Virus record (IMG/VR): IMGVR_UViG_3300028591_000072
Location: 32,001 to 96,000 of that record
Strand: one strand, 5' to 3'
Source of the DNA: a virus
Lineage: Duplodnaviria; Caudoviricetes
DNA: 64,000 nucleotides
Shown here piece by piece: positions 1-64,000 of this stretch. Under the pieces are notes generated by a model, which searched no databases, was not told the DNA's origin, and saw only the letters and a program-made list of their open reading frames with translations. The position numbers and the translations under genes were made by a program. Numbering within the stretch: the stretch's first letter is position 1; each line of letters begins with the position of its first letter.

Positions 1-377
1 ACATTTTCCTCACCGCCAACAACCTCCATAAACTTCTCATACTCCCTACGGCAACTATTTTCAACTTGTTTCAGCAAAGATGATTCATCGTAGCATCCAC
101 GAATTTCATCGTTAAGGTACATTGAAATATCGCCCAAAATGCAATCCAATGCGCCACGAAGTGCTTCCTCGTCCAACTTCTTCACGTTATGTGAAAAGTT
201 CCAAGCAGAATCGTGGAAAGTTGTAGTCATTTTTCCGTGTTCGCTCCAAATCTTCAAATTAAACATATAGTGGGGCAAATTAAATTGTTTGATGCCCTTG
301 CTTTCGCCCTTCATAGTTGCAGAAACATTGATAGTTCCGATGCCTTCAACTTCAAATTTAATAGTGGTATTTCTCAT
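1..377 (-). CDS. hypothetical protein, runs off window start (MRNTTIKFEVEG...)
   Basis: Manually translated open frame from ATG at 377 to the window edge; sigma54-like motif upstream at 412-427. Confidence 0.7.
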   Translation of the reverse strand, partial: MRNTTIKFEVEGIGTINVSATMKGESKGIKQFNLPHYMFNLKIWSEHGKMTTTFHDSAWNFSHNVKKLDEEALRGALDCILGDISMYLNDEIRGCYDESSLLKQVENSCRREYEKFMEVVGGEEN

Positions 378-432
378 TGCTTTGTGTTTTTATTGTTACA
401 CTTGAATTATAATCAAATTCTATGCCAAACTA

Positions 433-606
433 TTAAAATTCTCCGACAAAATTATGATTCAAATCATAAACAAAAGTATGGGCAAAGCCATTTATTTTCT
501 TCCAAAGTTCTGCGTTTTCTTTCAAATACTTCGCATTGTCAATGCTGCAAATTTGCGCACCCCCGAAACTACCCTTCACAGGTGTAAAGTAATAATATTC
601 TTTCAT
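433..606 (-). CDS. small hypothetical protein, 57 aa (MKEYYYFTPVKG...), below ORF-track cutoff
   Basis: Manual translation ATG 606 to TAA 433; perfect sigma54-like motif at 640-655. Confidence 0.65.
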   Translation of the reverse strand: MKEYYYFTPVKGSFGGAQICSIDNAKYLKENAELWKKINGFAHTFVYDLNHNFVGEF

Positions 607-657
607 TGCTTTTCGTTTTAGTGTTACACTATAATAGTAAGCAACAATCGTGCCAAA

Positions 658-873
658 CTAATTAAAATGAATTAGAATATCATTAATTTTTGCACCAAAA
701 ATTTCAATTTGCTCAGTAAGATACTCCCAAGAAAACAAATCATCGTCACCGAATCCGTATTTGTCACGGATATAATCCTCCTCATCGCCTTTGTATTTGG
801 CTTCAATTTCGTTTTCATCGGCATTCTCAATGAATAACTGATGCTCTTTGTGGTCAATGATTGCAAGTAACAT
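658..873 (-). CDS. hypothetical protein
   Basis: ORF with upstream motif at 909-924. Confidence 0.7.
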   Translation of the reverse strand: MLLAIIDHKEHQLFIENADENEIEAKYKGDEEDYIRDKYGFGDDDLFSWEYLTEQIEIFGAKINDILIHFN

Positions 874-928
874 AATAATTTGAATTAAAGTTATACACTA
901 CAATAATAGGCAAAAAGTGTGCCAAAAA

Positions 929-1339
929 TTACAATTTGGACACAATTTTTTCAATGAAAACCCAATCAATAGGTGTTTTATTTGTGTAAGCATACCCATT
1001 ACAATATGTTTTCTTTTCAAACTCAATGATTTTGCCCTTTGTATTATTAAGTTTCTCTTGTAGTAAAGATTTCCATTTCTTTACATCTTTGCCTTGCAGA
1101 TATTCAAGTACAACATTACCCGAAGCCGTCCAATCGTAGTAACTCGGATTCCACGGTTTTCCACAAAGTTCACTTGAATTTATGACAAAAATGTTTTTTG
1201 ATGCCCTCCTAATGTTATGCGGATTTTCTTTTGAAACTTCATTGATGGCTTCGGTTATTGCCAAAACTAATTTAGCCTCCAACTCCTTCAATTCGTTGGC
1301 AATATCGTCAAACCTTTTCAATATGTTTTTTACTTCCAT
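929..1339 (-). CDS. hypothetical protein
   Basis: ORF in the minus-strand cluster. Confidence 0.7.
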   Translation of the reverse strand: MEVKNILKRFDDIANELKELEAKLVLAITEAINEVSKENPHNIRRASKNIFVINSSELCGKPWNPSYYDWTASGNVVLEYLQGKDVKKWKSLLQEKLNNTKGKIIEFEKKTYCNGYAYTNKTPIDWVFIEKIVSKL

Positions 1340-1351
1340 AATGATTTTAAT

Positions 1352-1657
1352 TTAATATCCAAAGGCTTTCAACATAGCACCAAAACTATCAAATTCTATA
1401 CCAAACTCATCGTGGGCTTGGTTGCTTCCGCAAGAGCATTTTACAACTTCTTCACCGCTTCCACACTCGCAGAGGTCAATTCCCCAATGATTAACGCAGT
1501 GGTTGCAGCAATAAGTTTTAGTAAGTCTTTTATATTTGCGCAGGTCAAGACCTATTTTCTTTGCAGTCTTTGGGTACATACTATTCGATGCACCATTATC
1601 AAAGTTAATTGTAATTGCTCCGCAAGCACACTTAAAATACGATTCAATGTTTGCCAT
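1352..1657 (-). CDS. Cys-rich (SEC-C-like, CxCGS) hypothetical protein
   Basis: CACG, CCNHC, CECGSG and CSCGS motifs; promoter motif at 1693-1708. Confidence 0.65.
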   Translation of the reverse strand: MANIESYFKCACGAITINFDNGASNSMYPKTAKKIGLDLRKYKRLTKTYCCNHCVNHWGIDLCECGSGEEVVKCSCGSNQAHDEFGIEFDSFGAMLKAFGY

Positions 1658-1791
1658 AGTTCTTTGCGTTTTAATTGTTCACTACAATATAAAGCAATAA
1701 TCGTGCCAAAATTCATGAAAAAAGAAAATCGTGAAAACTTTTTTTGTTCCCACGAAATTCAAATGTTCACTTTATTGTTTTGAAAGCCCTA

Positions 1792-2379
1792 TCAATGTAA
1801 TCCTATTGCCTTTTCCCAATCATAGGAATCAATTTGGGAAGGTCTGAAAAAGCCGTTCAAGCCCTTCAGTGCCTCGCCAAGTTTTTTCACTGCATTTTCA
1901 ACTTGCTCCTTATAGCGGTCATAGTTTTCGATGGCATCTTCCCACTTGCCAATTTGCTCGTTGCAAAGTTTTATTTGCTCGTTGCACTCATTTTCGGCAC
2001 CTTCGGCAACAATGCGCCCTTCCTCGTTGACAAATGCCTTCTTGCAGTTGTGGATGCTTGTGTGATAGATTTCCTTGTCGAAATATATCGTGCTTCCGTT
2101 GATTTGCGTGTCACGATTGAAAAGGTAAATCTTCAAAGTCTTATAACCCATATTGTAAGGGTCAGAGATGCCAATGTTAGCACCGATTTTGCACTCTTTC
2201 AAGCGGTTTTCAATCTCTGTTTGGAAACGCTTGTTGAAAACCTTGCCTTCCATTTTCTTTGCGCTTTCGGCAATGATTTGGAAAACGGCAATGATAGTTT
2301 TATATCCACCAATGATGGCGTTTCCGTACTTTACGAAATCTTCTTTCTTGCTGAATCTATTTGCAGTTGTGTTTAGCAT
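1792..2379 (-). CDS. hypothetical protein
   Basis: 195 aa ORF; promoter motif at 2414-2429. Confidence 0.75.
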   Translation of the reverse strand: MLNTTANRFSKKEDFVKYGNAIIGGYKTIIAVFQIIAESAKKMEGKVFNKRFQTEIENRLKECKIGANIGISDPYNMGYKTLKIYLFNRDTQINGSTIYFDKEIYHTSIHNCKKAFVNEEGRIVAEGAENECNEQIKLCNEQIGKWEDAIENYDRYKEQVENAVKKLGEALKGLNGFFRPSQIDSYDWEKAIGLH

Positions 2380-2628
2380 AATTTTAATTTTTAATTGTTT
2401 GTACTTATTACCTTACAAATATCGTGCCAAACTATTCCTTCCACCATTCGGCAATCCAACTTCTTTTTGCACAAATTGGATATGTTTCCATTGCTTACTT
2501 TAAGGTTTTGCAGTGTGTATTGAATGAATAAAAACTACCTTTTAATCTAATGTGTACTTCCATAGTGTTTTTGTATTTGATTGTCCACTACAATTATATG
2601 CAAATTGTATGCCAAACTTGTTTTGAAA

Positions 2629-3018
2629 TCAAACAAATTTAGTAACCCATCCATTTTTATCCTTATAATAGTAATAGCCATCCCGAGACAAACAAGTTTT
2701 GTTTTTATTATACAAGTTGTTTTTTTTCAAAAACTCAACAAACCTATTATGGTATTCCTTAAATTTATTGTAATTAAGTTCAAGAATTGTATAGGCTTGC
2801 GTCCAACGATGTGACCTAACAATGTCATTCTGCAACCTTACAAAGTGTTCAAAAATCTCCGTAAGTTTTTCTCTATCCGCAAGTTTATCATCGTATTCCG
2901 CTATCTCAATCTCTGAAAGTTGCTCTACAACCGAAAGCCTAAATCTCCAATTCATTACTTTAATCATTGATTTTGCAGCATCGAATTGTTCAAGGTGTAT
3001 TTTTTGTAGTTCTGCCAT
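2629..3018 (-). CDS. hypothetical protein
   Basis: 129 aa ORF; variant promoter motif at 3054-3069. Confidence 0.7.
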   Translation of the reverse strand: MAELQKIHLEQFDAAKSMIKVMNWRFRLSVVEQLSEIEIAEYDDKLADREKLTEIFEHFVRLQNDIVRSHRWTQAYTILELNYNKFKEYHNRFVEFLKKNNLYNKNKTCLSRDGYYYYKDKNGWVTKFV

Positions 3019-3100
3019 TATATAAAGTATTTAAATCATACACCACAATAATACACAAAAACCATACCAAAAATAACGCATTTGCGTATATTAAATAAAA

Positions 3101-3126
3101 AAAGCGGGATTTTTTGTCCCGCTTTT
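3101..3126. terminator. intrinsic terminator
   Basis: AAAGCGGGA...TCCCGCTTTT hairpin with A/T tracts just downstream of 3146. Confidence 0.7.
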
Positions 3127-3145
3127 ATTTTGCTGAGTTGTGAAC

Positions 3146-3739
3146 TTATCTTTCAGCCCATTGAAGATTATCAACTCTATTGTTGTGGTAGTCACCATCA
3201 ATGTGGATAATCATATAGACCTTTGGGTCTTTCGCTTCAAGGAAGGCATCGGCAACCATATACTTTACATCTGGACAAGTGTTGAGGGTCTTTCCGTTTA
3301 CCTTTGCATTCAAGTGGAATTGCATTGCGTTTCTCGTTGGGGCATCGTATCCCTCGCTGATACTGCAATTCATAGCATTGTTGACATCAATGGTTTTTAA
3401 CCTGCCAAAATTGCTGACTTCATAGAAACAGCCATAGTCAACTTCTCCGTCAAAATACCTTCCAACATTTTGGACAGGCTTCCATTCTTCACCTTCGCAC
3501 TTTGCCACCATTTCGGCAACTTTCTTGTTATTGGGAAGGACAATACTATTAAAGTAGTCCTGCACACCCATATTTGCAGGTTTGGAAAAAACGACCTTTT
3601 TCTTTGGCTGAAAAATAATCTTATTCCCAAACTCGACAAAATCGGTTACGCTTACACCAAACTTTGAGGCAACCATCTTTGCGGTTTGCCTCGCACTGAA
3701 TCCCGAAGGAATACAGAATGAATCGTTCTTCTTAATCAT
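3146..3739 (-). CDS. NUMOD4 + HNH endonuclease-like protein
   Basis: EEWKPV...YEVSNFGRLK (NUMOD4) and IIHIDGDYHNNRVDNLQW (HNH_3-type). Confidence 0.75.
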   Translation of the reverse strand: MIKKNDSFCIPSGFSARQTAKMVASKFGVSVTDFVEFGNKIIFQPKKKVVFSKPANMGVQDYFNSIVLPNNKKVAEMVAKCEGEEWKPVQNVGRYFDGEVDYGCFYEVSNFGRLKTIDVNNAMNCSISEGYDAPTRNAMQFHLNAKVNGKTLNTCPDVKYMVADAFLEAKDPKVYMIIHIDGDYHNNRVDNLQWAER

Positions 3740-3815
3740 TGCTTTGTAATTTAGGGTTAAACATTTAATGAACTACTTTCATATATGCAAATACTATGCC
3801 GAAATTTGAATTTTT

Positions 3816-3962
3816 TCAAATTATTTCCAAATCAACACCACAAGGAGATACATTTATAATGTAATTTAATGCTTCTTCATGTGTTTCAAACTCGGTTTTT
3901 ACATCGGCATCTTCCCATTTTACGAAGTCACCATCTTCATTTTTGTAGGCTATTGTGTACAT
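3816..3962 (-). CDS. small hypothetical protein, 48 aa (MYTIAYKNEDG...)
   Basis: Internal ATG of the 3816..4148 ORF, directly downstream of the promoter motif at 3997-4012. Confidence 0.6.
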   Translation of the reverse strand: MYTIAYKNEDGDFVKWEDADVKTEFETHEEALNYIINVSPCGVDLEII

Positions 3963-4066
3963 TATATTTTGTGTTTTAAAATTACACTTCAATATATGCA
4001 AAAAACGTGCCGTTTTTTTCAAAAAAACACAAAAAAGGCGACATTTTTTTGCCGCCATTTTGATAA

Positions 4067-4516
4067 CTATTCTGACAATTTTCGTTGCAGGTCGCTTATA
4101 CGCTTGTAAAAACCTGCTGTGTGCATTGATTGTATTTTTAAATAGCAAGTGTCATAGTGGTGCATAAATTCATGCAACAATGTTTCTGAAAACACTTTTA
4201 TTGATATTGTTTGTTTGCGTATTGCAGTTGTGTTATAGATTGTAATTGTATTTAAAATAGGTTTGTAAAAACCAAAAGTTTTTGATTTTAATTTACCACT
4301 ATATCCCGTTGAATGAGGTTGTGGTGTGTTTGTAACAAGCACCGACACACTTGGAATGTGGAATTTGCCACAAAGGTAGTTTACCAATGCTTGCGCCAAT
4401 TTTTGCCTATTCCCATCCTGCAAAAGTTTTTGATATTCGGTTTTGCTAAACCTATTCAATGCAATCGTTTCAATTTTGTTTGACTTTTCGTAATCTTTTT
4501 CATTCGTGTTTTTCAT
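4067..4516 (-). CDS. putative Zn metallopeptidase (HExxH, SprT-like)
   Basis: TLLHEFMHH...H motif. Confidence 0.6.
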   Translation of the reverse strand: MKNTNEKDYEKSNKIETIALNRFSKTEYQKLLQDGNRQKLAQALVNYLCGKFHIPSVSVLVTNTPQPHSTGYSGKLKSKTFGFYKPILNTITIYNTTAIRKQTISIKVFSETLLHEFMHHYDTCYLKIQSMHTAGFYKRISDLQRKLSE

Positions 4517-4786
4517 GCCAATTGTATTTTAGTGTTACATTACAATGATAAACAAAAACCTTGCCAAAATTATAATTTGTAGAAAAATATTGACACTTTT
4601 TTAGTAAAAAAATCGTTTGGAAAATGCACAAAAACCAAACGAATATTTATAAAACCAAACTATTCGGACGAATAGCAATGCATTTTTTTAAAAAAGCAAA
4701 AACAAAATGATTATGTAATTACAATAACATACAATTCTAATGCCAAAATTGATTGATTTGAATTTTTACAACACAAAAAATGAGAA

Positions 4787-4999
4787 TTAGTCTTCATAAT
4801 CAAGCTTGGAAAGAACTAATTTAGCATTTAATGATTCAAGCGCATTTATACGGTTAGTTAAGTAATCACGCAAATCAGGAAGATACCTGTTATCAAAAGA
4901 CTTTACATTATCTCTTCGCTTAATAAGTTCGCTTCTTTCTCTTTGAACAAGAGTAAGAAGAATTAATTCTTCTTGAGTCGTAAGTTTTAAATCCTTCAT
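4787..4999 (-). CDS. hypothetical protein
   Basis: 70 aa ORF; shares the MKDLK start with its neighbour. Confidence 0.6.
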   Translation of the reverse strand: MKDLKLTTQEELILLTLVQRERSELIKRRDNVKSFDNRYLPDLRDYLTNRINALESLNAKLVLSKLDYED

Positions 5000-5023
5000 A
5001 AGTTTTAATGTTAAATTATAATT

Positions 5024-5275
5024 TTATTCGTTTACCTCTTTCAGAATTCCATCGGCCACCAACTCGTTGACAGTCGGAAAATCCACTTTCATATATTCGC
5101 TCGAAGTGATAGGATAGGCAATGCCGTTGACCATATCGAGCTTTGCGTCATAACTTGCACCTATATTGTAGAAGCATTCGCCATCAGCGGCTTCAAAGTG
5201 ACGGAACGCAGCGATTTCGTCCGAGCCTCTAACCTTTGTATTTATAATTTCCATGGTTTGTTTTAAATCCTTCAT
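5024..5275 (-). CDS. hypothetical protein
   Basis: 83 aa ORF; variant promoter motif at 5317-5332. Confidence 0.65.
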   Translation of the reverse strand: MKDLKQTMEIINTKVRGSDEIAAFRHFEAADGECFYNIGASYDAKLDMVNGIAYPITSSEYMKVDFPTVNELVADGILKEVNE

Positions 5276-5615
5276 AATCTTTAATAGTTAAACAATAGGT
5301 GAACTAACGCTTTATTATCAACAACCTTGCTAAAATTGTGCAATTATAATTTTTTTCAACATAAAAATTAATATTTGGTTTAAAGCCGTTTTTATTCGTT
5401 TTAAAAGACTTTTAATTGTAATGATATAAGATTAATATAATTATAATTGGCGGCATTGTGGGGCATATACGGGGGCATAACGGGCGTTATCCCTACGGCC
5501 CACTGACGAGCGGGCTTTTTTTATATATGGGTGCACAATTGCTTTTCAGAATTTTACCCAAAAATTTTCGTTTTTTTATAGGGGGGGGGTCTTTTTTTCA
5601 ATAGGTACTACTTTT

Positions 5616-6734
5616 TCAAAAAATTTTTTTCCCGGAATTTTTATCAAAATAATTATAAAGTTTATTATGTTTCCATAGCCAATGATAAACAGTAAAATTA
5701 TTAAGTCTTAACTCATTTTTTGTTTCATATTTTGTAACAACACTTAAAATAAAATCATCAGTATAGTTATTTTTTACGGCTAATATTTTGAATTTTGTAT
5801 TTGGAAAGCATTCTTTTTTTAAATTTAAATTAATCATTTTATTATACATAGTCCTATTTTTCCTATACATTTCTTCTTGATTTTTATATTTTTTTGCTTC
5901 TAAAATAACGTCTTCAACACTAATTTCTGTTTGTTTGGTATTACCTCCAAGGCTTCCGCATTTACATTTATTAATCAAAACATATCCATTATCTTTGTAA
6001 TAATTTGCCCAATATTGTTCTTTTTCTTTAGATTCAAGCCTTGTTAAATTTGTCTCAAGTATTTTAGGCTCAGGTATTTCGACATTATTTTCTTCTGAAT
6101 ATTTAAATACGCTATCTTTCTTTTTTTTATACCTATGTTGAACATCTCTTTTATGTAAACTAAAAGTTAATCCAACATAAACATGCTTATTAGGAAACTC
6201 GTAAACGTAAACGGTTTGTGTTCTTGAGTTACTTTCAATATCTTCAAGCCAAATATAATCATCAATCCACCTATTGGATTTAGATTTATAATACGCTTTT
6301 TTGTCAAATCTCCTAAAATCCATGCGTGTTTTATATTTCTTTGCGGTTTCAAGGCAAAACTCGTATGTGTATATTTGTTTTTTTTCATTGTAGCATTTCC
6401 AACACCCAACACTATTAAGATGATTTTTTGGCTTTTGATAAAATTCTCCATGCGCTGGACAAATTATGCACACACTTGTGTTTGAGTCAATATATTTTGT
6501 TTTACTATAATCATATTTGTCACCATGAATTTTTTTTGCCTTATCTATGAAAATTTTTGTTTTTTCTTCGCAAGATAAAGTGTGCTTTATTGTTTTTTTA
6601 CAAATTGGGCATTCTTGCCCTTGCAAATGTTTATATGGCTCAATTTCAAACTCTCCATGTTCTTCACAAACTAATTTTATTGGTGTATGAGAATTTACAT
6701 AATTAATGGGAACTATATACTTGATGGCACAAAG
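5616..6734 (-). pseudogene. 5'-truncated GIY-YIG homing endonuclease with Cys/His (DUF723-like) repeats
   Basis: VYVYEF...VYVGLT...E...N GIY-YIG core; the frame continues upstream of 6626 (NYVNSHTPIKLVCEEHGEF) with no ATG and ends at a dispersed repeat (6709-6733) and a stop at 6735. Confidence 0.65.
6709..6733 (+). repeat. dispersed 25-bp repeat G(G/T)AACTATRTAC(A/T)TGATGGYACAAA, copy 1
   Basis: Near-identical copies at 33543-33567 (-) and 39861-39885 (+); partial copies at 26147-26158, 58729-58738, 58752-58763, 58869-58880. Confidence 0.8.
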
Positions 6735-6894
6735 TCAGTCTGAACAAAGTCATAATAGAGTATAACTTCTCTTTCTTGTTCAGATGTATAGCAATATGCG
6801 GTTTTCCAATCATTTGTTTTAATGTTTTGCCCAGCAATGTTTCCTAAATATTTCATTTTTCAGACTATTTATATATGATATTATTCGCAAAGAT

Positions 6895-7926
6895 ATGAAC
6901 ATTTCCGAAAACCATAACACATCTGTAGGAAAATACGGTGAGGAATTAACAAGACTCATGGAAAAAAATGGGATAATCCCAAAGTATCTATTGTCTTCAT
7001 GTAGATTTCATATGGAAAACAAAGTGCCTATAAAAACTCTTTCATTGTTGTTCAAACAATGGAATACTTATGTTATGAGGAACAATCCAATTGATGTGAA
7101 TACACTCACATATAATGAGTTTAGGGAAATGTTGAACAAATGCAAAAGAGATTTTGGCATTCCGAACAAAGTGTATGATGATGGACAAGTTTCAATTGGT
7201 GAAATACATTCTAATAAAGATATTGAACGATTTCCATTGAAAAACAATTTGTGTATTAAATACCCAAGGGAATATGCTAAATACATAAACCAAGGATTTA
7301 AGTTCTACATGATTGACAACGGGGATGAATCTGACTATGTTAGGTATGTCATATTGATGGTTGGGAGAAACGGAGAGAAGAGTTACTATGATTTAGATAA
7401 CTCACAATTAACTGAAAGAAGTGTAAACGTATTTCAGTCACACCTCACGCCAAATGCGTTGTCATTCATACAAAACATAAACACAGAAAATAACCAAGAA
7501 ATAAAAGAGAATAGAAATATGAATAAGAAACAAAAAATTAGAATCAACGAGAACCAATTAAGGAGAATCGTCACGGAATCCGTAAAAAGGGTATTAAATG
7601 AGATTGGGTATAATCAGTTTTCTGATGATGATTTTGGTGGTAGTGGTGACCCGTATGGGTTGGTTGATTCTGATATTGAGGAATCCAATGATTCGTTGGA
7701 TGGGTATTATGATACATTTAACAACATATCGGTCAGGATTGTGCATGACGGAAAGCCTAATGTTGCTGTTGCTGTATCCGCAAAGGGTAATGGAAACGGT
7801 AATGGACGTGTGGTATTCAGGGGTGTTGAAGCCCAAGAGATTCTTAATAAGATAAAATCTGGGGCTGAAGAGTATGGAAACATTAACATTTCAATGTACA
7901 GGAATCTTTACAAGTATGTACTATAA
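6895..7926 (+). CDS. putative virion (head-associated) protein
   Basis: Late motif upstream; internal INENQLRRIVTESVKRVLNE motif shared with other late proteins. Confidence 0.65.
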   Translation: MNISENHNTSVGKYGEELTRLMEKNGIIPKYLLSSCRFHMENKVPIKTLSLLFKQWNTYVMRNNPIDVNTLTYNEFREMLNKCKRDFGIPNKVYDDGQVSIGEIHSNKDIERFPLKNNLCIKYPREYAKYINQGFKFYMIDNGDESDYVRYVILMVGRNGEKSYYDLDNSQLTERSVNVFQSHLTPNALSFIQNINTENNQEIKENRNMNKKQKIRINENQLRRIVTESVKRVLNEIGYNQFSDDDFGGSGDPYGLVDSDIEESNDSLDGYYDTFNNISVRIVHDGKPNVAVAVSAKGNGNGNGRVVFRGVEAQEILNKIKSGAEEYGNINISMYRNLYKYVL

Positions 7927-7947
7927 TATTTAAAATTTGTATTTTAT

Positions 7948-9105
7948 ATGGAAAAGAATTTTGTTCCAAATGTTCAGTGGATGTCTAAGAAGTATGACGA
8001 GATGAATGCCTGGTTGTTTAATGGAAAGTTGGGTAGGTGCATGTTTGACGTTTTCACGACAGGAAAGGGTTCTGGCGGAAATGTTCTTGGATGGTTTAAG
8101 ATAACGGGCCAAGGAATAAAGATTGATAGGAGGAATGGCAAGATGTTCCGTGACAATTATTTTGACAGGGAGTTTGTAAACCGTAACAATTTTGTTGCGT
8201 TATGCCAGCCAAAGATTGAACTGAATGGCAATTATCACGGAACCGAACATGGGTTTTTAAGCACGTTGGTGCATGAGATGTGCCATTATTACACATATAT
8301 GGAAGGATGGGCACCGAAGCAGGCTCATGGAAGAGAGTTTAGGGATATTGGTAGCGTTGTCGCTTCAAGGTCGAATGGAATGTTCACTGTACAGAGGATT
8401 GCCACGGCAGAACAAATGTCTGAACTTGAACTTAGCGATGAAATGAAAGCAAAGAGAGAAAAAAGGTTGGCCAACAAGAAAGCAGCAGTTAGTGCCGTTG
8501 TTGTTTTCAAGAATGATGGTGATGTTGAACTTACCATTACATCCAGCCAACCTGTCATTGATAAGATTAAAATGTATTATGAAAAATCAGGAGAAACCGT
8601 TGTAGTAAACAACAATTCGGACGTAATTGAATTTTTGTTTTCAAAAGGATATAAGAAGAATGTTCGCACATGGAGATATTGGAATCTTGAGGAAAAGCCT
8701 TGGCTTGATGAATTGAAAAATATGCTATTTGGGTTTGAGAATAATGCCGAAACTGACATTGATGGGCCTAAAAGTGAAGAAAATGTTGAGCCAAGTAAAA
8801 TATTCACAATAAAGACAAGTACGGGTACATTTGAATGTAATGCAGATTCAAAAGAACATTTAATAATTGCAATTAAACAACGTTTTCCAAAGATGAGTGA
8901 CGAGACAGTAGAAAAAGTTATAAACAACCCGGCAAATTACAAGGAAGCAACATCGTTCGTTAGGGAAGAAAGGAATATTCTGAAAGAGATACTTGATGAA
9001 TTCATTGAGAATGAAGGATTGAAAAACAACGGAATTGAAAACTGCGTTGAAATAAATCCTGATATGAATTTGGGTGAATATTCCCCATTAGAAATTAAAC
9101 AATAA
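7948..9105 (+). CDS. SprT-like zinc metalloprotease
   Basis: N...F.GKL; TLVHEMCH...AHGREF. Confidence 0.75.
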   Translation: MEKNFVPNVQWMSKKYDEMNAWLFNGKLGRCMFDVFTTGKGSGGNVLGWFKITGQGIKIDRRNGKMFRDNYFDREFVNRNNFVALCQPKIELNGNYHGTEHGFLSTLVHEMCHYYTYMEGWAPKQAHGREFRDIGSVVASRSNGMFTVQRIATAEQMSELELSDEMKAKREKRLANKKAAVSAVVVFKNDGDVELTITSSQPVIDKIKMYYEKSGETVVVNNNSDVIEFLFSKGYKKNVRTWRYWNLEEKPWLDELKNMLFGFENNAETDIDGPKSEENVEPSKIFTIKTSTGTFECNADSKEHLIIAIKQRFPKMSDETVEKVINNPANYKEATSFVREERNILKEILDEFIENEGLKNNGIENCVEINPDMNLGEYSPLEIKQ

Positions 9106-9120
9106 TCAACAAATAAAATA

Positions 9121-9459
9121 ATGAACATGAAAGTAAGAATTAACGAACAGCATTTGTCAAAAATTGTGTCTGAATCTTTTAAAAAAATTATAGAAAATAC
9201 AAAACAAGAAGAAAATGGTTGGAGAATAAATCCTGAAACTAAAATGTGGGAAAAGGAAGAATTTCCATATAAAGGTCAACATGGAAATGATGGGTATGAA
9301 GATGTTGAAGTTTTTAACGTTTTAAATAATAATTTTGATGGGAATTGGCATGATATTCTTATGGCAAAACTTTATGATAAGAATGGGGAATGCCTTGGTA
9401 GATTAAGAGACATGCATTTTGTATATGATATTGGCAAAAACAGATTTGTTGGAATTTAA
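9121..9459 (+). CDS. putative virion protein
   Basis: N-terminal INEQHLSKIVSESFKKIIE motif. Confidence 0.65.
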   Translation: MNMKVRINEQHLSKIVSESFKKIIENTKQEENGWRINPETKMWEKEEFPYKGQHGNDGYEDVEVFNVLNNNFDGNWHDILMAKLYDKNGECLGRLRDMHFVYDIGKNRFVGI

Positions 9460-9513
9460 TTATTTAAATTAATGTTGCTATGAATTTACATACAAAAACT
9501 GTGCAAAATATTA

Positions 9514-9544
9514 AAAGGGCAACGAGTTATCGCTACCCATTTTC
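9514..9544. terminator. bidirectional terminator; sequence-related hairpins at 22981-23010 and 32887-32918
   Basis: GGGYRRCGA(G/A)T(T/A)ATCGYYACCC hairpins at three convergent gene junctions. Confidence 0.7.
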
Positions 9545-9560
9545 GTTTAATTTGATAAAA

Positions 9561-12011
9561 TCAAATTTTATACAACCCAAGTTCTTTACTATAAGAATAT
9601 CCTTGTAGTAAGAATGGCCTATCGCTTCTGTTTGCCAATCCAACACATTTTTCTATGGTTGCATCGCCCCACTTCTTTATTCCATACACATATTTAAGTT
9701 CTTTATCCGTTGGGAAATTAAATCCTGTATTATTTGAAATCATAAAGTTATATCTTTCTTTGGACTCGATGCCGTTTGACTCTTCATCTAAGATATACGA
9801 ATCACATACGATTGGCTTCATATATTCACCACCGATTTTTGCTGTTACATATATATTATTGGAAGAACCACGATAAGACACTTCCTTTGACAAGCATTCA
9901 TAATCTTCGTTCACGAAAGAACTTCCACCTTTATATCTAATATTATAAAGTTCTTCTATGCTTGTTTTATAAAGTTTTGAAATGAAAAGTAAAAGTTGTT
10001 TTTCATTCTTTTTGTTGAACTCATTTCTTTCATTATACAATTCTGACTTTGTTATTTTAGTACCATCCATTGATGCAAGTCTGTCACACCATTTGCTTCT
10101 TAATTCATTATTGTATATACGATTTAAAAACCTATTATATTTTCTATTTGAATATAGAACAACGGTATAATTCACTTCGTCATATTCATTGAATCTTGAT
10201 GAACGTCCGCAACAAATTTGAACGGTACTTTCAGGTGTTGGTGTATAATGGATAATTGACATCGAAGAAATGTCAAGGCCAGTCCCAATAATAGGAGTAC
10301 CTATTACAGTTTTTTTGTCTTTTGATTCAAAAGTAGAATGCTTTCCATATAACTTATAAATCAATGATTCATTGTTATCTCTATCTTCTATTGAAAATCT
10401 TGCGTGTTCAAGAATAAAGTCACAGCCATTCTTTTTATGGGCAGTAAATAGGTTTTGTGCCAAATCAACTGTAGGTGCAATGGCAAAACAATTACAGTCA
10501 TTTTTTATTTCCAAGGATTCTGGAGTTTGGATTCTCTGTACATTAATATGAACCTTTGTATCACCACCATACACTTTAGATGGAATATATTCTGTTTTCC
10601 CACAGAATTTTTCGATTATGCCATTAAATCCACTTGCGCTTAAAAGCAACGTCTTTGCGTTAGTGTATTTGTTCCTTGCATAAAGCATATTAATGAAAGC
10701 GCCGAATATTGGTTCACCACAGAAGAATTCATGGTACTCATCAAAAATGATGTCACTAAAATAGCAATCCAAAAGGAAAGTTGACAATTCATTTCTTGAA
10801 TACCTGCTAAGGAATGTGTCAATGACAGAAACAACGATGTCACACTTTGAAACCGAATTTAATGGAATATTTGGCCCATCATTGAAATTGCACTTTTGAA
10901 TATCATTGCCATACATCAGGCACACTTTCACTTCATCGTTCATTCCCATTGTTTCCAATTCCGAAACAATTGAGCAGTAAGTTCCTTCAGCAATGATGGT
11001 TCTTGGAACAACCCACATCACCTTGCGACCAATTTCAAAATGGTACAACAAGCCAACAAGAGTTTTACCAAAGCCAGCAGAAGCGCCAACATCGCAAATG
11101 TTATGCTTGCTGTCTTTAATTTTATTCACAATACCACGCTGTTCCTGAAGTCTGCTTTCATCATAATGGCCCAAATCACACTTCTTGTTATAGGAGCTAA
11201 TTAAATGGTTTGTGAATATGCTTTTGATGTAATCACAATCCAAATTCAAGATTCTTTCATTATCAAATACCATTGAAGAAATGGCCCTGTCAGCATAGAC
11301 AATTAAAGCCCTGATGATTGCAAATTCCCAAGACTTATCCTGATACTTTTGTAGAGAACCCTGATAAGATGAGTTTTTCAATGGATTCAATAAAAAATTA
11401 TTAAGTGAATTGTCTGGTTCATTATAAACAAGTTCAGTTTCTATTTTAATTGGTGTTACCTCATCAATATCGCTAACATTATTCAAACAGAAATCTTTGT
11501 TAGTTGATACGCCAAATCCGAATTTTTCGTCAATATAAGACAGGCATTCGTTGTAAATTGACTTCATACTTTCAATACACTCGTTATCGCTAACAAGCAA
11601 ATCGCCAATAATGTCTGATGACTTTAATGAAAAATCGTCAATTACGGTGTGATGATACAAGATTGCAGAACGAATAGGTCTATACTTCGTTGTGCTAAGA
11701 GAACCAACAAATGAAGACGCAAATGCCCAAGAAATTGAATTGTGCCTGTAAAATCTGCAATTCTTTTTCAATGGATAAATTTCAATGCCCTCAGCATTGA
11801 TTCCTGAATTCTTGTTAATAATGTACTCTTGGAAATCTTTTGAGCACTTTCCAATGTCATGAAGTGCCGCCGCAATAGCAATTTTAGATAATAAATCGTT
11901 ATTTGTCTCTTTTAGGTTTTTTCTCGCCGTTTCTACAGCTAAATTGATAACCATCTTAGTGTGGTCAATTAAAGAAATTTTTGTTTCCCCATTAATTTTT
12001 GAAAATTTCAT
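9561..12011 (-). CDS. cas3: CRISPR-associated helicase/nuclease Cas3 (N-terminal HD + SF2 helicase, no Cas2 fusion)
   Basis: LIDH...ALHDIGK...H...ILYHH...ADRAIS HD motifs; ASAGFGKT Walker A; IFDEYH motif II; HARF and GLDIS motifs; adjacent to the array. Confidence 0.93.
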   Translation of the reverse strand: MKFSKINGETKISLIDHTKMVINLAVETARKNLKETNNDLLSKIAIAAALHDIGKCSKDFQEYIINKNSGINAEGIEIYPLKKNCRFYRHNSISWAFASSFVGSLSTTKYRPIRSAILYHHTVIDDFSLKSSDIIGDLLVSDNECIESMKSIYNECLSYIDEKFGFGVSTNKDFCLNNVSDIDEVTPIKIETELVYNEPDNSLNNFLLNPLKNSSYQGSLQKYQDKSWEFAIIRALIVYADRAISSMVFDNERILNLDCDYIKSIFTNHLISSYNKKCDLGHYDESRLQEQRGIVNKIKDSKHNICDVGASAGFGKTLVGLLYHFEIGRKVMWVVPRTIIAEGTYCSIVSELETMGMNDEVKVCLMYGNDIQKCNFNDGPNIPLNSVSKCDIVVSVIDTFLSRYSRNELSTFLLDCYFSDIIFDEYHEFFCGEPIFGAFINMLYARNKYTNAKTLLLSASGFNGIIEKFCGKTEYIPSKVYGGDTKVHINVQRIQTPESLEIKNDCNCFAIAPTVDLAQNLFTAHKKNGCDFILEHARFSIEDRDNNESLIYKLYGKHSTFESKDKKTVIGTPIIGTGLDISSMSIIHYTPTPESTVQICCGRSSRFNEYDEVNYTVVLYSNRKYNRFLNRIYNNELRSKWCDRLASMDGTKITKSELYNERNEFNKKNEKQLLLFISKLYKTSIEELYNIRYKGGSSFVNEDYECLSKEVSYRGSSNNIYVTAKIGGEYMKPIVCDSYILDEESNGIESKERYNFMISNNTGFNFPTDKELKYVYGIKKWGDATIEKCVGLANRSDRPFLLQGYSYSKELGLYKI

Positions 12012-12186
12012 TACTATAAAATTTTTTAATTTTATTTTTCGCCACCCGCCGTTAACTATGACTATGCAATATCAGTTGGGTAGCATCCTCTAATACTGCA
12101 TTTTGTTTAAATATATAATAAATTTTAGAAAAAAACAAATTCCTTTTTTGGGGAATAGTAAAAAATGTTTTTAATTAACAATTATA

Positions 12187-13471
12187 ATTATGATTCCATT
12201 TTGGATAATAGTAATAAAAGCACACATAACAGGATATTGCACGTCACCAACATTTTGATTCCGTTTTAGATGATAATACTAAACATTTTCAAGTAATCCT
12301 TCATTTTCCTGTGCTTTGTTATGATTCCATTTAAAAAAGATAGTTTTAAAAATGCACTAATTTTATGCTTTGTGTCATCGCTATTGTGATTCTATTTCAG
12401 ATAATAGTAATAAAACGTTCAATTTGAGTGAACTGTCCGATAATACCATTGTGATTCCATTTTCGAAATATAGTAATAAAAGTATCAACGCAACGCAAAC
12501 CAGTTCGTGCCATGTTGTGATTTCATTTAGAATGATGGTACTAAATAGTTATAGCCAAATCCATGGATGTGTAATTGTTGTTGTGATTCCATTTAGAAAA
12601 ATAATAATAAACAGTTCGTTTTGGATTTGAGCATCTGACCAACCGTTGCGATTCCCATTAGAAAAATAGTACTAAACATTAGCGTTCCATCTTTTTGAGT
12701 AAAGACGTTTGTTGTGATTCCCATTAGAAAAATAGTATTAAATAACAAAATCTATCGTGATGCTCGTTATCGGGAGTTATGATTCCATTTAGAATAATAG
12801 TACTAAACAGTATCTCAAGCAGTTCTTACTCCAAGAGCTCTGTTGTGATTCCCTTTAGAATAATAGTACTAAACAGTTTGGGGCGTAACAGAGTTATACT
12901 CAGCACCGTTGTGATTCCCTTTAGAATAATAGTACTAAACAGTCCCTTATCAGCAAACCTTTATATGTATTTAGTTGTGATTCCCTTTAGAATAATAGTA
13001 CTAAACAGTATTTATAGAATTTTTTCAAGGTTTCTTGGTGTTGTGATTCCCTTTAGAATAATAGTACTAAACAGTAATGGTTTGATGGCTGTGAAGTGCA
13101 TCATAGTTGTGATTCCCTTTAGAATAATAGTACTAAACAGTTCCATCTGTTAGACTTGTTACACCCATATTGTTGTGATTCCCTTTAGAATAATAGTACT
13201 AAACAGTAAAGCAAATTGATAAGATTTATGAAACATTGTTGTGATTCCCTTTAGAATAATAGTACTAAACAGTGTAGGCAACAGTAGTGTGTTTGACCCT
13301 CACGTTGTGATTCCCTTTAGAATAATAGTACTAAACAGTTATGGTCTTTATGATAAACTTCACAGCCATGTTGTGATTCCCTTTAGAATAATAGTACTAA
13401 ACAGTATTATTCACCTTATCAACAACAGCACCTACGTTGTGATTCCCTTTAGAATAATAGTACTAAACAGT
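12187..13471. CRISPR. CRISPR array: 20 repeats of 36 bp (GTTGTGATTCCCTTTAGAATAATAGTACTAAACAGT) and 19 spacers of 29-30 bp
   Basis: 10 identical repeats at 66-bp period (12842...13436) plus 10 progressively degenerate ones (12776, 12711, 12645, 12580, 12514, 12448, 12383, 12318, 12252, 12187). Confidence 0.97.
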
Positions 13472-13517
13472 GTATTCTTTATAATTAAATAATTCACAGT
13501 CAGTTATAAAAGAATTA

Positions 13518-14588
13518 TCAATGAATTTTTGCCCATTCTGATTCATAATCTTCCCAGCATACTTCGTTTTTTTCATCCTTAATACAAACAACTTCACAAA
13601 TTCCTCCATCAAGGAAAGTGCAAAATCCTTTTCCGTTGAGCAGAGATTCGTAAATTTTTTCATTGTAGATAGGAACGATTATTTGTCCATTAACAGAAAT
13701 TCTCTTTATTTTATCACCAATGTTATTACGAAGATATGTTTTTGTTATGGTTCCATCTATCCCATAGCCATTTTTAAGGTCTGTATTTGAACTAACTGTC
13801 GGATTACCGTATCTAAAGACGTTGTAAAACCAAGCAGATTGGTTTCCGCCTTTATCCCAAAGAGAAACCATTTCATCGTAAAACTTTCCAACTTTTTCAA
13901 TATATGATTCATCGGAAGACATATTATGAAGCAGGTGAACCATTTCTCCAAATGTATATGTTTTTCTAACATCATTTACATTAAGAATTTCGTTGAGAAA
14001 TGAAATGAATCTAACATAACCTGGATGATTTTCATTGTCGTTAAAAAGTCTCAGCAACATTGAAAAGTCATAAGTTCCCGGTGCTGAAACCTTTTCACCA
14101 TTTTCATCGAAATAGAATATTGTTTCGCCACCACGGTTGCTATTGATGGCGGACTTCCTTGATTGCATAAATTCACCGCCACAATTGTTCATTCCATTAT
14201 TAACAATACCGTAATACTCACCATCTTCACCAACAATCTGTTTGATAAATACATTATCAGGGTCAATTGGGGATTTAAGTTTATAGTAAGAATTCTTAGC
14301 CATTTCGTCACAGGCTTCGATACGCTTAACTGGAAAACCATTCGCTTTATTTGGCTTTGTTGGAACAGGTATTCCACCAATAAGAGAAATGAGCATATTA
14401 CTTAGTGTTGTATATGGAATTGGGTTACCAATGTCATGGCCTTTCTTTATGAACTTAATATCAACACCCTCGTCTTCTGAAATTTTCTTTATTACATCGC
14501 TTTTCTTGGCAATTTTAGGTATAAGATGCTCGTACATCATTCCACCATTTCTAAGCCTAAGAAGCATATATTTTTTAAATTCACTCAT
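13518..14588 (-). CDS. cas5: large Cas5 (Cas5fv-like, type I-F2/I-Fv-related)
   Basis: Position between cas7 and array; about 356 aa; N-terminal strand plus TTLSNMLISLIG helix and C-terminal VNGQIIV...GFCTFLDGG resemble Cas5 RRM ends; probable start is ATG 14588 because the GTG at 14627 lies inside a hairpin. Confidence 0.6.
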   Translation of the reverse strand: MSEFKKYMLLRLRNGGMMYEHLIPKIAKKSDVIKKISEDEGVDIKFIKKGHDIGNPIPYTTLSNMLISLIGGIPVPTKPNKANGFPVKRIEACDEMAKNSYYKLKSPIDPDNVFIKQIVGEDGEYYGIVNNGMNNCGGEFMQSRKSAINSNRGGETIFYFDENGEKVSAPGTYDFSMLLRLFNDNENHPGYVRFISFLNEILNVNDVRKTYTFGEMVHLLHNMSSDESYIEKVGKFYDEMVSLWDKGGNQSAWFYNVFRYGNPTVSSNTDLKNGYGIDGTITKTYLRNNIGDKIKRISVNGQIIVPIYNEKIYESLLNGKGFCTFLDGGICEVVCIKDEKNEVCWEDYESEWAKIH

Positions 14589-14605
14589 ATAATCATAAAA
14601 TTTAT

Positions 14606-14630
14606 GGTGTGGGCCGTTATTACCCACACC
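14606..14630 (-). promoter_or_regulatory. GC-rich hairpin between cas7 and cas5
   Basis: GGTGTGGG-N9-CCCACACC perfect 8-bp inverted repeat. Confidence 0.55.
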
Positions 14631-14650
14631 TTTATTATTTATTGTGCAAA

Positions 14651-15778
14651 TTATTCTACCACTTCTTCAGATGGATTATTTTTTCCGCTTCTACGTGCCT
14701 TTTTTTCAGACTTTTTGTCAGCAGCCACTAATTTAGCCGCCTCAGCAGCCTTTTTGCGTCCTTCCCATTCTTGGTGGTTTGAAGGTTCATAATATTGGCT
14801 AATTTCAAAAACAGGAAGTTCGTCAACCGATTTAAGTTCAATCCAGCCCTCTTCATCATTGATGATGTCGTTGCAAGAGTAAATCGGCTTATATTCAACT
14901 TTTACAGTGTGAGCAATCGCACCGTTTTTAACAATGTTGATGTCCAAAAGGCGGCCAGCCAATGTTTTAATAAGATAATTAACAAACTCATCATCCATTT
15001 TTGCGCCATATTCTCCATATGATTCACCATAAATTTCGTTGTTTGAAGAAAACACCCCAACAGTGTACGGAATCCTTCCATATGTCTTCACAAATGCTTT
15101 TTCAAGGTAGTTGCAACCTTCAATGTATGAAGAAGGCACAGCCAATCTGTCAAAGTATTTATCAAAAGAAAGGAACTGAGCCGTTTTCACATCGAAATAA
15201 GAATCGAAAACATATTTTGTTCTACCAGTGGTTTCCTTATAGAAAAGAGAAGTATCATTTCTGTCACCTGATTTGGTGAACATTTCCATGTAAATGACTG
15301 CGCCTTCGTCAATTGCATCAGTTAAGTTAAAGCAACTTTTCTTTCCGAATGACATGTTCTTATCTGCACACATATAGCCACGTGAATATCCAAGAGGATT
15401 TGCAATAAAGTTGCAAGCAGCAGCAGGGAAATTCCAAATCATTGGGTCAGCGTCACATGTTCCTCCAAAAATTGCGTGTCTGATGCAATTGTAGGAAATT
15501 TTAAGGTTGTACCCAAATTCAGGAACTTTCTTCTTTGCTTCATCAATGCTAACGCCATTTTCTTCGGCATATTTTTCAACAGCCTCAATGTATGCTTCGT
15601 GGCTTTGATGAAGCCCATAAAATTCTTTCTTTGCAAAAGTTTGGTTGTCATTAAATGCATTACCTGCACAATGTCCGTTAATAAAAAATTTTTGGTCAGT
15701 ACTATCATAATTAACAACACCATGGCCGTTAAGTGTAGTGCGGAATTTCACCGCCAAAATTTTATTATTTTTTTTCAT
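14651..15778 (-). CDS. cas7: Cas7 backbone subunit, Cas7fv (type I-F2/I-Fv)-like
   Basis: GHGVVNY, ISYNCIRHAIF, RGY, GDRNDTSLFYKETTG and QFLSFDKYFDR parallel, in order, the Cas7fv motifs as I recall them (GHGVVNW, ISQNCIRHHLF, GARDSTSFFSKTTFG, QFISLDKKFDR). Confidence 0.85.
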   Translation of the reverse strand: MKKNNKILAVKFRTTLNGHGVVNYDSTDQKFFINGHCAGNAFNDNQTFAKKEFYGLHQSHEAYIEAVEKYAEENGVSIDEAKKKVPEFGYNLKISYNCIRHAIFGGTCDADPMIWNFPAAACNFIANPLGYSRGYMCADKNMSFGKKSCFNLTDAIDEGAVIYMEMFTKSGDRNDTSLFYKETTGRTKYVFDSYFDVKTAQFLSFDKYFDRLAVPSSYIEGCNYLEKAFVKTYGRIPYTVGVFSSNNEIYGESYGEYGAKMDDEFVNYLIKTLAGRLLDINIVKNGAIAHTVKVEYKPIYSCNDIINDEEGWIELKSVDELPVFEISQYYEPSNHQEWEGRKKAAEAAKLVAADKKSEKKARRSGKNNPSEEVVE

Positions 15779-15804
15779 TTTTAAATTTTTATTATTACGT
15801 TTAA

Positions 15805-16503
15805 TTAATTATTTAGTTTTTTAGTTGTAGCAAACCCAAATCCACATCCAGTAGAGTTTCCAAAGCCAAGGTTAATAAGTTTTTCCCTTGCGGCCTTTTT
15901 ACCCTTAATAACAAGCATAATTGTTGATGATGGGGTGATACTTTGGTTTTCACATCCGAATTTCAATTTAACAAGTTTCTTTTTCCAATTCTCTTTGTGG
16001 AATGGCTGAAATTTAATTGTATTCACATCGCCTTCGGAAATACCATTATTGATTAATTTCTTTTTACTGTGTTCTAAAAGAATATTCAAGAAATCTTCAT
16101 CATTGAATGTAATTTCTTTGTTTGTTTTTGGGCTTTTAAGCCTTATGTTCGTAATTCTTACAACATCATATAATCTAGAAGTCTTATTTGCAATACATTC
16201 AAACCCGATAAACTGCATTGTTTGTAATTTAAGGTCTGTTTGTTCGGATAATCCGCAAAGAAAATCAGATAGAAATTCTTCATTGTCAGAAGAGACGCAA
16301 AAAAAGCCTCCATTTTTGAATTGAATCATATTTGTGCCTTTGTCATATTTTCCACCATGCATTGTTGAAACAGAGTATGGAGAAAATGAATCGTGCCATT
16401 TGTTGTTTTTTCCCAAAACGGTATGAACAAACCCGTTCACATAGTCATTTGTCGGCTTGTCAAACAATTCCGTATTAGGAGCAAAATTTAATTTAATAAT
16501 CAT
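15805..16503 (-). CDS. cas6: Cas6 crRNA-processing endoribonuclease (I-A/I-B/III-like, not Cas6f/Csy4)
   Basis: C-terminal G-rich loop GFGNSTGCGFG; N-terminal WHD.FS.YSVS motif. Confidence 0.88.
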   Translation of the reverse strand: MIIKLNFAPNTELFDKPTNDYVNGFVHTVLGKNNKWHDSFSPYSVSTMHGGKYDKGTNMIQFKNGGFFCVSSDNEEFLSDFLCGLSEQTDLKLQTMQFIGFECIANKTSRLYDVVRITNIRLKSPKTNKEITFNDEDFLNILLEHSKKKLINNGISEGDVNTIKFQPFHKENWKKKLVKLKFGCENQSITPSSTIMLVIKGKKAAREKLINLGFGNSTGCGFGFATTKKLNN

Positions 16504-16530
16504 ATTTCTTTAATTAACAATTATACAATA

Positions 16531-17322
16531 TTATTTTTTTATAATTTGTTTCTCATCAAAAACCGTGTCAAACTTTTCAAATTGTGTTTTTAAGACAAAA
16601 ATTTTTTCGTTTTTTTCTCCATTGTTTGAAGACATTCCATCTTGCATTTTCTTTTGGTATATTGGAATAAAGTCAGATGGGGCATTGTATTCACTAATCA
16701 TTAATATATGGCCATCATTTGCTGTTTTTCTGCACCAATTCCAAAATTCTTCATTGTCGAAGTTTATTTTATAACCTTTTGTATTACCATATGGAGGGTC
16801 ACAATATATAAATGCTTTTCCTTTTACATGGTCCATGATTGATTTGTAGTCACAGCAAATGAAGTCTGTGTTATTTATCTGTTTGAAACCGTTTATTTGC
16901 TTAACAGTGCCGCTATATGCTTCATATATATGGTTTTCGTTTTTATTTGGATTGTAATTTGCGTATCCATTCCACCAAGAGCCTCCATATGAACAAGCAC
17001 AACCCACATATCCTATTATGGAATCTTTATATCTACCTGTTTTGTTTTTGTAGTCTTCTTTTACATCATAATATTGTTCTTTGGCCAAATACTTAACAAA
17101 GGTCCACATATCTTCAGTAAAATTGCCATTCTTTACATCATTCCAAAACGCTATGACGTATTGGTTTGTGTCACATGTCAGTTTCTTGTTGAAATCAATT
17201 GCCGACAAACTGTTTGCGCCACCACAAAATGGTTCAATATATGTTGTGCATCCTTCAATACCCTTTGCGACAAGGCTATTGATTATTTTCGTCATTTTCT
17301 TTTTGCTTCCCTGGTATCTCAT
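16531..17322 (-). CDS. DNA adenine methyltransferase (D12/Dam class)
   Basis: MRYQGSK, YIEPFCGG and IYCDPPY motifs. Confidence 0.9.
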   Translation of the reverse strand: MRYQGSKKKMTKIINSLVAKGIEGCTTYIEPFCGGANSLSAIDFNKKLTCDTNQYVIAFWNDVKNGNFTEDMWTFVKYLAKEQYYDVKEDYKNKTGRYKDSIIGYVGCACSYGGSWWNGYANYNPNKNENHIYEAYSGTVKQINGFKQINNTDFICCDYKSIMDHVKGKAFIYCDPPYGNTKGYKINFDNEEFWNWCRKTANDGHILMISEYNAPSDFIPIYQKKMQDGMSSNNGEKNEKIFVLKTQFEKFDTVFDEKQIIKK

Positions 17323-18121
17323 AATTAAAGTCTTTAATGATGTTAAATTTTGGTTGGCCGTATTCGTTTATTAATTCATTTAATCTAAATTTTGTTTTTT
17401 TGTCTTTTTCAGCAATTAATACTTTTCCTGTTTTGTCTAATTCTTTTTTATTATATATGATATATTCAATGACTCCGTTTTTATCAATTTCATCTTGCAA
17501 TATTTTTTCTTTCCTCATTGCATTTAGCCTGTCTCTTAGTAGACTTTCATTTTCTTTTGCATAAAAGAAAAATGACTGAGGCTTAACTTGCATATACCTA
17601 ACATACGATGGGTCACTATGCTTTTTTATTATAAAGTCAATTCCAATTTCAGCATCAAGTTTCCCAACACATGGCTCAACAATAAAGTCATCTGAAGATT
17701 CCAATATGAACGAGACCATATACCTTTCCACAAAGTGCCCGTCATATGTTTCAGTTATTATATGATTAACCAAATCATCATAGCAGTCCTGTATTGTTAC
17801 ATTGGAATTTTTATCTTTTTTTATTATTGATTCATAATAACATTTTGCAAGATACTTCAATTGTTCGACACTTCTTCCAAAATTTTCATTACCTTTGTGA
17901 TTCTTATATGAAAACTCGTCATTATAATACGCTGTGTATTTGTTGAAAAAATCTTCAGGTGATGTCGGATGTAGTATTTTATAAAGATAAGAGCAATTTC
18001 CGACATATGGCCTTCCTGAAAATTTATTCCTGTATATTAGACTATATTTTTCGTTGAATTTCTTTTTTACCTTTTCATAATATTCTTTTTCTTTAAATGA
18101 ACAATCTATATTTATATCCAA
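17276..18121 (-). CDS. putative type II restriction endonuclease (PD-(D/E)XK fold)
   Basis: E...D.EIGIDFII...MQVKP.SF (D...QxK); overlaps the methylase start. Confidence 0.55.
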   Translation of the reverse strand: MDINIDCSFKEKEYYEKVKKKFNEKYSLIYRNKFSGRPYVGNCSYLYKILHPTSPEDFFNKYTAYYNDEFSYKNHKGNENFGRSVEQLKYLAKCYYESIIKKDKNSNVTIQDCYDDLVNHIITETYDGHFVERYMVSFILESSDDFIVEPCVGKLDAEIGIDFIIKKHSDPSYVRYMQVKPQSFFFYAKENESLLRDRLNAMRKEKILQDEIDKNGVIEYIIYNKKELDKTGKVLIAEKDKKTKFRLNELINEYGQPKFNIIKDFNYEIPGKQKENDENNQ

Positions 18122-18153
18122 ATTTATACATACTATACCGCTTTATTTTTTAC

Positions 18154-18447
18154 TCAATCATAAACAATCCAATAATTTTTGTATTGTTCAAATTCAGGAA
18201 GTCCTGCTTTAAGTCTTTCTTCTTTTGTTTCAGAATTTGCCAATTCAATTGCTTCATCTTCGTTTTCGGCAACACCTATATATGGGTTTTCATGGAAAAA
18301 TCTTTTAACAGGTGGGAAAACCTCAAATGCACGTGCCTCGTTATTAATTGCAGTTTTATGGCTTCTAAATAGTTCAAAACACTGTATTCCAAGTTCTTCT
18401 TTTATAAACTCACTTGCAATTTGTCTTCTTCTTGCTTCTTTTAACAT
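18154..18447 (-). CDS. hypothetical protein
   Basis: ORF in a co-directional run. Confidence 0.65.
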   Translation of the reverse strand: MLKEARRRQIASEFIKEELGIQCFELFRSHKTAINNEARAFEVFPPVKRFFHENPYIGVAENEDEAIELANSETKEERLKAGLPEFEQYKNYWIVYD

Positions 18448-18557
18448 AATTTAAAAATTTTTAATTTAGTTGATGTGCTTGATTCGAACAAGTCTTCCAT
18501 GCGCTTTGATGTGCTACCCTTCCTAATCCATAGGATTTTCTTTTCGGCCAGCATTTC

Positions 18558-18860
18558 TTACACCACACCCCTGTTATTTTTCAAATTTTCTTTTAAATCT
18601 TTTTCGCATTTTAGTTTGTTTAGTCGTTCTATTGTGCTTTCTATATATTCTTTATTAAACTCATATATCAGTTTCATCGCTGATGCAGGTATGTCAAAAT
18701 TGCAGTATTTTATAGCATTGCCGAAAAATGTACTTGTCTCTCCAAACGACCCATGTACAACATTTGGCCTTTCATCCTCAATTGAGTCCTTGAAAAACCT
18801 ATTCAACTTTTCAAGTTCAGGAAGAACGTAATCTACATCATATTTGTTATTAAAGTCCAT
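18558..18860 (-). CDS. hypothetical protein
   Basis: ORF in a co-directional run. Confidence 0.6.
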   Translation of the reverse strand: MDFNNKYDVDYVLPELEKLNRFFKDSIEDERPNVVHGSFGETSTFFGNAIKYCNFDIPASAMKLIYEFNKEYIESTIERLNKLKCEKDLKENLKNNRGVV

Positions 18861-19013
18861 TGTATTTAAAATTTTAATTGCCTTTCTTTTTACTTATTAA
18901 CCATTTTTCTTACTTTGTGGAGAAGTGTTTCCAATGGTTCAATCTTATCGTCTGCTTCGTCAATTTCACGAATGAGGTCCCTTAAATATTCTCTTTCTGA
19001 CTTATTCATGGTT

Positions 19014-19424
19014 TTATAATAATTTTTTAACAAACACTATTCTTTCTGAAGCGTATCCTGAAAGTAAATTACTGTCAAATCCATCATAATATTCAGTGCC
19101 AGTTGGTATCTTACACTCAAACAAATGGAAATATTTTCCAAATAGACTTTGATAATAATTGACTATTTCTTTCGCAACTATTTTAGATTGGTAAGTATGA
19201 ATGTACCCTTCAGAAATAATTCGGTAACCATAACTGTCTATTTTGATAGTCCTATCGCCCTCTCCAACATACGGGGAGAATCCATATACAATTTCTGACT
19301 TTATCGGATTTTCTTGGAATGGTGACTTATATGGATACCCTTCAAGTTTACATTCTTCAAGAATCTTATAACAGGATATATCTTCTTCTGCCACTTTTGG
19401 CGCACTGATTATATTTAAGCACAT
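19014..19424 (-). CDS. hypothetical phage protein, paralog of 19497..19997
   Basis: Shared MCL..AE.DI.CYK, G(F/Y)IHTY, FEC.IP.G..YY.G and ASE motifs. Confidence 0.75.
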   Translation of the reverse strand: MCLNIISAPKVAEEDISCYKILEECKLEGYPYKSPFQENPIKSEIVYGFSPYVGEGDRTIKIDSYGYRIISEGYIHTYQSKIVAKEIVNYYQSLFGKYFHLFECKIPTGTEYYDGFDSNLLSGYASERIVFVKKLL

Positions 19425-19496
19425 ATTATTCTTTATTTTTAATCAATTAAATTCATGTCGTTGAATGCTTCTTTATCTATCTTATCCAAATACTCA

Positions 19497-19997
19497 TCAA
19501 AAATGTATACCAGAAATCACGTCTATGTTCATCATTATTTGTTCATGGACATCAATCTTGATTTCTTTAATGAATTTTATTTTTTCAGAAGCGAAAGCCA
19601 CTTCATAAAAGTCATCTTCTCCTTCATAGTATTTTGCACCTTTTGGAATTTCGCATTCAAAAATACAGCAAACATATTTTGGATGAATAAATTCAATATG
19701 ATTTTTTAAATACCACGCACTTGTTAATGACTTATAAGTGTGTATGAATCCATTTCCAATAACATATTTGTTTGAAAATGCATCATACACACTTGTGTTG
19801 TCCGAGTTATAATCCATTCCTTTTATACTTTTTTCTCCATCAGCAAAAAACGGCGTTTTACCATCCACTACAATTTTTCGTATTGGAGTTTTTTGATATG
19901 GGGTCATAAATTCGCCATCACACAATAAAAGAACCTTATAGCATTTAATGTCATTTTCAGCAACAGAATATACAGATGTTTTCGTATTTAAGCACAT
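19497..19997 (-). CDS. hypothetical phage protein, paralog of 19014..19424
   Basis: Same shared motifs. Confidence 0.75.
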   Translation of the reverse strand: MCLNTKTSVYSVAENDIKCYKVLLLCDGEFMTPYQKTPIRKIVVDGKTPFFADGEKSIKGMDYNSDNTSVYDAFSNKYVIGNGFIHTYKSLTSAWYLKNHIEFIHPKYVCCIFECEIPKGAKYYEGEDDFYEVAFASEKIKFIKEIKIDVHEQIMMNIDVISGIHF

Positions 19998-19998
19998 A

Positions 19999-20238
19999 TT
20001 AAAATTCTAAATTTACATCATTAACAGGTTCATCGTTTTCAGTGTCTTCAACCTCTTCGATTCCTCCGTCATCCAAATCCCAGTATGTATATACATCGTT
20101 TTCTGTTATATACCTTTCGGCAATTTCAATTGCTTTTTCTTCTGAATTTTCAGTGTCAGGCACTTCAACAACAATTGATGTATGTGCCGAAAAATCAAGT
20201 CTATATTTAACTGTTTTCATAATTTTATTTTTTTTCAA
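19999..20238 (-). CDS. acidic hypothetical protein
   Basis: ORF abutting its neighbours. Confidence 0.6.
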   Translation of the reverse strand: MKKNKIMKTVKYRLDFSAHTSIVVEVPDTENSEEKAIEIAERYITENDVYTYWDLDDGGIEEVEDTENDEPVNDVNLEF

Positions 20239-20437
20239 CCATTAATATAATTTTATTACTATCATCGCCAAAGATTCTTCTTGAAATAACCTTGTATTCC
20301 TCTTCGATTTCGTTATAATCGCCAAAGTGCAATACAACAATATCGCCAACAATAGGGATAACGCCATCCCAATTTGGCCATTGTTTGATATATCCCCATC
20401 CTATTCCGTCTCTAAACTCTAATGTAAAATCTTTCAT
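20225..20437 (-). CDS. hypothetical protein (start probably MKDFTLEF)
   Basis: ATG at 20437 follows the TTGTATAAT motif. Confidence 0.6.
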   Translation of the reverse strand: MKDFTLEFRDGIGWGYIKQWPNWDGVIPIVGDIVVLHFGDYNEIEEEYKVISRRIFGDDSNKIILMVEKK

Positions 20438-20507
20438 TTTTCCTTTTTTAACAATTATACAAAATAATTTGTTAAATACCAAACTATTTATTGAAAAATA
20501 ATATTAT

Positions 20508-21290
20508 ATGAATAATAAAAAGAGGGTAAACGAAACCAAGACAAGGACGTTAAACGAAAGCGCAATAAGGAAAATAGTTTCAGAGACTTTAAGAAGACTT
20601 ATAAAAGAATATGGAGATGATGAATTGGGAGATGACTACGTTGACCATGATGAATGGCGTTCAGAAGAACCATCTGAAAACGAAGTAATGCAAATACTAC
20701 AGCAAATTCAAAAAAAATGTAATGAATGCGGTGCAACATTTAAAAACCTTGGAGAAAACGAGTTTGGGGTAATATCAAAAAATGGAAATTGCAGCGAAGT
20801 TGGAAATCTATTACAATATTTAGAACAAAATAGAATTATAAATAGAACCGGAGGCCATATATCAATAAATAATCCGTGGCATGTAAAATATAGAGTGATA
20901 AGCGGTATGAAATTAAATAAACCGTCAATAAATGAAATAGGTGATACGCCAAAAGGACAATATAAGTTGGGAAGACTTGACGCAAGATACATAAAAAAAA
21001 TGCTTAGGTCAAATGATGATGAAGAACAGCATAGATTACTAAAAAAAGCTGATGATATCAACGATTATGCCGAAAGTCAAATACATCCTGAAAAATATGA
21101 TGGAGTCGAAGACGAAGAAGAACTGTATTCATTACCAAAAGCATATAAGCTTGGATATAAAGACGAGCTTGGCGGGAAAACAGCGTCAGATAGACTACTT
21201 GATTTTTTCGGGTATGAGAACCGTGCCAATAATCCCGAAAAAGAATCTGAATTCAGAAAAAAACATCTTAAAGGCACAAGCATAGTATGA
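20508..21290 (+). CDS. putative virion protein
   Basis: Late motif upstream; LNESAIRKIVSETLRRLIKE motif. Confidence 0.65.
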   Translation: MNNKKRVNETKTRTLNESAIRKIVSETLRRLIKEYGDDELGDDYVDHDEWRSEEPSENEVMQILQQIQKKCNECGATFKNLGENEFGVISKNGNCSEVGNLLQYLEQNRIINRTGGHISINNPWHVKYRVISGMKLNKPSINEIGDTPKGQYKLGRLDARYIKKMLRSNDDEEQHRLLKKADDINDYAESQIHPEKYDGVEDEEELYSLPKAYKLGYKDELGGKTASDRLLDFFGYENRANNPEKESEFRKKHLKGTSIV

Positions 21291-21334
21291 TTAAAAAAAC
21301 ATTAACTAAATAATAATTTTTAAATATTAAATAA

Positions 21335-22186
21335 ATGAAAGCTTTTTTTAATGCAATATTTAATTTTTTCAAAACATTGTTTGGTAAAAAGCCTGTTGTA
21401 GAAAACGCAACAAATAGCGAACCGATATCAAATGAAAATGACACGATAGTAAATAATGAAGTGCATAATGAGCCCAATAGTGAGCCAATTGATGAACCCA
21501 ATGAACCCATTGATGAGCCAAATCTTGGACAATCAGGAGAACCAACTTCAAATGATTGTAAGATGGTAATTTTGATTGATAATGGCCACGGAAATAACAC
21601 ACCAGGAAAGAAAAGCCCATATTCTTGCTATGGGGTAAAACCTGAAATTGAATTTTACGAATACAAATGGAATAGGGAAATTGCGACAGAAATCCATAAA
21701 AGACTTGTCGCTCTTGGATATGATGCAAGAATAATCGTACCTGAAATCATAGATATTTCATTAAAAGAAAGAGTTAATAGGGTCAATAAAATATGTACTG
21801 AAGTCGGTACACAAAATGTAATACTTCTTTCTGTACATGCAAATGCGGCAGGTAATGGAAAAGAATGGAAAACAGCAAGAGGATGGTGCGCATTTACGAC
21901 AAAAGGAACAACAAAAAGTGACACATTTGCAGAGTTTTTATATGACGAAGCAAAGAAAAACTTTGTAGGACACCAAATTAGAATGGATAAAACCGATGGC
22001 GACAGCGATTTGGAATCAAACTTTTATATAATCTATCATTCATATTGTACTGCTGTTCTTACCGAAAACTTTTTCTATGACAATGTTGAAGACGTAAAAT
22101 ATATATTGTCAGCAGAAGGCCGTGAAATGGTAATTAAAACACATGTTGATGGAATAATAAATTATTTAAATTCCTTAAAAAAATGA
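21335..22186 (+). CDS. N-acetylmuramoyl-L-alanine amidase (Amidase_3), putative endolysin
   Basis: IDNGHG...E...LSVHANA...VLTENFF zinc ligands; amphipathic N-terminus and EP(I/N)-rich linker. Confidence 0.9.
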   Translation: MKAFFNAIFNFFKTLFGKKPVVENATNSEPISNENDTIVNNEVHNEPNSEPIDEPNEPIDEPNLGQSGEPTSNDCKMVILIDNGHGNNTPGKKSPYSCYGVKPEIEFYEYKWNREIATEIHKRLVALGYDARIIVPEIIDISLKERVNRVNKICTEVGTQNVILLSVHANAAGNGKEWKTARGWCAFTTKGTTKSDTFAEFLYDEAKKNFVGHQIRMDKTDGDSDLESNFYIIYHSYCTAVLTENFFYDNVEDVKYILSAEGREMVIKTHVDGIINYLNSLKK

Positions 22187-22626
22187 TAGATGTTAATATA
22201 ATCAAAAAGGAAAGAAAAATGGCTGGTGAACTTGACGAACAAAAATTAATAAAAATTAACGAGAACGATATAATATCAATGGTCAAACGTGCTATTAATG
22301 AAGTTTCGTCAAAGAAAACAGCAATAAACAGGATATATAAAGCAACACACGATATAACAAATCACTTATATCGTGACGAAAATTGGCACGGAGTAACATT
22401 AGTTGTTGACGCAATTGAATCTCTTGGATATGAATGCGAAGTTACGGTTAAAGACGGTGGATATATGAAAAACGAAAGAGACCCATATGGACTTCCTTGG
22501 AAAGAATATCGCCTAACAATAACTACACCTGAGTGGTTTGAAATACATGGAACTCTTAATTGTCACGCAGCAGGAACAACTGAAGACCCGTTTGAAAGAT
22601 ATGACATGTCATTGGTTATATGGTAA
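22183..22626 (+). CDS. putative virion protein
   Basis: INENDIISMVKRAINE motif. Confidence 0.6.
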   Translation: MIDVNIIKKERKMAGELDEQKLIKINENDIISMVKRAINEVSSKKTAINRIYKATHDITNHLYRDENWHGVTLVVDAIESLGYECEVTVKDGGYMKNERDPYGLPWKEYRLTITTPEWFEIHGTLNCHAAGTTEDPFERYDMSLVIW

Positions 22627-22653
22627 ACAATAAATTAAAAAGCAAAATATAAT

Positions 22654-22959
22654 ATGAAAAAGCAAGTATTAAAAATAAACGAAAGCCAATTAATGAATAT
22701 AATTGCAGAAGCAACGAAAAGAATTTTAAAAGAAGGAACATCTTTTAATGATAACATAAAAAAATGGCAATATTTAAAAGAAACAGCAGGAGACGAACAA
22801 ATGCTTGAATGTTTGTTTCAATGGGCTTCTTCAGACCAAATAGAGAAATGGCTTGAATGGTTTGATGAAGAAGGATATTTCGAAGGTTCTCCTTTCGAAG
22901 GAACTGAAGAAGAATTCAGCGATGAAGACGAATTAGAAGGTGATGGCGATTTATATTAA
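22654..22959 (+). CDS. putative virion protein
   Basis: INESQLMNIIAEATKRILKE motif. Confidence 0.65.
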   Translation: MKKQVLKINESQLMNIIAEATKRILKEGTSFNDNIKKWQYLKETAGDEQMLECLFQWASSDQIEKWLEWFDEEGYFEGSPFEGTEEEFSDEDELEGDGDLY

Positions 22960-23027
22960 AAAGTACATTCACAAAATAATAAAGGGTGACGAGTTATCGC
23001 CACCCTTTTTTAATAATAAGATTTAAT

Positions 23028-23378
23028 TCACTTTTTCTTTACGGTAATGATTAATTTACCGTTATTAATTTCAGCATCAAGAGTATCAGCATCTGCATTT
23101 TTAGGAAGATATTCCTTAACACTTACCATATGTTCGGAAGTCTCTTTCTTAATGTGATATTTAACTTCAACCATTCCATCTTTTTCAAGATTAATTTCAA
23201 CGTTGTCTGATGTTGAATTTACGTCAACATCCATTGAAAGTTCATAGTATCCGTCTTTTGATACAAAATTTGATGCATTGTTAAATAACGGTTTTCCAAA
23301 ATCAAAAGCATCGAAAAGTTTTGAAAAATCATTTTCAAAAGTAGTTAATGGGAAATAACCAAATAATCTTTCCAACAT
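23028..23378 (-). CDS. small heat-shock protein (Hsp20/alpha-crystallin)
   Basis: LPKNADADTLDAEINNGKLIITV C-terminal motif. Confidence 0.8.
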   Translation of the reverse strand: MLERLFGYFPLTTFENDFSKLFDAFDFGKPLFNNASNFVSKDGYYELSMDVDVNSTSDNVEINLEKDGMVEVKYHIKKETSEHMVSVKEYLPKNADADTLDAEINNGKLIITVKKK

Positions 23379-23411
23379 AGTACTATTATTTTATAAATTA
23401 TTATGATTTGT

Positions 23412-24737
23412 AATCGGGAAAACCCACTACTTTAGTGATGGGATGAAAGCGAACTCACCTTCTTTTTTGTAAATATACAATTTTTTTACAAAAAATCAAA
23501 ACTTTTTGTAAAAACAAACTATTTATATGTAGAATGAAGGAAATTTACAAATCATACAAATTCAGAATCTACCCGAATAAGGAACAACAAGTCGTCCTTG
23601 CCCGGTATTTTGGCTCTGTGTGTTTTGTGTATAACCATTTCCTTGCTGAACGGAAACGACAATACGAAGAAACAAATTCTTCGGATAATTACTACGCACA
23701 GGCGAAGGCGCTGACGGAGCTCAAGCACTCTGAAGAATTCTCGTGGCTATCCGAAATCAATTCCCAAACCCTACAGCACGCTCTTCGTCATCTTGAAACA
23801 GCATATGTCAATTTCTTCCGTGGAAATGCAAAGTTTCCATCATTTAAATCAAAGAAAGCCAAGAACAGTTTTACGGTTCCACAGCATTGTACAATATCAG
23901 GTAACAGAATCTATATTCCTAAGTTCAAAGAAGGCATTAAGGTAAGGGAACACCGAAAGGTTAATGGTATTGTAAAGAGTATGACAATTTCTTTGACACC
24001 GGACGGTAAATACTATGTTTCCATCCTATCAAAAGAAAATTGTGAAACTATAGGCAAAACCGGTAAGGTGGTAGGTATTGACTTGGGCTTGAAGGATTTC
24101 GTCATTACATCCGATGGAAGGAAGTATAAGAACCATCGTTACATAAAACAATATGAAAAAGAGTTAGCGACAGCACAAAAACATCTCTCTCGTAAACAAT
24201 ACGGCAGCAATTCCTATGAAAAACAAAGAAGAAAGGTTGCCAGGATACACGAGAAAATAGCCAACTGTCGTATGGACAATCAACACAAAGTTTCTCTTGA
24301 TTTAATCAGAAACTACGATGTTATCTGCTTAGAAGACTTAAACATCAAGGGAATGGTTAAGAACAGTCGCCTGGCAAAAGCAATCAACGATGCCTCATGG
24401 GGACAATTTGTTTCAATGCTTACCTATAAGGCAGAACTAAATGATAAACAGGTTGTTAAAATAGATAGGTGGTATCCTTCGAGTAAAACCTGCCACAATT
24501 GTGGGTGGGTTAATGAAGGCTTAAAACTATCAGACAGGCAATGGGATTGCCCTCATTGTGGCGAGGTGATAGACAGAGATGTTAATGCCGCTAAAAACAT
24601 CCTCTCAGAAGGATTAAGAAATATATCGGTGGGGCACACCGATTACACTGATGGAGGCATAGTAAGACTCAGCAATGAGCATCAGCCCGTGAAGTCAGGA
24701 AGAAGCCCACGATTTTAATTGTGGGAGTCTATGTCAC
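23412..24737 (+). mobile_element. non-autonomous IS200/IS605-family element (tnpB only)
   Basis: Subterminal hairpins at 23423-23442 and 24706-24725; right end ...GTGGGAGTCTATGTCAC; no tnpA; left boundary approximate. Confidence 0.75.
23534..24718 (+). CDS. tnpB: TnpB RNA-guided endonuclease
   Basis: KSYKFRIYP HTH; GIDLG (RuvC-I), LEDL (RuvC-II), CHNC/CPHC zinc finger, DRDVNAAKN (RuvC-III). Confidence 0.95.
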   Translation: MKEIYKSYKFRIYPNKEQQVVLARYFGSVCFVYNHFLAERKRQYEETNSSDNYYAQAKALTELKHSEEFSWLSEINSQTLQHALRHLETAYVNFFRGNAKFPSFKSKKAKNSFTVPQHCTISGNRIYIPKFKEGIKVREHRKVNGIVKSMTISLTPDGKYYVSILSKENCETIGKTGKVVGIDLGLKDFVITSDGRKYKNHRYIKQYEKELATAQKHLSRKQYGSNSYEKQRRKVARIHEKIANCRMDNQHKVSLDLIRNYDVICLEDLNIKGMVKNSRLAKAINDASWGQFVSMLTYKAELNDKQVVKIDRWYPSSKTCHNCGWVNEGLKLSDRQWDCPHCGEVIDRDVNAAKNILSEGLRNISVGHTDYTDGGIVRLSNEHQPVKSGRSPRF

Positions 24738-24952
24738 AGTCTTGTAACAATTCTACCCCTTGTAAGGTCATAAGGTGAAATTTCAACTTTCACCCTATCA
24801 CCTTCAAGTATTCTTATGTAGTTTTGCCTAATTTTTCCACTTATTACACAAAGTAATTCAATTCCAGTATCATCCAATTCAACTCTAAACATTGCATTTG
24901 GCAATGCTTGTATCACAATTCCTTCTTGTGTAATTAATCCTTGCTTAGACAT
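24734..24952 (-). CDS. infA: translation initiation factor IF-1
   Basis: [11 protein letters not shown]...[32 protein letters not shown]. Confidence 0.97.
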
Positions 24953-24957
24953 AAATA

Positions 24958-26073
24958 TTAGATAATTGATTTTTTAACCGTATCGTATCCCGCTTCTCCA
25001 TAATGGAAAATTTCAGCGAGTGTAATAGGCTTATTAAGTGTAGTTTCAATACCACGTTCCCTTAAAATTGCTTCAGCCTTAGGAACAGCCAATTCTTTAA
25101 ACTCATATTTTGACATTAATCTGCCTTTTCTCAAAAGTGCGCCATCAATATTCTTCATATCTTCATTGAAAGTACAGATAAATTTCATTCCAAGGTCATC
25201 AGAAAGCAATCCATCAGTCATATTAAGCAATAAAGATACTGCTGAAGCGCTTCCGCTTTCTTTCCTATCCCTGATTGCATTTTCGCAGTCTTCAAGAATG
25301 ATAACGTGGTTATTCAAAGTAATAAGGAAAGAGCCAAATGATGGTTCCCCTAAAAGCGTAATCATACTTGCAGGAACATATACAAACTTTCTGTTTGGAA
25401 ACAAATTAACAAGATGTTTAATATATGATGTCTTTCCTGTTCCTTTTTCTCCATGCAAAATAACAAGCCCACTCTTATCATCTTCAGCAATAAAATTACG
25501 GATTTTTTCATCTTCAGCCTCAAATCCGTCATTGTACAATTTATTAATATTGAAATTTTGGTAAACTTTGACCTTCCCCTTATCAAGATAATATCCTGAT
25601 GGACTACTACACAATCTCCAAATGTTGTTTTCCTCTCCCTCAGGTGCTATATAGAATTGAAGCACGGATTCAACAAATGATTGCAACTCGTCCAAATGCT
25701 TGTTGTCGAAAAGAACATAGGACTCTGTTACAGAAGTTTCAAATCTTGCATAAATGTTACTTTTATTAAGAATAATGCAAAATCCGAGATTTGTTTTATC
25801 TTCTTTGCTTCCTAAAACCGTAGTGAAATATGGAGTAAATTCAACATCCTCTTCTTTAGAAGTATGTTCCAATAAATAATTTGCTATTTTCTTTGTATCA
25901 AATTTATAATCTCCATTAGTTCTTGATTCATAATCAAAAAGATAGCATCCAGGGAAATAGCCATTTTTTGCATAAAATAAATTTTGTAATGAAATTCCGT
26001 CAACATCACCATATCTACTTGATTTATCAAATGGCAATTGAATGTTTTCAAATTTTTTAATTCCTTCAATCAT
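24958..26073 (-). CDS. AAA+ ATPase
   Basis: GEKGTGKT Walker A, IILEDCE Walker [15 protein letters not shown]. Confidence 0.88.
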
Positions 26074-26183
26074 AGATTTATTTAAATATTTTCATTTAAT
26101 ATACAAATATTATTTATTATTTCAAAATTTTTCAATATTAATTTTTGCATATAGTCCCATTTTAAAATATTATGAACTATAAA

Positions 26184-26402
26184 TCATATTGTATCCTTTC
26201 TTATGTACATTGTATTTTTTGTTTGGTCAAGTAGGCAACGACAACTTATTGGTAATTTAATTTGGTTATCAGATAAGATTTTTGTTGCCGAATTCCTTCC
26301 TGAAATTGCATTTGGCCGAAAAACGTGTTTATAATTCCATTTATCACCACCAATATAACAAGAGTAAAAATTATCTGTATATGCATATCCTTTCGATTTC
26401 AT
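26184..26402 (-). CDS. hypothetical protein
   Basis: Coupled small ORF. Confidence 0.4.
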   Translation of the reverse strand: MKSKGYAYTDNFYSCYIGGDKWNYKHVFRPNAISGRNSATKILSDNQIKLPISCRCLLDQTKNTMYIRKDTI

Positions 26403-26629
26403 ATTTTATATGTTTTTACGATATTTATTCCTTCAGATGAGTTTTTAATAAATATATTGTTATCCTCAAGGTATAATGTATTAATTATATGAGATGCACC
26501 GTTTTTGCTATAATCATAATAAGAGTCATAAGGTACTGTCCCAAATGTTGCGACAGTATCTTCATCATATATAAACAAACTATCATTGTCCGAATTTAAT
26601 TTTTTTGAACGTCTAATTGCCTTACTCAT
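26399..26629 (-). CDS. hypothetical protein
   Basis: Coupled small ORF. Confidence 0.45.
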   Translation of the reverse strand: MSKAIRRSKKLNSDNDSLFIYDEDTVATFGTVPYDSYYDYSKNGASHIINTLYLEDNNIFIKNSSEGINIVKTYKI

Positions 26630-29114
26630 TTTTTATTTCCATTCTTATTTCTTCTAATTCTTTATATAGCATGTTTTTTTCAGAAAAAAACGTTTTTGGC
26701 CTTATTTCAGATTCTGAAACAAAATTTAAACTGTTTTTTGGCCTTGTACACATTACATATTGAAGATGTTTTTCTTCTTCTATTTCCCACTTTGCTTCTG
26801 CCAATTTACTTGGTATTAGAGATGGGCATATAATAAATACGTTGTCAGCCTCAAGCCCCTTTGCTCTGTGTATTGTTGATAATTGGATACCACCATCTTC
26901 TTCGTTTGAAAATATATCATTTATGAATTTTTCGACATCTTCCCTTGTTTCAACAGTTTTTGGGAAATTCTCTATTGTTTTGATATTATCAAGTAATGAA
27001 ATTATAATTGGATTTGTCATTGTTTCTTTTTTATCAAGTCCACTTTCCTCGGTAAAGAAATCCCACGTTGCTATAATTCTATGCTTTAGGCTATCAATAA
27101 TTTCTTTTGGTGTGTTACCATAAGAGCAATCAATTGCTGTTATCAATGATTTACCAAGTTCTTCACCTTTAAAGCACATCTTTTTCCCTTGTGAAACCCC
27201 TATCCTATAAAAATCCATTAAAGGTGATATATTTCTGCAAAGAACCATATCGCCATTTTTTATATCGTTTATGTACGTATCAAAATTAACTGACCCTTCA
27301 GGCGCATTTTCTCTTGCGTGAATATTGTTATCTGTATATCTTTTTGCGTATTCAATTATTTTAGTTCCGCACCTATAGTTGGTTGTTAAAGGAAATTCAA
27401 CGGAATCACGCCTGAATTGTGTGGTATCTTTTAAGTGCTCAAACGATTCAGAATCACTTCCACACCATGTGTTAATGCAATTGTGCGTCAAAATTCCATC
27501 AGCAACATAATTATGCCTTTTTTCCACTTCTATTGAATATACTTTCTTTTTTTCATTTAATATTTCAATATTGTTTATAACGCTATATGCACATTTATAA
27601 AATTTACAAATTTTATTACTTTTAGTTCTTTCTGAATAATTTTTTTCATCAAAATAATTAACAGACATTACAGAAGGTATTAAGTTACATGCTCTTATTT
27701 TAAACATGTGGTCTCTTGCATATTTTTGCTTATCCCCTTTAAACGTAAATGGGTAATTAATGTTCTTGTTAAAATAAGAAAGACATTTTAATGCTCTGTC
27801 AGTAATGTCACCAAGATATTTTTCATAATATTCTAAAACATCATCTTTTGTAAATTTACATTTATTACCACTTCTGTTCGGATTAAATATAATTTGTGGT
27901 ATTCCAAATTTTGCTGAAATAAACGATTCAAACATCATGGCATCTTTATTAGAATCTAATACGCATAAAATCCAAACTTCGTTACATTCTTCATATTTCA
28001 TTCTTATTTTAGCACCAAATCCTTCTTTTTCACTTTTAAACATTTTACTTTTCCCAATACGCCACATTCCACATTCGTTTTTCATTAAATAAACGACATA
28101 TTTTCCTTCACATTTTTTTCTATCAAATTTAGCATAACAAATATGATTTTCAGAATATTCGCTACAAAGCCCATTTTCTGTATATATTTTAAATGTCTTA
28201 TCAACAAATCTTTCAGATTTTCCAATAACCATGCATCCTTTATTGACTTTTGGCGATTTTTTATAATAAGTATAAACACCAGTTTCTGATTCGTTATAAG
28301 TCATTACCCTATCACCAACTTCAATATCTTCAATATTTTTTTCTTCATAATTTGTTAATAAAACTTTAGTTCCAGCTGGCTGACATTGGTCCCTGTCGCC
28401 AAAAGAAAACATTCTTGTTTCTCTCTTAAAGCATCTGCTTATAACGTCTTGTTGCGCAATTGAAGCATCTTGTGCCTCATCAAGCATTATAATATCTGAA
28501 CTATATATTTTTGTAAAATACCCGTATTGACTTGGAAACCATAACAAATCCTGAAAATCCACAACATCGGTTGTGTTGTATCCCCATTCAAGAACTTTAT
28601 TAACAAAAGCGCATTCATCAGCGACTAAAATCATGTTGTATTTCTTTTCGGCCAAACGCTTCAACTCCCTTTCTGACTTTTTAAGGTTATGACGTGCCTT
28701 GTTTAGTAATTCAAAAACATTTGACTTATAAATCATTTTTGAATTTCTTGCAAGTGAAAAATATGCTTCACTTCCAATTTCATCAATATTTTTATTAATG
28801 TAATTCCTATATTTGTTGTCATCAATGTTTGGATTAAATCCAAAATGCTCAACAAACATTCTATAAGCCAATCCGTGAATTGTATAGACTTTTATGTTTT
28901 TTTTGCCGCCAATTTTTTCAACTAATGTATCTCTTGTTGACCTATTATGTGCTAACAGCATAACCTTTTTATCTGGCTTTATCCTATTTGCACATTCGAC
29001 AAGCGTTGTTGTTTTTCCTGCACCAGCAACCGCCTGAACAATCATGTTTTGAATTCCATGTTCAGCAAAATCGAAAATTGCTTTTTGTTCGTCACTAAAA
29101 TTAAAATCAGGCAT
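26622..29114 (-). CDS. UvrD/Rep-family SF1 helicase, intein-containing
   Basis: AVAGAGKTT, LDEAQD, GDRDQ, NYRC, STIHRAKGLE, YVMCTR. Confidence 0.92.
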   Translation of the reverse strand: MPDFNFSDEQKAIFDFAEHGIQNMIVQAVAGAGKTTTLVECANRIKPDKKVMLLAHNRSTRDTLVEKIGGKKNIKVYTIHGLAYRMFVEHFGFNPNIDDNKYRNYINKNIDEIGSEAYFSLARNSKMIYKSNVFELLNKARHNLKKSERELKRLAEKKYNMILVADECAFVNKVLEWGYNTTDVVDFQDLLWFPSQYGYFTKIYSSDIIMLDEAQDASIAQQDVISRCFKRETRMFSFGDRDQCQPAGTKVLLTNYEEKNIEDIEVGDRVMTYNESETGVYTYYKKSPKVNKGCMVIGKSERFVDKTFKIYTENGLCSEYSENHICYAKFDRKKCEGKYVVYLMKNECGMWRIGKSKMFKSEKEGFGAKIRMKYEECNEVWILCVLDSNKDAMMFESFISAKFGIPQIIFNPNRSGNKCKFTKDDVLEYYEKYLGDITDRALKCLSYFNKNINYPFTFKGDKQKYARDHMFKIRACNLIPSVMSVNYFDEKNYSERTKSNKICKFYKCAYSVINNIEILNEKKKVYSIEVEKRHNYVADGILTHNCINTWCGSDSESFEHLKDTTQFRRDSVEFPLTTNYRCGTKIIEYAKRYTDNNIHARENAPEGSVNFDTYINDIKNGDMVLCRNISPLMDFYRIGVSQGKKMCFKGEELGKSLITAIDCSYGNTPKEIIDSLKHRIIATWDFFTEESGLDKKETMTNPIIISLLDNIKTIENFPKTVETREDVEKFINDIFSNEEDGGIQLSTIHRAKGLEADNVFIICPSLIPSKLAEAKWEIEEEKHLQYVMCTRPKNSLNFVSESEIRPKTFFSEKNMLYKELEEIRMEIKNE
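27480..28385 (-). mobile_element. intein (302 aa) in helicase motif III with a GIY-YIG-like central domain
   Basis: GDRDQ|CQPAGTKV...HNYVADGILTHN|CINTW; removal restores the GDxxQ-C-I motif. Confidence 0.88.
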
Positions 29115-29116
29115 TA

Positions 29117-29872
29117 TTAATCAAAATTTTTATATGTTCCGTTACTATTAAACAAATGTTTTGCAAAAGATTTATTATTATCTTCTTCTATTGTTTTATA
29201 ATTTCCATCAGCATCAATATATACATCGCCTTTTTTACTTGCGTAAAAATAATACATTTGTAGCATTAACGGATTTATTTCACCTTTATATGATATATAT
29301 GCATATCCGAAAAATATTGGGCCTGTTCTAGTTATTATCCAATCTTCCATGGCGTTTTTTTCATATTTATCAATTAAGCAATCAAGGCAAAATTTTAAAA
29401 ATGGATGTTTCTTTTTTGCAGCAAAAAAACAATTTGATATTGATGGATAATAATAATCAGTTGAGTTGCAAAAGATAAAATCAGCGTCAACATGTGACAA
29501 TTCAGAAAGCCCCCTATACACCTCGAAATCGGCATCAAAATAATATCCACCATACAAATATACGATATATAATCTTATAACATCAACATAAGCAGCGATT
29601 TCTTTCATTGATTCAGCAACTTCGAATATTTTTTTCCCATAATCATCAACAGATTCTTTAAGGAGTTGTATATTTTCATCACGCCATCCATAGATAGTCC
29701 AATCAAGTCCACTATAAGAAACCCAATCAAATATTTCTTTGTGGTAACATTCAGGAGGGTTTTCTCCTTTCCATATTACATGAATGTTTTTTTCAATTTC
29801 ATTTTTTTCAATTTCATTTAAATTTTCAGTTTCTCTTATTTTATATCTGTTTTTATTTCCTTGATATTTCAT
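29117..29872 (-). CDS. DXD-motif glycosyltransferase (GT32/OCH1-like)
   Basis: IHVIW, DVIRLYIVYLYGGYYFDAD, TGP. Confidence 0.85.
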   Translation of the reverse strand: MKYQGNKNRYKIRETENLNEIEKNEIEKNIHVIWKGENPPECYHKEIFDWVSYSGLDWTIYGWRDENIQLLKESVDDYGKKIFEVAESMKEIAAYVDVIRLYIVYLYGGYYFDADFEVYRGLSELSHVDADFIFCNSTDYYYPSISNCFFAAKKKHPFLKFCLDCLIDKYEKNAMEDWIITRTGPIFFGYAYISYKGEINPLMLQMYYFYASKKGDVYIDADGNYKTIEEDNNKSFAKHLFNSNGTYKNFD

Positions 29873-30073
29873 TATATAGCATTTTTTTTATTTAAATATA
29901 CAAAAAATATTTTTTTTTCAAAAGTTAATAATACTTATATTCATAAAAACATTTAGTATAGTGAGCCTATTTGATGTATGTTACCGAGGGCCGTTTACTC
30001 AAATAGTTTTCAGCGGGCATATGTCCCGCTTTTTTTATACCATAAACTATTTATACTTAAAGATTAAAATACA

Positions 30074-31000
30074 ATGGTTCCTGATTTAAATTGGATGAAA
30101 ACAAATTTTGAAGCCTTCAACAACAAATATTTTGAAGGGAAAATACCCATGCCAAGATTTAGTTATAATTGTCCTCCAGATTGTTTTGGACTTTATAACG
30201 CAGATGCACTATGTAATACATTTGGAACCAAAATCACAAAAATTAATAGTGCAGGCGAAATGTGCTTTACTAAAAAATATTCAAGAAAAGAGTTTGATGT
30301 ACAAACGACTTTGCTACATGAAATGATACATATGTACTGTGTAATGGTATTATGGCAAATGCCAACTCACGGAAGAACATTTCAATCAATAGCAAATAGA
30401 ATAAACGGAGACGGATGGAAAATCGCAGAACAAAATAATCTTACAGATGATGATGTACTAATTGATGGTAATGAAATTCCAGACATAAACGATGTTCAGC
30501 AGCAACAGCAAATTCAGAGACCACAATATGAAAACGAAATAAAACAACTGTATTTGAATATACAAAAAGCAGAAAATGCATTATCAAAACTTGAACAAAT
30601 GGCAAATATGAATGAGTGCAAAAGGCTTGTGATATCAGAAAAGCAAGAAAAACAATTAATAAAAGCACTAAGAGAAGAAGGAAACAAAAAACGTTCAATA
30701 GACCCATCAAAAGTTCTTCTATTAAAAAAGAAACTTGATGAAAAATTCATACCACTTGATTATGAAATAATGAAAGGCGGTGATGCCGAATGTATTAAAA
30801 TAGCAGGAAGATTAACACCAAAGACAAAACAAGTAATTGAAAAACTTTACGAGGAAGATTTGGCCGATTGGGCATCCGATGTTTGTAAAAATATGTTTTT
30901 AGACGAAAAAGATTGTGATGATTTTGCTAAACTTGTCGTTAATAGATGGTTAAATAATAAAATAAGTGTACATGGTATGCTTGATGTTAATTTTTATTAA
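30074..31000 (+). CDS. SprT-like zinc metalloprotease (paralog of 7948..9105)
   Basis: FNNKYFEGKIP; TLLHEMIH...THGRTF; late motif upstream. Confidence 0.75.
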   Translation: MVPDLNWMKTNFEAFNNKYFEGKIPMPRFSYNCPPDCFGLYNADALCNTFGTKITKINSAGEMCFTKKYSRKEFDVQTTLLHEMIHMYCVMVLWQMPTHGRTFQSIANRINGDGWKIAEQNNLTDDDVLIDGNEIPDINDVQQQQQIQRPQYENEIKQLYLNIQKAENALSKLEQMANMNECKRLVISEKQEKQLIKALREEGNKKRSIDPSKVLLLKKKLDEKFIPLDYEIMKGGDAECIKIAGRLTPKTKQVIEKLYEEDLADWASDVCKNMFLDEKDCDDFAKLVVNRWLNNKISVHGMLDVNFY

Positions 31001-31058
31001 AAAAACCGTTTGTAATATAAATAATTGATGGTAATTAACTATTTATATAAAAAAGCAT

Positions 31059-32165
31059 ATGGAAAATAGTATTATAATAGATTATAAAAATGGTTTATCA
31101 AGTATAAAGATATCAAAAAAATATAAAATTTCTAAAAAAAAGGTTCTGAATATTCTAAAAGAAAATAATATACAAACAAGAAAAACAAAAATAGAATTAA
31201 CACCTAGCCAAGAAAATAAAATAATAGAATTATATAGAAATAATGTTGAAAATGATATTATATGCAAAGAATTAAATGTGTGCGAAAGAAAAATTTATGA
31301 AACATTACTTAAATTTAATATTAAAAAGAAATCAAGAAATAAAATAACAGATGAAGAAAAAAATAAAATTTGTTCTGATTTTTTGAAAGGATTAACATTT
31401 AATGAAATTTTAAAAAAATATTCAATAAAAAATGAATGTACAATTTATTCAATTTTAAAAAATGGAGGAATAAAAACTAATAAAATCCCACATAATAAAA
31501 CACCTGAATTAATAAAAAACGAAATAATAAATAAATATATTAATGGTGAGAATATCTGTGAACTTCATGAAAAATATGGATTTGGAACAACAACAATTGC
31601 TAGGTGGATAAAAGAAAAAGGTGTAACAAGGACACTTTCTGACGCATTTACTCTTTCAGCAATAAAAGGAAGGAAACATTTTAGAGGAACGAACTTACCA
31701 TGGTACTCAACTAAAATGGATAAATGGTATGTAGCAGATTCAATTTGGGAGGCTGTCCGAATGGAACAATTAGATAATGACAATTCTGTATGCTTTTGGG
31801 AAAAATCAACAGATAGGATAAAATATAGCGATAAAAACGGAAAACAGCACTATTACATTCCAGATTTTAAAATAATATATACAAATAAAAAAATAGTTGT
31901 TGAAGAAATAAAGCCAAAAATATTAACGAAATTAGAATTAAATATTTTAAAATTTAATGCAGCAAAATTATTTTATAATAATAAAAATATTGAGTATAAA
32001 ATAATAACAGAAAATGAAATTGGAGAAGAAAATATAAAAAATTTTAATCCGGAAAATTTTATTAAATATACTAAAGAAATTCGAGAAAAAAGAAGAAAAG
32101 AATTAAGGAAGATTAGAAAAAACAAAAAAAGTGAAAAAAATAATAATAACAGAAAATCAATTTAA
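31059..32165 (+). CDS. HTH-repeat + TnsA-like PD-(D/E)XK endonuclease (putative homing endonuclease)
   Basis: Four repeated I..Y.NG.....I.K helical units; DSIWE...YIPDF...EEIKP. Confidence 0.7.
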   Translation: MENSIIIDYKNGLSSIKISKKYKISKKKVLNILKENNIQTRKTKIELTPSQENKIIELYRNNVENDIICKELNVCERKIYETLLKFNIKKKSRNKITDEEKNKICSDFLKGLTFNEILKKYSIKNECTIYSILKNGGIKTNKIPHNKTPELIKNEIINKYINGENICELHEKYGFGTTTIARWIKEKGVTRTLSDAFTLSAIKGRKHFRGTNLPWYSTKMDKWYVADSIWEAVRMEQLDNDNSVCFWEKSTDRIKYSDKNGKQHYYIPDFKIIYTNKKIVVEEIKPKILTKLELNILKFNAAKLFYNNKNIEYKIITENEIGEENIKNFNPENFIKYTKEIREKRRKELRKIRKNKKSEKNNNNRKSI

Positions 32166-32883
32166 TATTTTAAAAGAAATATCTTTTAAAGAAATTTCGG
32201 AAAGGTGTTCAGATATTAATACATCACCTTCAGATGCACAAATTAATGCTTCTAATTACAAGATGGGGCATTTTTACGTTAAAGGAATGCCAATATCAAT
32301 AGAAAACCCAATCGGCTCAAGGAGAAAATATAAAGACGAAAACGGAAACGATGGGTTTGTTATAATGAAGAATCATTACGGATATTTTACAAATACGACC
32401 GGAAACGGGAAAGACGGAGATGCTGTTGACGTTTTTATAGGGCCGTACCCTGATGATTTTGAAATGGTATATGTTATTGACCAGAACAACAAAGACGGAG
32501 AATTTGATGAGAGTAAGGTAATGATTGGATTCAAGTCAAGACAAGAGGCAAAAGAAGCCTATTTATCAAATTACAGTAAAAATTGGAGAGGATTTAGGGC
32601 AATAACGGGAGTGTCCTTAAAACTTTTCAAAAAATGGCTTTACAGAGGAAACAAACAAAGAAAACCATTTGCTGAATATGTTGAAATACAAAAGAAAAAA
32701 TTGGAAGAAGGAAAGCAAAAAATTGATGATTTTGATGAAAGGCTGAAAAAGGCTTATTTTATGGTTATTGACAGAAATATAACGATACAATCTGCTGCAC
32801 TAGCCAATTGTACAAGCGACCCAAACGATTGCCTTAGATTAATACAAGAATTAAAAAAAATGTTTAAAAGCCAATTTACATAA
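32131..32883 (+). CDS. inorganic-pyrophosphatase-like (InPase, polyvalent-protein type) domain protein
   Basis: YGY...GKDGDAVDVFIG...VIDQ...FDESKVMIGF...AYLSNY. Confidence 0.75.
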   Translation: MKKIIITENQFNILKEISFKEISERCSDINTSPSDAQINASNYKMGHFYVKGMPISIENPIGSRRKYKDENGNDGFVIMKNHYGYFTNTTGNGKDGDAVDVFIGPYPDDFEMVYVIDQNNKDGEFDESKVMIGFKSRQEAKEAYLSNYSKNWRGFRAITGVSLKLFKKWLYRGNKQRKPFAEYVEIQKKKLEEGKQKIDDFDERLKKAYFMVIDRNITIQSAALANCTSDPNDCLRLIQELKKMFKSQFT

Positions 32884-32949
32884 AACAATGGGGTAGCGAA
32901 TAATCGTTACCCCATTTTTATAGGTAATTATATAATTGTTGGCACAAGA

Positions 32950-33510
32950 TTATAAATCTTCTCCATTAGCTTTGTTTATTTCATTATCATAATATATTGT
33001 GAGATAATATTTACCATAATATTCCGCTATTCTAAACCAAACAGTGTTATCCTCTATCATACCATCAGATACTATCTGATAAAAATACGCATCATAAAGC
33101 TTATTATGACAAGTCATTTCATATGAAATATCTTCGTTTAGTGATATTTTTTCACCTCCAATAAGAACATACTTTTTATTATTATAAAATTGGCTAAACC
33201 ATGTGTTAAATTCTAGAATAATACTTGATTCATCATGTGTCTTTGTTTCGGCTAAATAAATTCTATACACTTTTTTATGATTTGTACATACGAATAAGTG
33301 AACAGAAGCACCATTAAATGTACCCTTTAAAATTGGTAATTGTTTACCTTCCATTTCAAATTTTTCAGTCATTTCTTGGAATCCCTTATTCTTTAATTTC
33401 TGTATCATTTCAGATGCAGTCCCGTCAACAGGAATACCCATAAAGTTCACTTGTGCATCAACTGTTAATGATGCTACAGCTAAAAACAGTATAAATAAAA
33501 TTTTCTTCAT
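32950..33510 (-). CDS. secreted hypothetical protein
   Basis: Signal peptide MKKILFILFLAVASLTVDA-Q followed by FMGIPVDG. Confidence 0.7.
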   Translation of the reverse strand: MKKILFILFLAVASLTVDAQVNFMGIPVDGTASEMIQKLKNKGFQEMTEKFEMEGKQLPILKGTFNGASVHLFVCTNHKKVYRIYLAETKTHDESSIILEFNTWFSQFYNNKKYVLIGGEKISLNEDISYEMTCHNKLYDAYFYQIVSDGMIEDNTVWFRIAEYYGKYYLTIYYDNEINKANGEDL

Positions 33511-33586
33511 AATTTATTATAATTTAAATAGTTATTATTCATTTTGTACCATCATGTACATAGTTCCATTTTTATATATAAATCAA

Positions 33587-34447
33587 TCAATAATTAAGAA
33601 CCAAAACCTCATCGGTTGTAGTTTTGTCCCTATCAAGTGCATGATATGAACAATTTGAATAAGTTTTGTCAAGATGCAAAACATTATATTTTTGTGCCCA
33701 ATCAATAAGTATTTTATTTTCCTTTCCTTTGTTGTAAAAAACGTTTGAAAGCGCAAACTTTATTCCTTTTTCGTTTATTTTATCCAAAAGTTCATACAGT
33801 TTGTTTTCCATCGTTTCGTTCCAACCGTCTTGTTCGTTATACGTTGCGCAGGTGATTAAATATGGAGGGTCACAATAAACAAAATCGTTTTCATTTAGTT
33901 TTTCATCTTTAAGTTCAATAAAATTTTTATTTGTAAAAATAATATTTTTATCAATAATTGATTTATGGAAATTTATTAGGTTTTTTTCTAACGATTTGTT
34001 AAAGTAACTTCTATCTTTTCCAAATGGCATGTTGAATTTTCCGTAACGATTAAAGCGTATTTGGTGGTTGAAACTATAGCATATTAATACAAACAAATCC
34101 AATGGATTCTTGTTATCACATTCGTTATAATATTCCCTAAATTCATTATATCCGTCAGAATTGGTAATTGACAATGAGTATTTTTCTATAACTCCATTGA
34201 TATATGACAATATTTCTTCAATGGAATACTTTTTGAATTCATTATAAATGTCTATGACGTTTTTATTTATGTCATTAGCTATTATTCTGTTTCCAAACAC
34301 ATTTATTGCTATATCACACCCGCCACAAAACAAATCAATGAAATCACCTTCAACACTTTCAGGAAATACCGGTAGTAATTGTTTTATAAGTTTATACTTA
34401 CCACCGGTATAATTCATTGGTGATTTTATAATGTTATTATTTTCCAT
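33587..34447 (-). CDS. dam: DNA adenine methyltransferase (T4 Dam-like)
   Basis: NYTGGKYKL, DLFCGG, RFN..GKFNMPFG, YCDPPY. Confidence 0.88.
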   Translation of the reverse strand: MENNNIIKSPMNYTGGKYKLIKQLLPVFPESVEGDFIDLFCGGCDIAINVFGNRIIANDINKNVIDIYNEFKKYSIEEILSYINGVIEKYSLSITNSDGYNEFREYYNECDNKNPLDLFVLICYSFNHQIRFNRYGKFNMPFGKDRSYFNKSLEKNLINFHKSIIDKNIIFTNKNFIELKDEKLNENDFVYCDPPYLITCATYNEQDGWNETMENKLYELLDKINEKGIKFALSNVFYNKGKENKILIDWAQKYNVLHLDKTYSNCSYHALDRDKTTTDEVLVLNY

Positions 34448-34448
34448 A

Positions 34449-35567
34449 TTAAGCTACAGTCACACAATTTTCAGGGCAAGTTATTTTAAATACATATCCT
34501 TTTTCATAATCATTTTCAAGAAGCTTATCTGTGAGTTTATCTTCGATATTCTCTTGGATTGACCTTATAATAGGTCTGGCGCCGAAATCCTTTTCTTCTT
34601 GGATTTCGTTAAGAATATATTTGACAACATCGTCATCGTATTCCATTGAATAACCCATATTTTCAAGTCTGCTTTCAAGTTTGTTGATTTCAATCCTGAT
34701 AATAGAATTCAAATCGTCATCATTCAATGTGTTGAAATAAATCACATCATTGATACGGTTAAGAAATTCAGGTGGAAATCTATTTTTCAATTGCTTCAGC
34801 AATATTCTCTTTGTATTTTCTTCTTCATTATTAGAAAATCCAATACCGTGGCCAAACTCGCTTGCAGCCTTAGCTCCAACATTTGAAGTAAATACAACAA
34901 TTACATTCTTAAAATCAACACGTTGGCCAGAGTTGTCTGTTAAGAATCCCTCGTCAAGCACTTGCAAGAAAATATTATACACCTCAGGGTCAGCTTTTTC
35001 AATTTCATCAAGCAAAAGAACACAGTGTTTCTTATTTTTGATTGTTTCAGTCAATTGGCCACCCTCTTCATATCCAACATAACCAGGATTTGAGCCAATG
35101 AGCTTATTGACTGAAACCTTATCTGAATATTCAGACATATCAAATCTCACAAGGGCCTTTTCATCACCAAACAACTCCTTAGCAAGTTTCTTTGCTAATA
35201 AAGTATTATGGCTTAATATTCCGTTTGTATAATATCTATGGTTTGAATTTTCACAAAGTTCTAAATCAAACATGTTTTCATACTCATTTGTACAAACAAC
35301 ATCCACAATTTTTTCTTCTCCGTTTTCAGTAATAATTGAATCACCAATATTAAGTTCTTTAGCAAAGACCTCATCCATGCTTGCGCTAAATAAAATATGG
35401 TCATCGGCGCATTCAATTAAATGATTTGTTGTTTTAATTATATATTTCAAATATGGAATTGTTTCATTAACAGTTTTTATATCAACAAATCCATTGTCCG
35501 TTAAAACCTCAAAACCACTAACATTAATCGTGTTTGTAAACTTTCTTTCAATATTATCAGATTTCAT
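34449..35567 (-). CDS. ClpB/ClpC C-terminal half preceded by split-intein C-fragment (IntC, 121 aa, 35205-35567)
   Basis: IECADDH (block B), YYTNGILSHN|TLLAK; then DMSEY, GYVGYEEGGQLTE, LLDEIEKA, FGARP. Confidence 0.92.
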   Translation of the reverse strand: MKSDNIERKFTNTINVSGFEVLTDNGFVDIKTVNETIPYLKYIIKTTNHLIECADDHILFSASMDEVFAKELNIGDSIITENGEEKIVDVVCTNEYENMFDLELCENSNHRYYTNGILSHNTLLAKKLAKELFGDEKALVRFDMSEYSDKVSVNKLIGSNPGYVGYEEGGQLTETIKNKKHCVLLLDEIEKADPEVYNIFLQVLDEGFLTDNSGQRVDFKNVIVVFTSNVGAKAASEFGHGIGFSNNEEENTKRILLKQLKNRFPPEFLNRINDVIYFNTLNDDDLNSIIRIEINKLESRLENMGYSMEYDDDVVKYILNEIQEEKDFGARPIIRSIQENIEDKLTDKLLENDYEKGYVFKITCPENCVTVA

Positions 35568-36708
35568 TGTTAAATAAAAATTTAATTAAGTTTTTTATTG
35601 TATTTTCTTTATTATTCCTATAATCATTTTCCCATATTTGCAACACTTCAAACCCATTTTCTTCTGCGACTTTTTTCTTTTTCTCATCAAACTCCCATAA
35701 TTCTTTACAAGTTTTATCTTTTTTAAATGGGTTTGGCATTTCATTTTCATTGAAAATCATAGGATTACCATGATATATATCTCCTTGAAACTCTATTATT
35801 TTTCTACGATTTAAATCTGTAAAATCATATATATAATTCACATTATTGTATCGTATACTATATTCATGATTTTTTTTACCATAAAACACATAATCACTAT
35901 CTTCTTTTTTATAATATTTTAAAATTTCATCAAATAAAGATTGTGATACTTCCGAATAACCAACATGTAAATTTCCTGATTTATGTAAAGTTTCTTGCCA
36001 TTTAAGTTGTCTTTCTTCCCATTTTTTTAAACCATCTTCTATTCCATATTTTTTAATACACTTTTCTTTTGAAAAAAATATTTGTTTTTTTGAGACAATT
36101 TCTTTAGCTTCTTCAATTGTACAACCACTAACATCAATCCAATACTCAGGGCATCTCCAACTTCTTTTTCTTACTTTTTCTTTATTTTCATTTGAATATT
36201 TTGAATATTCAGATTGAATTTTTTTTATGTTATCAATTGCTTCTTCTTTGGTATATCCACGACTAGTCCAATATTCCTCACAAAACCTACTTTTTTTCCT
36301 AAAAAAAGCATCTGCAAATTCTTTACCAACTTTTTTTTCAATAATTTCTTTACTGCATACTCCCCTATTTTTAACAAGCAAACTATTTTTTTGCTGTATT
36401 TCTGATATTTTTAATAATGATTCTTCTTCAGTAAAACCTTTATTAACCCAATATTCAACACATAATTTAGAACTCTTTTTCTTATTTTTTTTGAAATTAT
36501 CAACAAATTCCTTTCCGAAAATTGATTCCATTCTTACTTTATATGACATATTTTCGTGTGCTAAACAATTTTCGTTTGTACAAGTGGTTAATCTATATCT
36601 ATTATTACATTTTAACATTTGTTTATACCCTATTTCACATCCACAAATAGTACATTTTGGAGGATTACCTTCAGAAACAACTTTATTATTAATTAAAAAC
36701 TTATTCAT
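35557..36708 (-). CDS. free-standing Vsr/DUF559-like homing endonuclease between the split-intein halves
   Basis: Repeated EYW...G.T.EEA units; YDF...IIEFQGDIYHGNP...LQIWE; own late motif at 36725-36733. Confidence 0.8.
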   Translation of the reverse strand: MNKFLINNKVVSEGNPPKCTICGCEIGYKQMLKCNNRYRLTTCTNENCLAHENMSYKVRMESIFGKEFVDNFKKNKKKSSKLCVEYWVNKGFTEEESLLKISEIQQKNSLLVKNRGVCSKEIIEKKVGKEFADAFFRKKSRFCEEYWTSRGYTKEEAIDNIKKIQSEYSKYSNENKEKVRKRSWRCPEYWIDVSGCTIEEAKEIVSKKQIFFSKEKCIKKYGIEDGLKKWEERQLKWQETLHKSGNLHVGYSEVSQSLFDEILKYYKKEDSDYVFYGKKNHEYSIRYNNVNYIYDFTDLNRRKIIEFQGDIYHGNPMIFNENEMPNPFKKDKTCKELWEFDEKKKKVAEENGFEVLQIWENDYRNNKENTIKNLIKFLFNNEI

Positions 36709-36752
36709 AAATCTACATTTTATAATAAATAGTTGCTTATTGGAAAAACGGG

Positions 36753-38681
36753 TTATTTTATCATTTTTATGAAATCATTTATAGTAACTTTCTGTATTTC
36801 ACCAGTTTTTTTATTTCTAATAGTTATAAAAGTATCACCCGTAACGCATTTCCCAGTACCTGTCTTACCAATAGCCATATAGCTGTACATACATCCGTTA
36901 TTACTAAGTCCAACACGATTACGCTTTAATGCCTTGCAAACAGTGTCAACTGCTTCGTCTTGCCCAATAACAGTTTCTTTAAGCCTATCATTAATTCCTG
37001 AAAGTTTTTTCTTATCATCTGAATTAAGATTACTTACCGGAATACCAGTTTTAACAGAAATAAGATTGAGAATGTCATCAATTGTTACAGGAATATGATT
37101 TTCTTCCCTATCTTTTTCATAAGCATCCTTTTCGTCATTGTATTCTTTTTTCATCGCAATGATTTCTTTTGAAATGCCATCGGCACTTTCATAATCCTTT
37201 TCATTCTTGGCCTCTTCTAATTTATCTTCAAATAAAGAAATCTTTGATTTTAGTTCTTTCAGTTTTACGGGCTCGTTTGAAGTCCCATTTAAAGAGCCAA
37301 TTTCGTCAAGAATATCAATTGCTGAGTCCGGAAGATTACGTTCAGAAATATACTTGTCAGCAAGTTTCACACAAGCATCAACTACACCATCTTCGTATTT
37401 AACTTTATGGAAATCCTCATAAGACGTTTTAATTCCATTCAAAATCATAATTGATTCATTAATACTTGGAGATTCAACGATGATTTTTTGAAAACGTCTT
37501 GCAAGGCTTGGGTCTTTATCGAATGTTTTTCTATATGAAGAAAAATCTGAAGTGCCAATTACTTGTATTTCGCCTGTTTCAAGACCACGAGCAAGCATTG
37601 ATGAAATTTCAAAATCATTCTTTCCCTTATCGGCTAAAATTGCACCAATATTATCCATGAAAAGAATATAATTCTTATATTTTTTTACCTCATCCATGAC
37701 ACCCTTTACACGTTCTTCAAACATACCTCTAAGAGTGGTACCAGCCATCATTGCAGTCATATCAAGCGAAACAACACGCTTATTTATTAAGAAATCAGGA
37801 ACATCACCGTTTACAATTTTATAGGCAATGTGTTCACAAATTGCAGTTTTTCCAACACCTTCTCCGCCAACAAGTATTGTGTTGTTTTTATTTTTTCTTC
37901 CAAGTATTCTTATGATTTGTGAAATTTCTTTTTCACGCCCAATAATTGGTTCCATTTTTCCGCTCTCAGCAAGAGTATTCAAATCAACGCAATATTCATC
38001 AATATAAGGTGTTTTTGAATTGCTGTTTTTCTTTTTTTGCTTTTGTATCATCATTTCAGGAAGTTCTTCAATACTTTCTTTTAACTTTTTCATTGCTTCT
38101 TCAGGTGTTTTTGCTTGAATTATTTTAATATTTCCTTGACCAATATCGGTAAGCCCATCAACCGACATAACACCGTCACCGTCAAAAGAAACCAAATTAT
38201 CTTCCAACTTATTTTTAAAAACACCGTATGTCAATCCTGCTTTGTTAAAAACTTTTCGTATTTTATTGTTTTCATCGTCATCGTTTAAAATTGCCAAAAA
38301 AACGTGTTCAGAAGTCACTTCATTATTTTCAAGTTCTTTTGAAATTTTTTCTGCACTTTTTATAATCTCAACGAACTTACTATCCAATGTTGCTTTTCTG
38401 TTAGTCTTAACAGCGCTCAATGCTTTGGATGACACAACCTGATAAAAAGAGTTATAGATGGCATTCATTGTCGAAGTCATCATACACATTTCAAGTCTTT
38501 TAAATAAGTTGTTATTCTTTTGTACCAATGAACCAAGCAAAAAATAATTCAAATCAACAGTCAACGTTGGCAATTCCTTTGACAAATCATTAACTATAAA
38601 ATTTAAAAGTTCATTAAGTTCATTTGACATTTCAATACCGTCAAATGAATTTTCAATGTAAGTATTTTCAATCTCTGACAT
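36753..38681 (-). CDS. ClpB/ClpC N-terminal half ending in split-intein N-fragment (IntN, 31 aa, 36756-36848)
   Basis: Clp N-domain, IIGRE, GEGVGKT, GMFEERVK, LPDSAID, VIGQDEA, GKTGTGK|CVTGDTFI...stop. Confidence 0.92.
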   Translation of the reverse strand: MSEIENTYIENSFDGIEMSNELNELLNFIVNDLSKELPTLTVDLNYFLLGSLVQKNNNLFKRLEMCMMTSTMNAIYNSFYQVVSSKALSAVKTNRKATLDSKFVEIIKSAEKISKELENNEVTSEHVFLAILNDDDENNKIRKVFNKAGLTYGVFKNKLEDNLVSFDGDGVMSVDGLTDIGQGNIKIIQAKTPEEAMKKLKESIEELPEMMIQKQKKKNSNSKTPYIDEYCVDLNTLAESGKMEPIIGREKEISQIIRILGRKNKNNTILVGGEGVGKTAICEHIAYKIVNGDVPDFLINKRVVSLDMTAMMAGTTLRGMFEERVKGVMDEVKKYKNYILFMDNIGAILADKGKNDFEISSMLARGLETGEIQVIGTSDFSSYRKTFDKDPSLARRFQKIIVESPSINESIMILNGIKTSYEDFHKVKYEDGVVDACVKLADKYISERNLPDSAIDILDEIGSLNGTSNEPVKLKELKSKISLFEDKLEEAKNEKDYESADGISKEIIAMKKEYNDEKDAYEKDREENHIPVTIDDILNLISVKTGIPVSNLNSDDKKKLSGINDRLKETVIGQDEAVDTVCKALKRNRVGLSNNGCMYSYMAIGKTGTGKCVTGDTFITIRNKKTGEIQKVTINDFIKMIK

Positions 38682-38791
38682 AATTCAAAATTTCTTGTTG
38701 TTTGTGGATAAACATACAGAAATATTTTAAAAAAAACAAATATTTTGATTTTTGCGCTAAAATTGGTATATTATATAAAAATGTTTATTAT

Positions 38792-39517
38792 ATGATATTA
38801 AAGAAAATTTATGACGCAGAAGCAAAAACACAGAAGATTTGGTACGATTCATCCATGATATATTACACTGAAATGGTCGAGAATGAAACTGAAAATTGTG
38901 GTAATTTGTTTGTTGTTTTCAAGAACGGGCAAAAATATGTGTACAAGGATGTAAGATTTGAAGATTATGTTGTCTTTATAAATGGAGGAACTGATGTTTC
39001 TCAAGGAAAGACATTAAACAAGGTCATAAAAAACAAATATGACTATGAAAAAATCGGCGAAGCTGATATGGATGCTTTAAGGCTTGAATTTGAAAAAGAA
39101 AAAGAGGATGATTTTGATATCTTACACACATATTTTATATCTGGACATAGAAATATAACAGAGGAAGAGTTTGAAATAAACTACAAGCCATCAATAGAAT
39201 TTGCACTTTATGAAGACCAAAAAGCAAAATTTGTCGTTGGTGATTACTATGGTGTTGATATTATGGCACAAAATTATCTCGTTGATGTTCTTGGTGTTGA
39301 CCCAAATAGAATTACGGTTTATCATATGTTTGATTCACCAAGGAACAAAAACGAAAAGATAACGAAAACAAAAGGCGGTTTTACTTCAGATGAAGAAAGG
39401 GATGCCGCAATGACAAACGCTTCATCAAAGGATATTGCATTTGTTAGAGACAATACAAAAATATCAGGAACAGGCTCAAATATTTTAAGAAGATATTTAT
39501 TAAAAACTTTTAGTTAA
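38792..39517 (+). CDS. KTSC-like N-domain fused to a SLOG/YspA-like C-domain
   Basis: DSSMI...LFVVFKNGQKYVYKDV...SQGK; FISGHR...VVGD..GVD...ERDAAM...SGT. Confidence 0.6.
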   Translation: MILKKIYDAEAKTQKIWYDSSMIYYTEMVENETENCGNLFVVFKNGQKYVYKDVRFEDYVVFINGGTDVSQGKTLNKVIKNKYDYEKIGEADMDALRLEFEKEKEDDFDILHTYFISGHRNITEEEFEINYKPSIEFALYEDQKAKFVVGDYYGVDIMAQNYLVDVLGVDPNRITVYHMFDSPRNKNEKITKTKGGFTSDEERDAAMTNASSKDIAFVRDNTKISGTGSNILRRYLLKTFS

Positions 39518-39577
39518 TTTATACTATTTATGAATGAATAAAAGTAGAAAATAATAAACCAATAAAAAATATTTGAT

Positions 39578-39856
39578 ATGGAAACTTACAAAATAAATCA
39601 CGAATTAAACCAATATGATTACGCTGAAGGAATAGAATTCAATGGATTAATGCCTAAATTAATGGAAGCAGACGGAGTTGACACAACAGGAACAAGCGAC
39701 ACAAATGTTAAATTCTTCGGATTTAACGCAAAAGGAAGCGATTCATTAGAAGTTGTTGACATTGATGCATTGAATGAAAAGGAAAGCGGAAGTGAAAGCA
39801 ATGGCGGAAACGAAGACAATGGCGATGAAAATGGCGATGAAAATGGCGGTAAATAA
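39578..39856 (+). CDS. short paralog of the N-terminus of the next gene
   Basis: NHELNQY..EGIEF.GLMPK.M...GSDSLEVVDID shared with 39962..41575. Confidence 0.75.
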   Translation: METYKINHELNQYDYAEGIEFNGLMPKLMEADGVDTTGTSDTNVKFFGFNAKGSDSLEVVDIDALNEKESGSESNGGNEDNGDENGDENGGK

Positions 39857-39961
39857 TATGGTAACTATATACATGATGGCACAAAGCACACTTGAAAAGG
39901 TGTGCTTTTTTTGCTTCCGTTAACTATTTATAAAAAAAATAAAATACTAAAAATCACGAAA

Positions 39962-41575
39962 ATGGATAACTATATTGTGAATCACGAACTAAACCAATAC
40001 GGCCAAATAGAAGGAATAGAATTCGATGGACTTATGCCAAAATTTATGGATGCCATTGGAGCAACAACAGGAAGTAGTGACAAATATAAGAAAATGTTTG
40101 AATTTTATCCAAACGGTTCAGATTCTTTAGAGGTCGTTGACATTGATAAAATAATGGAGAACGGCAATAGCAGTGATTCTGGTGATGATAGCGGTGAAGA
40201 AACCGTTATAGTAAAACCAGAACCAACTGAAAACACTGAAGAACAACAAGCAATAGAAAACGAGATTTCAAATGCGCTAACTAGTGAAGACGGAGGAACA
40301 AAAGCATATAGTGCTGTATATGATGAAGTTAATAACTTAACAATCCCATCAGATTCATTGCGTAGTGCAACTATAAGCGGAAATGTACAAAATGGGGCAA
40401 CAATTACAAACGAATCAACAGGAAAATACTTAACTTTAAATAACACAAGTGAAACTCCAACAGATGTAAATGTAATCACAAATGGCGGTGCTGTATATTT
40501 AAGAGGTGAATATGATGACATTTACTTGGAAGGAAATGGGCTTAAAGTTTCAAGTTCAATTTATCCAAATGTACACGGAACTGTTTCTGTTGCCGATACA
40601 GACCAACCAGTTGCATTAACACTTAATTTCGTTGGAGATGACTGTGGCGTAAATTATTTAGGTGAAAACGAACTTACAATAAGTGACGGTGTTGCTGATG
40701 TCCTTGGAAGCCCAACAATATATGCACCAAATTCAAGCGTAAAAATGGGAGGAAAATATGATGAAGTTACCGCAACTGTCAGTGAAAACACTCTCATATT
40801 AAACAATGGTTTCCACGCAAACAAACTTACTGTTTTGAAAGGAAATGTTCTTCTTAATGGTGTTGACATAAATGACTTTGTTGAAGAATTAATTATGCAC
40901 GATGGCAGTGAGGTTATATATGCAGAATATCATGTATCACAAAGTAGCAATTCAAAACTTATGGGTTCATCACCAGCAAATGGAAAAATAATTCTTGACA
41001 CAGACATTGAATTAACTAAAGGACGTGCATATTCAGTACTTGCCGGCGGAAAAGAAGTCGTTGACCTTAACGGTCACACTTGGAGATGCGGAGATACAAG
41101 AACAGCTGATTCAAACCTTGGCTCATATTATCTCAGGGGTGGCAACATAAACGTAACATTGATGGATTCTGTTGGAGGCGGAGTTTTTGAAAATAACCAT
41201 GCAGATTACCTTGTTTTCTCAAATGGTGCTAACGTTGTTGTAAACGTAATGTCAGGAGAATATCGTGGATATACGCACACACTTTATGCATTGCAAGGAA
41301 CTATTAATGTTTATGGTGGAACTTTCAAACTCCTTAACGCTGACACAGCAGAAAGAGATGCTAATGGAAATCTCAAGTTCTTACTAAACTGTTATGATGC
41401 AAATTATACAGCAGGTACTGCAAAGATAAATGTATATGGCGGTAAGTTCTATGAATTCAACCCTGCTGTTACTTATGGAGAGCCGGGTGGCCCTGTAAGT
41501 TATGTAGCACAAGGCTATAAAGTTATCGAAAGCACAGAAAACGGAGTTAAGGTATACGAAGTTGTACCTGAATAA
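39962..41575 (+). CDS. putative virion surface/fibre protein (beta-rich)
   Basis: Late motif at 39923; G/T/N/V-rich with INVYGG repeats; start moved to ATG 39962. Confidence 0.6.
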   Translation: MDNYIVNHELNQYGQIEGIEFDGLMPKFMDAIGATTGSSDKYKKMFEFYPNGSDSLEVVDIDKIMENGNSSDSGDDSGEETVIVKPEPTENTEEQQAIENEISNALTSEDGGTKAYSAVYDEVNNLTIPSDSLRSATISGNVQNGATITNESTGKYLTLNNTSETPTDVNVITNGGAVYLRGEYDDIYLEGNGLKVSSSIYPNVHGTVSVADTDQPVALTLNFVGDDCGVNYLGENELTISDGVADVLGSPTIYAPNSSVKMGGKYDEVTATVSENTLILNNGFHANKLTVLKGNVLLNGVDINDFVEELIMHDGSEVIYAEYHVSQSSNSKLMGSSPANGKIILDTDIELTKGRAYSVLAGGKEVVDLNGHTWRCGDTRTADSNLGSYYLRGGNINVTLMDSVGGGVFENNHADYLVFSNGANVVVNVMSGEYRGYTHTLYALQGTINVYGGTFKLLNADTAERDANGNLKFLLNCYDANYTAGTAKINVYGGKFYEFNPAVTYGEPGGPVSYVAQGYKVIESTENGVKVYEVVPE

Positions 41576-41678
41576 TGTTGTTTCATTTAAAAGATTTTTT
41601 ATTTTAGAAGTCAGTCAGAAATGGCTGACTTTTTTTATTAATTCATTAAACTATTTATAAATGATAATTTGTCTATAA

Positions 41679-41942
41679 ATGAAAACAATATATATAACAA
41701 AAGAACAAATAGATAAAATAAAAGACTTTGAATTATTGTCAGAAAACAAAGTTCCATCGGCACAAGACCAAGTTAAAAACAAGGTGAATGCAGGTGTTAT
41801 GGATGCTGTTACGGCATGTGGAACTATGGAAGAAGGAGCTGAGCCTGAATCAAAAACATACGAGTTAGGTAAAGAAAAAAACGGTGATTATTATCACATA
41901 AACGAGGAAGAAATTAATTTTTTACTTAAAACTCTGTTTTAA
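41679..41942 (+). CDS. putative virion protein
   Basis: Late motif upstream; MKTIYITKEQ leader. Confidence 0.6.
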   Translation: MKTIYITKEQIDKIKDFELLSENKVPSAQDQVKNKVNAGVMDAVTACGTMEEGAEPESKTYELGKEKNGDYYHINEEEINFLLKTLF

Positions 41943-42025
41943 ACAAAAAATATTCACCAAAAAGACATTCTTAGTTTTTATTAAAAAAATTACACTTAAA
42001 GAAGAACTATTACAAGGAATTAAAA

Positions 42026-43357
42026 ATGAACAAAAAAGAATACAGCATATTTATAAAAGCATCAAAAAGCATTCTTGATTTTATGGAAAAAAACGGAGAA
42101 CAAGTATCACCGTTCCCAAAAATAACATTAAACAATTCAGAACAAGATGGTATTTTTATAAAAACAGGATATTATTCACCATCCGAAAATGAAGTTGTAA
42201 TTTTTGTTAATAATAGAAATATAAAAGACTGCCTTAGAAGTGTTTCACATGAATTTATACATCATATACAAAACATAAGAGGAACAAAATTAAATTTTTC
42301 ATCAGAAGATAATGTAAAAGACAATAAAGACCTAGAAAAAATAGAAGCTGAAGCATATCTAAAAGGAAACATATATTTTAGGAAATGGACTGAATATATG
42401 AAAAAAAAGTATGAACCATCACTTTTAAAAGAATCAAAAACAATATTGAATGATGAAGGCGAAGTTGTTCCAGATAATTGTACTTGTGGAGGAAAAATTG
42501 GAACTTACATTTGTGGCGAACCAATTTACAAATGCACTAAATGCGGTAAATATTATGGAACTGTGAAGTTTGGATTGGATGAATCAAAAGTGTTTGATGA
42601 AACAAACCCTGAAGATGTTGATTTATCATCATTCAACATTAAAAGAGAGCTTAACCCAAAATTTTGGAAGAACAATTTGCTTGATTCAAGAATTAGATTA
42701 AAACTTCTTGATATCGCTGAAGATTTCATTGATTTCTTAGGTGTTGATTGGGTTAAGCCTGACGATATTATTATGACGGGTTCATTAGCCAATTTTAATT
42801 GGAACAAAAAATACTCAGATATAGATTTACACGTTTTGATGGATTTTTCAAAAGTTGATAAAAGAACTGATTTTGTTAAAAAATATTTTGATTCATTAAA
42901 AAACCAATGGAATGAAGAACACGGTGATTTGAAGATTTTCGGGTTTCCCGTTGAGGTATATGTACAAGACACAAACGAAGAACACGCTTCAAGTGGCGTT
43001 TATTCATTGGATAAAAACGAGTGGCTAACGGAGCCAAAGAGAGAAAAGTTAGCAAATGCAAAAGTAAACAAATCGCTTATACGTTCAAAGGTTGCAAAAT
43101 ACATTGATTATATTGATGAATTATATAACGAATACAAAGAAAAGTCCAATGATGAATATAAAATAGAAAAAATATCAAAGGCAGCAAATAAATTATGGGA
43201 TGCAATAAAGAACGAAAGAAAGAGTGAACTTAACAACGGAAAATCAGAAATATCAAATGGAAATATAGTCTTCAAATGTTTACGAAGATTAAATTATCTT
43301 GATAAGTTATACAACTTAAAAACGCAAACATATGATAATTTGAATAGTTTGCCTTAA
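42026..43357 (+). CDS. HExxH domain + Zn ribbon + Pol-beta-like nucleotidyltransferase fusion
   Basis: SHEFIHH; CTC...CTKC; TGSLANFNW...SDIDLHV...VEVYVQD. Confidence 0.7.
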   Translation: MNKKEYSIFIKASKSILDFMEKNGEQVSPFPKITLNNSEQDGIFIKTGYYSPSENEVVIFVNNRNIKDCLRSVSHEFIHHIQNIRGTKLNFSSEDNVKDNKDLEKIEAEAYLKGNIYFRKWTEYMKKKYEPSLLKESKTILNDEGEVVPDNCTCGGKIGTYICGEPIYKCTKCGKYYGTVKFGLDESKVFDETNPEDVDLSSFNIKRELNPKFWKNNLLDSRIRLKLLDIAEDFIDFLGVDWVKPDDIIMTGSLANFNWNKKYSDIDLHVLMDFSKVDKRTDFVKKYFDSLKNQWNEEHGDLKIFGFPVEVYVQDTNEEHASSGVYSLDKNEWLTEPKREKLANAKVNKSLIRSKVAKYIDYIDELYNEYKEKSNDEYKIEKISKAANKLWDAIKNERKSELNNGKSEISNGNIVFKCLRRLNYLDKLYNLKTQTYDNLNSLP

Positions 43358-43424
43358 TTTTTTTTATTTTAATTGCTATTTATATGAAAAAAAGGAAAAT
43401 AATTCGATAAAAACAAAATAAGAT

Positions 43425-45098
43425 ATGTCAAGTTTTGAAGAAACTCTTGCTAGGATGAAAGGTCTTTATACCTATGGAAAAGAATTAAATGAAGGTAATG
43501 ACCTTAAAACACATACGTTAGAATACCATGCAATTGCAGCAGATGGCAAAAGCTATGGAATCATAAAAGAATGTAACAAATACTATATTAAATCAGCTCC
43601 TAAAGAAAAAGAAATGGTCGCTGAATCTTATGAATATCTTGGTGGATTTTGCAATAAGAAAAATTATGAATATAGCAGTTACGCAAACGCATTAAAGAAC
43701 TTTGAATTAAAAATGGCTTCAATTAACGAAGCTTGTGAAGGCAATGTCAACATTTCTACTTTAGACCCATTCAAAAAAGAAGAATTCTTGGTTGAATGTA
43801 CTGATAGAATGAAAAACGAAATTGCACGTCAAAGGCAAATTATGTACAACGCATCAATGATTATGAATGAAGCAAATGAAATTGGTGCTTCAAATAATGA
43901 CAACGTTGTTAAATATAACGGTACAAATCCTGAAACACCAAAGAAAAATGGTAATTCAATCAATGATGGCACTGATGCAAAAGTAGTTGACCAAGATAAA
44001 GTTAAAGGATTTAGCGGAAATAATCCGCACGAAAAGAAGACAAGTGGCCCCTACACTGAAAACCCATCAAAGGTAAATGAAGGTGCTTGCTGTGGAAAAT
44101 GTGGTAAAAACCCATGTGAATGCCAAAACTGCAACGAAGAAGCAGGCGACATTAGCGATGAACCATTAATGCCTAACACAAGAAATTGGGCAGGCCCAAA
44201 AATGGGTGCAAGTGAGCCAGACAAAATAGGTTGGGACATGGATGGACAAGAAAAAGTAAATGAAGAAACCAAAGAATGGGATGAAGGTTTACCGGGTTCA
44301 GCAGGTATTGGTGAGCCAGATACAGACCACAACAATGACCCATTTAATAAATCAATAAACGAGGGTGAAGAAGATTTTGATAACGAAGATAGCGAAAATC
44401 CTGAAGCAGACGATGATTCATTTGATTTAGGTGGAGACGAATTTGGTGACGAAACTGAAGAGTTTGGAGATGACGAACTTGGTGACGAAACTGAAGAGTT
44501 TGGAGATAACGAACTTGGTGACGAAACAGGCGAATTTGACGATGAAGAATTAACTGACGAACCTTCAGAAGATGAAGACCTAAGAAGTGAAATCGAATCA
44601 TTAAAGGCTGAAATTGAATCACTAAAAGCACAAATTAACGGAGAAGACACAGATAGTTTTGATAACACTGAAGATGAAGAAGATTTTAACAATGATTATG
44701 AATTTAGTGGAGAAGACGGAGAAGATTTTTCAACAGAAGGTGAAGTTGATGAATGCGGAGATTTCCAACAAAGTATGATGGAAGGAAAAAGAGCAAAAAT
44801 GGATAGTATAGTTGAATCTGTCGTTAAATCAATATTGAAAGAAGACGAACTCCACGTGTTTGGAAAGCACCCTGGCTACAGAAAGAAACCTATGGAACTT
44901 CCAACAACAGGTGAAGACCAAAACCAATGGGGCAGAGATTGGAATGATGAAAGTGTACACAGTGAAGAACCATTTGGAAAACAAATCGGTAATGGTGACC
45001 CATTTACACAATTGGTAAATGCAGTTACAAAAGATGTTATGTACCAATTAAAGAAAGGTATTCCGATTGAAGGCGCAAATAAAAAAAAAGTGGACTGA
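43425..45098 (+). CDS. acidic prohead/core-associated protein
   Basis: Located in the head module; many (L/I/V)NE sites; D/E-rich repeats. Confidence 0.65.
   Translation: MSSFEETLARMKGLYTYGKELNEGNDLKTHTLEYHAIAADGKSYGIIKECNKYYIKSAPKEKEMVAESYEYLGGFCNKKNYEYSSYANALKNFELKMASINEACEGNVNISTLDPFKKEEFLVECTDRMKNEIARQRQIMYNASMIMNEANEIGASNNDNVVKYNGTNPETPKKNGNSINDGTDAKVVDQDKVKGFSGNNPHEKKTSGPYTENPSKVNEGACCGKCGKNPCECQNCNEEAGDISDEPLMPNTRNWAGPKMGASEPDKIGWDMDGQEKVNEETKEWDEGLPGSAGIGEPDTDHNNDPFNKSINEGEEDFDNEDSENPEADDDSFDLGGDEFGDETEEFGDDELGDETEEFGDNELGDETGEFDDEELTDEPSEDEDLRSEIESLKAEIESLKAQINGEDTDSFDNTEDEEDFNNDYEFSGEDGEDFSTEGEVDECGDFQQSMMEGKRAKMDSIVESVVKSILKEDELHVFGKHPGYRKKPMELPTTGEDQNQWGRDWNDESVHSEEPFGKQIGNGDPFTQLVNAVTKDVMYQLKKGIPIEGANKKKVD
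44437..44545 (+). repeat. coding tandem repeat of about 33-36 bp (EFGDDELGDETE)
   Basis: GGTGACGAAAC...GAGTTTGGAGAT units repeated 2-3 times. Confidence 0.7.
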
Positions 45099-45163
45099 AT
45101 GAAAATTCAGTAGACGAAAAAACATTCTTAAAATTAAATAACGCATCATCCGTTGGTGGCGAT

Positions 45164-45652
45164 ATGCAACAACCCATGGATGATGCTTCTTTTCAACAAG
45201 AACCAAGTATGATTGGTAGCGGACCTAACGCTATGGGTATGGACACAAGTATGGAAGATGGCAACCCTAACGCTATGGATATGGGCCAAAATATGGCAGG
45301 TAGTGACCAAAACGCAATGGGTTATGACCCAAACGCAATGGGTGGTGACCAAAGCGGTGAAGGTTCTGATGATACAACGTCAATAATAAGCCAATTAAGC
45401 GATACTGATAAAGAAGCTGTAAGGTCTTATGCGAAAAGTATGTTAAATAAGAGTGATTCACAACAAGAAAACGGGGATGCGGATAATCAACCAATGATGG
45501 AATCAGTTGTTTTCACAAAAAAGCAATTAAACAAAATACAAGAAAATTTTGGCCCATCTCAAGACGAATTGATGAAAAAAAACGACAGAAAAGTACTGCC
45601 AAAAAAAATATCAAAATCAGGAAGTTCTCCATTTAATTCCCCATTCGCATAA
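45164..45652 (+). CDS. M/Q/D-rich head-module protein; possible -1 frameshift extension of 43425..45098
   Basis: Frame is open from 45083 across the A9G run and encodes KKSGLNE. Confidence 0.6.
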   Translation: MQQPMDDASFQQEPSMIGSGPNAMGMDTSMEDGNPNAMDMGQNMAGSDQNAMGYDPNAMGGDQSGEGSDDTTSIISQLSDTDKEAVRSYAKSMLNKSDSQQENGDADNQPMMESVVFTKKQLNKIQENFGPSQDELMKKNDRKVLPKKISKSGSSPFNSPFA

Positions 45653-45739
45653 AAACAAACACACTAACAATTAAATGAGCGTCTAAATGACGCTCTTTTT
45701 TTATTTTAATAAAACTATTTATTATAAAATTGTTTTTAA

Positions 45740-46213
45740 ATGGCAAGTATTAAAAGAATTATATTGACAAGGAAGCAATTGAACGAAGTTTTAAAAGAGG
45801 AAAACACGACAACTGTTCAATTAAACACGACCGGAAACACAATAACGTCATTGACAAATGCAGTGACAAGCAATCAGCCCGAAATAAATAACGCAGGAAA
45901 ATACGGAGATGTTAATTTACACATATCAAACCAAAAGCTAGTTGGCTCGAATGATTCAGTCCCGACACAGCACGTTGAGGTCGAAAAAGGGCAAAATGTA
46001 AACCAAGCAATACAACAGCAAGTAAACCCAACCGTTTTAAGTGACGGAGGTGATGTTGAAGTTTCCGGTGATGGAATATCTGAATATAAATCATTCTCAA
46101 AAAAGCAAATTGAAGAGGCACGTCTAAAAAAAATCCATGAAGGATATAAAACCACAAAAAGAAAATTAAAAGAACATTGGGAAGAAAAATGTCATCCCCG
46201 GAAGACGTTATAA
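45740..46213 (+). CDS. putative virion protein
   Basis: Late motif upstream; KRIILTRKQLNEVLKE leader. Confidence 0.65.
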   Translation: MASIKRIILTRKQLNEVLKEENTTTVQLNTTGNTITSLTNAVTSNQPEINNAGKYGDVNLHISNQKLVGSNDSVPTQHVEVEKGQNVNQAIQQQVNPTVLSDGGDVEVSGDGISEYKSFSKKQIEEARLKKIHEGYKTTKRKLKEHWEEKCHPRKTL

Positions 46214-46353
46214 ACGAATATAAAATGCAAGAAAAGAAAACTTCATTACCAAAATATGCAACAGCAAGTAGATGGAGCAATTTGGACTATAAAAACTAAG
46301 GAGTTAGGTATTTATGGTATCATTTAATTACAAGACAAGACGAAAACAAAAAA

Positions 46354-47502
46354 ATGCTAAACGAAGGAATATTATATGATAAATTGCCTGAAGATATAAA
46401 ATTATCAATAATAAACAATGAAACATCTTTAGGAAACAATCCGGCAATACCGGATATATATGACATACCATTTTTATTGAAAATAGCAAACAAAAGATTT
46501 GAAGAAATAAAAAACACGCTTGTTGAAATTGGCGAAATTAACGATTTTGAAGATACTGACATAAATTCTATGTTAGCAAAATTAATTAACAAATGTATTG
46601 AAATAGAAAGGCCTTTTAGGAATAAATTAGAAAAACTTTGTGTTAATTATGTAATAGACACTTTTAATGTTCCTGAAGATAGTGTGCAAATCAACTTATC
46701 TTTATCAGATTCTATTGATTTAAATGCCCCGTCAATTATTGTTGACCCTGTAGACGGAGATGAGGATTTAGAATTTGATAGTGTTGATTCGGCATCAATG
46801 ATACGTGCTGAGGTATATAAAAGAAGAATATTGGAATCTTTATGCATGGGTGGAGCTATTTCATTATCTTCAAATATTGATTCGTATAAAGACAGCATAC
46901 AAGAAATATCTCCAGAATTATGTGAATTATACTATAAAATAATCGCATTAAACAACTATGCCCTATATATGAAAGAGGATATAGGAATTGACGATGAAAA
47001 CAAAAAGCAGCTTGGCACTGTGAATGTTGAATTTGGCGGAAGAGAACAACAAGTTAGAATAACAGCACAAGGTAAAATATTTCCTGTATTATTAAGTGAA
47101 ACATTACGTGGATTTATTGAATTATTTATATCGCACGGATTGCCAAAAGAAAAAAAATTGGCTGAAATAATAATTGGAAAATCAGATTTTTTGAAAGCGG
47201 AGCCTTGGGATATGAGAATAGGGCCAAGTTTGTGGATTCTATTTTCAAATTCGCTTAATGACGTAACTTTGGATGAATTGCCATATTTATTAAAAAGAAT
47301 TGCAACTCTTGATATTGAACAATTTAATTTTTTAATGAAAGAAGTGTTTGCAAAAACAAAAAAAGGAAAACAAATAATGTCAAAAATATGCAATAAGGCA
47401 AAAAACGACATAGAATATAGTAAATTTACAGATAAAATGTCTAAAATGAAATTAGATAAATCAATAATAACTGACGAGTTTATTAAAGAAGAAGAATTAT
47501 AA
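46354..47502 (+). CDS. conserved hypothetical head-module protein
   Basis: 382 aa ORF directly upstream of the prohead protease. Confidence 0.65.
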   Translation: MLNEGILYDKLPEDIKLSIINNETSLGNNPAIPDIYDIPFLLKIANKRFEEIKNTLVEIGEINDFEDTDINSMLAKLINKCIEIERPFRNKLEKLCVNYVIDTFNVPEDSVQINLSLSDSIDLNAPSIIVDPVDGDEDLEFDSVDSASMIRAEVYKRRILESLCMGGAISLSSNIDSYKDSIQEISPELCELYYKIIALNNYALYMKEDIGIDDENKKQLGTVNVEFGGREQQVRITAQGKIFPVLLSETLRGFIELFISHGLPKEKKLAEIIIGKSDFLKAEPWDMRIGPSLWILFSNSLNDVTLDELPYLLKRIATLDIEQFNFLMKEVFAKTKKGKQIMSKICNKAKNDIEYSKFTDKMSKMKLDKSIITDEFIKEEEL

Positions 47503-47515
47503 ACAAATATATGCC

Positions 47516-49339
47516 ATGGAAAAAGGTAATTTAGTTGAAATTAAAAGAGGACAAACAGGCACTGGCCTTTTAATAGAAAATGACGGATATATTTCACCTG
47601 AAATCGGTGGAAACAAAAAACTTTTCGAAGACATAAACAACGGAAACATTAGTGATGATTTTCATTGCCCATATCCGTTTATTGTTTCTGCTGTTTTCCA
47701 AAAGTTCGGCATTGAAAACGCAAATGGAAGAATATATCCTGAAGAAATATTGAAGCGTGAAGTGCAAAAATATATGGAAAAAATTGCGGAAAAAAGAGCA
47801 ATAGGAGAATGCTATAGGCCAGAGGCAATGATTCTAACTGAAAAAGGGTGGAAACATTTATATGAAGTTTCAGAAGGGGAAAATGTATTAACATTAAATA
47901 CATTAACAAATGAAATTGAAATAAAACCAATAAAATCAATAACAAAATACAAATACAATGGAAATTTGATAAACATAAAAGGAAGACAAATCAATGACAT
48001 TGTAACACCTGACCACGGTTTTCCATTATATGATAGAAATAATAAATTTAAGAAGTTTGTAACAGCAAAAGAAATATCAGACTTTGACAATTTATCACAT
48101 TATTATATCCCAAAAACAGGAAATTGGATTGGAAGAAATGATGAATATATGATAATACCAAAAATAAATGAAAGCGAATTAGGTAAAAATATTCGTCACG
48201 ACTTAAAAGATAAATATACAACTGATTTAATTATACCAATGAACATCTTTGCAAAATTCATGGGTATATATCTTTCAGAGGGCTCACATTCAAAAAAAGA
48301 AAGTAAATCAAATAAAATTAACATTCACCAAAAAAAAGAAGAAATTTGTGAAGAAATACAAAAAATGCTTGAAGAATGGGGGATTAACTTTACAATTAAC
48401 ACTTCAAAAAAATCAGGATGTAAAACATTTGTTATAAATGACATGAGACTGTGCAAATACGTACAGCAATTTGGATTGTGCTATGACAAATTTGTCCCAT
48501 TTGAATTAAAACAGCAAAACAAGGAAATACTTAAAACTTTTTATGAATGGTTTGTTATGGGAGATGGCAGAATAAGGGGTGATAAACGAAGAAAAGACAT
48601 AAATTTATCAGATGATGTTTTTTCTACATCAAAACAATTGGCTATGGATTTAAACGAAATACAACTAAAAATTGGTTATTCAGGAACATTTTCAATTGAA
48701 AAAAGAAACAATGACAGAATAATAGAAGAAAACAGGGTTATTAAAGGTGAAAATTCGCACGAAATGTATTTCAGTTATAGGTCTTTGGTTAAAGGAATAT
48801 ATATAGATAAAAGATTCCTATCAACAAGCGAAATAGATTATGACGGAGATGTTATGTGTGTTGAAGTTGATAATCATGTTTGGTATGTAATGGATAATAA
48901 TAGATGCCATTGGACAAAAAACTGTAATCACCCAAGCGAATCTGTTATTGACCTTTCAAGAGTTGCCATAAACATAGTTGAATTACATTGGGAAGGGCAT
49001 ACTTTGGTTGGAAAACTTGAAATTATAACAAGTCCTGGTTTCAGAAAACATGGCATAATTTCTTGTCAAGGTGACCAAGTTGCCAATTTGATATTACAAG
49101 GTATTAAAATAGGTGTTTCATCAAGAGGTCTTGGTACTGTAACAAATAAAATGGGCACTTTATACGTTTCTGACGACTATGAGTGCCTATGTTGGGATGT
49201 GGTTAGTGACCCTAGTACCCCAGATGCTTGGATTACGCCTGAAGGCCAAATTCCGCAGCAATATATTGAAAGTAAAAAAGCCGAAAAAAACACAATTTTT
49301 GAAGAATTAGGTAAATTTTCGGATTGGCTAAATGAATAA
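47516..49339 (+). CDS. prohead core protease (T4 gp21-like), intein-containing
   Basis: ENANGRIYP, AIGE/CNHP, IGVSSRGLG, WDVVSDPSTPDA. Confidence 0.92.
   Translation: MEKGNLVEIKRGQTGTGLLIENDGYISPEIGGNKKLFEDINNGNISDDFHCPYPFIVSAVFQKFGIENANGRIYPEEILKREVQKYMEKIAEKRAIGECYRPEAMILTEKGWKHLYEVSEGENVLTLNTLTNEIEIKPIKSITKYKYNGNLINIKGRQINDIVTPDHGFPLYDRNNKFKKFVTAKEISDFDNLSHYYIPKTGNWIGRNDEYMIIPKINESELGKNIRHDLKDKYTTDLIIPMNIFAKFMGIYLSEGSHSKKESKSNKINIHQKKEEICEEIQKMLEEWGINFTINTSKKSGCKTFVINDMRLCKYVQQFGLCYDKFVPFELKQQNKEILKTFYEWFVMGDGRIRGDKRRKDINLSDDVFSTSKQLAMDLNEIQLKIGYSGTFSIEKRNNDRIIEENRVIKGENSHEMYFSYRSLVKGIYIDKRFLSTSEIDYDGDVMCVEVDNHVWYVMDNNRCHWTKNCNHPSESVIDLSRVAINIVELHWEGHTLVGKLEIITSPGFRKHGIISCQGDQVANLILQGIKIGVSSRGLGTVTNKMGTLYVSDDYECLCWDVVSDPSTPDAWITPEGQIPQQYIESKKAEKNTIFEELGKFSDWLNE
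47810..48922 (+). mobile_element. LAGLIDADG-containing intein (371 aa)
   Basis: AIGE|CYRPEAMILT...VTPDH...FMGIYLSEG...FVMGDG...WTKN|CNHP. Confidence 0.9.
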
Positions 49340-49427
49340 TTAACTTAATTTATTATCAGTTAATATATTTTTTCATTTTAAATGATATTTATTATTAAAA
49401 AATAACAATTAAAATTGCTAATCAATA

Positions 49428-51134
49428 ATGAGCACTAAAAATAAAAACATAGCATCTCAAGCACTTTTGGAAATGGATGCCATCACTTCTGCAATAAAAG
49501 AAGAGAGCAAAAAATCAATGAAATCTCTTTTATCTGAAGCAGTTAAGACCGCTTTAAGGGAAAGTTGCGATGAAGAAGACGATAAAGATTACGAAGTGCA
49601 AGATGAGAACGAAAAAGAAGAAAACACTTCTGATAATAAAGAAAAGAACTCAAAAAAGGGCTCAACAAATGAAATTGGTAATCCTGAAATTGGTGGTGAA
49701 GAAGAACCTGGTAATGAATCAATGAATCAACCAGGGCAAGCAGACCCACAAATGGATGCAATGCAAGGAGCACCCGCAGAAAGTCCGGAAGCAGCACAAG
49801 GAAATCCCGAAGCAAGCACGGAAGGCGGACAAGAAGGTTGGGATGAATTCTCAGATTATCAAGTGGGAGACAGTAATACATATGACCTCACAGGTGAGAA
49901 TGACTACGACACAGTAGTGAAGGTTTATAAACTCTTGAATGACGAAGACCAAGTTGTCGTTAAAAAAGAAGGCGATACGGTTCAACTTCAAGACAATAAT
50001 GCCGGCACTGAATATATCATTGACTTGGGTGGTGATGAAGGACAGCCTGAAGCAAACGCACAAGAAATGGAAAGTGAGGAAATGCCTGACGAACTAAACG
50101 AATCTTTGTTAGATGGCGAAGACTTTGAAAATTTCGAAGATGACGAACCATTTGAAGACGAATTTATGGATGACCAATCTGTTATTGGGCACGAAAACGA
50201 TGACCCATTCATTTATGGGGATTATGAAGACCACAGAAATAAAGATTTGGGTGACTTTGACGAATTCGATGATATGGCAGGATTCGATGATGAATTATAC
50301 GAGGGCAAAATAAGAAATAATAAAAAAGCAAGAAAGCCAATGAAAGAAAGCAAAGAAGTACTATTCGAGGTTGACCTTGGATATACAGACAATTACCAAG
50401 ACAAGGACCCGATAGCAGGACTTTCTAATAATGAACCTTCTAAGGGTGGCAAATCTTGGCACAAGGGCGTTCCAACAGGAACAGCAAAACCATGGGCCGG
50501 TGAAACAAAATCAAAAGGTGACCCATTTAAAGACACACAAAAAGTACAAGGTAGTGTAAACGAAGAAGATGGTATTGATATGGGCGGTGACGTACCAATG
50601 GAAGAACAACAAAATGTTGGTGGTTTCGTACAACAAAATTCAGTAACAACATCAAGGATACCTAACTCAAACGGAAGAAAGGCAAGAAGCCAAAGAGGTA
50701 CTGATGTTAAAACAACTGGAAGTGCAGACCCACGTTATTCTTCAGCAACAAACGAAAGCAAAGAATTAAAAGCCATTAAGAACGAAAACAAAGAGCTTAA
50801 AAAGGCAATTATGGAACTTCGCAAGAGTTTGAACGAAGCTTACATCACAAACGTTAACCTTGGAAAAATAACAAAATTGTTCCTTGAAAACGCAACATCT
50901 CAACAAGAAAAGATTGATATTGTCAATCGTTTCACAAATGAGGCAAAAACATTAGAACAAGCAAATACTCTTTACGAGTCAATCAACAAACAATTAAAAA
51001 ACAAGCAACAAATAAGTCTTAATGAGTCTTCTTCAACCGCAAACGGAACCAAAGACTTAAATGAACAAAAAATCTACAAGACAAATGATTTAATGAAAAC
51101 AATTGACTTAATGGGTAGAGTTTTGAGTTGTTAA
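49428..51134 (+). CDS. prohead scaffold/core protein (gp22-like position)
   Basis: Acidic with a coiled-coil C-terminus; lies between protease and capsid gene. Confidence 0.7.
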   Translation: MSTKNKNIASQALLEMDAITSAIKEESKKSMKSLLSEAVKTALRESCDEEDDKDYEVQDENEKEENTSDNKEKNSKKGSTNEIGNPEIGGEEEPGNESMNQPGQADPQMDAMQGAPAESPEAAQGNPEASTEGGQEGWDEFSDYQVGDSNTYDLTGENDYDTVVKVYKLLNDEDQVVVKKEGDTVQLQDNNAGTEYIIDLGGDEGQPEANAQEMESEEMPDELNESLLDGEDFENFEDDEPFEDEFMDDQSVIGHENDDPFIYGDYEDHRNKDLGDFDEFDDMAGFDDELYEGKIRNNKKARKPMKESKEVLFEVDLGYTDNYQDKDPIAGLSNNEPSKGGKSWHKGVPTGTAKPWAGETKSKGDPFKDTQKVQGSVNEEDGIDMGGDVPMEEQQNVGGFVQQNSVTTSRIPNSNGRKARSQRGTDVKTTGSADPRYSSATNESKELKAIKNENKELKKAIMELRKSLNEAYITNVNLGKITKLFLENATSQQEKIDIVNRFTNEAKTLEQANTLYESINKQLKNKQQISLNESSSTANGTKDLNEQKIYKTNDLMKTIDLMGRVLSC

Positions 51135-51184
51135 CACTATTTATTAAACAAATAAAGAATAAAGAAAGAAAAAAAATAAGTAAA

Positions 51185-53161
51185 ATGAGAGAATTTTTAG
51201 CATCTGGTCAAGTTGGTAATATTGAACTCAACGAACAGAAAAGAATCAGAAAAGAAATTAATGAACGTTGGTCTGCTTTAGGCATGGTTGACGGTCTTAA
51301 GGGTATAATAAAAGAAAACATTGCTACTTTGTACGAAAATGAAGCAAAGGCACTTCTTTCAGAGGCAACCGCTTCAGACAATAGTGGTTCATTTGAAACT
51401 GTTGTATTCCCTATAATCAGAAGGGTTTTCAGCAAACTTCTTGCAAACGACATCGTTTCTGTACAAGCAATGAACCTTCCTGTTGGTAAGTTGTTCTTCA
51501 TGCTTCCTGTAACAAGTGAAAGAGAATGGGATGAACAATTCTTAGATAAGGACGGTAGATTACAAAACGGTTCAGTTGGTAGACATCGTGGCCTTATGGG
51601 TTATGAAAGAACCGACAGACATAATGGTAACACATACAACCGTTTCTATTTACCAGACGAAGTTGTAAATGATATGACTTTCCAATATTCAGAAGATGGC
51701 GGCGTAAATTGGACTGACATTGAAAGTGCAACAACTTATGATGAAGCACTTTTCAAAACAAAAGACATGGTTGCTAGTGATGGCGTTAGCCCTGTTATTG
51801 TAAGGCAAGCAAAGCCAACAGTAACAAAGTACAACAAGAGAACTCTTTATGATTTGTTCTACAATGATTTCTTGTATGACAATTCAAAAGGTAAGATTCG
51901 TATTAGAATTTCTGACCAAGTAACTCCTGTTACTTTGATTGATTTTGAGCCTGTTGAAATTGGAACTGACTATCAAGGTGAAACCGTAAAGCCACAAGCA
52001 TATGCAGATGGTACAATCAGAAATATTATGCTTCAAGTAAAAGGCTTCTCAGGATATAACGCAGGTAAATTAACCGGTCCTGATGGAAACGAAATGGACA
52101 CCGAAGCATTTTTGGCTTCATTAAAAGTTTATGCTAACTCAGCTATTACTTCATCAAGCGGAAACTCCACATTCGAAAAATACGAAGGAATTCCATTCAG
52201 AATCGTATCACAAAAATATGGTAAGGGTATTGTTGAATATGGTAACCCTTGCCAAGCAGACGGTACTATTTTGATTGACCTTGACCTTGCAAAACCAGTA
52301 AAGAAACAAGGTGATTCTTTAGATGGTTATAAAGGTATTGACTACACTGAAGATATTGACCCAGGTTTGTTTGCAATTGCTTGGTCACAGTATGACTCAT
52401 TAGAACTTGAAACCGAAATCGGTGAAGTTTCATTCAAACTTGAAAGTGTAACTGTTTCAGTTGAAGAAAGAAAACTTAGAGCAACTTGGTCACCTGAGTT
52501 AGCACAAGATGTCAGCGCTTTCCATAACATTGACGCTGAAGCTGAATTAACAGCATTGTTATCAGAACAAATCGCTGCTGAAATTGACCGTGAAATCCTT
52601 AGAGATTTGAGAAAGTTCGGTCCATGGCAAGCAAGATGGGACGTTAACGGATGGAGAAGACAAGCTGGTTTCTCAACCAACTATACTCAAAAAGACTGGA
52701 ACCAAGAATTGATGACTAAGATTAACCAAGTTTCAGCACAAATCCATAAGACAACTCTTCGTGGTGGTGCTAACTTCATCGTTGTGTCATCAGAAATCTC
52801 AGCAGTGTTCGATAACTTGGAATACTTCCACGTTTCAGATGCTAACGCTGAATCAGACCAATACAATATGGGTATTGAAAGAATTGGTGCTCTTCAAAAC
52901 AGATACCAAGTGTATAGAGACCCATATTCACCTGCTTGGTCAATTATAATTGGTCACAAGGGTAAGTCATTATTGGATACTGGTTACATCTATGCACCTT
53001 ATATCCCAATGCAATTAACCCCAACTATTTACAACCCTGAAAACTTCGCACCTGTAAAGGGTATAATGACACGTTATGCGAAGAAATGTGTTAACAACAG
53101 ATTCTACGGTGGTGTTAAAGTTGACGGCCTTGTACAATGGGACCCACAAGAAATTAGATAA
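51185..53161 (+). CDS. major capsid protein (T4 gp23-like)
   Basis: VFPIIRRV, VSVQAM, RKLRATWSPELAQD, EIDREI, YAPYIP, GIMTRY; start moved to ATG 51185. Confidence 0.95.
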   Translation: MREFLASGQVGNIELNEQKRIRKEINERWSALGMVDGLKGIIKENIATLYENEAKALLSEATASDNSGSFETVVFPIIRRVFSKLLANDIVSVQAMNLPVGKLFFMLPVTSEREWDEQFLDKDGRLQNGSVGRHRGLMGYERTDRHNGNTYNRFYLPDEVVNDMTFQYSEDGGVNWTDIESATTYDEALFKTKDMVASDGVSPVIVRQAKPTVTKYNKRTLYDLFYNDFLYDNSKGKIRIRISDQVTPVTLIDFEPVEIGTDYQGETVKPQAYADGTIRNIMLQVKGFSGYNAGKLTGPDGNEMDTEAFLASLKVYANSAITSSSGNSTFEKYEGIPFRIVSQKYGKGIVEYGNPCQADGTILIDLDLAKPVKKQGDSLDGYKGIDYTEDIDPGLFAIAWSQYDSLELETEIGEVSFKLESVTVSVEERKLRATWSPELAQDVSAFHNIDAEAELTALLSEQIAAEIDREILRDLRKFGPWQARWDVNGWRRQAGFSTNYTQKDWNQELMTKINQVSAQIHKTTLRGGANFIVVSSEISAVFDNLEYFHVSDANAESDQYNMGIERIGALQNRYQVYRDPYSPAWSIIIGHKGKSLLDTGYIYAPYIPMQLTPTIYNPENFAPVKGIMTRYAKKCVNNRFYGGVKVDGLVQWDPQEIR

Positions 53162-53187
53162 ACTATTTACCTGATATACAGGATGTT

Positions 53188-53217
53188 TAAAGAGCGTATT
53201 TTTTACGCTCTTTTTTT
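53188..53217 (+). terminator. intrinsic terminator after the capsid gene
   Basis: AAAGAGCGTA-loop-TACGCTCTTTTTT; similar hairpins at 41608-41636, 45677-45702, 58769-58800. Confidence 0.75.
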
Positions 53218-53303
53218 GTTGTTTTTTTTACAAACCCGATTTTTTTGTAGCAAAAAATGGTTTTATTAAATATTTATTTGTATAATATATAAAAACAAAA
53301 AAA

Positions 53304-55001
53304 ATGAAAACACATAACATAAATGAATTTTCAATAATTGAAGATTACAAAAATGGAAAAGGGTTTGATTATATTTGTAAAGCCTATAAAATTGGTAAGA
53401 TAAGACTTAAAGAAATATTAAACAAATTTGATGTCGAAATACGGAAGCCAAGTTCATTCTCAAAAAAAAGAAAATTTGTTGTGCCGGATTGGAAAACAAA
53501 AAAATACGTAGAAAGGGAAGGGTTTCATTATGTTGCAAGGTCAAAAGATTATGAGTTTGAAACATTCGATTATGAAAACAACGGTGGATATTTGACTTCT
53601 TTTATAAAAGAGAAATATAATATAGAAATCCCATCATTATATGAAAGGAGACTTTACTATCAAGAAACCGGAAATTATTGGTATGAGCAGTGGTTTGATA
53701 TCATTGAAGTTAAAGATAGCGAAAGAAAAAAATGTCCTTATTGTGAATGGTCAACGTGTGACATTGAGAACAAAAGTGGAAGTTTTCAGATGCATCTCAA
53801 AAAGGAGCACAATTTAACGATAGAAGAACACCTTAAAAAACACATTGAAGACTATGATTATTTTAAAGTTCATGCAAAAAAAGACAAGTTAAAAAGCATA
53901 CTTAAATACAAGAAAAACTACGTAACATGTCCAATTTGCGGAAATAAGTACCAAAAAATAACCCAATCACATCTATTGTCGCATAATTTATCAATGAAAG
54001 CCTTTAGAGAAAAATACCATAATTGTGATATATTGTCCAAAACAATGGAGAATCAAACACATGAAGCAATAAAACTTGGAAATACCGTAACTCTAAAATC
54101 AAGATTCGTATCAAAATATGAGAAAGAAATACAAGATTTTTTAATAAAAAACGGAATTTCGTTTGAAGCAAATAGGCAACTTTTAATAGGAAAAGAAATT
54201 GATATATTAATAAAGGACAAAAAAATAGGTATAGAGTTTGACGGTCTGAAATGGCACACTGAGTGGTTTGGTAAGAAAAGTCACAATTACCATCTTGAAA
54301 AAACAGAGATGTGTTTGGAAAAAGGTGTTGGATTAATACACATATTTGAGGATGAGTACGTTAACAATAAGGAAATTGTTCTTCATAAATTATCGCACAT
54401 TTTGGGTATTGACAAAGGATTAAAAAAGATAATGGGAAGAAAGTGTGATATAAAGGAAATTTACAAATATGATGCAGAACAATTCCTAAACAAATACCAC
54501 ATACAAGGGTTTGTTAGTGCAACGGTTTATTTGGGTGCTTTTTTTGAGAATAAATTAATTGCTGTAATGTCGTTTAAAAATGGAAACATAAAAAACAGTG
54601 ATTGGGAGTTGGTCAGGTTTGCGTCAAATTATGATTATGTCATGCAAGGTGTTGGCTCTAAAATGTTTAAGTATTTTATTAACAAATATAGCCCTTCAAG
54701 AATTGTTTCGTTTGCAGACCGTAGATGGACGTTGAATAAAGATAACAATTTCTATACAAAGGCAGGTTTTGTCTTTGAAAACTACACAAGGCCAGACTAT
54801 AAGTATTACAACGAAAACGAAAAAGGAATGAGATACAAAAGAGTTCATAAAATGAATTTAAACAAGAAAAAATTAAACAAAAAGTATGGATTTCCATTAA
54901 CAATGACAGAGACCGAAATGGCAAAGGCACTTGGATACGACAGGATTTGGGATTGTGGCCTAATAAAGTATGTATGGGAAAATCAGTCTGACAAGGACTG
55001 A
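53304..55001 (+). CDS. Hef-like homing endonuclease (Zn fingers + Vsr/DUF559-like nuclease + C-terminal domain)
   Basis: CPYC, CPIC; EIDI...GIEFDGLKWH...IHIFEDE; FL..YHIQG...ELVRFA...SFADRRW...IWDCG. Confidence 0.75.
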   Translation: MKTHNINEFSIIEDYKNGKGFDYICKAYKIGKIRLKEILNKFDVEIRKPSSFSKKRKFVVPDWKTKKYVEREGFHYVARSKDYEFETFDYENNGGYLTSFIKEKYNIEIPSLYERRLYYQETGNYWYEQWFDIIEVKDSERKKCPYCEWSTCDIENKSGSFQMHLKKEHNLTIEEHLKKHIEDYDYFKVHAKKDKLKSILKYKKNYVTCPICGNKYQKITQSHLLSHNLSMKAFREKYHNCDILSKTMENQTHEAIKLGNTVTLKSRFVSKYEKEIQDFLIKNGISFEANRQLLIGKEIDILIKDKKIGIEFDGLKWHTEWFGKKSHNYHLEKTEMCLEKGVGLIHIFEDEYVNNKEIVLHKLSHILGIDKGLKKIMGRKCDIKEIYKYDAEQFLNKYHIQGFVSATVYLGAFFENKLIAVMSFKNGNIKNSDWELVRFASNYDYVMQGVGSKMFKYFINKYSPSRIVSFADRRWTLNKDNNFYTKAGFVFENYTRPDYKYYNENEKGMRYKRVHKMNLNKKKLNKKYGFPLTMTETEMAKALGYDRIWDCGLIKYVWENQSDKD

Positions 55002-55079
55002 TTTTTTTTTGTTTCATTATTTTACAAATTTGGCTTGCTTTAAAATGGATGCACTATTTATTTATATAATTATATAATT

Positions 55080-56195
55080 ATGAGTCAAAAAGTCTTAAAT
55101 AAGAGAAGTTCAGCATTATCGAATGGCGAAGCAAAATTGCCAACGCCATCACAATTAGAATATGGAGAAATTGCAATAAACTTTGCAAATGGTCACGAAA
55201 CGTTATCAATAAAAAATAACAATAACGAAATAGCAACTTTTTCTTCAGATAATTATTTTCAGTCTATTATTGAAAAAAATGAATATATAACATCAAAAGC
55301 ATTAACTGATTTAAATAGCCGATTGGTATCATCGGCTTCTCAGCTGGTAAATGATGTTGGTTTTATCACAGGTTATACAGAAACTGACCCAACAGTGCCA
55401 TCATGGGCCAAGAAATCAACAAAGCCCTCGTATACCGCAAATGAAGTTGGCGCATTACCAACAGGAACAACATTAGACAATATTCAAGATGGGTCAACAA
55501 GAAAATTAAGTGATTATGCAACATCATCAAACACCCACAACGAAATAGTTAATGTTAGTGGTAACATTAAAACATATATAGACAATAAAGTATCTTCTGT
55601 TTATGCATATAAGGGTTCTGTAACAAATTATTCAGACCTATCATCAATAGAAAGCAAAGAAGCCGGAGATGTATATAACGTAATAAATGCAAATGGTTCA
55701 ACGCCAGGTGGCACAAACTACGCATGGACTGGTACTGAATGGGATGCACTTGGCGGAACAATAAATTTGTCTAATTATGTTGAAAATTCTACTTTTACAA
55801 CCCATACTGAAAATACAGAAATCCATGTAACAGCAGCACAAAAATCTTCTTGGGATTCGAAAGTAAGCAACGTCCAATCAGATTGGAACGCCACAACAGG
55901 TTTGGCTGCAATTTTAAACAAGCCAACCATTCCAACAGTTAATGACAATACAATCACATTGACGTTCAATGGTTCTACAGTTGGTACATTCACATTGAAT
56001 CAAAATAGCAACAAGACTATTGATATTGGTACAATTATTGGATTACCACAATTTTCATCAGCAAATAATGGACAGATTCTTGGCGTTGTAAACGGGCAAT
56101 TGGCATGGGTAACGCCTATTGCAATTTACACTGGTAGTGGCACACCAAGTGCTTCACAAGGTAATGACGGTGATATTTATTTACAAACATCTTAA
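55080..56195 (+). CDS. putative tail fibre/virion protein
   Basis: LEYGEIAIN N-terminus, ETDPTVP, YKGSV, NVQSDWN, G.DGDIY motifs; late motif upstream. Confidence 0.7.
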   Translation: MSQKVLNKRSSALSNGEAKLPTPSQLEYGEIAINFANGHETLSIKNNNNEIATFSSDNYFQSIIEKNEYITSKALTDLNSRLVSSASQLVNDVGFITGYTETDPTVPSWAKKSTKPSYTANEVGALPTGTTLDNIQDGSTRKLSDYATSSNTHNEIVNVSGNIKTYIDNKVSSVYAYKGSVTNYSDLSSIESKEAGDVYNVINANGSTPGGTNYAWTGTEWDALGGTINLSNYVENSTFTTHTENTEIHVTAAQKSSWDSKVSNVQSDWNATTGLAAILNKPTIPTVNDNTITLTFNGSTVGTFTLNQNSNKTIDIGTIIGLPQFSSANNGQILGVVNGQLAWVTPIAIYTGSGTPSASQGNDGDIYLQTS

Positions 56196-56257
56196 AAAAA
56201 TAATAGCAGAATAAATTTCATCCATTCCAAAAAAAGGAAGGGATTTAATTTTAAAAA

Positions 56258-58720
56258 ATGAGTAGAGTAATATCATATACAAGCGCAATAACAATTAATC
56301 CAACTTCTTTTGATAGTGTTAATTCATCATATGCATCAAATTACAATGATGGAAGTACAGCAATTGATGGTATATACAATGGGAATGTCATAAGTAATGG
56401 CTTCGATAATAGTGGTTCAACAACGAGAGCTGCATTTTATACCAATACTGGGCAATCAGCATCAAGTTACATTTATTATAATTTTGATTGTTCAAGAATA
56501 CCGCAAACAGCAATAATAAACTCAGTAGAATGTACAGTTAAATGTGGTAATCAAGGAACTAATTACTATAATACAAGACAAGTACAATTATGTGCTGGTA
56601 TAACACCGAAAGGAAGTGCAACAACTATGACGGGTTCCAATACTTCACCGTCTTCACATGCATTGACAGTTGGTACTTGGACAAGAGAAGAATTGGATAA
56701 CTGTAAGATTAGAATGTACCTTACAAGACTTAATAGTACGGGTACAGGTGCTACTGAGCCTTCGACTGTATCATTCTATGGTGCAACATTAGTTGTTAAT
56801 TATTCTGTTAATGGTACTATGTATGAAATCACATCTTCAAGTGAAACAAATTTAGCAACTGTTGAACCTTCTTCACAAGAAATATTAGAAGGTGAAAATG
56901 GTATTGTTAAAATTGAAACTGATAATGTTGGTGATATTGTTGTTGAAGATAATAGAACAGATGTCACCAACCAATTAGTTGTTAAACAAAAAATAGCAAG
57001 TGGTTCTTCAGAAACAGTTTTAGGAACATATACATTAGTTAGTGGTGGGTTTAATGGACAAGGCGCAAGTTATTTTCAAGGTATTGTAGGTAAAGGTGTC
57101 ACAGGTTCAACAACATCAAGTAACTACTACAGTAATGGAAGTAGTACAATCACAGTTTTTACATATAATTTAACGTTTAGTGATATACCAAGTAATGCCA
57201 CAATTACAAGGCTGTATTGTCAAGTTAATGGTCATGCCGAATCTACATCAAACGCAAACGAATATATGTGTATACAACTAATACTCGGTGACACAGCAAC
57301 AACAATAAGTGATGAAATTAATTTTAAATCAATTGGTACTTCTAATTCAACACAGACATTAGAAGCAACAACGTTACCTACAGTAACACAATTATCAAAT
57401 TTAAAGTTAAAATGTAGATTAGGTTATTATGGTGGTGCAATTAACGGTGCAACATGTTATGTTGAATATACATTACCGGTAGAAGGAAACCAATTTTATT
57501 ATGAATATACTGTAACCAATATATCTGCGGACCACACAATACTTGTTTCAGAAAATATAATAGTTCCGCCTGAAGAAGATGAAACAAAAACATATTATCC
57601 AATAACTATATCATCAATCAATGCAACAACAAATCCATCAAAGGGTACAACAAGAGTTGAAAGCGGTACAAGTGAAACAATAACGATTACACCTTCTGAC
57701 CCGCAATTGACGTTGGCCTTGGATAATGGTGTAGATATCACAAGTCAATTGGTTTCTCATGGTACTGATAGTCCTACTTCTGCCATTACAAATATAACAA
57801 CAACATATGGTTTTGTATATAATCAATCAACAGGTTATTATGTTTCAAATAATAATGGTGTTGGGAGTAGTGCTGCTGTAGCAAGAATTACACTTGATTT
57901 ACCTGTAAGAAGTTTAGTTACTTTCCAATATATTAATTATGCAGAAGCAACCTATGATTTTGGTGTATTTGGTAAAGTTGATACTGCTCTCAGTACTTCC
58001 GCATGGAATTCTTCACAATCTGGTGGTGATACCTCAACAGATGCAGGTCTTGAACAAATTAGATTAAACACTAATAGTTACAACAGTGCAAATGCACAGA
58101 ATTTAACATATGAAATACCTGCCGGTGAACATTTTGTAGATGTTAAATTTGCAAAAGATGAAGCAACAGATAGCAATAATGATAGTTTACAATTTAAAAT
58201 CACAAATATTGAATTACTCGAACCAACGGTTGGGTATTACACATATGATTTAAGCAATATTAACCAATCTCACTCGTTAATATTTATATTTGGTGATGTG
58301 ACTTATTATTTTATTAATTCAACAACAAATACCGAATGTAAATTATATCCAAATGGACAAATGGTTGCATTACCAGGTGATGATTACAGGCTTACAATTG
58401 TACCAAAAAACCCAACAGATACTATTTCCGTAACAGATAATGGAACTGATATAAACGATAATCTTGAAAGGAAAGAAATAACTATAGAAAAAGATGGTGA
58501 ACAAATAACAACTGTTAACTATATTTATAGATTAACAAATGTTCAAACAGCACACACAATAAATGTTATGTCATCATCCGGACAGGTCATTTATAGAAAA
58601 GAAAATGGTATTTGGAATATTAAACGTGTATGGCGAAAAAATAGTAGGAGTGATTGGGAAGAAATTTCTGATTATAGCAACTTATTTGATGAAAATACTG
58701 TATACATAAACAAAGAATAA
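56258..58720 (+). CDS. large T/S/N-rich beta protein, putative fibre/adhesin
   Basis: Repeated DNG.D(I/V)T and Y...N....HT units; duplicated IP..A.I modules. Confidence 0.65.
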   Translation: MSRVISYTSAITINPTSFDSVNSSYASNYNDGSTAIDGIYNGNVISNGFDNSGSTTRAAFYTNTGQSASSYIYYNFDCSRIPQTAIINSVECTVKCGNQGTNYYNTRQVQLCAGITPKGSATTMTGSNTSPSSHALTVGTWTREELDNCKIRMYLTRLNSTGTGATEPSTVSFYGATLVVNYSVNGTMYEITSSSETNLATVEPSSQEILEGENGIVKIETDNVGDIVVEDNRTDVTNQLVVKQKIASGSSETVLGTYTLVSGGFNGQGASYFQGIVGKGVTGSTTSSNYYSNGSSTITVFTYNLTFSDIPSNATITRLYCQVNGHAESTSNANEYMCIQLILGDTATTISDEINFKSIGTSNSTQTLEATTLPTVTQLSNLKLKCRLGYYGGAINGATCYVEYTLPVEGNQFYYEYTVTNISADHTILVSENIIVPPEEDETKTYYPITISSINATTNPSKGTTRVESGTSETITITPSDPQLTLALDNGVDITSQLVSHGTDSPTSAITNITTTYGFVYNQSTGYYVSNNNGVGSSAAVARITLDLPVRSLVTFQYINYAEATYDFGVFGKVDTALSTSAWNSSQSGGDTSTDAGLEQIRLNTNSYNSANAQNLTYEIPAGEHFVDVKFAKDEATDSNNDSLQFKITNIELLEPTVGYYTYDLSNINQSHSLIFIFGDVTYYFINSTTNTECKLYPNGQMVALPGDDYRLTIVPKNPTDTISVTDNGTDINDNLERKEITIEKDGEQITTVNYIYRLTNVQTAHTINVMSSSGQVIYRKENGIWNIKRVWRKNSRSDWEEISDYSNLFDENTVYINKE

Positions 58721-58885
58721 AATTATTTAACTATATACTTTATGTCAACTGGTATATAGTTCCATAATAAAAAGGCCCCGATTACTCAGGGCCTTTTTTT
58801 AATTTTATGCACCATATGAAGCATATTTTCATTTATGCATTATATGGTGCATAATTTGTTTTCGATAAGCATATAGTTACCTTAT

Positions 58886-59614
58886 TTAATAATCAGCATC
58901 AGACTTTAAGAATTCATCCATTTGATATTTAATGTCTTCTTCATCCGGCCAATCCTTGATATATCCGTTTTCATCTATTGTCAAACAGATGTAATCTCCA
59001 TATCCTGAATCGTCAATAGCAAGCATGTCAGGTACGTAATCTTCTAATTCACAAATAACATTCATATTATTGTCATATGCCGTATATACACCGTCATCAC
59101 ATACTTTATAAAACACTTTCGCTGTTACGCCTTGTGTCCAATTAAGAATTTTTCCATCCTTAATATCAATAAGAATGTTCCATCTACCATTTTCATCAAT
59201 ACATGGAATTCTTGGGTTATCATCATCATCACTTTCTCCATTTACATCTGTATCTTCCCAATGTCTAACGCCGGCATCACAACGAAAATACCTAACATTT
59301 CTATAATTCCACATATCCGATTTCATATCTGAAATTGAATCATAAACCGCCCAATCTTCAGACATCATATCAGTTTGGCTTGCCAACCAGCCCGTCAAAA
59401 CTTTGTTGTCAGCCGTTTTCATACGTATTGAGCCAAGACACTCCACTTCACCGCCGTTAGCGTCTGCAATGGCCTTTAAATGCGGTTCTTTGCACCATTC
59501 TGCCTTAACTGTTGCCGGTGGCATATACCAAAGATACATATTTTTGCCATTCCACCCTTTTCTAGTTACGAATTTACCATCTTTCATGGCTTCAATTGCT
59601 TCTCCAAATTTCAT
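58886..59614 (-). CDS. DUF2829 (Tad2-like) domain fused to an uncharacterised C-terminal domain
   Basis: MKFGEAIEAMKDGKFVTRKGWNGK...GWLASQTDMMSEDW, then about 145 extra aa. Confidence 0.78.
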   Translation of the reverse strand: MKFGEAIEAMKDGKFVTRKGWNGKNMYLWYMPPATVKAEWCKEPHLKAIADANGGEVECLGSIRMKTADNKVLTGWLASQTDMMSEDWAVYDSISDMKSDMWNYRNVRYFRCDAGVRHWEDTDVNGESDDDDNPRIPCIDENGRWNILIDIKDGKILNWTQGVTAKVFYKVCDDGVYTAYDNNMNVICELEDYVPDMLAIDDSGYGDYICLTIDENGYIKDWPDEEDIKYQMDEFLKSDADY

Positions 59615-59636
59615 AATACACTTATTTTACAAATTA

Positions 59637-59828
59637 TTAGTTGCATGAAGTTCTAAATAAAATTCCACTTAAAACATTAAGGCCCAATGCTTGAACCCAA
59701 GTTATTTTAACAAGCCCAAACAAAGTAGGCATTAACCAATTCCACAGCCACATTGTTGGGAATGAAAATACAATAGCAAGAATTACAATTAAGGCAATAC
59801 CGCCTAAAATTTCAAGTAATGTTTCCAT
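59637..59828 (-). CDS. small membrane protein
   Basis: Hydrophobic segments; WLWNWLMP.LFGL..IT..QA.G. Confidence 0.7.
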   Translation of the reverse strand: METLLEILGGIALIVILAIVFSFPTMWLWNWLMPTLFGLVKITWVQALGLNVLSGILFRTSCN

Positions 59829-59851
59829 ATCAATATATTATTAAATTATTT

Positions 59852-60268
59852 TTATTTATTGAACCAAAGAACATGTGTAAAATCAGTCCTAACCATATCA
59901 TATACAAAATCAGATGGCTTAACTATGATATTACTTTTTGCTGTTTCGGTTGCATAATAGCCAATACCATCTTCATCAGTAAATACTTTGTGAGTTTCAT
60001 CACACATTTCCTTGAACTTATTTATTTCATATAAAGTTCCAGACCACTCTTTTCCATATGTTAAAATTGGGTCTTCTTTAATCCTCAAGAATTTATCAAC
60101 AAAAAATAACCTATCCTTAGCATCATGTGCTTTGTTACAAAATTCAGCAAATGACAAATTATCCTTTAGGCATTCTGTTTCTATTTGATTATATTTTTCC
60201 TCAAGTCTATTTCTCTCAGAAATCAATTCATTATAACTTTTTTCTTTATAAACAGTATAATCAAACAT
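59852..60268 (-). CDS. hypothetical protein
   Basis: 138 aa ORF; TTGTATATT motif upstream. Confidence 0.65.
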   Translation of the reverse strand: MFDYTVYKEKSYNELISERNRLEEKYNQIETECLKDNLSFAEFCNKAHDAKDRLFFVDKFLRIKEDPILTYGKEWSGTLYEINKFKEMCDETHKVFTDEDGIGYYATETAKSNIIVKPSDFVYDMVRTDFTHVLWFNK

Positions 60269-60320
60269 ATTTTAAGACTTTTTCTTTAATATACAAAATT
60301 TTTATTTTTTTTCAAAATTA

Positions 60321-61298
60321 TCATATTAGCGTTTTAATATACCCATCAATCGCATTAATCAAACTTTCAATACTATTGTATATATAGGAAAAATAATTGT
60401 TTGGGATTTCTTTTTCAAATGACACATAAAACATTTTAATTCCATTTTTCATACAATTTATATATTTTGCCAAATCACGTTTTGATTGTAACAAATATCC
60501 ATTTTCACCGCCAAATCGTTCTAAAGGAATAAAATGTTGTCTACCTTGATACTCAATTCCTATTTTATAATCAGGAAGATAAAAATCAATAGAAGAAAAT
60601 GATGTTTTACTTTGTAACCACGGTTCTTTATGCTGATACTCAACTTTTCCGTATTTCTCAATTAGTGCGTTTAAAACGATTTTTTCACTTCTATTTAGTT
60701 TTCGTCCACATTCAGGACAGCCGCATCCGTGTAAATGGTCTAATGGCTTTTGATAAAATTCTCCATGCTCAGGGCATATTATACAAACCTTAATTCTATT
60801 ATTAATATATTCAACTTTAGAATAATCGTATTTTGTTCCGTGTGTTTCTATTGATTTTCTAATAAAAGAATCTGTTGTTCCTTTTTGATATAAGCCTTTT
60901 TTTGCATTTCCACATATTGGACATCCTTGCCCGCATAAATGTCTTTGTGGAGTCTGAATAAATTCACCATGTTCCGGACAAATAATTCTTATTTTTGAAG
61001 AAATTCCTTTATAGTCATTTTTAATGTAAGCATATTTGTAATTGTGTTTTTTATTTGCTTTTTCTTCAAACTCTTCAAAACTAATTCTTGGAGTATTTTT
61101 TCTTTCATAATAACATTTTGGGCATCCGCATCCACTAAGATGGTCATGCGGCGTTTGCGAAAAAATACCATGCTTTTTGCAAATAATTAGCACAGGTTTA
61201 TCTCTACCATCATATTCAACTTTTGAATAGTCATATAAATCACCATGCTTTATTTTTGATTTCTTTATAAATTCTTCTGTATTAGATTTTACCGGCAT
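60321..61298 (-). CDS. putative homing endonuclease (3 DUF723-like repeats + PD-(D/E)XK domain)
   Basis: YDYSKVEY...IIC..HG.F.Q.P..HL.G.GCP.C x3; IDFYLP...GIEYQGRQH. Confidence 0.8.
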   Translation of the reverse strand: MPVKSNTEEFIKKSKIKHGDLYDYSKVEYDGRDKPVLIICKKHGIFSQTPHDHLSGCGCPKCYYERKNTPRISFEEFEEKANKKHNYKYAYIKNDYKGISSKIRIICPEHGEFIQTPQRHLCGQGCPICGNAKKGLYQKGTTDSFIRKSIETHGTKYDYSKVEYINNRIKVCIICPEHGEFYQKPLDHLHGCGCPECGRKLNRSEKIVLNALIEKYGKVEYQHKEPWLQSKTSFSSIDFYLPDYKIGIEYQGRQHFIPLERFGGENGYLLQSKRDLAKYINCMKNGIKMFYVSFEKEIPNNYFSYIYNSIESLINAIDGYIKTLI

Positions 61299-61361
61299 TT
61301 GTTTTTATAAAAATAAACTAATTATAATAAATAGTAAATAACTTATTAAATACTGTTTTAT

Positions 61362-63512
61362 ATGATTATAGATTATGACTATTTAGCATTGGAATACACA
61401 AAATGTTATAAAGACAAAAGCCGTGTCTATATGATACAGCATTTTCTTAAAACGTATGATAACACAAAGAAAAAGGATGTTCCGTTTAACCTTTTTCCAA
61501 GGCAGCAAGATTTGTGCCGTGTATTAGGCGATGCAAATAACGTTGTTACCACAAAGCCAAGACAAGCAGGTATAACAACAACGGCAGGCGCTTTTATATC
61601 TTGTGAAATGGTACTTGCTGACAAAGATTCTCCACAAACAGTTTTGGCAATTGGTAACACATTGGACCTTGCTCAACAGATGTTGTTTAAAATAAGGGAC
61701 TTTTTATTGCAATTTCCTTTATGGATGTGGGGTGATGAATTCATGGATTTAGGATATGACCCGATGTCGCCCCCACCAAACAAAAATGTTATATTTGAAA
61801 TATGCAACTCGAAAGAATTGAAATTGAAAAATGGATGTAAGGTGGTTGCTCGTTCATCAGGTCCTGATGCATCAAGAGGTGTCGGTAAACAACACTGCCG
61901 ACTTGCAGCGTAAGTTGCAATGATGAAATCCCGTAAAATCGGTGAAACCTAAGTCAAAAACGATACGGCAATACCGAGGTAAGTTAGTGGATTGCGAAAG
62001 GCCACTAAACACCGTAGAGCGTAGAAAGTGAATAAATATAATCTTTCCAAGAGTGCGGGACCCCAAAATGGGTGAAAATGTACGCCAAACTTATGAGAAA
62101 TCATAAGAGTGCGATGATAAAAAACTTCGTAATTAATTAAATAATAGGGTGTTAACTGGCTTATCTTCGATGAGGCCGCATTTATTGAAAACGGTAATGA
62201 TGTTTACGCATCTGCATTACCTACAGTTTCAACGGGCGGACATATAATAATGATTTCAACCCCAAACGGTAAGGATATGCTTTACTACGAAACATGTAGA
62301 AAAGCAAAATTAAAAGGAACTGATGATTGGAACGCATTTGAATTGGTGGAATTAAAATGGTATCAAGACCCACGTTATAACAAATTCTTGGAATGGACAA
62401 AAAAAGACCAAGAAACAGGTGAGGTATTAATTGAAAAAGAGCCATTGCTTGATAAAGAAGGGAATATAGCATATGACCAAGAGCATTGGGACCAAATGAT
62501 TAATGACGGGTGGTCACCACGTTCACCTTGGTACATTAAAATGTGTCAACAATTCAACAACGATTCACAAAAGATTGCACAAGAGTTGGATGTTTCATTC
62601 TTGGGGTCAGCATCAAACGTTGTTGAGCCTGAATTCATTGAAATGCAAGAAAAACTAAATGTTAGGGACCCATTATATGTTGACCCTATGGTAGATGAAA
62701 CTTGGATATGGAAAGAGCCAATTCAGGGTCATAGATATATTATGGGAATAGACAACTCAAGAGGCGATGCAGCAGATAGAACAGCAATAGAAATACTTGA
62801 TATTGACGGAATTGATGATGACGGAACACCTTGTCTTGAACAAGTTCTAGAATACCACGGCAAAATGACGGGTGATGATGTCGGTGAACTTGCATATAGA
62901 TATGGAAAGATGTATGGAGATGCTTTTTGTGTTGTTGAATGTATTGGTGGAGTAGGTGACGCAACTGTGTTAATGCTTCTTAGGCTAAATTACCCTAATT
63001 TATACTATGATGACGCAGATTTGAACAAATACACAATGCAACGTGACGCTTCTTCGTTAAAAGCCACAGAAGATGGCAAATTGCCAGGTTTCCATAGTAA
63101 TGCAGTTAGATTCCAAATGTTAACAGCATTTGCAAATATGGTTAAAACAAACCAAATTAAAATTAGGTCAAAACGTGTAATTGCAGAATTGGATACGTGG
63201 ATTTACAAGGGCCCAACGGCAAAGATAGACCACCAAGACGGATGTCACGATGACACACTTACTTGTTTGTCAATGACAACTTTTGTATTGAATTTCTCTA
63301 TGAAAAAATTTATAGCAGCAAAAGAAAAAGACAAAGCCATATTAAAAGCATGGACAGCAAGTGCAACACTTACAGCGTCAACTCCAACACATAACATTAA
63401 GGTTACAAGTGAAATAACAGTAGAGCCCAAAAAGAATTATCAAATGCCGTTCTATACAAATAAAGACCTTAAAAACGATAAATTTAGCCCATATAGATGG
63501 CTTATTGTTTAA
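61362..63512 (+). CDS. terL: terminase large subunit (T4 gp17-like), two exons 61362-61886 + 62148-63512, about 629 aa
   Basis: KPRQAGITT; spliced RGVG|GVNWLIFDEAAF Walker B; ISTPNG; GIDNSRG; HDD. Confidence 0.92.
61887..62147 (+). ncRNA. group I intron (261 nt, no ORF)
   Basis: Exon ends in U and intron ends in G; P1 GUCGGU/GCCGAC with U-G at the splice site; P10 AACACU/GGUGUU; P3 UCCCGU/GCGGGA; P7 GCGUA/UACGC; splicing restores the frame. Confidence 0.9.
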
Positions 63513-63527
63513 AAAAAATTAATTTTT

Positions 63528-64000
63528 ATGAATGATGATGAAATAAAGAAAATAATAAAAGAAGAACTTGGTGTTTCAAATGAAGTTATAAACATATCGA
63601 AAGACATTTTGAAGATGTGTATTGAACGAATAAAAGGCGCAAAAGTTGTTGAAAAAAACGATATTCTGATAAAAAAATCGTTTAATTTTAATTATAAGAT
63701 AAATGACAGTAACATATCAATAACCGTATATCATAGAAATTTTTTGAATAATGATTTGTTCATGCTGGATGGTAATGAATACATAACAAACGGTGCGTCC
63801 ATTTTAGTGGCAAAAAATCATTCAATGTGCATATTAAACATTTTTTCAGTTTGTGGAACATTGCAAACCGAAAAGGCAATGGAGACAATACAGCATGAAG
63901 TGGAGCATATTTACCAAACGATTATGATGGGTAAAAATTTTGGAGGCGAAATAATGTATGCGAAGATTAAGACGGATTTGGAAAGCGATGATAATGACGA
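63528..64000 (+). CDS. HExxH-containing protein, runs off window end
   Basis: MNDDEIKKIIKEE... QHEVEH in frame. Confidence 0.6.
   Translation, partial: MNDDEIKKIIKEELGVSNEVINISKDILKMCIERIKGAKVVEKNDILIKKSFNFNYKINDSNISITVYHRNFLNNDLFMLDGNEYITNGASILVAKNHSMCILNIFSVCGTLQTEKAMETIQHEVEHIYQTIMMGKNFGGEIMYAKIKTDLESDDND

What the first reader, a model, noticed from the sequence alone, without database searches (positions are those of the whole stretch)
12187..13517. Type I array with type II-C-like repeat ends, spacer length and polarity: probable hijack of host Cas1-Cas2
Seen: 36-bp repeat beginning GTTGTGATT..CTTT and ending AAACAGT, tight 29-30 bp spacers, and pristine repeats at the AAACAGT-side end (13471) with only about 46 bp before the cas5 stop. 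Knowledge: as I recall it, the Bacteroides type II-C repeat begins GTTGTGATTTGCTTT and ends GGAAACAGC. II-C spacers are about 30 bp and are added at that same end, and in Flavobacterium columnare a Cas1/2-less VI-B array acquires spacers in trans from II-C machinery. Inference: the phage repeat keeps class 2-like ends for host II-C integration while its interior (TTTAG/CTAAA stem; minus-strand 3' end AUCACAAC resembling a type I 8-nt handle) serves Cas6/Cascade. That would be cross-class adaptation parasitism. A partial IHF-like box (CAGTCAGTTA, about 13497-13506) lies in the leader.
Basis: partly seen in the sequence, partly recalled or inferred. Interest (0 to 1): 0.86.

Follow-up and report, generated by a model that had tools for sequence, protein, structure and literature searches.

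The report
Phage Cascade with Cas9-style CRISPR array
A large rumen phage carries its own DNA-destroying (type I) CRISPR machinery but no detectable enzyme for storing new targets, and its CRISPR array is built like the arrays of bacterial Cas9 systems, so it probably lets the host's Cas9-system enzymes write the targets that the phage's own machinery then attacks.

Summary
Observation confirmed: 20 repeats of 36 bp and 19 spacers of 29-30 bp lie between cas5 and cas3 of a Cas8-less, I-F2-like locus in a 303-kb sheep-rumen phage record; no cas1 or cas2 was found. Its Cas7 profile hits 501 clusters; every fetched locus with a readable repeat, even those picked by protein alone, has this array format, and four near-complete phage genomes lack cas1. 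Bacterial arrays with these repeat ends sit beside cas9/cas1 (39 of 75, none beside these type I genes) and share spacer length and polarity. A leader profile trained only on II-C loci scores phage leaders in register (0 of 3000 shuffles). Phage repeats add a 3-bp hairpin above an 8-nt handle (18/19 versus 0/36 in II-C). Three protospacers were found, two in an HNH-like gene. Best reading (0.72): host II-C Cas1-Cas2 fills the array; phage Cas6/Cascade/Cas3 use it. Integration and crRNA strand are untested, the host is inferred, and most Bacteroidaceae II-C repeats are 47 bp. The scan reached a similar reading before on another genome (e1-5362893).

The parts
12187..13471 (-). CRISPR array, 20 x 36-bp repeat, 19 spacers of 29-30 bp; new end at 13471; crRNA strand inferred to be minus (same as the cas genes)
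   Evidence: strains in two other runs share the old, cas3-side spacers and show no cover over the newest ones
13444..13454 (-). 3-bp stem with 5-nt loop in each repeat (repeat positions 18-20 with 26-28; shown for the first repeat), predicted Cas6 site
   Evidence: 56 of 57 cells paired in 19 phage repeats, with two-sided changes; all three pairs form in 0 of 36 reversed II-C repeats
13436..13443 (-). 8-nt predicted 5' handle AUCACAAC, which is the reverse complement of the II-C repeat start
   Evidence: cleavage position inferred from the type I 8-nt handle rule
13472..13531 (-). II-C-like leader: 46 bp intergenic plus, probably, the last codons of cas5 (T-tract position about -55 to -60)
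   Evidence: 46 bp in five related loci without sequence conservation; II-C leader profile scores the family in register; this leader alone is weak (p about 0.08)
13482..13506 (.). two head-to-head IHF-like 13-mers at -23..-11 (13482-13494) and -35..-23 (13494-13506), each 7 of 9
   Evidence: IHF-consensus match peaks at -23 (forward) and -35 (reverse) in both II-C and phage leader sets
13518..14627 (-). Cas5fv-like protein (longest ORF 369 aa; true start probably the ATG 13 codons later, 356 aa)
   Evidence: no family hit; AlphaFold model pLDDT 82; best structural matches are the 336/331-residue chains of the I-F2 Cascade, Foldseek E 0.007, VIA Z 7.0, rmsd 3.5 over 127 residues: middling
14651..15778 (-). 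Cas7fv-like backbone protein, 375 aa
   Evidence: NF040577 E 1e-22, below its cut-off; PF28157; family profile hits Cas7fv of PDB 5O6U at E 2e-42
15805..16503 (-). Cas6 of the canonical (non-Cas6f) kind with a C-terminal glycine-rich loop, 232 aa
   Evidence: PF01881 above cut-off, TIGR01877 E 9e-11; sequence
9561..12011 (-). stand-alone Cas3 (HD nuclease + helicase), 816 aa, no Cas2 fusion; HD, Walker A and DExH motifs present
12012..12186 (-). 175-bp AT-rich stretch between array and cas3, conserved in close relatives; probable cas3 promoter, not the leader
   Evidence: TAnnTTTG-type motif seen in L001 and L005; function inferred
13076..13105 (-). spacer 6: perfect 30/30 match to a non-array contig, inside an HNH-endonuclease-like reading frame
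   Evidence: (run X6, record 24 and its loose ends)
13340..13369 (-). spacer 2: 28/30 match to the opposite strand of the same target site as spacer 6
12944..12973 (-). spacer 8: match with 2 differences to a non-array contig
   Evidence: run X3, record 19

Best explanation
A jumbo phage of a Bacteroidota host carries a minimal I-F2-like interference module (Cas6, Cas7fv-like, Cas5fv-like, Cas3) and outsources adaptation. Its array is a type II-C-format array: 36-bp repeat with the II-C leader-distal end, a II-C-type leader with phased IHF-like sites, 30-bp spacers. During infection the host's II-C Cas1-Cas2 (with host DNA-bending proteins, perhaps Cas9) inserts spacers at the cas5-proximal end. 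The array is read in the direction opposite to a II-C array, with the cas operon; the repeat interior has gained a 3-bp hairpin so that phage Cas6 cuts 8 nt from the end; Cascade and Cas3 then destroy other mobile DNA, for example carriers of an HNH endonuclease gene. Reading the array backwards also places the PAM-bearing end of a II-C prespacer 5' of the protospacer, where type I complexes read their PAM. Shown: anatomy, family-wide conservation, likeness to II-C arrays, hairpin, three targets. Inferred: integrase identity, crRNA strand and cut site, host, interference.
For: No cas1/cas2 in this record and no cas1 in 16 related records, 4 of them at least 90% complete. Same array format in all loci with a readable repeat, including ones picked by Cas7 alone at 25-45% identity. 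39 of 75 bacterial arrays with these ends have cas9/cas1 in the DNA held, 0 have this type I module; 38 of 39 share the phage's geometry relative to the cas strand. Spacer lengths 85% vs 79% at 30 bp, not distinguishable (p 0.11); decay at the GTTG side in 14 of 16 phage and 7 of 8 informative II-C arrays. II-C-trained leader profile: 13 protein-selected phage leaders score 0.8 vs -13.1 +/- 1.9 shuffled, 0 of 3000, peak at offset 0 to -1. Hairpin 18/19 vs 0/36. Host signs: Shine-Dalgarno motif in 3 of 221 genes, TAnnTTTG 24 vs 13.4 +/- 3.5; named homologues of one gene are Prevotella. Precedent for II-C Cas1-Cas2 acting in trans: PMC8092290, bioRxiv 2024.10.25.620265.
Against: No integration, RNA or interference experiment. 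The record is 82% complete. In 151 Bacteroidaceae genomes about 45 had 47-bp II-C-type arrays and only 2 had 36-bp ones, and PMC8092290 notes that Riemerella, with a longer II-C repeat, did not feed its VI-B array. No host genome or host spacer was tied to this phage. The closest II-C repeat is only 24/36 identical, and the shared 9-nt end is partly built into my search pattern. This window's own leader scores weakly (p about 0.08). Related loci are not independent samples. Three protospacers cannot fix a PAM. No type I leader set was used as a control for the leader profile.
Confidence: 0.72

Rival explanations
1. The array came from a class 2 locus, but another integrase with the same ruler fills it now: the RT-Cas1/Cas2 of gut type VI-B1 systems, or a phage protein too divergent for Cas1 profiles.
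For: VI-B1 RT-Cas1 systems exist in gut bacteria and acquire spacers on their own (PMC11662929); VI-B arrays are also 36/30 and read leader-to-array; 36-bp II-C arrays are scarce in Bacteroidaceae; 18% of this genome is missing.
Against: The leader matches a profile built from II-C loci; the repeat is 24/36 like the best II-C repeat, 16/36 like one of two VI-B repeats fetched (counted by hand) and lacks the VI-B terminal stem; Cas13b was found in 2 of 401 Bacteroidota genomes.
Confidence: 0.13
2. Spacers are not integrated de novo but copied by recombination from host II-C arrays or from other phages' arrays through the shared repeat ends.
For: Shared repeat ends and spacer length would allow it; no direct acquisition data.
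Against: Strict polarity with identical repeats at the leader end and a conserved, phased leader are what an integrase leaves; no phage spacer matched a host array in the loci held.
Confidence: 0.05
3. The array mainly supplies guides to host Cas9 or Cas13b, and the neighbouring type I genes are secondary.
For: II-C-like start of the + strand repeat; phages without effectors are thought to borrow host Cas proteins (PMC7162821).
Against: The phage repeats depart from II-C right after base 9, where tracrRNA pairing would continue, and those changes build a hairpin on the other strand in 18 of 19 loci; the array is linked to intact cas6-7-5-3 throughout the family.
Confidence: 0.05
4. The likeness to II-C is coincidence; a host type I Cas1-Cas2 fills an ordinary type I array.
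For: Short AT-rich motifs can converge; IHF-like sites also occur in type I-E and I-F leaders (own knowledge).
Against: I-F2 uses 27-bp repeats and 32-bp spacers (PMC12956352); repeat end, length, spacer ruler, polarity and leader phasing all match II-C; this Cas7 family had one weak hit in 401 Bacteroidota genomes.
Confidence: 0.05

Closest known systems
Type I-F2 (I-Fv) of Shewanella putrefaciens CN-32 (PMC12956352; PDB 5O6U, 9G44)
   Same: Cas7fv-like and Cas5fv-like subunits, no Cas8 or Cas11, Cas3 effector, hairpin with 5-nt loop above an 8-nt handle
   Different: canonical Cas6 instead of Cas6f2; Cas3 not fused to Cas2; no cas1; 36/30 instead of 27/32 array; no CC directly 5' of the three targets; found in phage-like contigs
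Type VI-B array of Flavobacterium columnare fed in trans by II-C Cas1-Cas2 (PMC8092290)
   Same: cas1-less locus, 36-bp repeat sharing the leader-distal GTTGT end with II-C, read in the direction opposite to the II-C array
   Different: here the borrower is a class 1, DNA-targeting system on a phage; the repeat lacks the VI-B terminal stem and has a Cas6-type hairpin
Type II-C arrays of Bacteroidota and other phyla (Cas9 + TIGR03639 Cas1)
   Same: repeat start, 36-bp length in a subset, 30-bp spacers, polarity, leader motifs and phasing
   Different: no cas9, cas1 or cas2 near the phage array; repeat interior changed; most Bacteroidaceae II-C repeats are 47 bp
Plasmid type IV-A3 using host I-E adaptation (PMC11656645) and Listeria VI-A using II-C Cas1-Cas2 (bioRxiv 2024.10.25.620265)
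   Same: an element or locus without cas1 borrows a co-resident integrase
   Different: donor and borrower arrays there are of the same class; here a class 1 array would be filled by a class 2 integrase
cas1-less CRISPR-Cas systems of huge phages (PMC7162821)
   Same: phage loci lacking cas1/cas2, compact arrays, spacers against other mobile elements
   Different: the passages read describe a I-C variant and class 2 systems, not a Cas7fv module with II-C-format arrays

Membership tests
Type I-F2 | Cas7f2 (Cas7fv) backbone | tested here: met
   profile vs PDB 5O6U E 2e-42; NF040577 E 1e-22 but below cut-off
Type I-F2 | Cas5f2, with no Cas8 or Cas11 | tested here: inconclusive
   no room for cas8/cas11 in any locus; Cas5fv is the top structural match but only at Z 7.0, E 0.007
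Type I-F2 | Cas6f2 | tested here: not met
   protein matches canonical Cas6 families PF01881 and TIGR01877
Type I-F2 | Cas2-Cas3 fusion and cas1 | tested here: not met
   Cas3 starts with its HD domain; no Cas2 or Cas1 hit in the record
Type I-F2 | 27-28-bp repeat, 32-bp spacer | tested here: not met
   36 and 29-30 bp vs PMC12956352
Type I-F2 | GG/CC PAM | tested here: inconclusive
   three targets have CTT, TTG and TCA at -3..-1; too few, and two are mismatched
Type II-C array format | repeat with leader-distal GTTGTG end, 36 or 47 bp | tested here: met
Type II-C array format | about 30-bp spacers added at the end opposite to GTTGTG | tested here: met
Type II-C array format | II-C leader motifs at fixed distance from the first repeat | tested here: met
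   family level; weak for this locus alone
Type II-C system | cas9, cas1, cas2 at the locus | tested here: not met
   tracrRNA was not searched for
Type VI-B array | cas13b and a repeat closed by a long terminal stem | tested here: not met
   no large ORF next to the array other than cas3; no terminal stem
In-trans adaptation by II-C Cas1-Cas2 | array expansion that depends on host cas1 | not testable with these tools
   needs an acquisition assay
In-trans adaptation by II-C Cas1-Cas2 | protospacer flank on the leader side equals the host Cas9 PAM | tested here: inconclusive
   read as a II-C PAM the flanks are AAGACCAT, CAAACCAT, TGAAATCC: NRRA in 3 of 3, ACCAT in 2 of 3; host unknown

The most novel reading that the evidence does not exclude
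A widespread, undescribed jumbo-phage subtype of type I CRISPR-Cas (501 Cas7 clusters in the profile search) whose arrays are two-faced: class 2 integration signals read by host II-C Cas1-Cas2 in one direction, a class 1 processing hairpin and handle in the other, so that a class 2 integrase of the host programs a class 1 weapon of the phage.
Probability: 0.6. Interest if true: 0.85.

Novelty: new variant of a known kind. Interest (0 to 1): 0.75.

Why it matters
How phage CRISPR systems without cas1 get new spacers is an open question (PMC7162821). The borrowing cases I found keep donor and borrower arrays within a class. This family gives a direct test of adaptation across classes and across the host-virus line, shows which few DNA signals a II-C integrase needs (repeat end, leader phasing, perhaps 36 vs 47 bp as one helical turn), and offers a large set of compact four-protein type I effectors with a Cas6 and PAM unlike I-F2.

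Tried and rejected
The cas3-side AT-rich stretch as leader: repeats decay there and the distal flanks score like shuffles. Spacer targets: none in the phage's own record, INPHARED phages for five arrays, related jumbo phages, 401 + 296 Bacteroidaceae genomes (best 5 mismatches, treated as chance), IMG/VR or JGI scans. No Cas7 relative among cultured phages. 1305 array spacers from fetched loci gave no match to this phage. Single-sequence folding of Cas5 failed; sequence searches of Cas5 and Cas6 against PDB gave nothing. The promoter scan was not above chance. No IHF/HU gene in the record. RNA run X2 holds pieces of the locus and array, but as contigs it cannot show strand or prove transcription. 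Ten large ORFs beside bacterial arrays without visible cas9 were housekeeping or unassigned, none a Cas protein. In one search two leaders (L209, L211) were cut one base off and the VI-B leaders were scored on the wrong side; I do not use the VI-B scores. Literature: no paper describing this combination turned up, but Al-Shayeb 2022 (Cell) and Santiago-Frangos 2021 (Curr Biol) were not available, so novelty is not fully checked.

Full report
1. Observation. The window is bases 32001-96000 of a 302,581-base virus record, estimated 82% complete, best held by sheep gut runs. On the minus strand run cas6, cas7, cas5, the array and cas3. The array has 20 repeats of 36 bp at 12187-13471 and 19 spacers (14 of 30 bp, 5 of 29 bp). 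The ten repeats nearest cas5 are identical and the rest decay towards cas3; 46 bp separate the array from the cas5 stop. Strains in two other runs share the old spacers and give no cover over the newest ones, which fits growth at the cas5 end, although contigs can drop such pieces.

2. The proteins. Cas7 is a Cas7fv relative (profile vs PDB 5O6U, E 2e-42). The gene before the array has no family hit; its model (pLDDT 82) matches the I-F2 Cas5 chain best, at middling scores. Cas6 is of the canonical kind, and Cas3 is stand-alone with its catalytic motifs present. No Cas1 (two models), Cas2 or IHF/HU gene was found in the record. It works like I-F2 in effector design but fails I-F2 membership on Cas6, Cas2-3 and array format.

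3. The family. The Cas7 profile finds 501 clusters at 50% identity and only one weak hit in 401 Bacteroidota genomes. Close relatives from animal-associated metagenomes keep the same gene order and array. A repeat-pattern scan found 21 stretches in virus records of up to 597 kb, 12 of 15 records with this Cas7 and none with cas1, including three at least 90% complete; a fourth complete one also lacks cas1. Because that set was chosen by the repeat, I also fetched loci by Cas7 alone; all eight with a readable full or partial repeat show the same format.

4. Likeness to II-C. Scanning bacterial genomes for arrays with this start and a 66-bp period gave 75 arrays; 39 have cas9 or II-C cas1 in the DNA held and none has this type I module. 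The 9-base start and the period were built into that search; the rest was not. Their repeats are 36 bp. In 38 of 39 the GTTG strand is opposite to the cas genes, as in the phage. Spacer lengths agree (85% vs 79% at 30 bp, p 0.11), and decay lies at the GTTG side in 14 of 16 phage arrays and 7 of 8 informative II-C arrays. PMC8092290 reports the same leader-distal GTTGT end for II-C and VI-B arrays and shows that II-C cas1 is needed for VI-B acquisition.

5. The leader. A weight matrix built only from 39 II-C leaders scores 13 protein-selected phage leaders at 0.8 against -13.1 +/- 1.9 for shuffles (0 of 3000) and drops sharply beyond one base of shift; nine pattern-selected leaders behave alike. 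Both sets peak for an IHF-type consensus at -23 and, inverted, at -35. The T-tract of II-C leaders at about -55 to -60 falls on the last codons of cas5 in this clade, which would explain why the gap is exactly 46 bp in five loci with unrelated gap sequences; this is inference. The loci are related, so the shuffle figure overstates independence, and this window's own leader is a weak member (p about 0.08).

6. The other face of the repeat. On the minus strand, repeat positions 18-20 pair with 26-28 around a 5-nt loop, leaving exactly 8 nt. All three pairs form in 18 of 19 phage repeats, with two-sided changes, and in 0 of 36 reversed II-C repeats. A hairpin followed by an 8-nt handle is the usual Cas6 substrate (established knowledge). 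The simplest history is a II-C repeat whose bases next to the conserved end changed to give a Cas6 site.

7. Targets. Laying public contigs on the array gave a perfect match of spacer 6 with non-repeat flanks. Joined with its flanks it reads as an open frame with an HNH-endonuclease-like motif (HHKDHN; family assignment from my own knowledge), and spacer 2 matches the opposite strand of the same site at 28/30. That run's strain of the phage shares spacers 7-19 but shows no spacer 6 in its array contig. Spacer 8 matches another contig with two differences. The leader-side flanks share TYYN directly 5' of the protospacer (3 of 3) and two share a more distant 5-mer; either a relaxed type I PAM or a Cas9-type motif fits. 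No target genome could be identified.

8. Host. Near absence of Shine-Dalgarno motifs, enrichment of TAnnTTTG and Prevotella names among homologues of one gene point to Bacteroidota. The main difficulty: in 151 Bacteroidaceae genomes about 45 had 47-bp arrays of this type and 2 had 36-bp II-C arrays. Either the host is one of the latter, or the integrase tolerates a repeat one helical turn shorter, which PMC8092290 doubts for Riemerella.

9. Verdict. Borrowing of host II-C Cas1-Cas2 is the best explanation (0.72) but is untested. I found no paper on this combination, with two relevant papers unavailable. An earlier agent of this scan reached a similar reading on a salt-lake phage (e1-5362893); that is not independent evidence. 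Novelty: new variant of a known kind; interest 0.75.

Noticed in passing
window 14606-14630: Strong 9-bp hairpin between cas7 and the probable true cas5 start; close relatives also have a 40-80-bp gap there. Could set subunit ratios or be a Cas6-independent processing signal.
   Followed up: no
window 16531-18121: Dam-type methylase (TIGR00571) and an overlapping unannotated 281-aa gene directly upstream of cas6 on the same strand; methylase genes also flank the cas locus in L001, L002 and L213.
   Followed up: partly
L005:3080-3160: In this relative cas5 reads on through almost the whole leader, which still holds a perfect IHF-type 13-mer at -23..-11: a leader that is also coding sequence.
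   Followed up: partly
L003:4571-6996: cas3 is in two overlapping ORFs (HD part and helicase part) in this close relative; frameshift or assembly error not resolved.
   Followed up: no
window 12187-12811 and L003, L005, L170: Old repeats diverge one by one yet keep the handle end and the 65-66-bp period, which suggests the old guides are still under selection.
   Followed up: partly
window 381-4574: Family of about 50-60-bp intergenic repeats ending in TGCCAAA upstream of small minus-strand genes (D4/D6): probable phage promoter motif.
   Followed up: no
window 5616-6626 and 60321-61298: Two ORFs sharing internal repeats (D5/D10), resembling homing-endonuclease-type genes; not tested.
   Followed up: no
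window 12779-13492: The 66-bp period keeps a + strand frame open across several units (ORFs 12779-13153, 13241-13492); probably a by-product, but earlier scan notes report translated arrays of this format in other phages (e1-5340681).
   Followed up: no
G007:C1:595614-596484 (L017): A second array of the same repeat family about 30 kb from the cas locus in a 597-kb phage, with no cas genes in the DNA held; G001 and G002 also have split or extra arrays.
   Followed up: no
L070:19-252: Array in a Bernardetiaceae genome bin whose repeat starts like the phage type (GTTGTGATTCCC) beside housekeeping genes at a contig end; cas side not seen.
   Followed up: partly
window 9517-9538 and 22981-23010, 32888-32917: A shared terminator-like hairpin recurs after cas3 and at two other sites (D17).
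   Followed up: no
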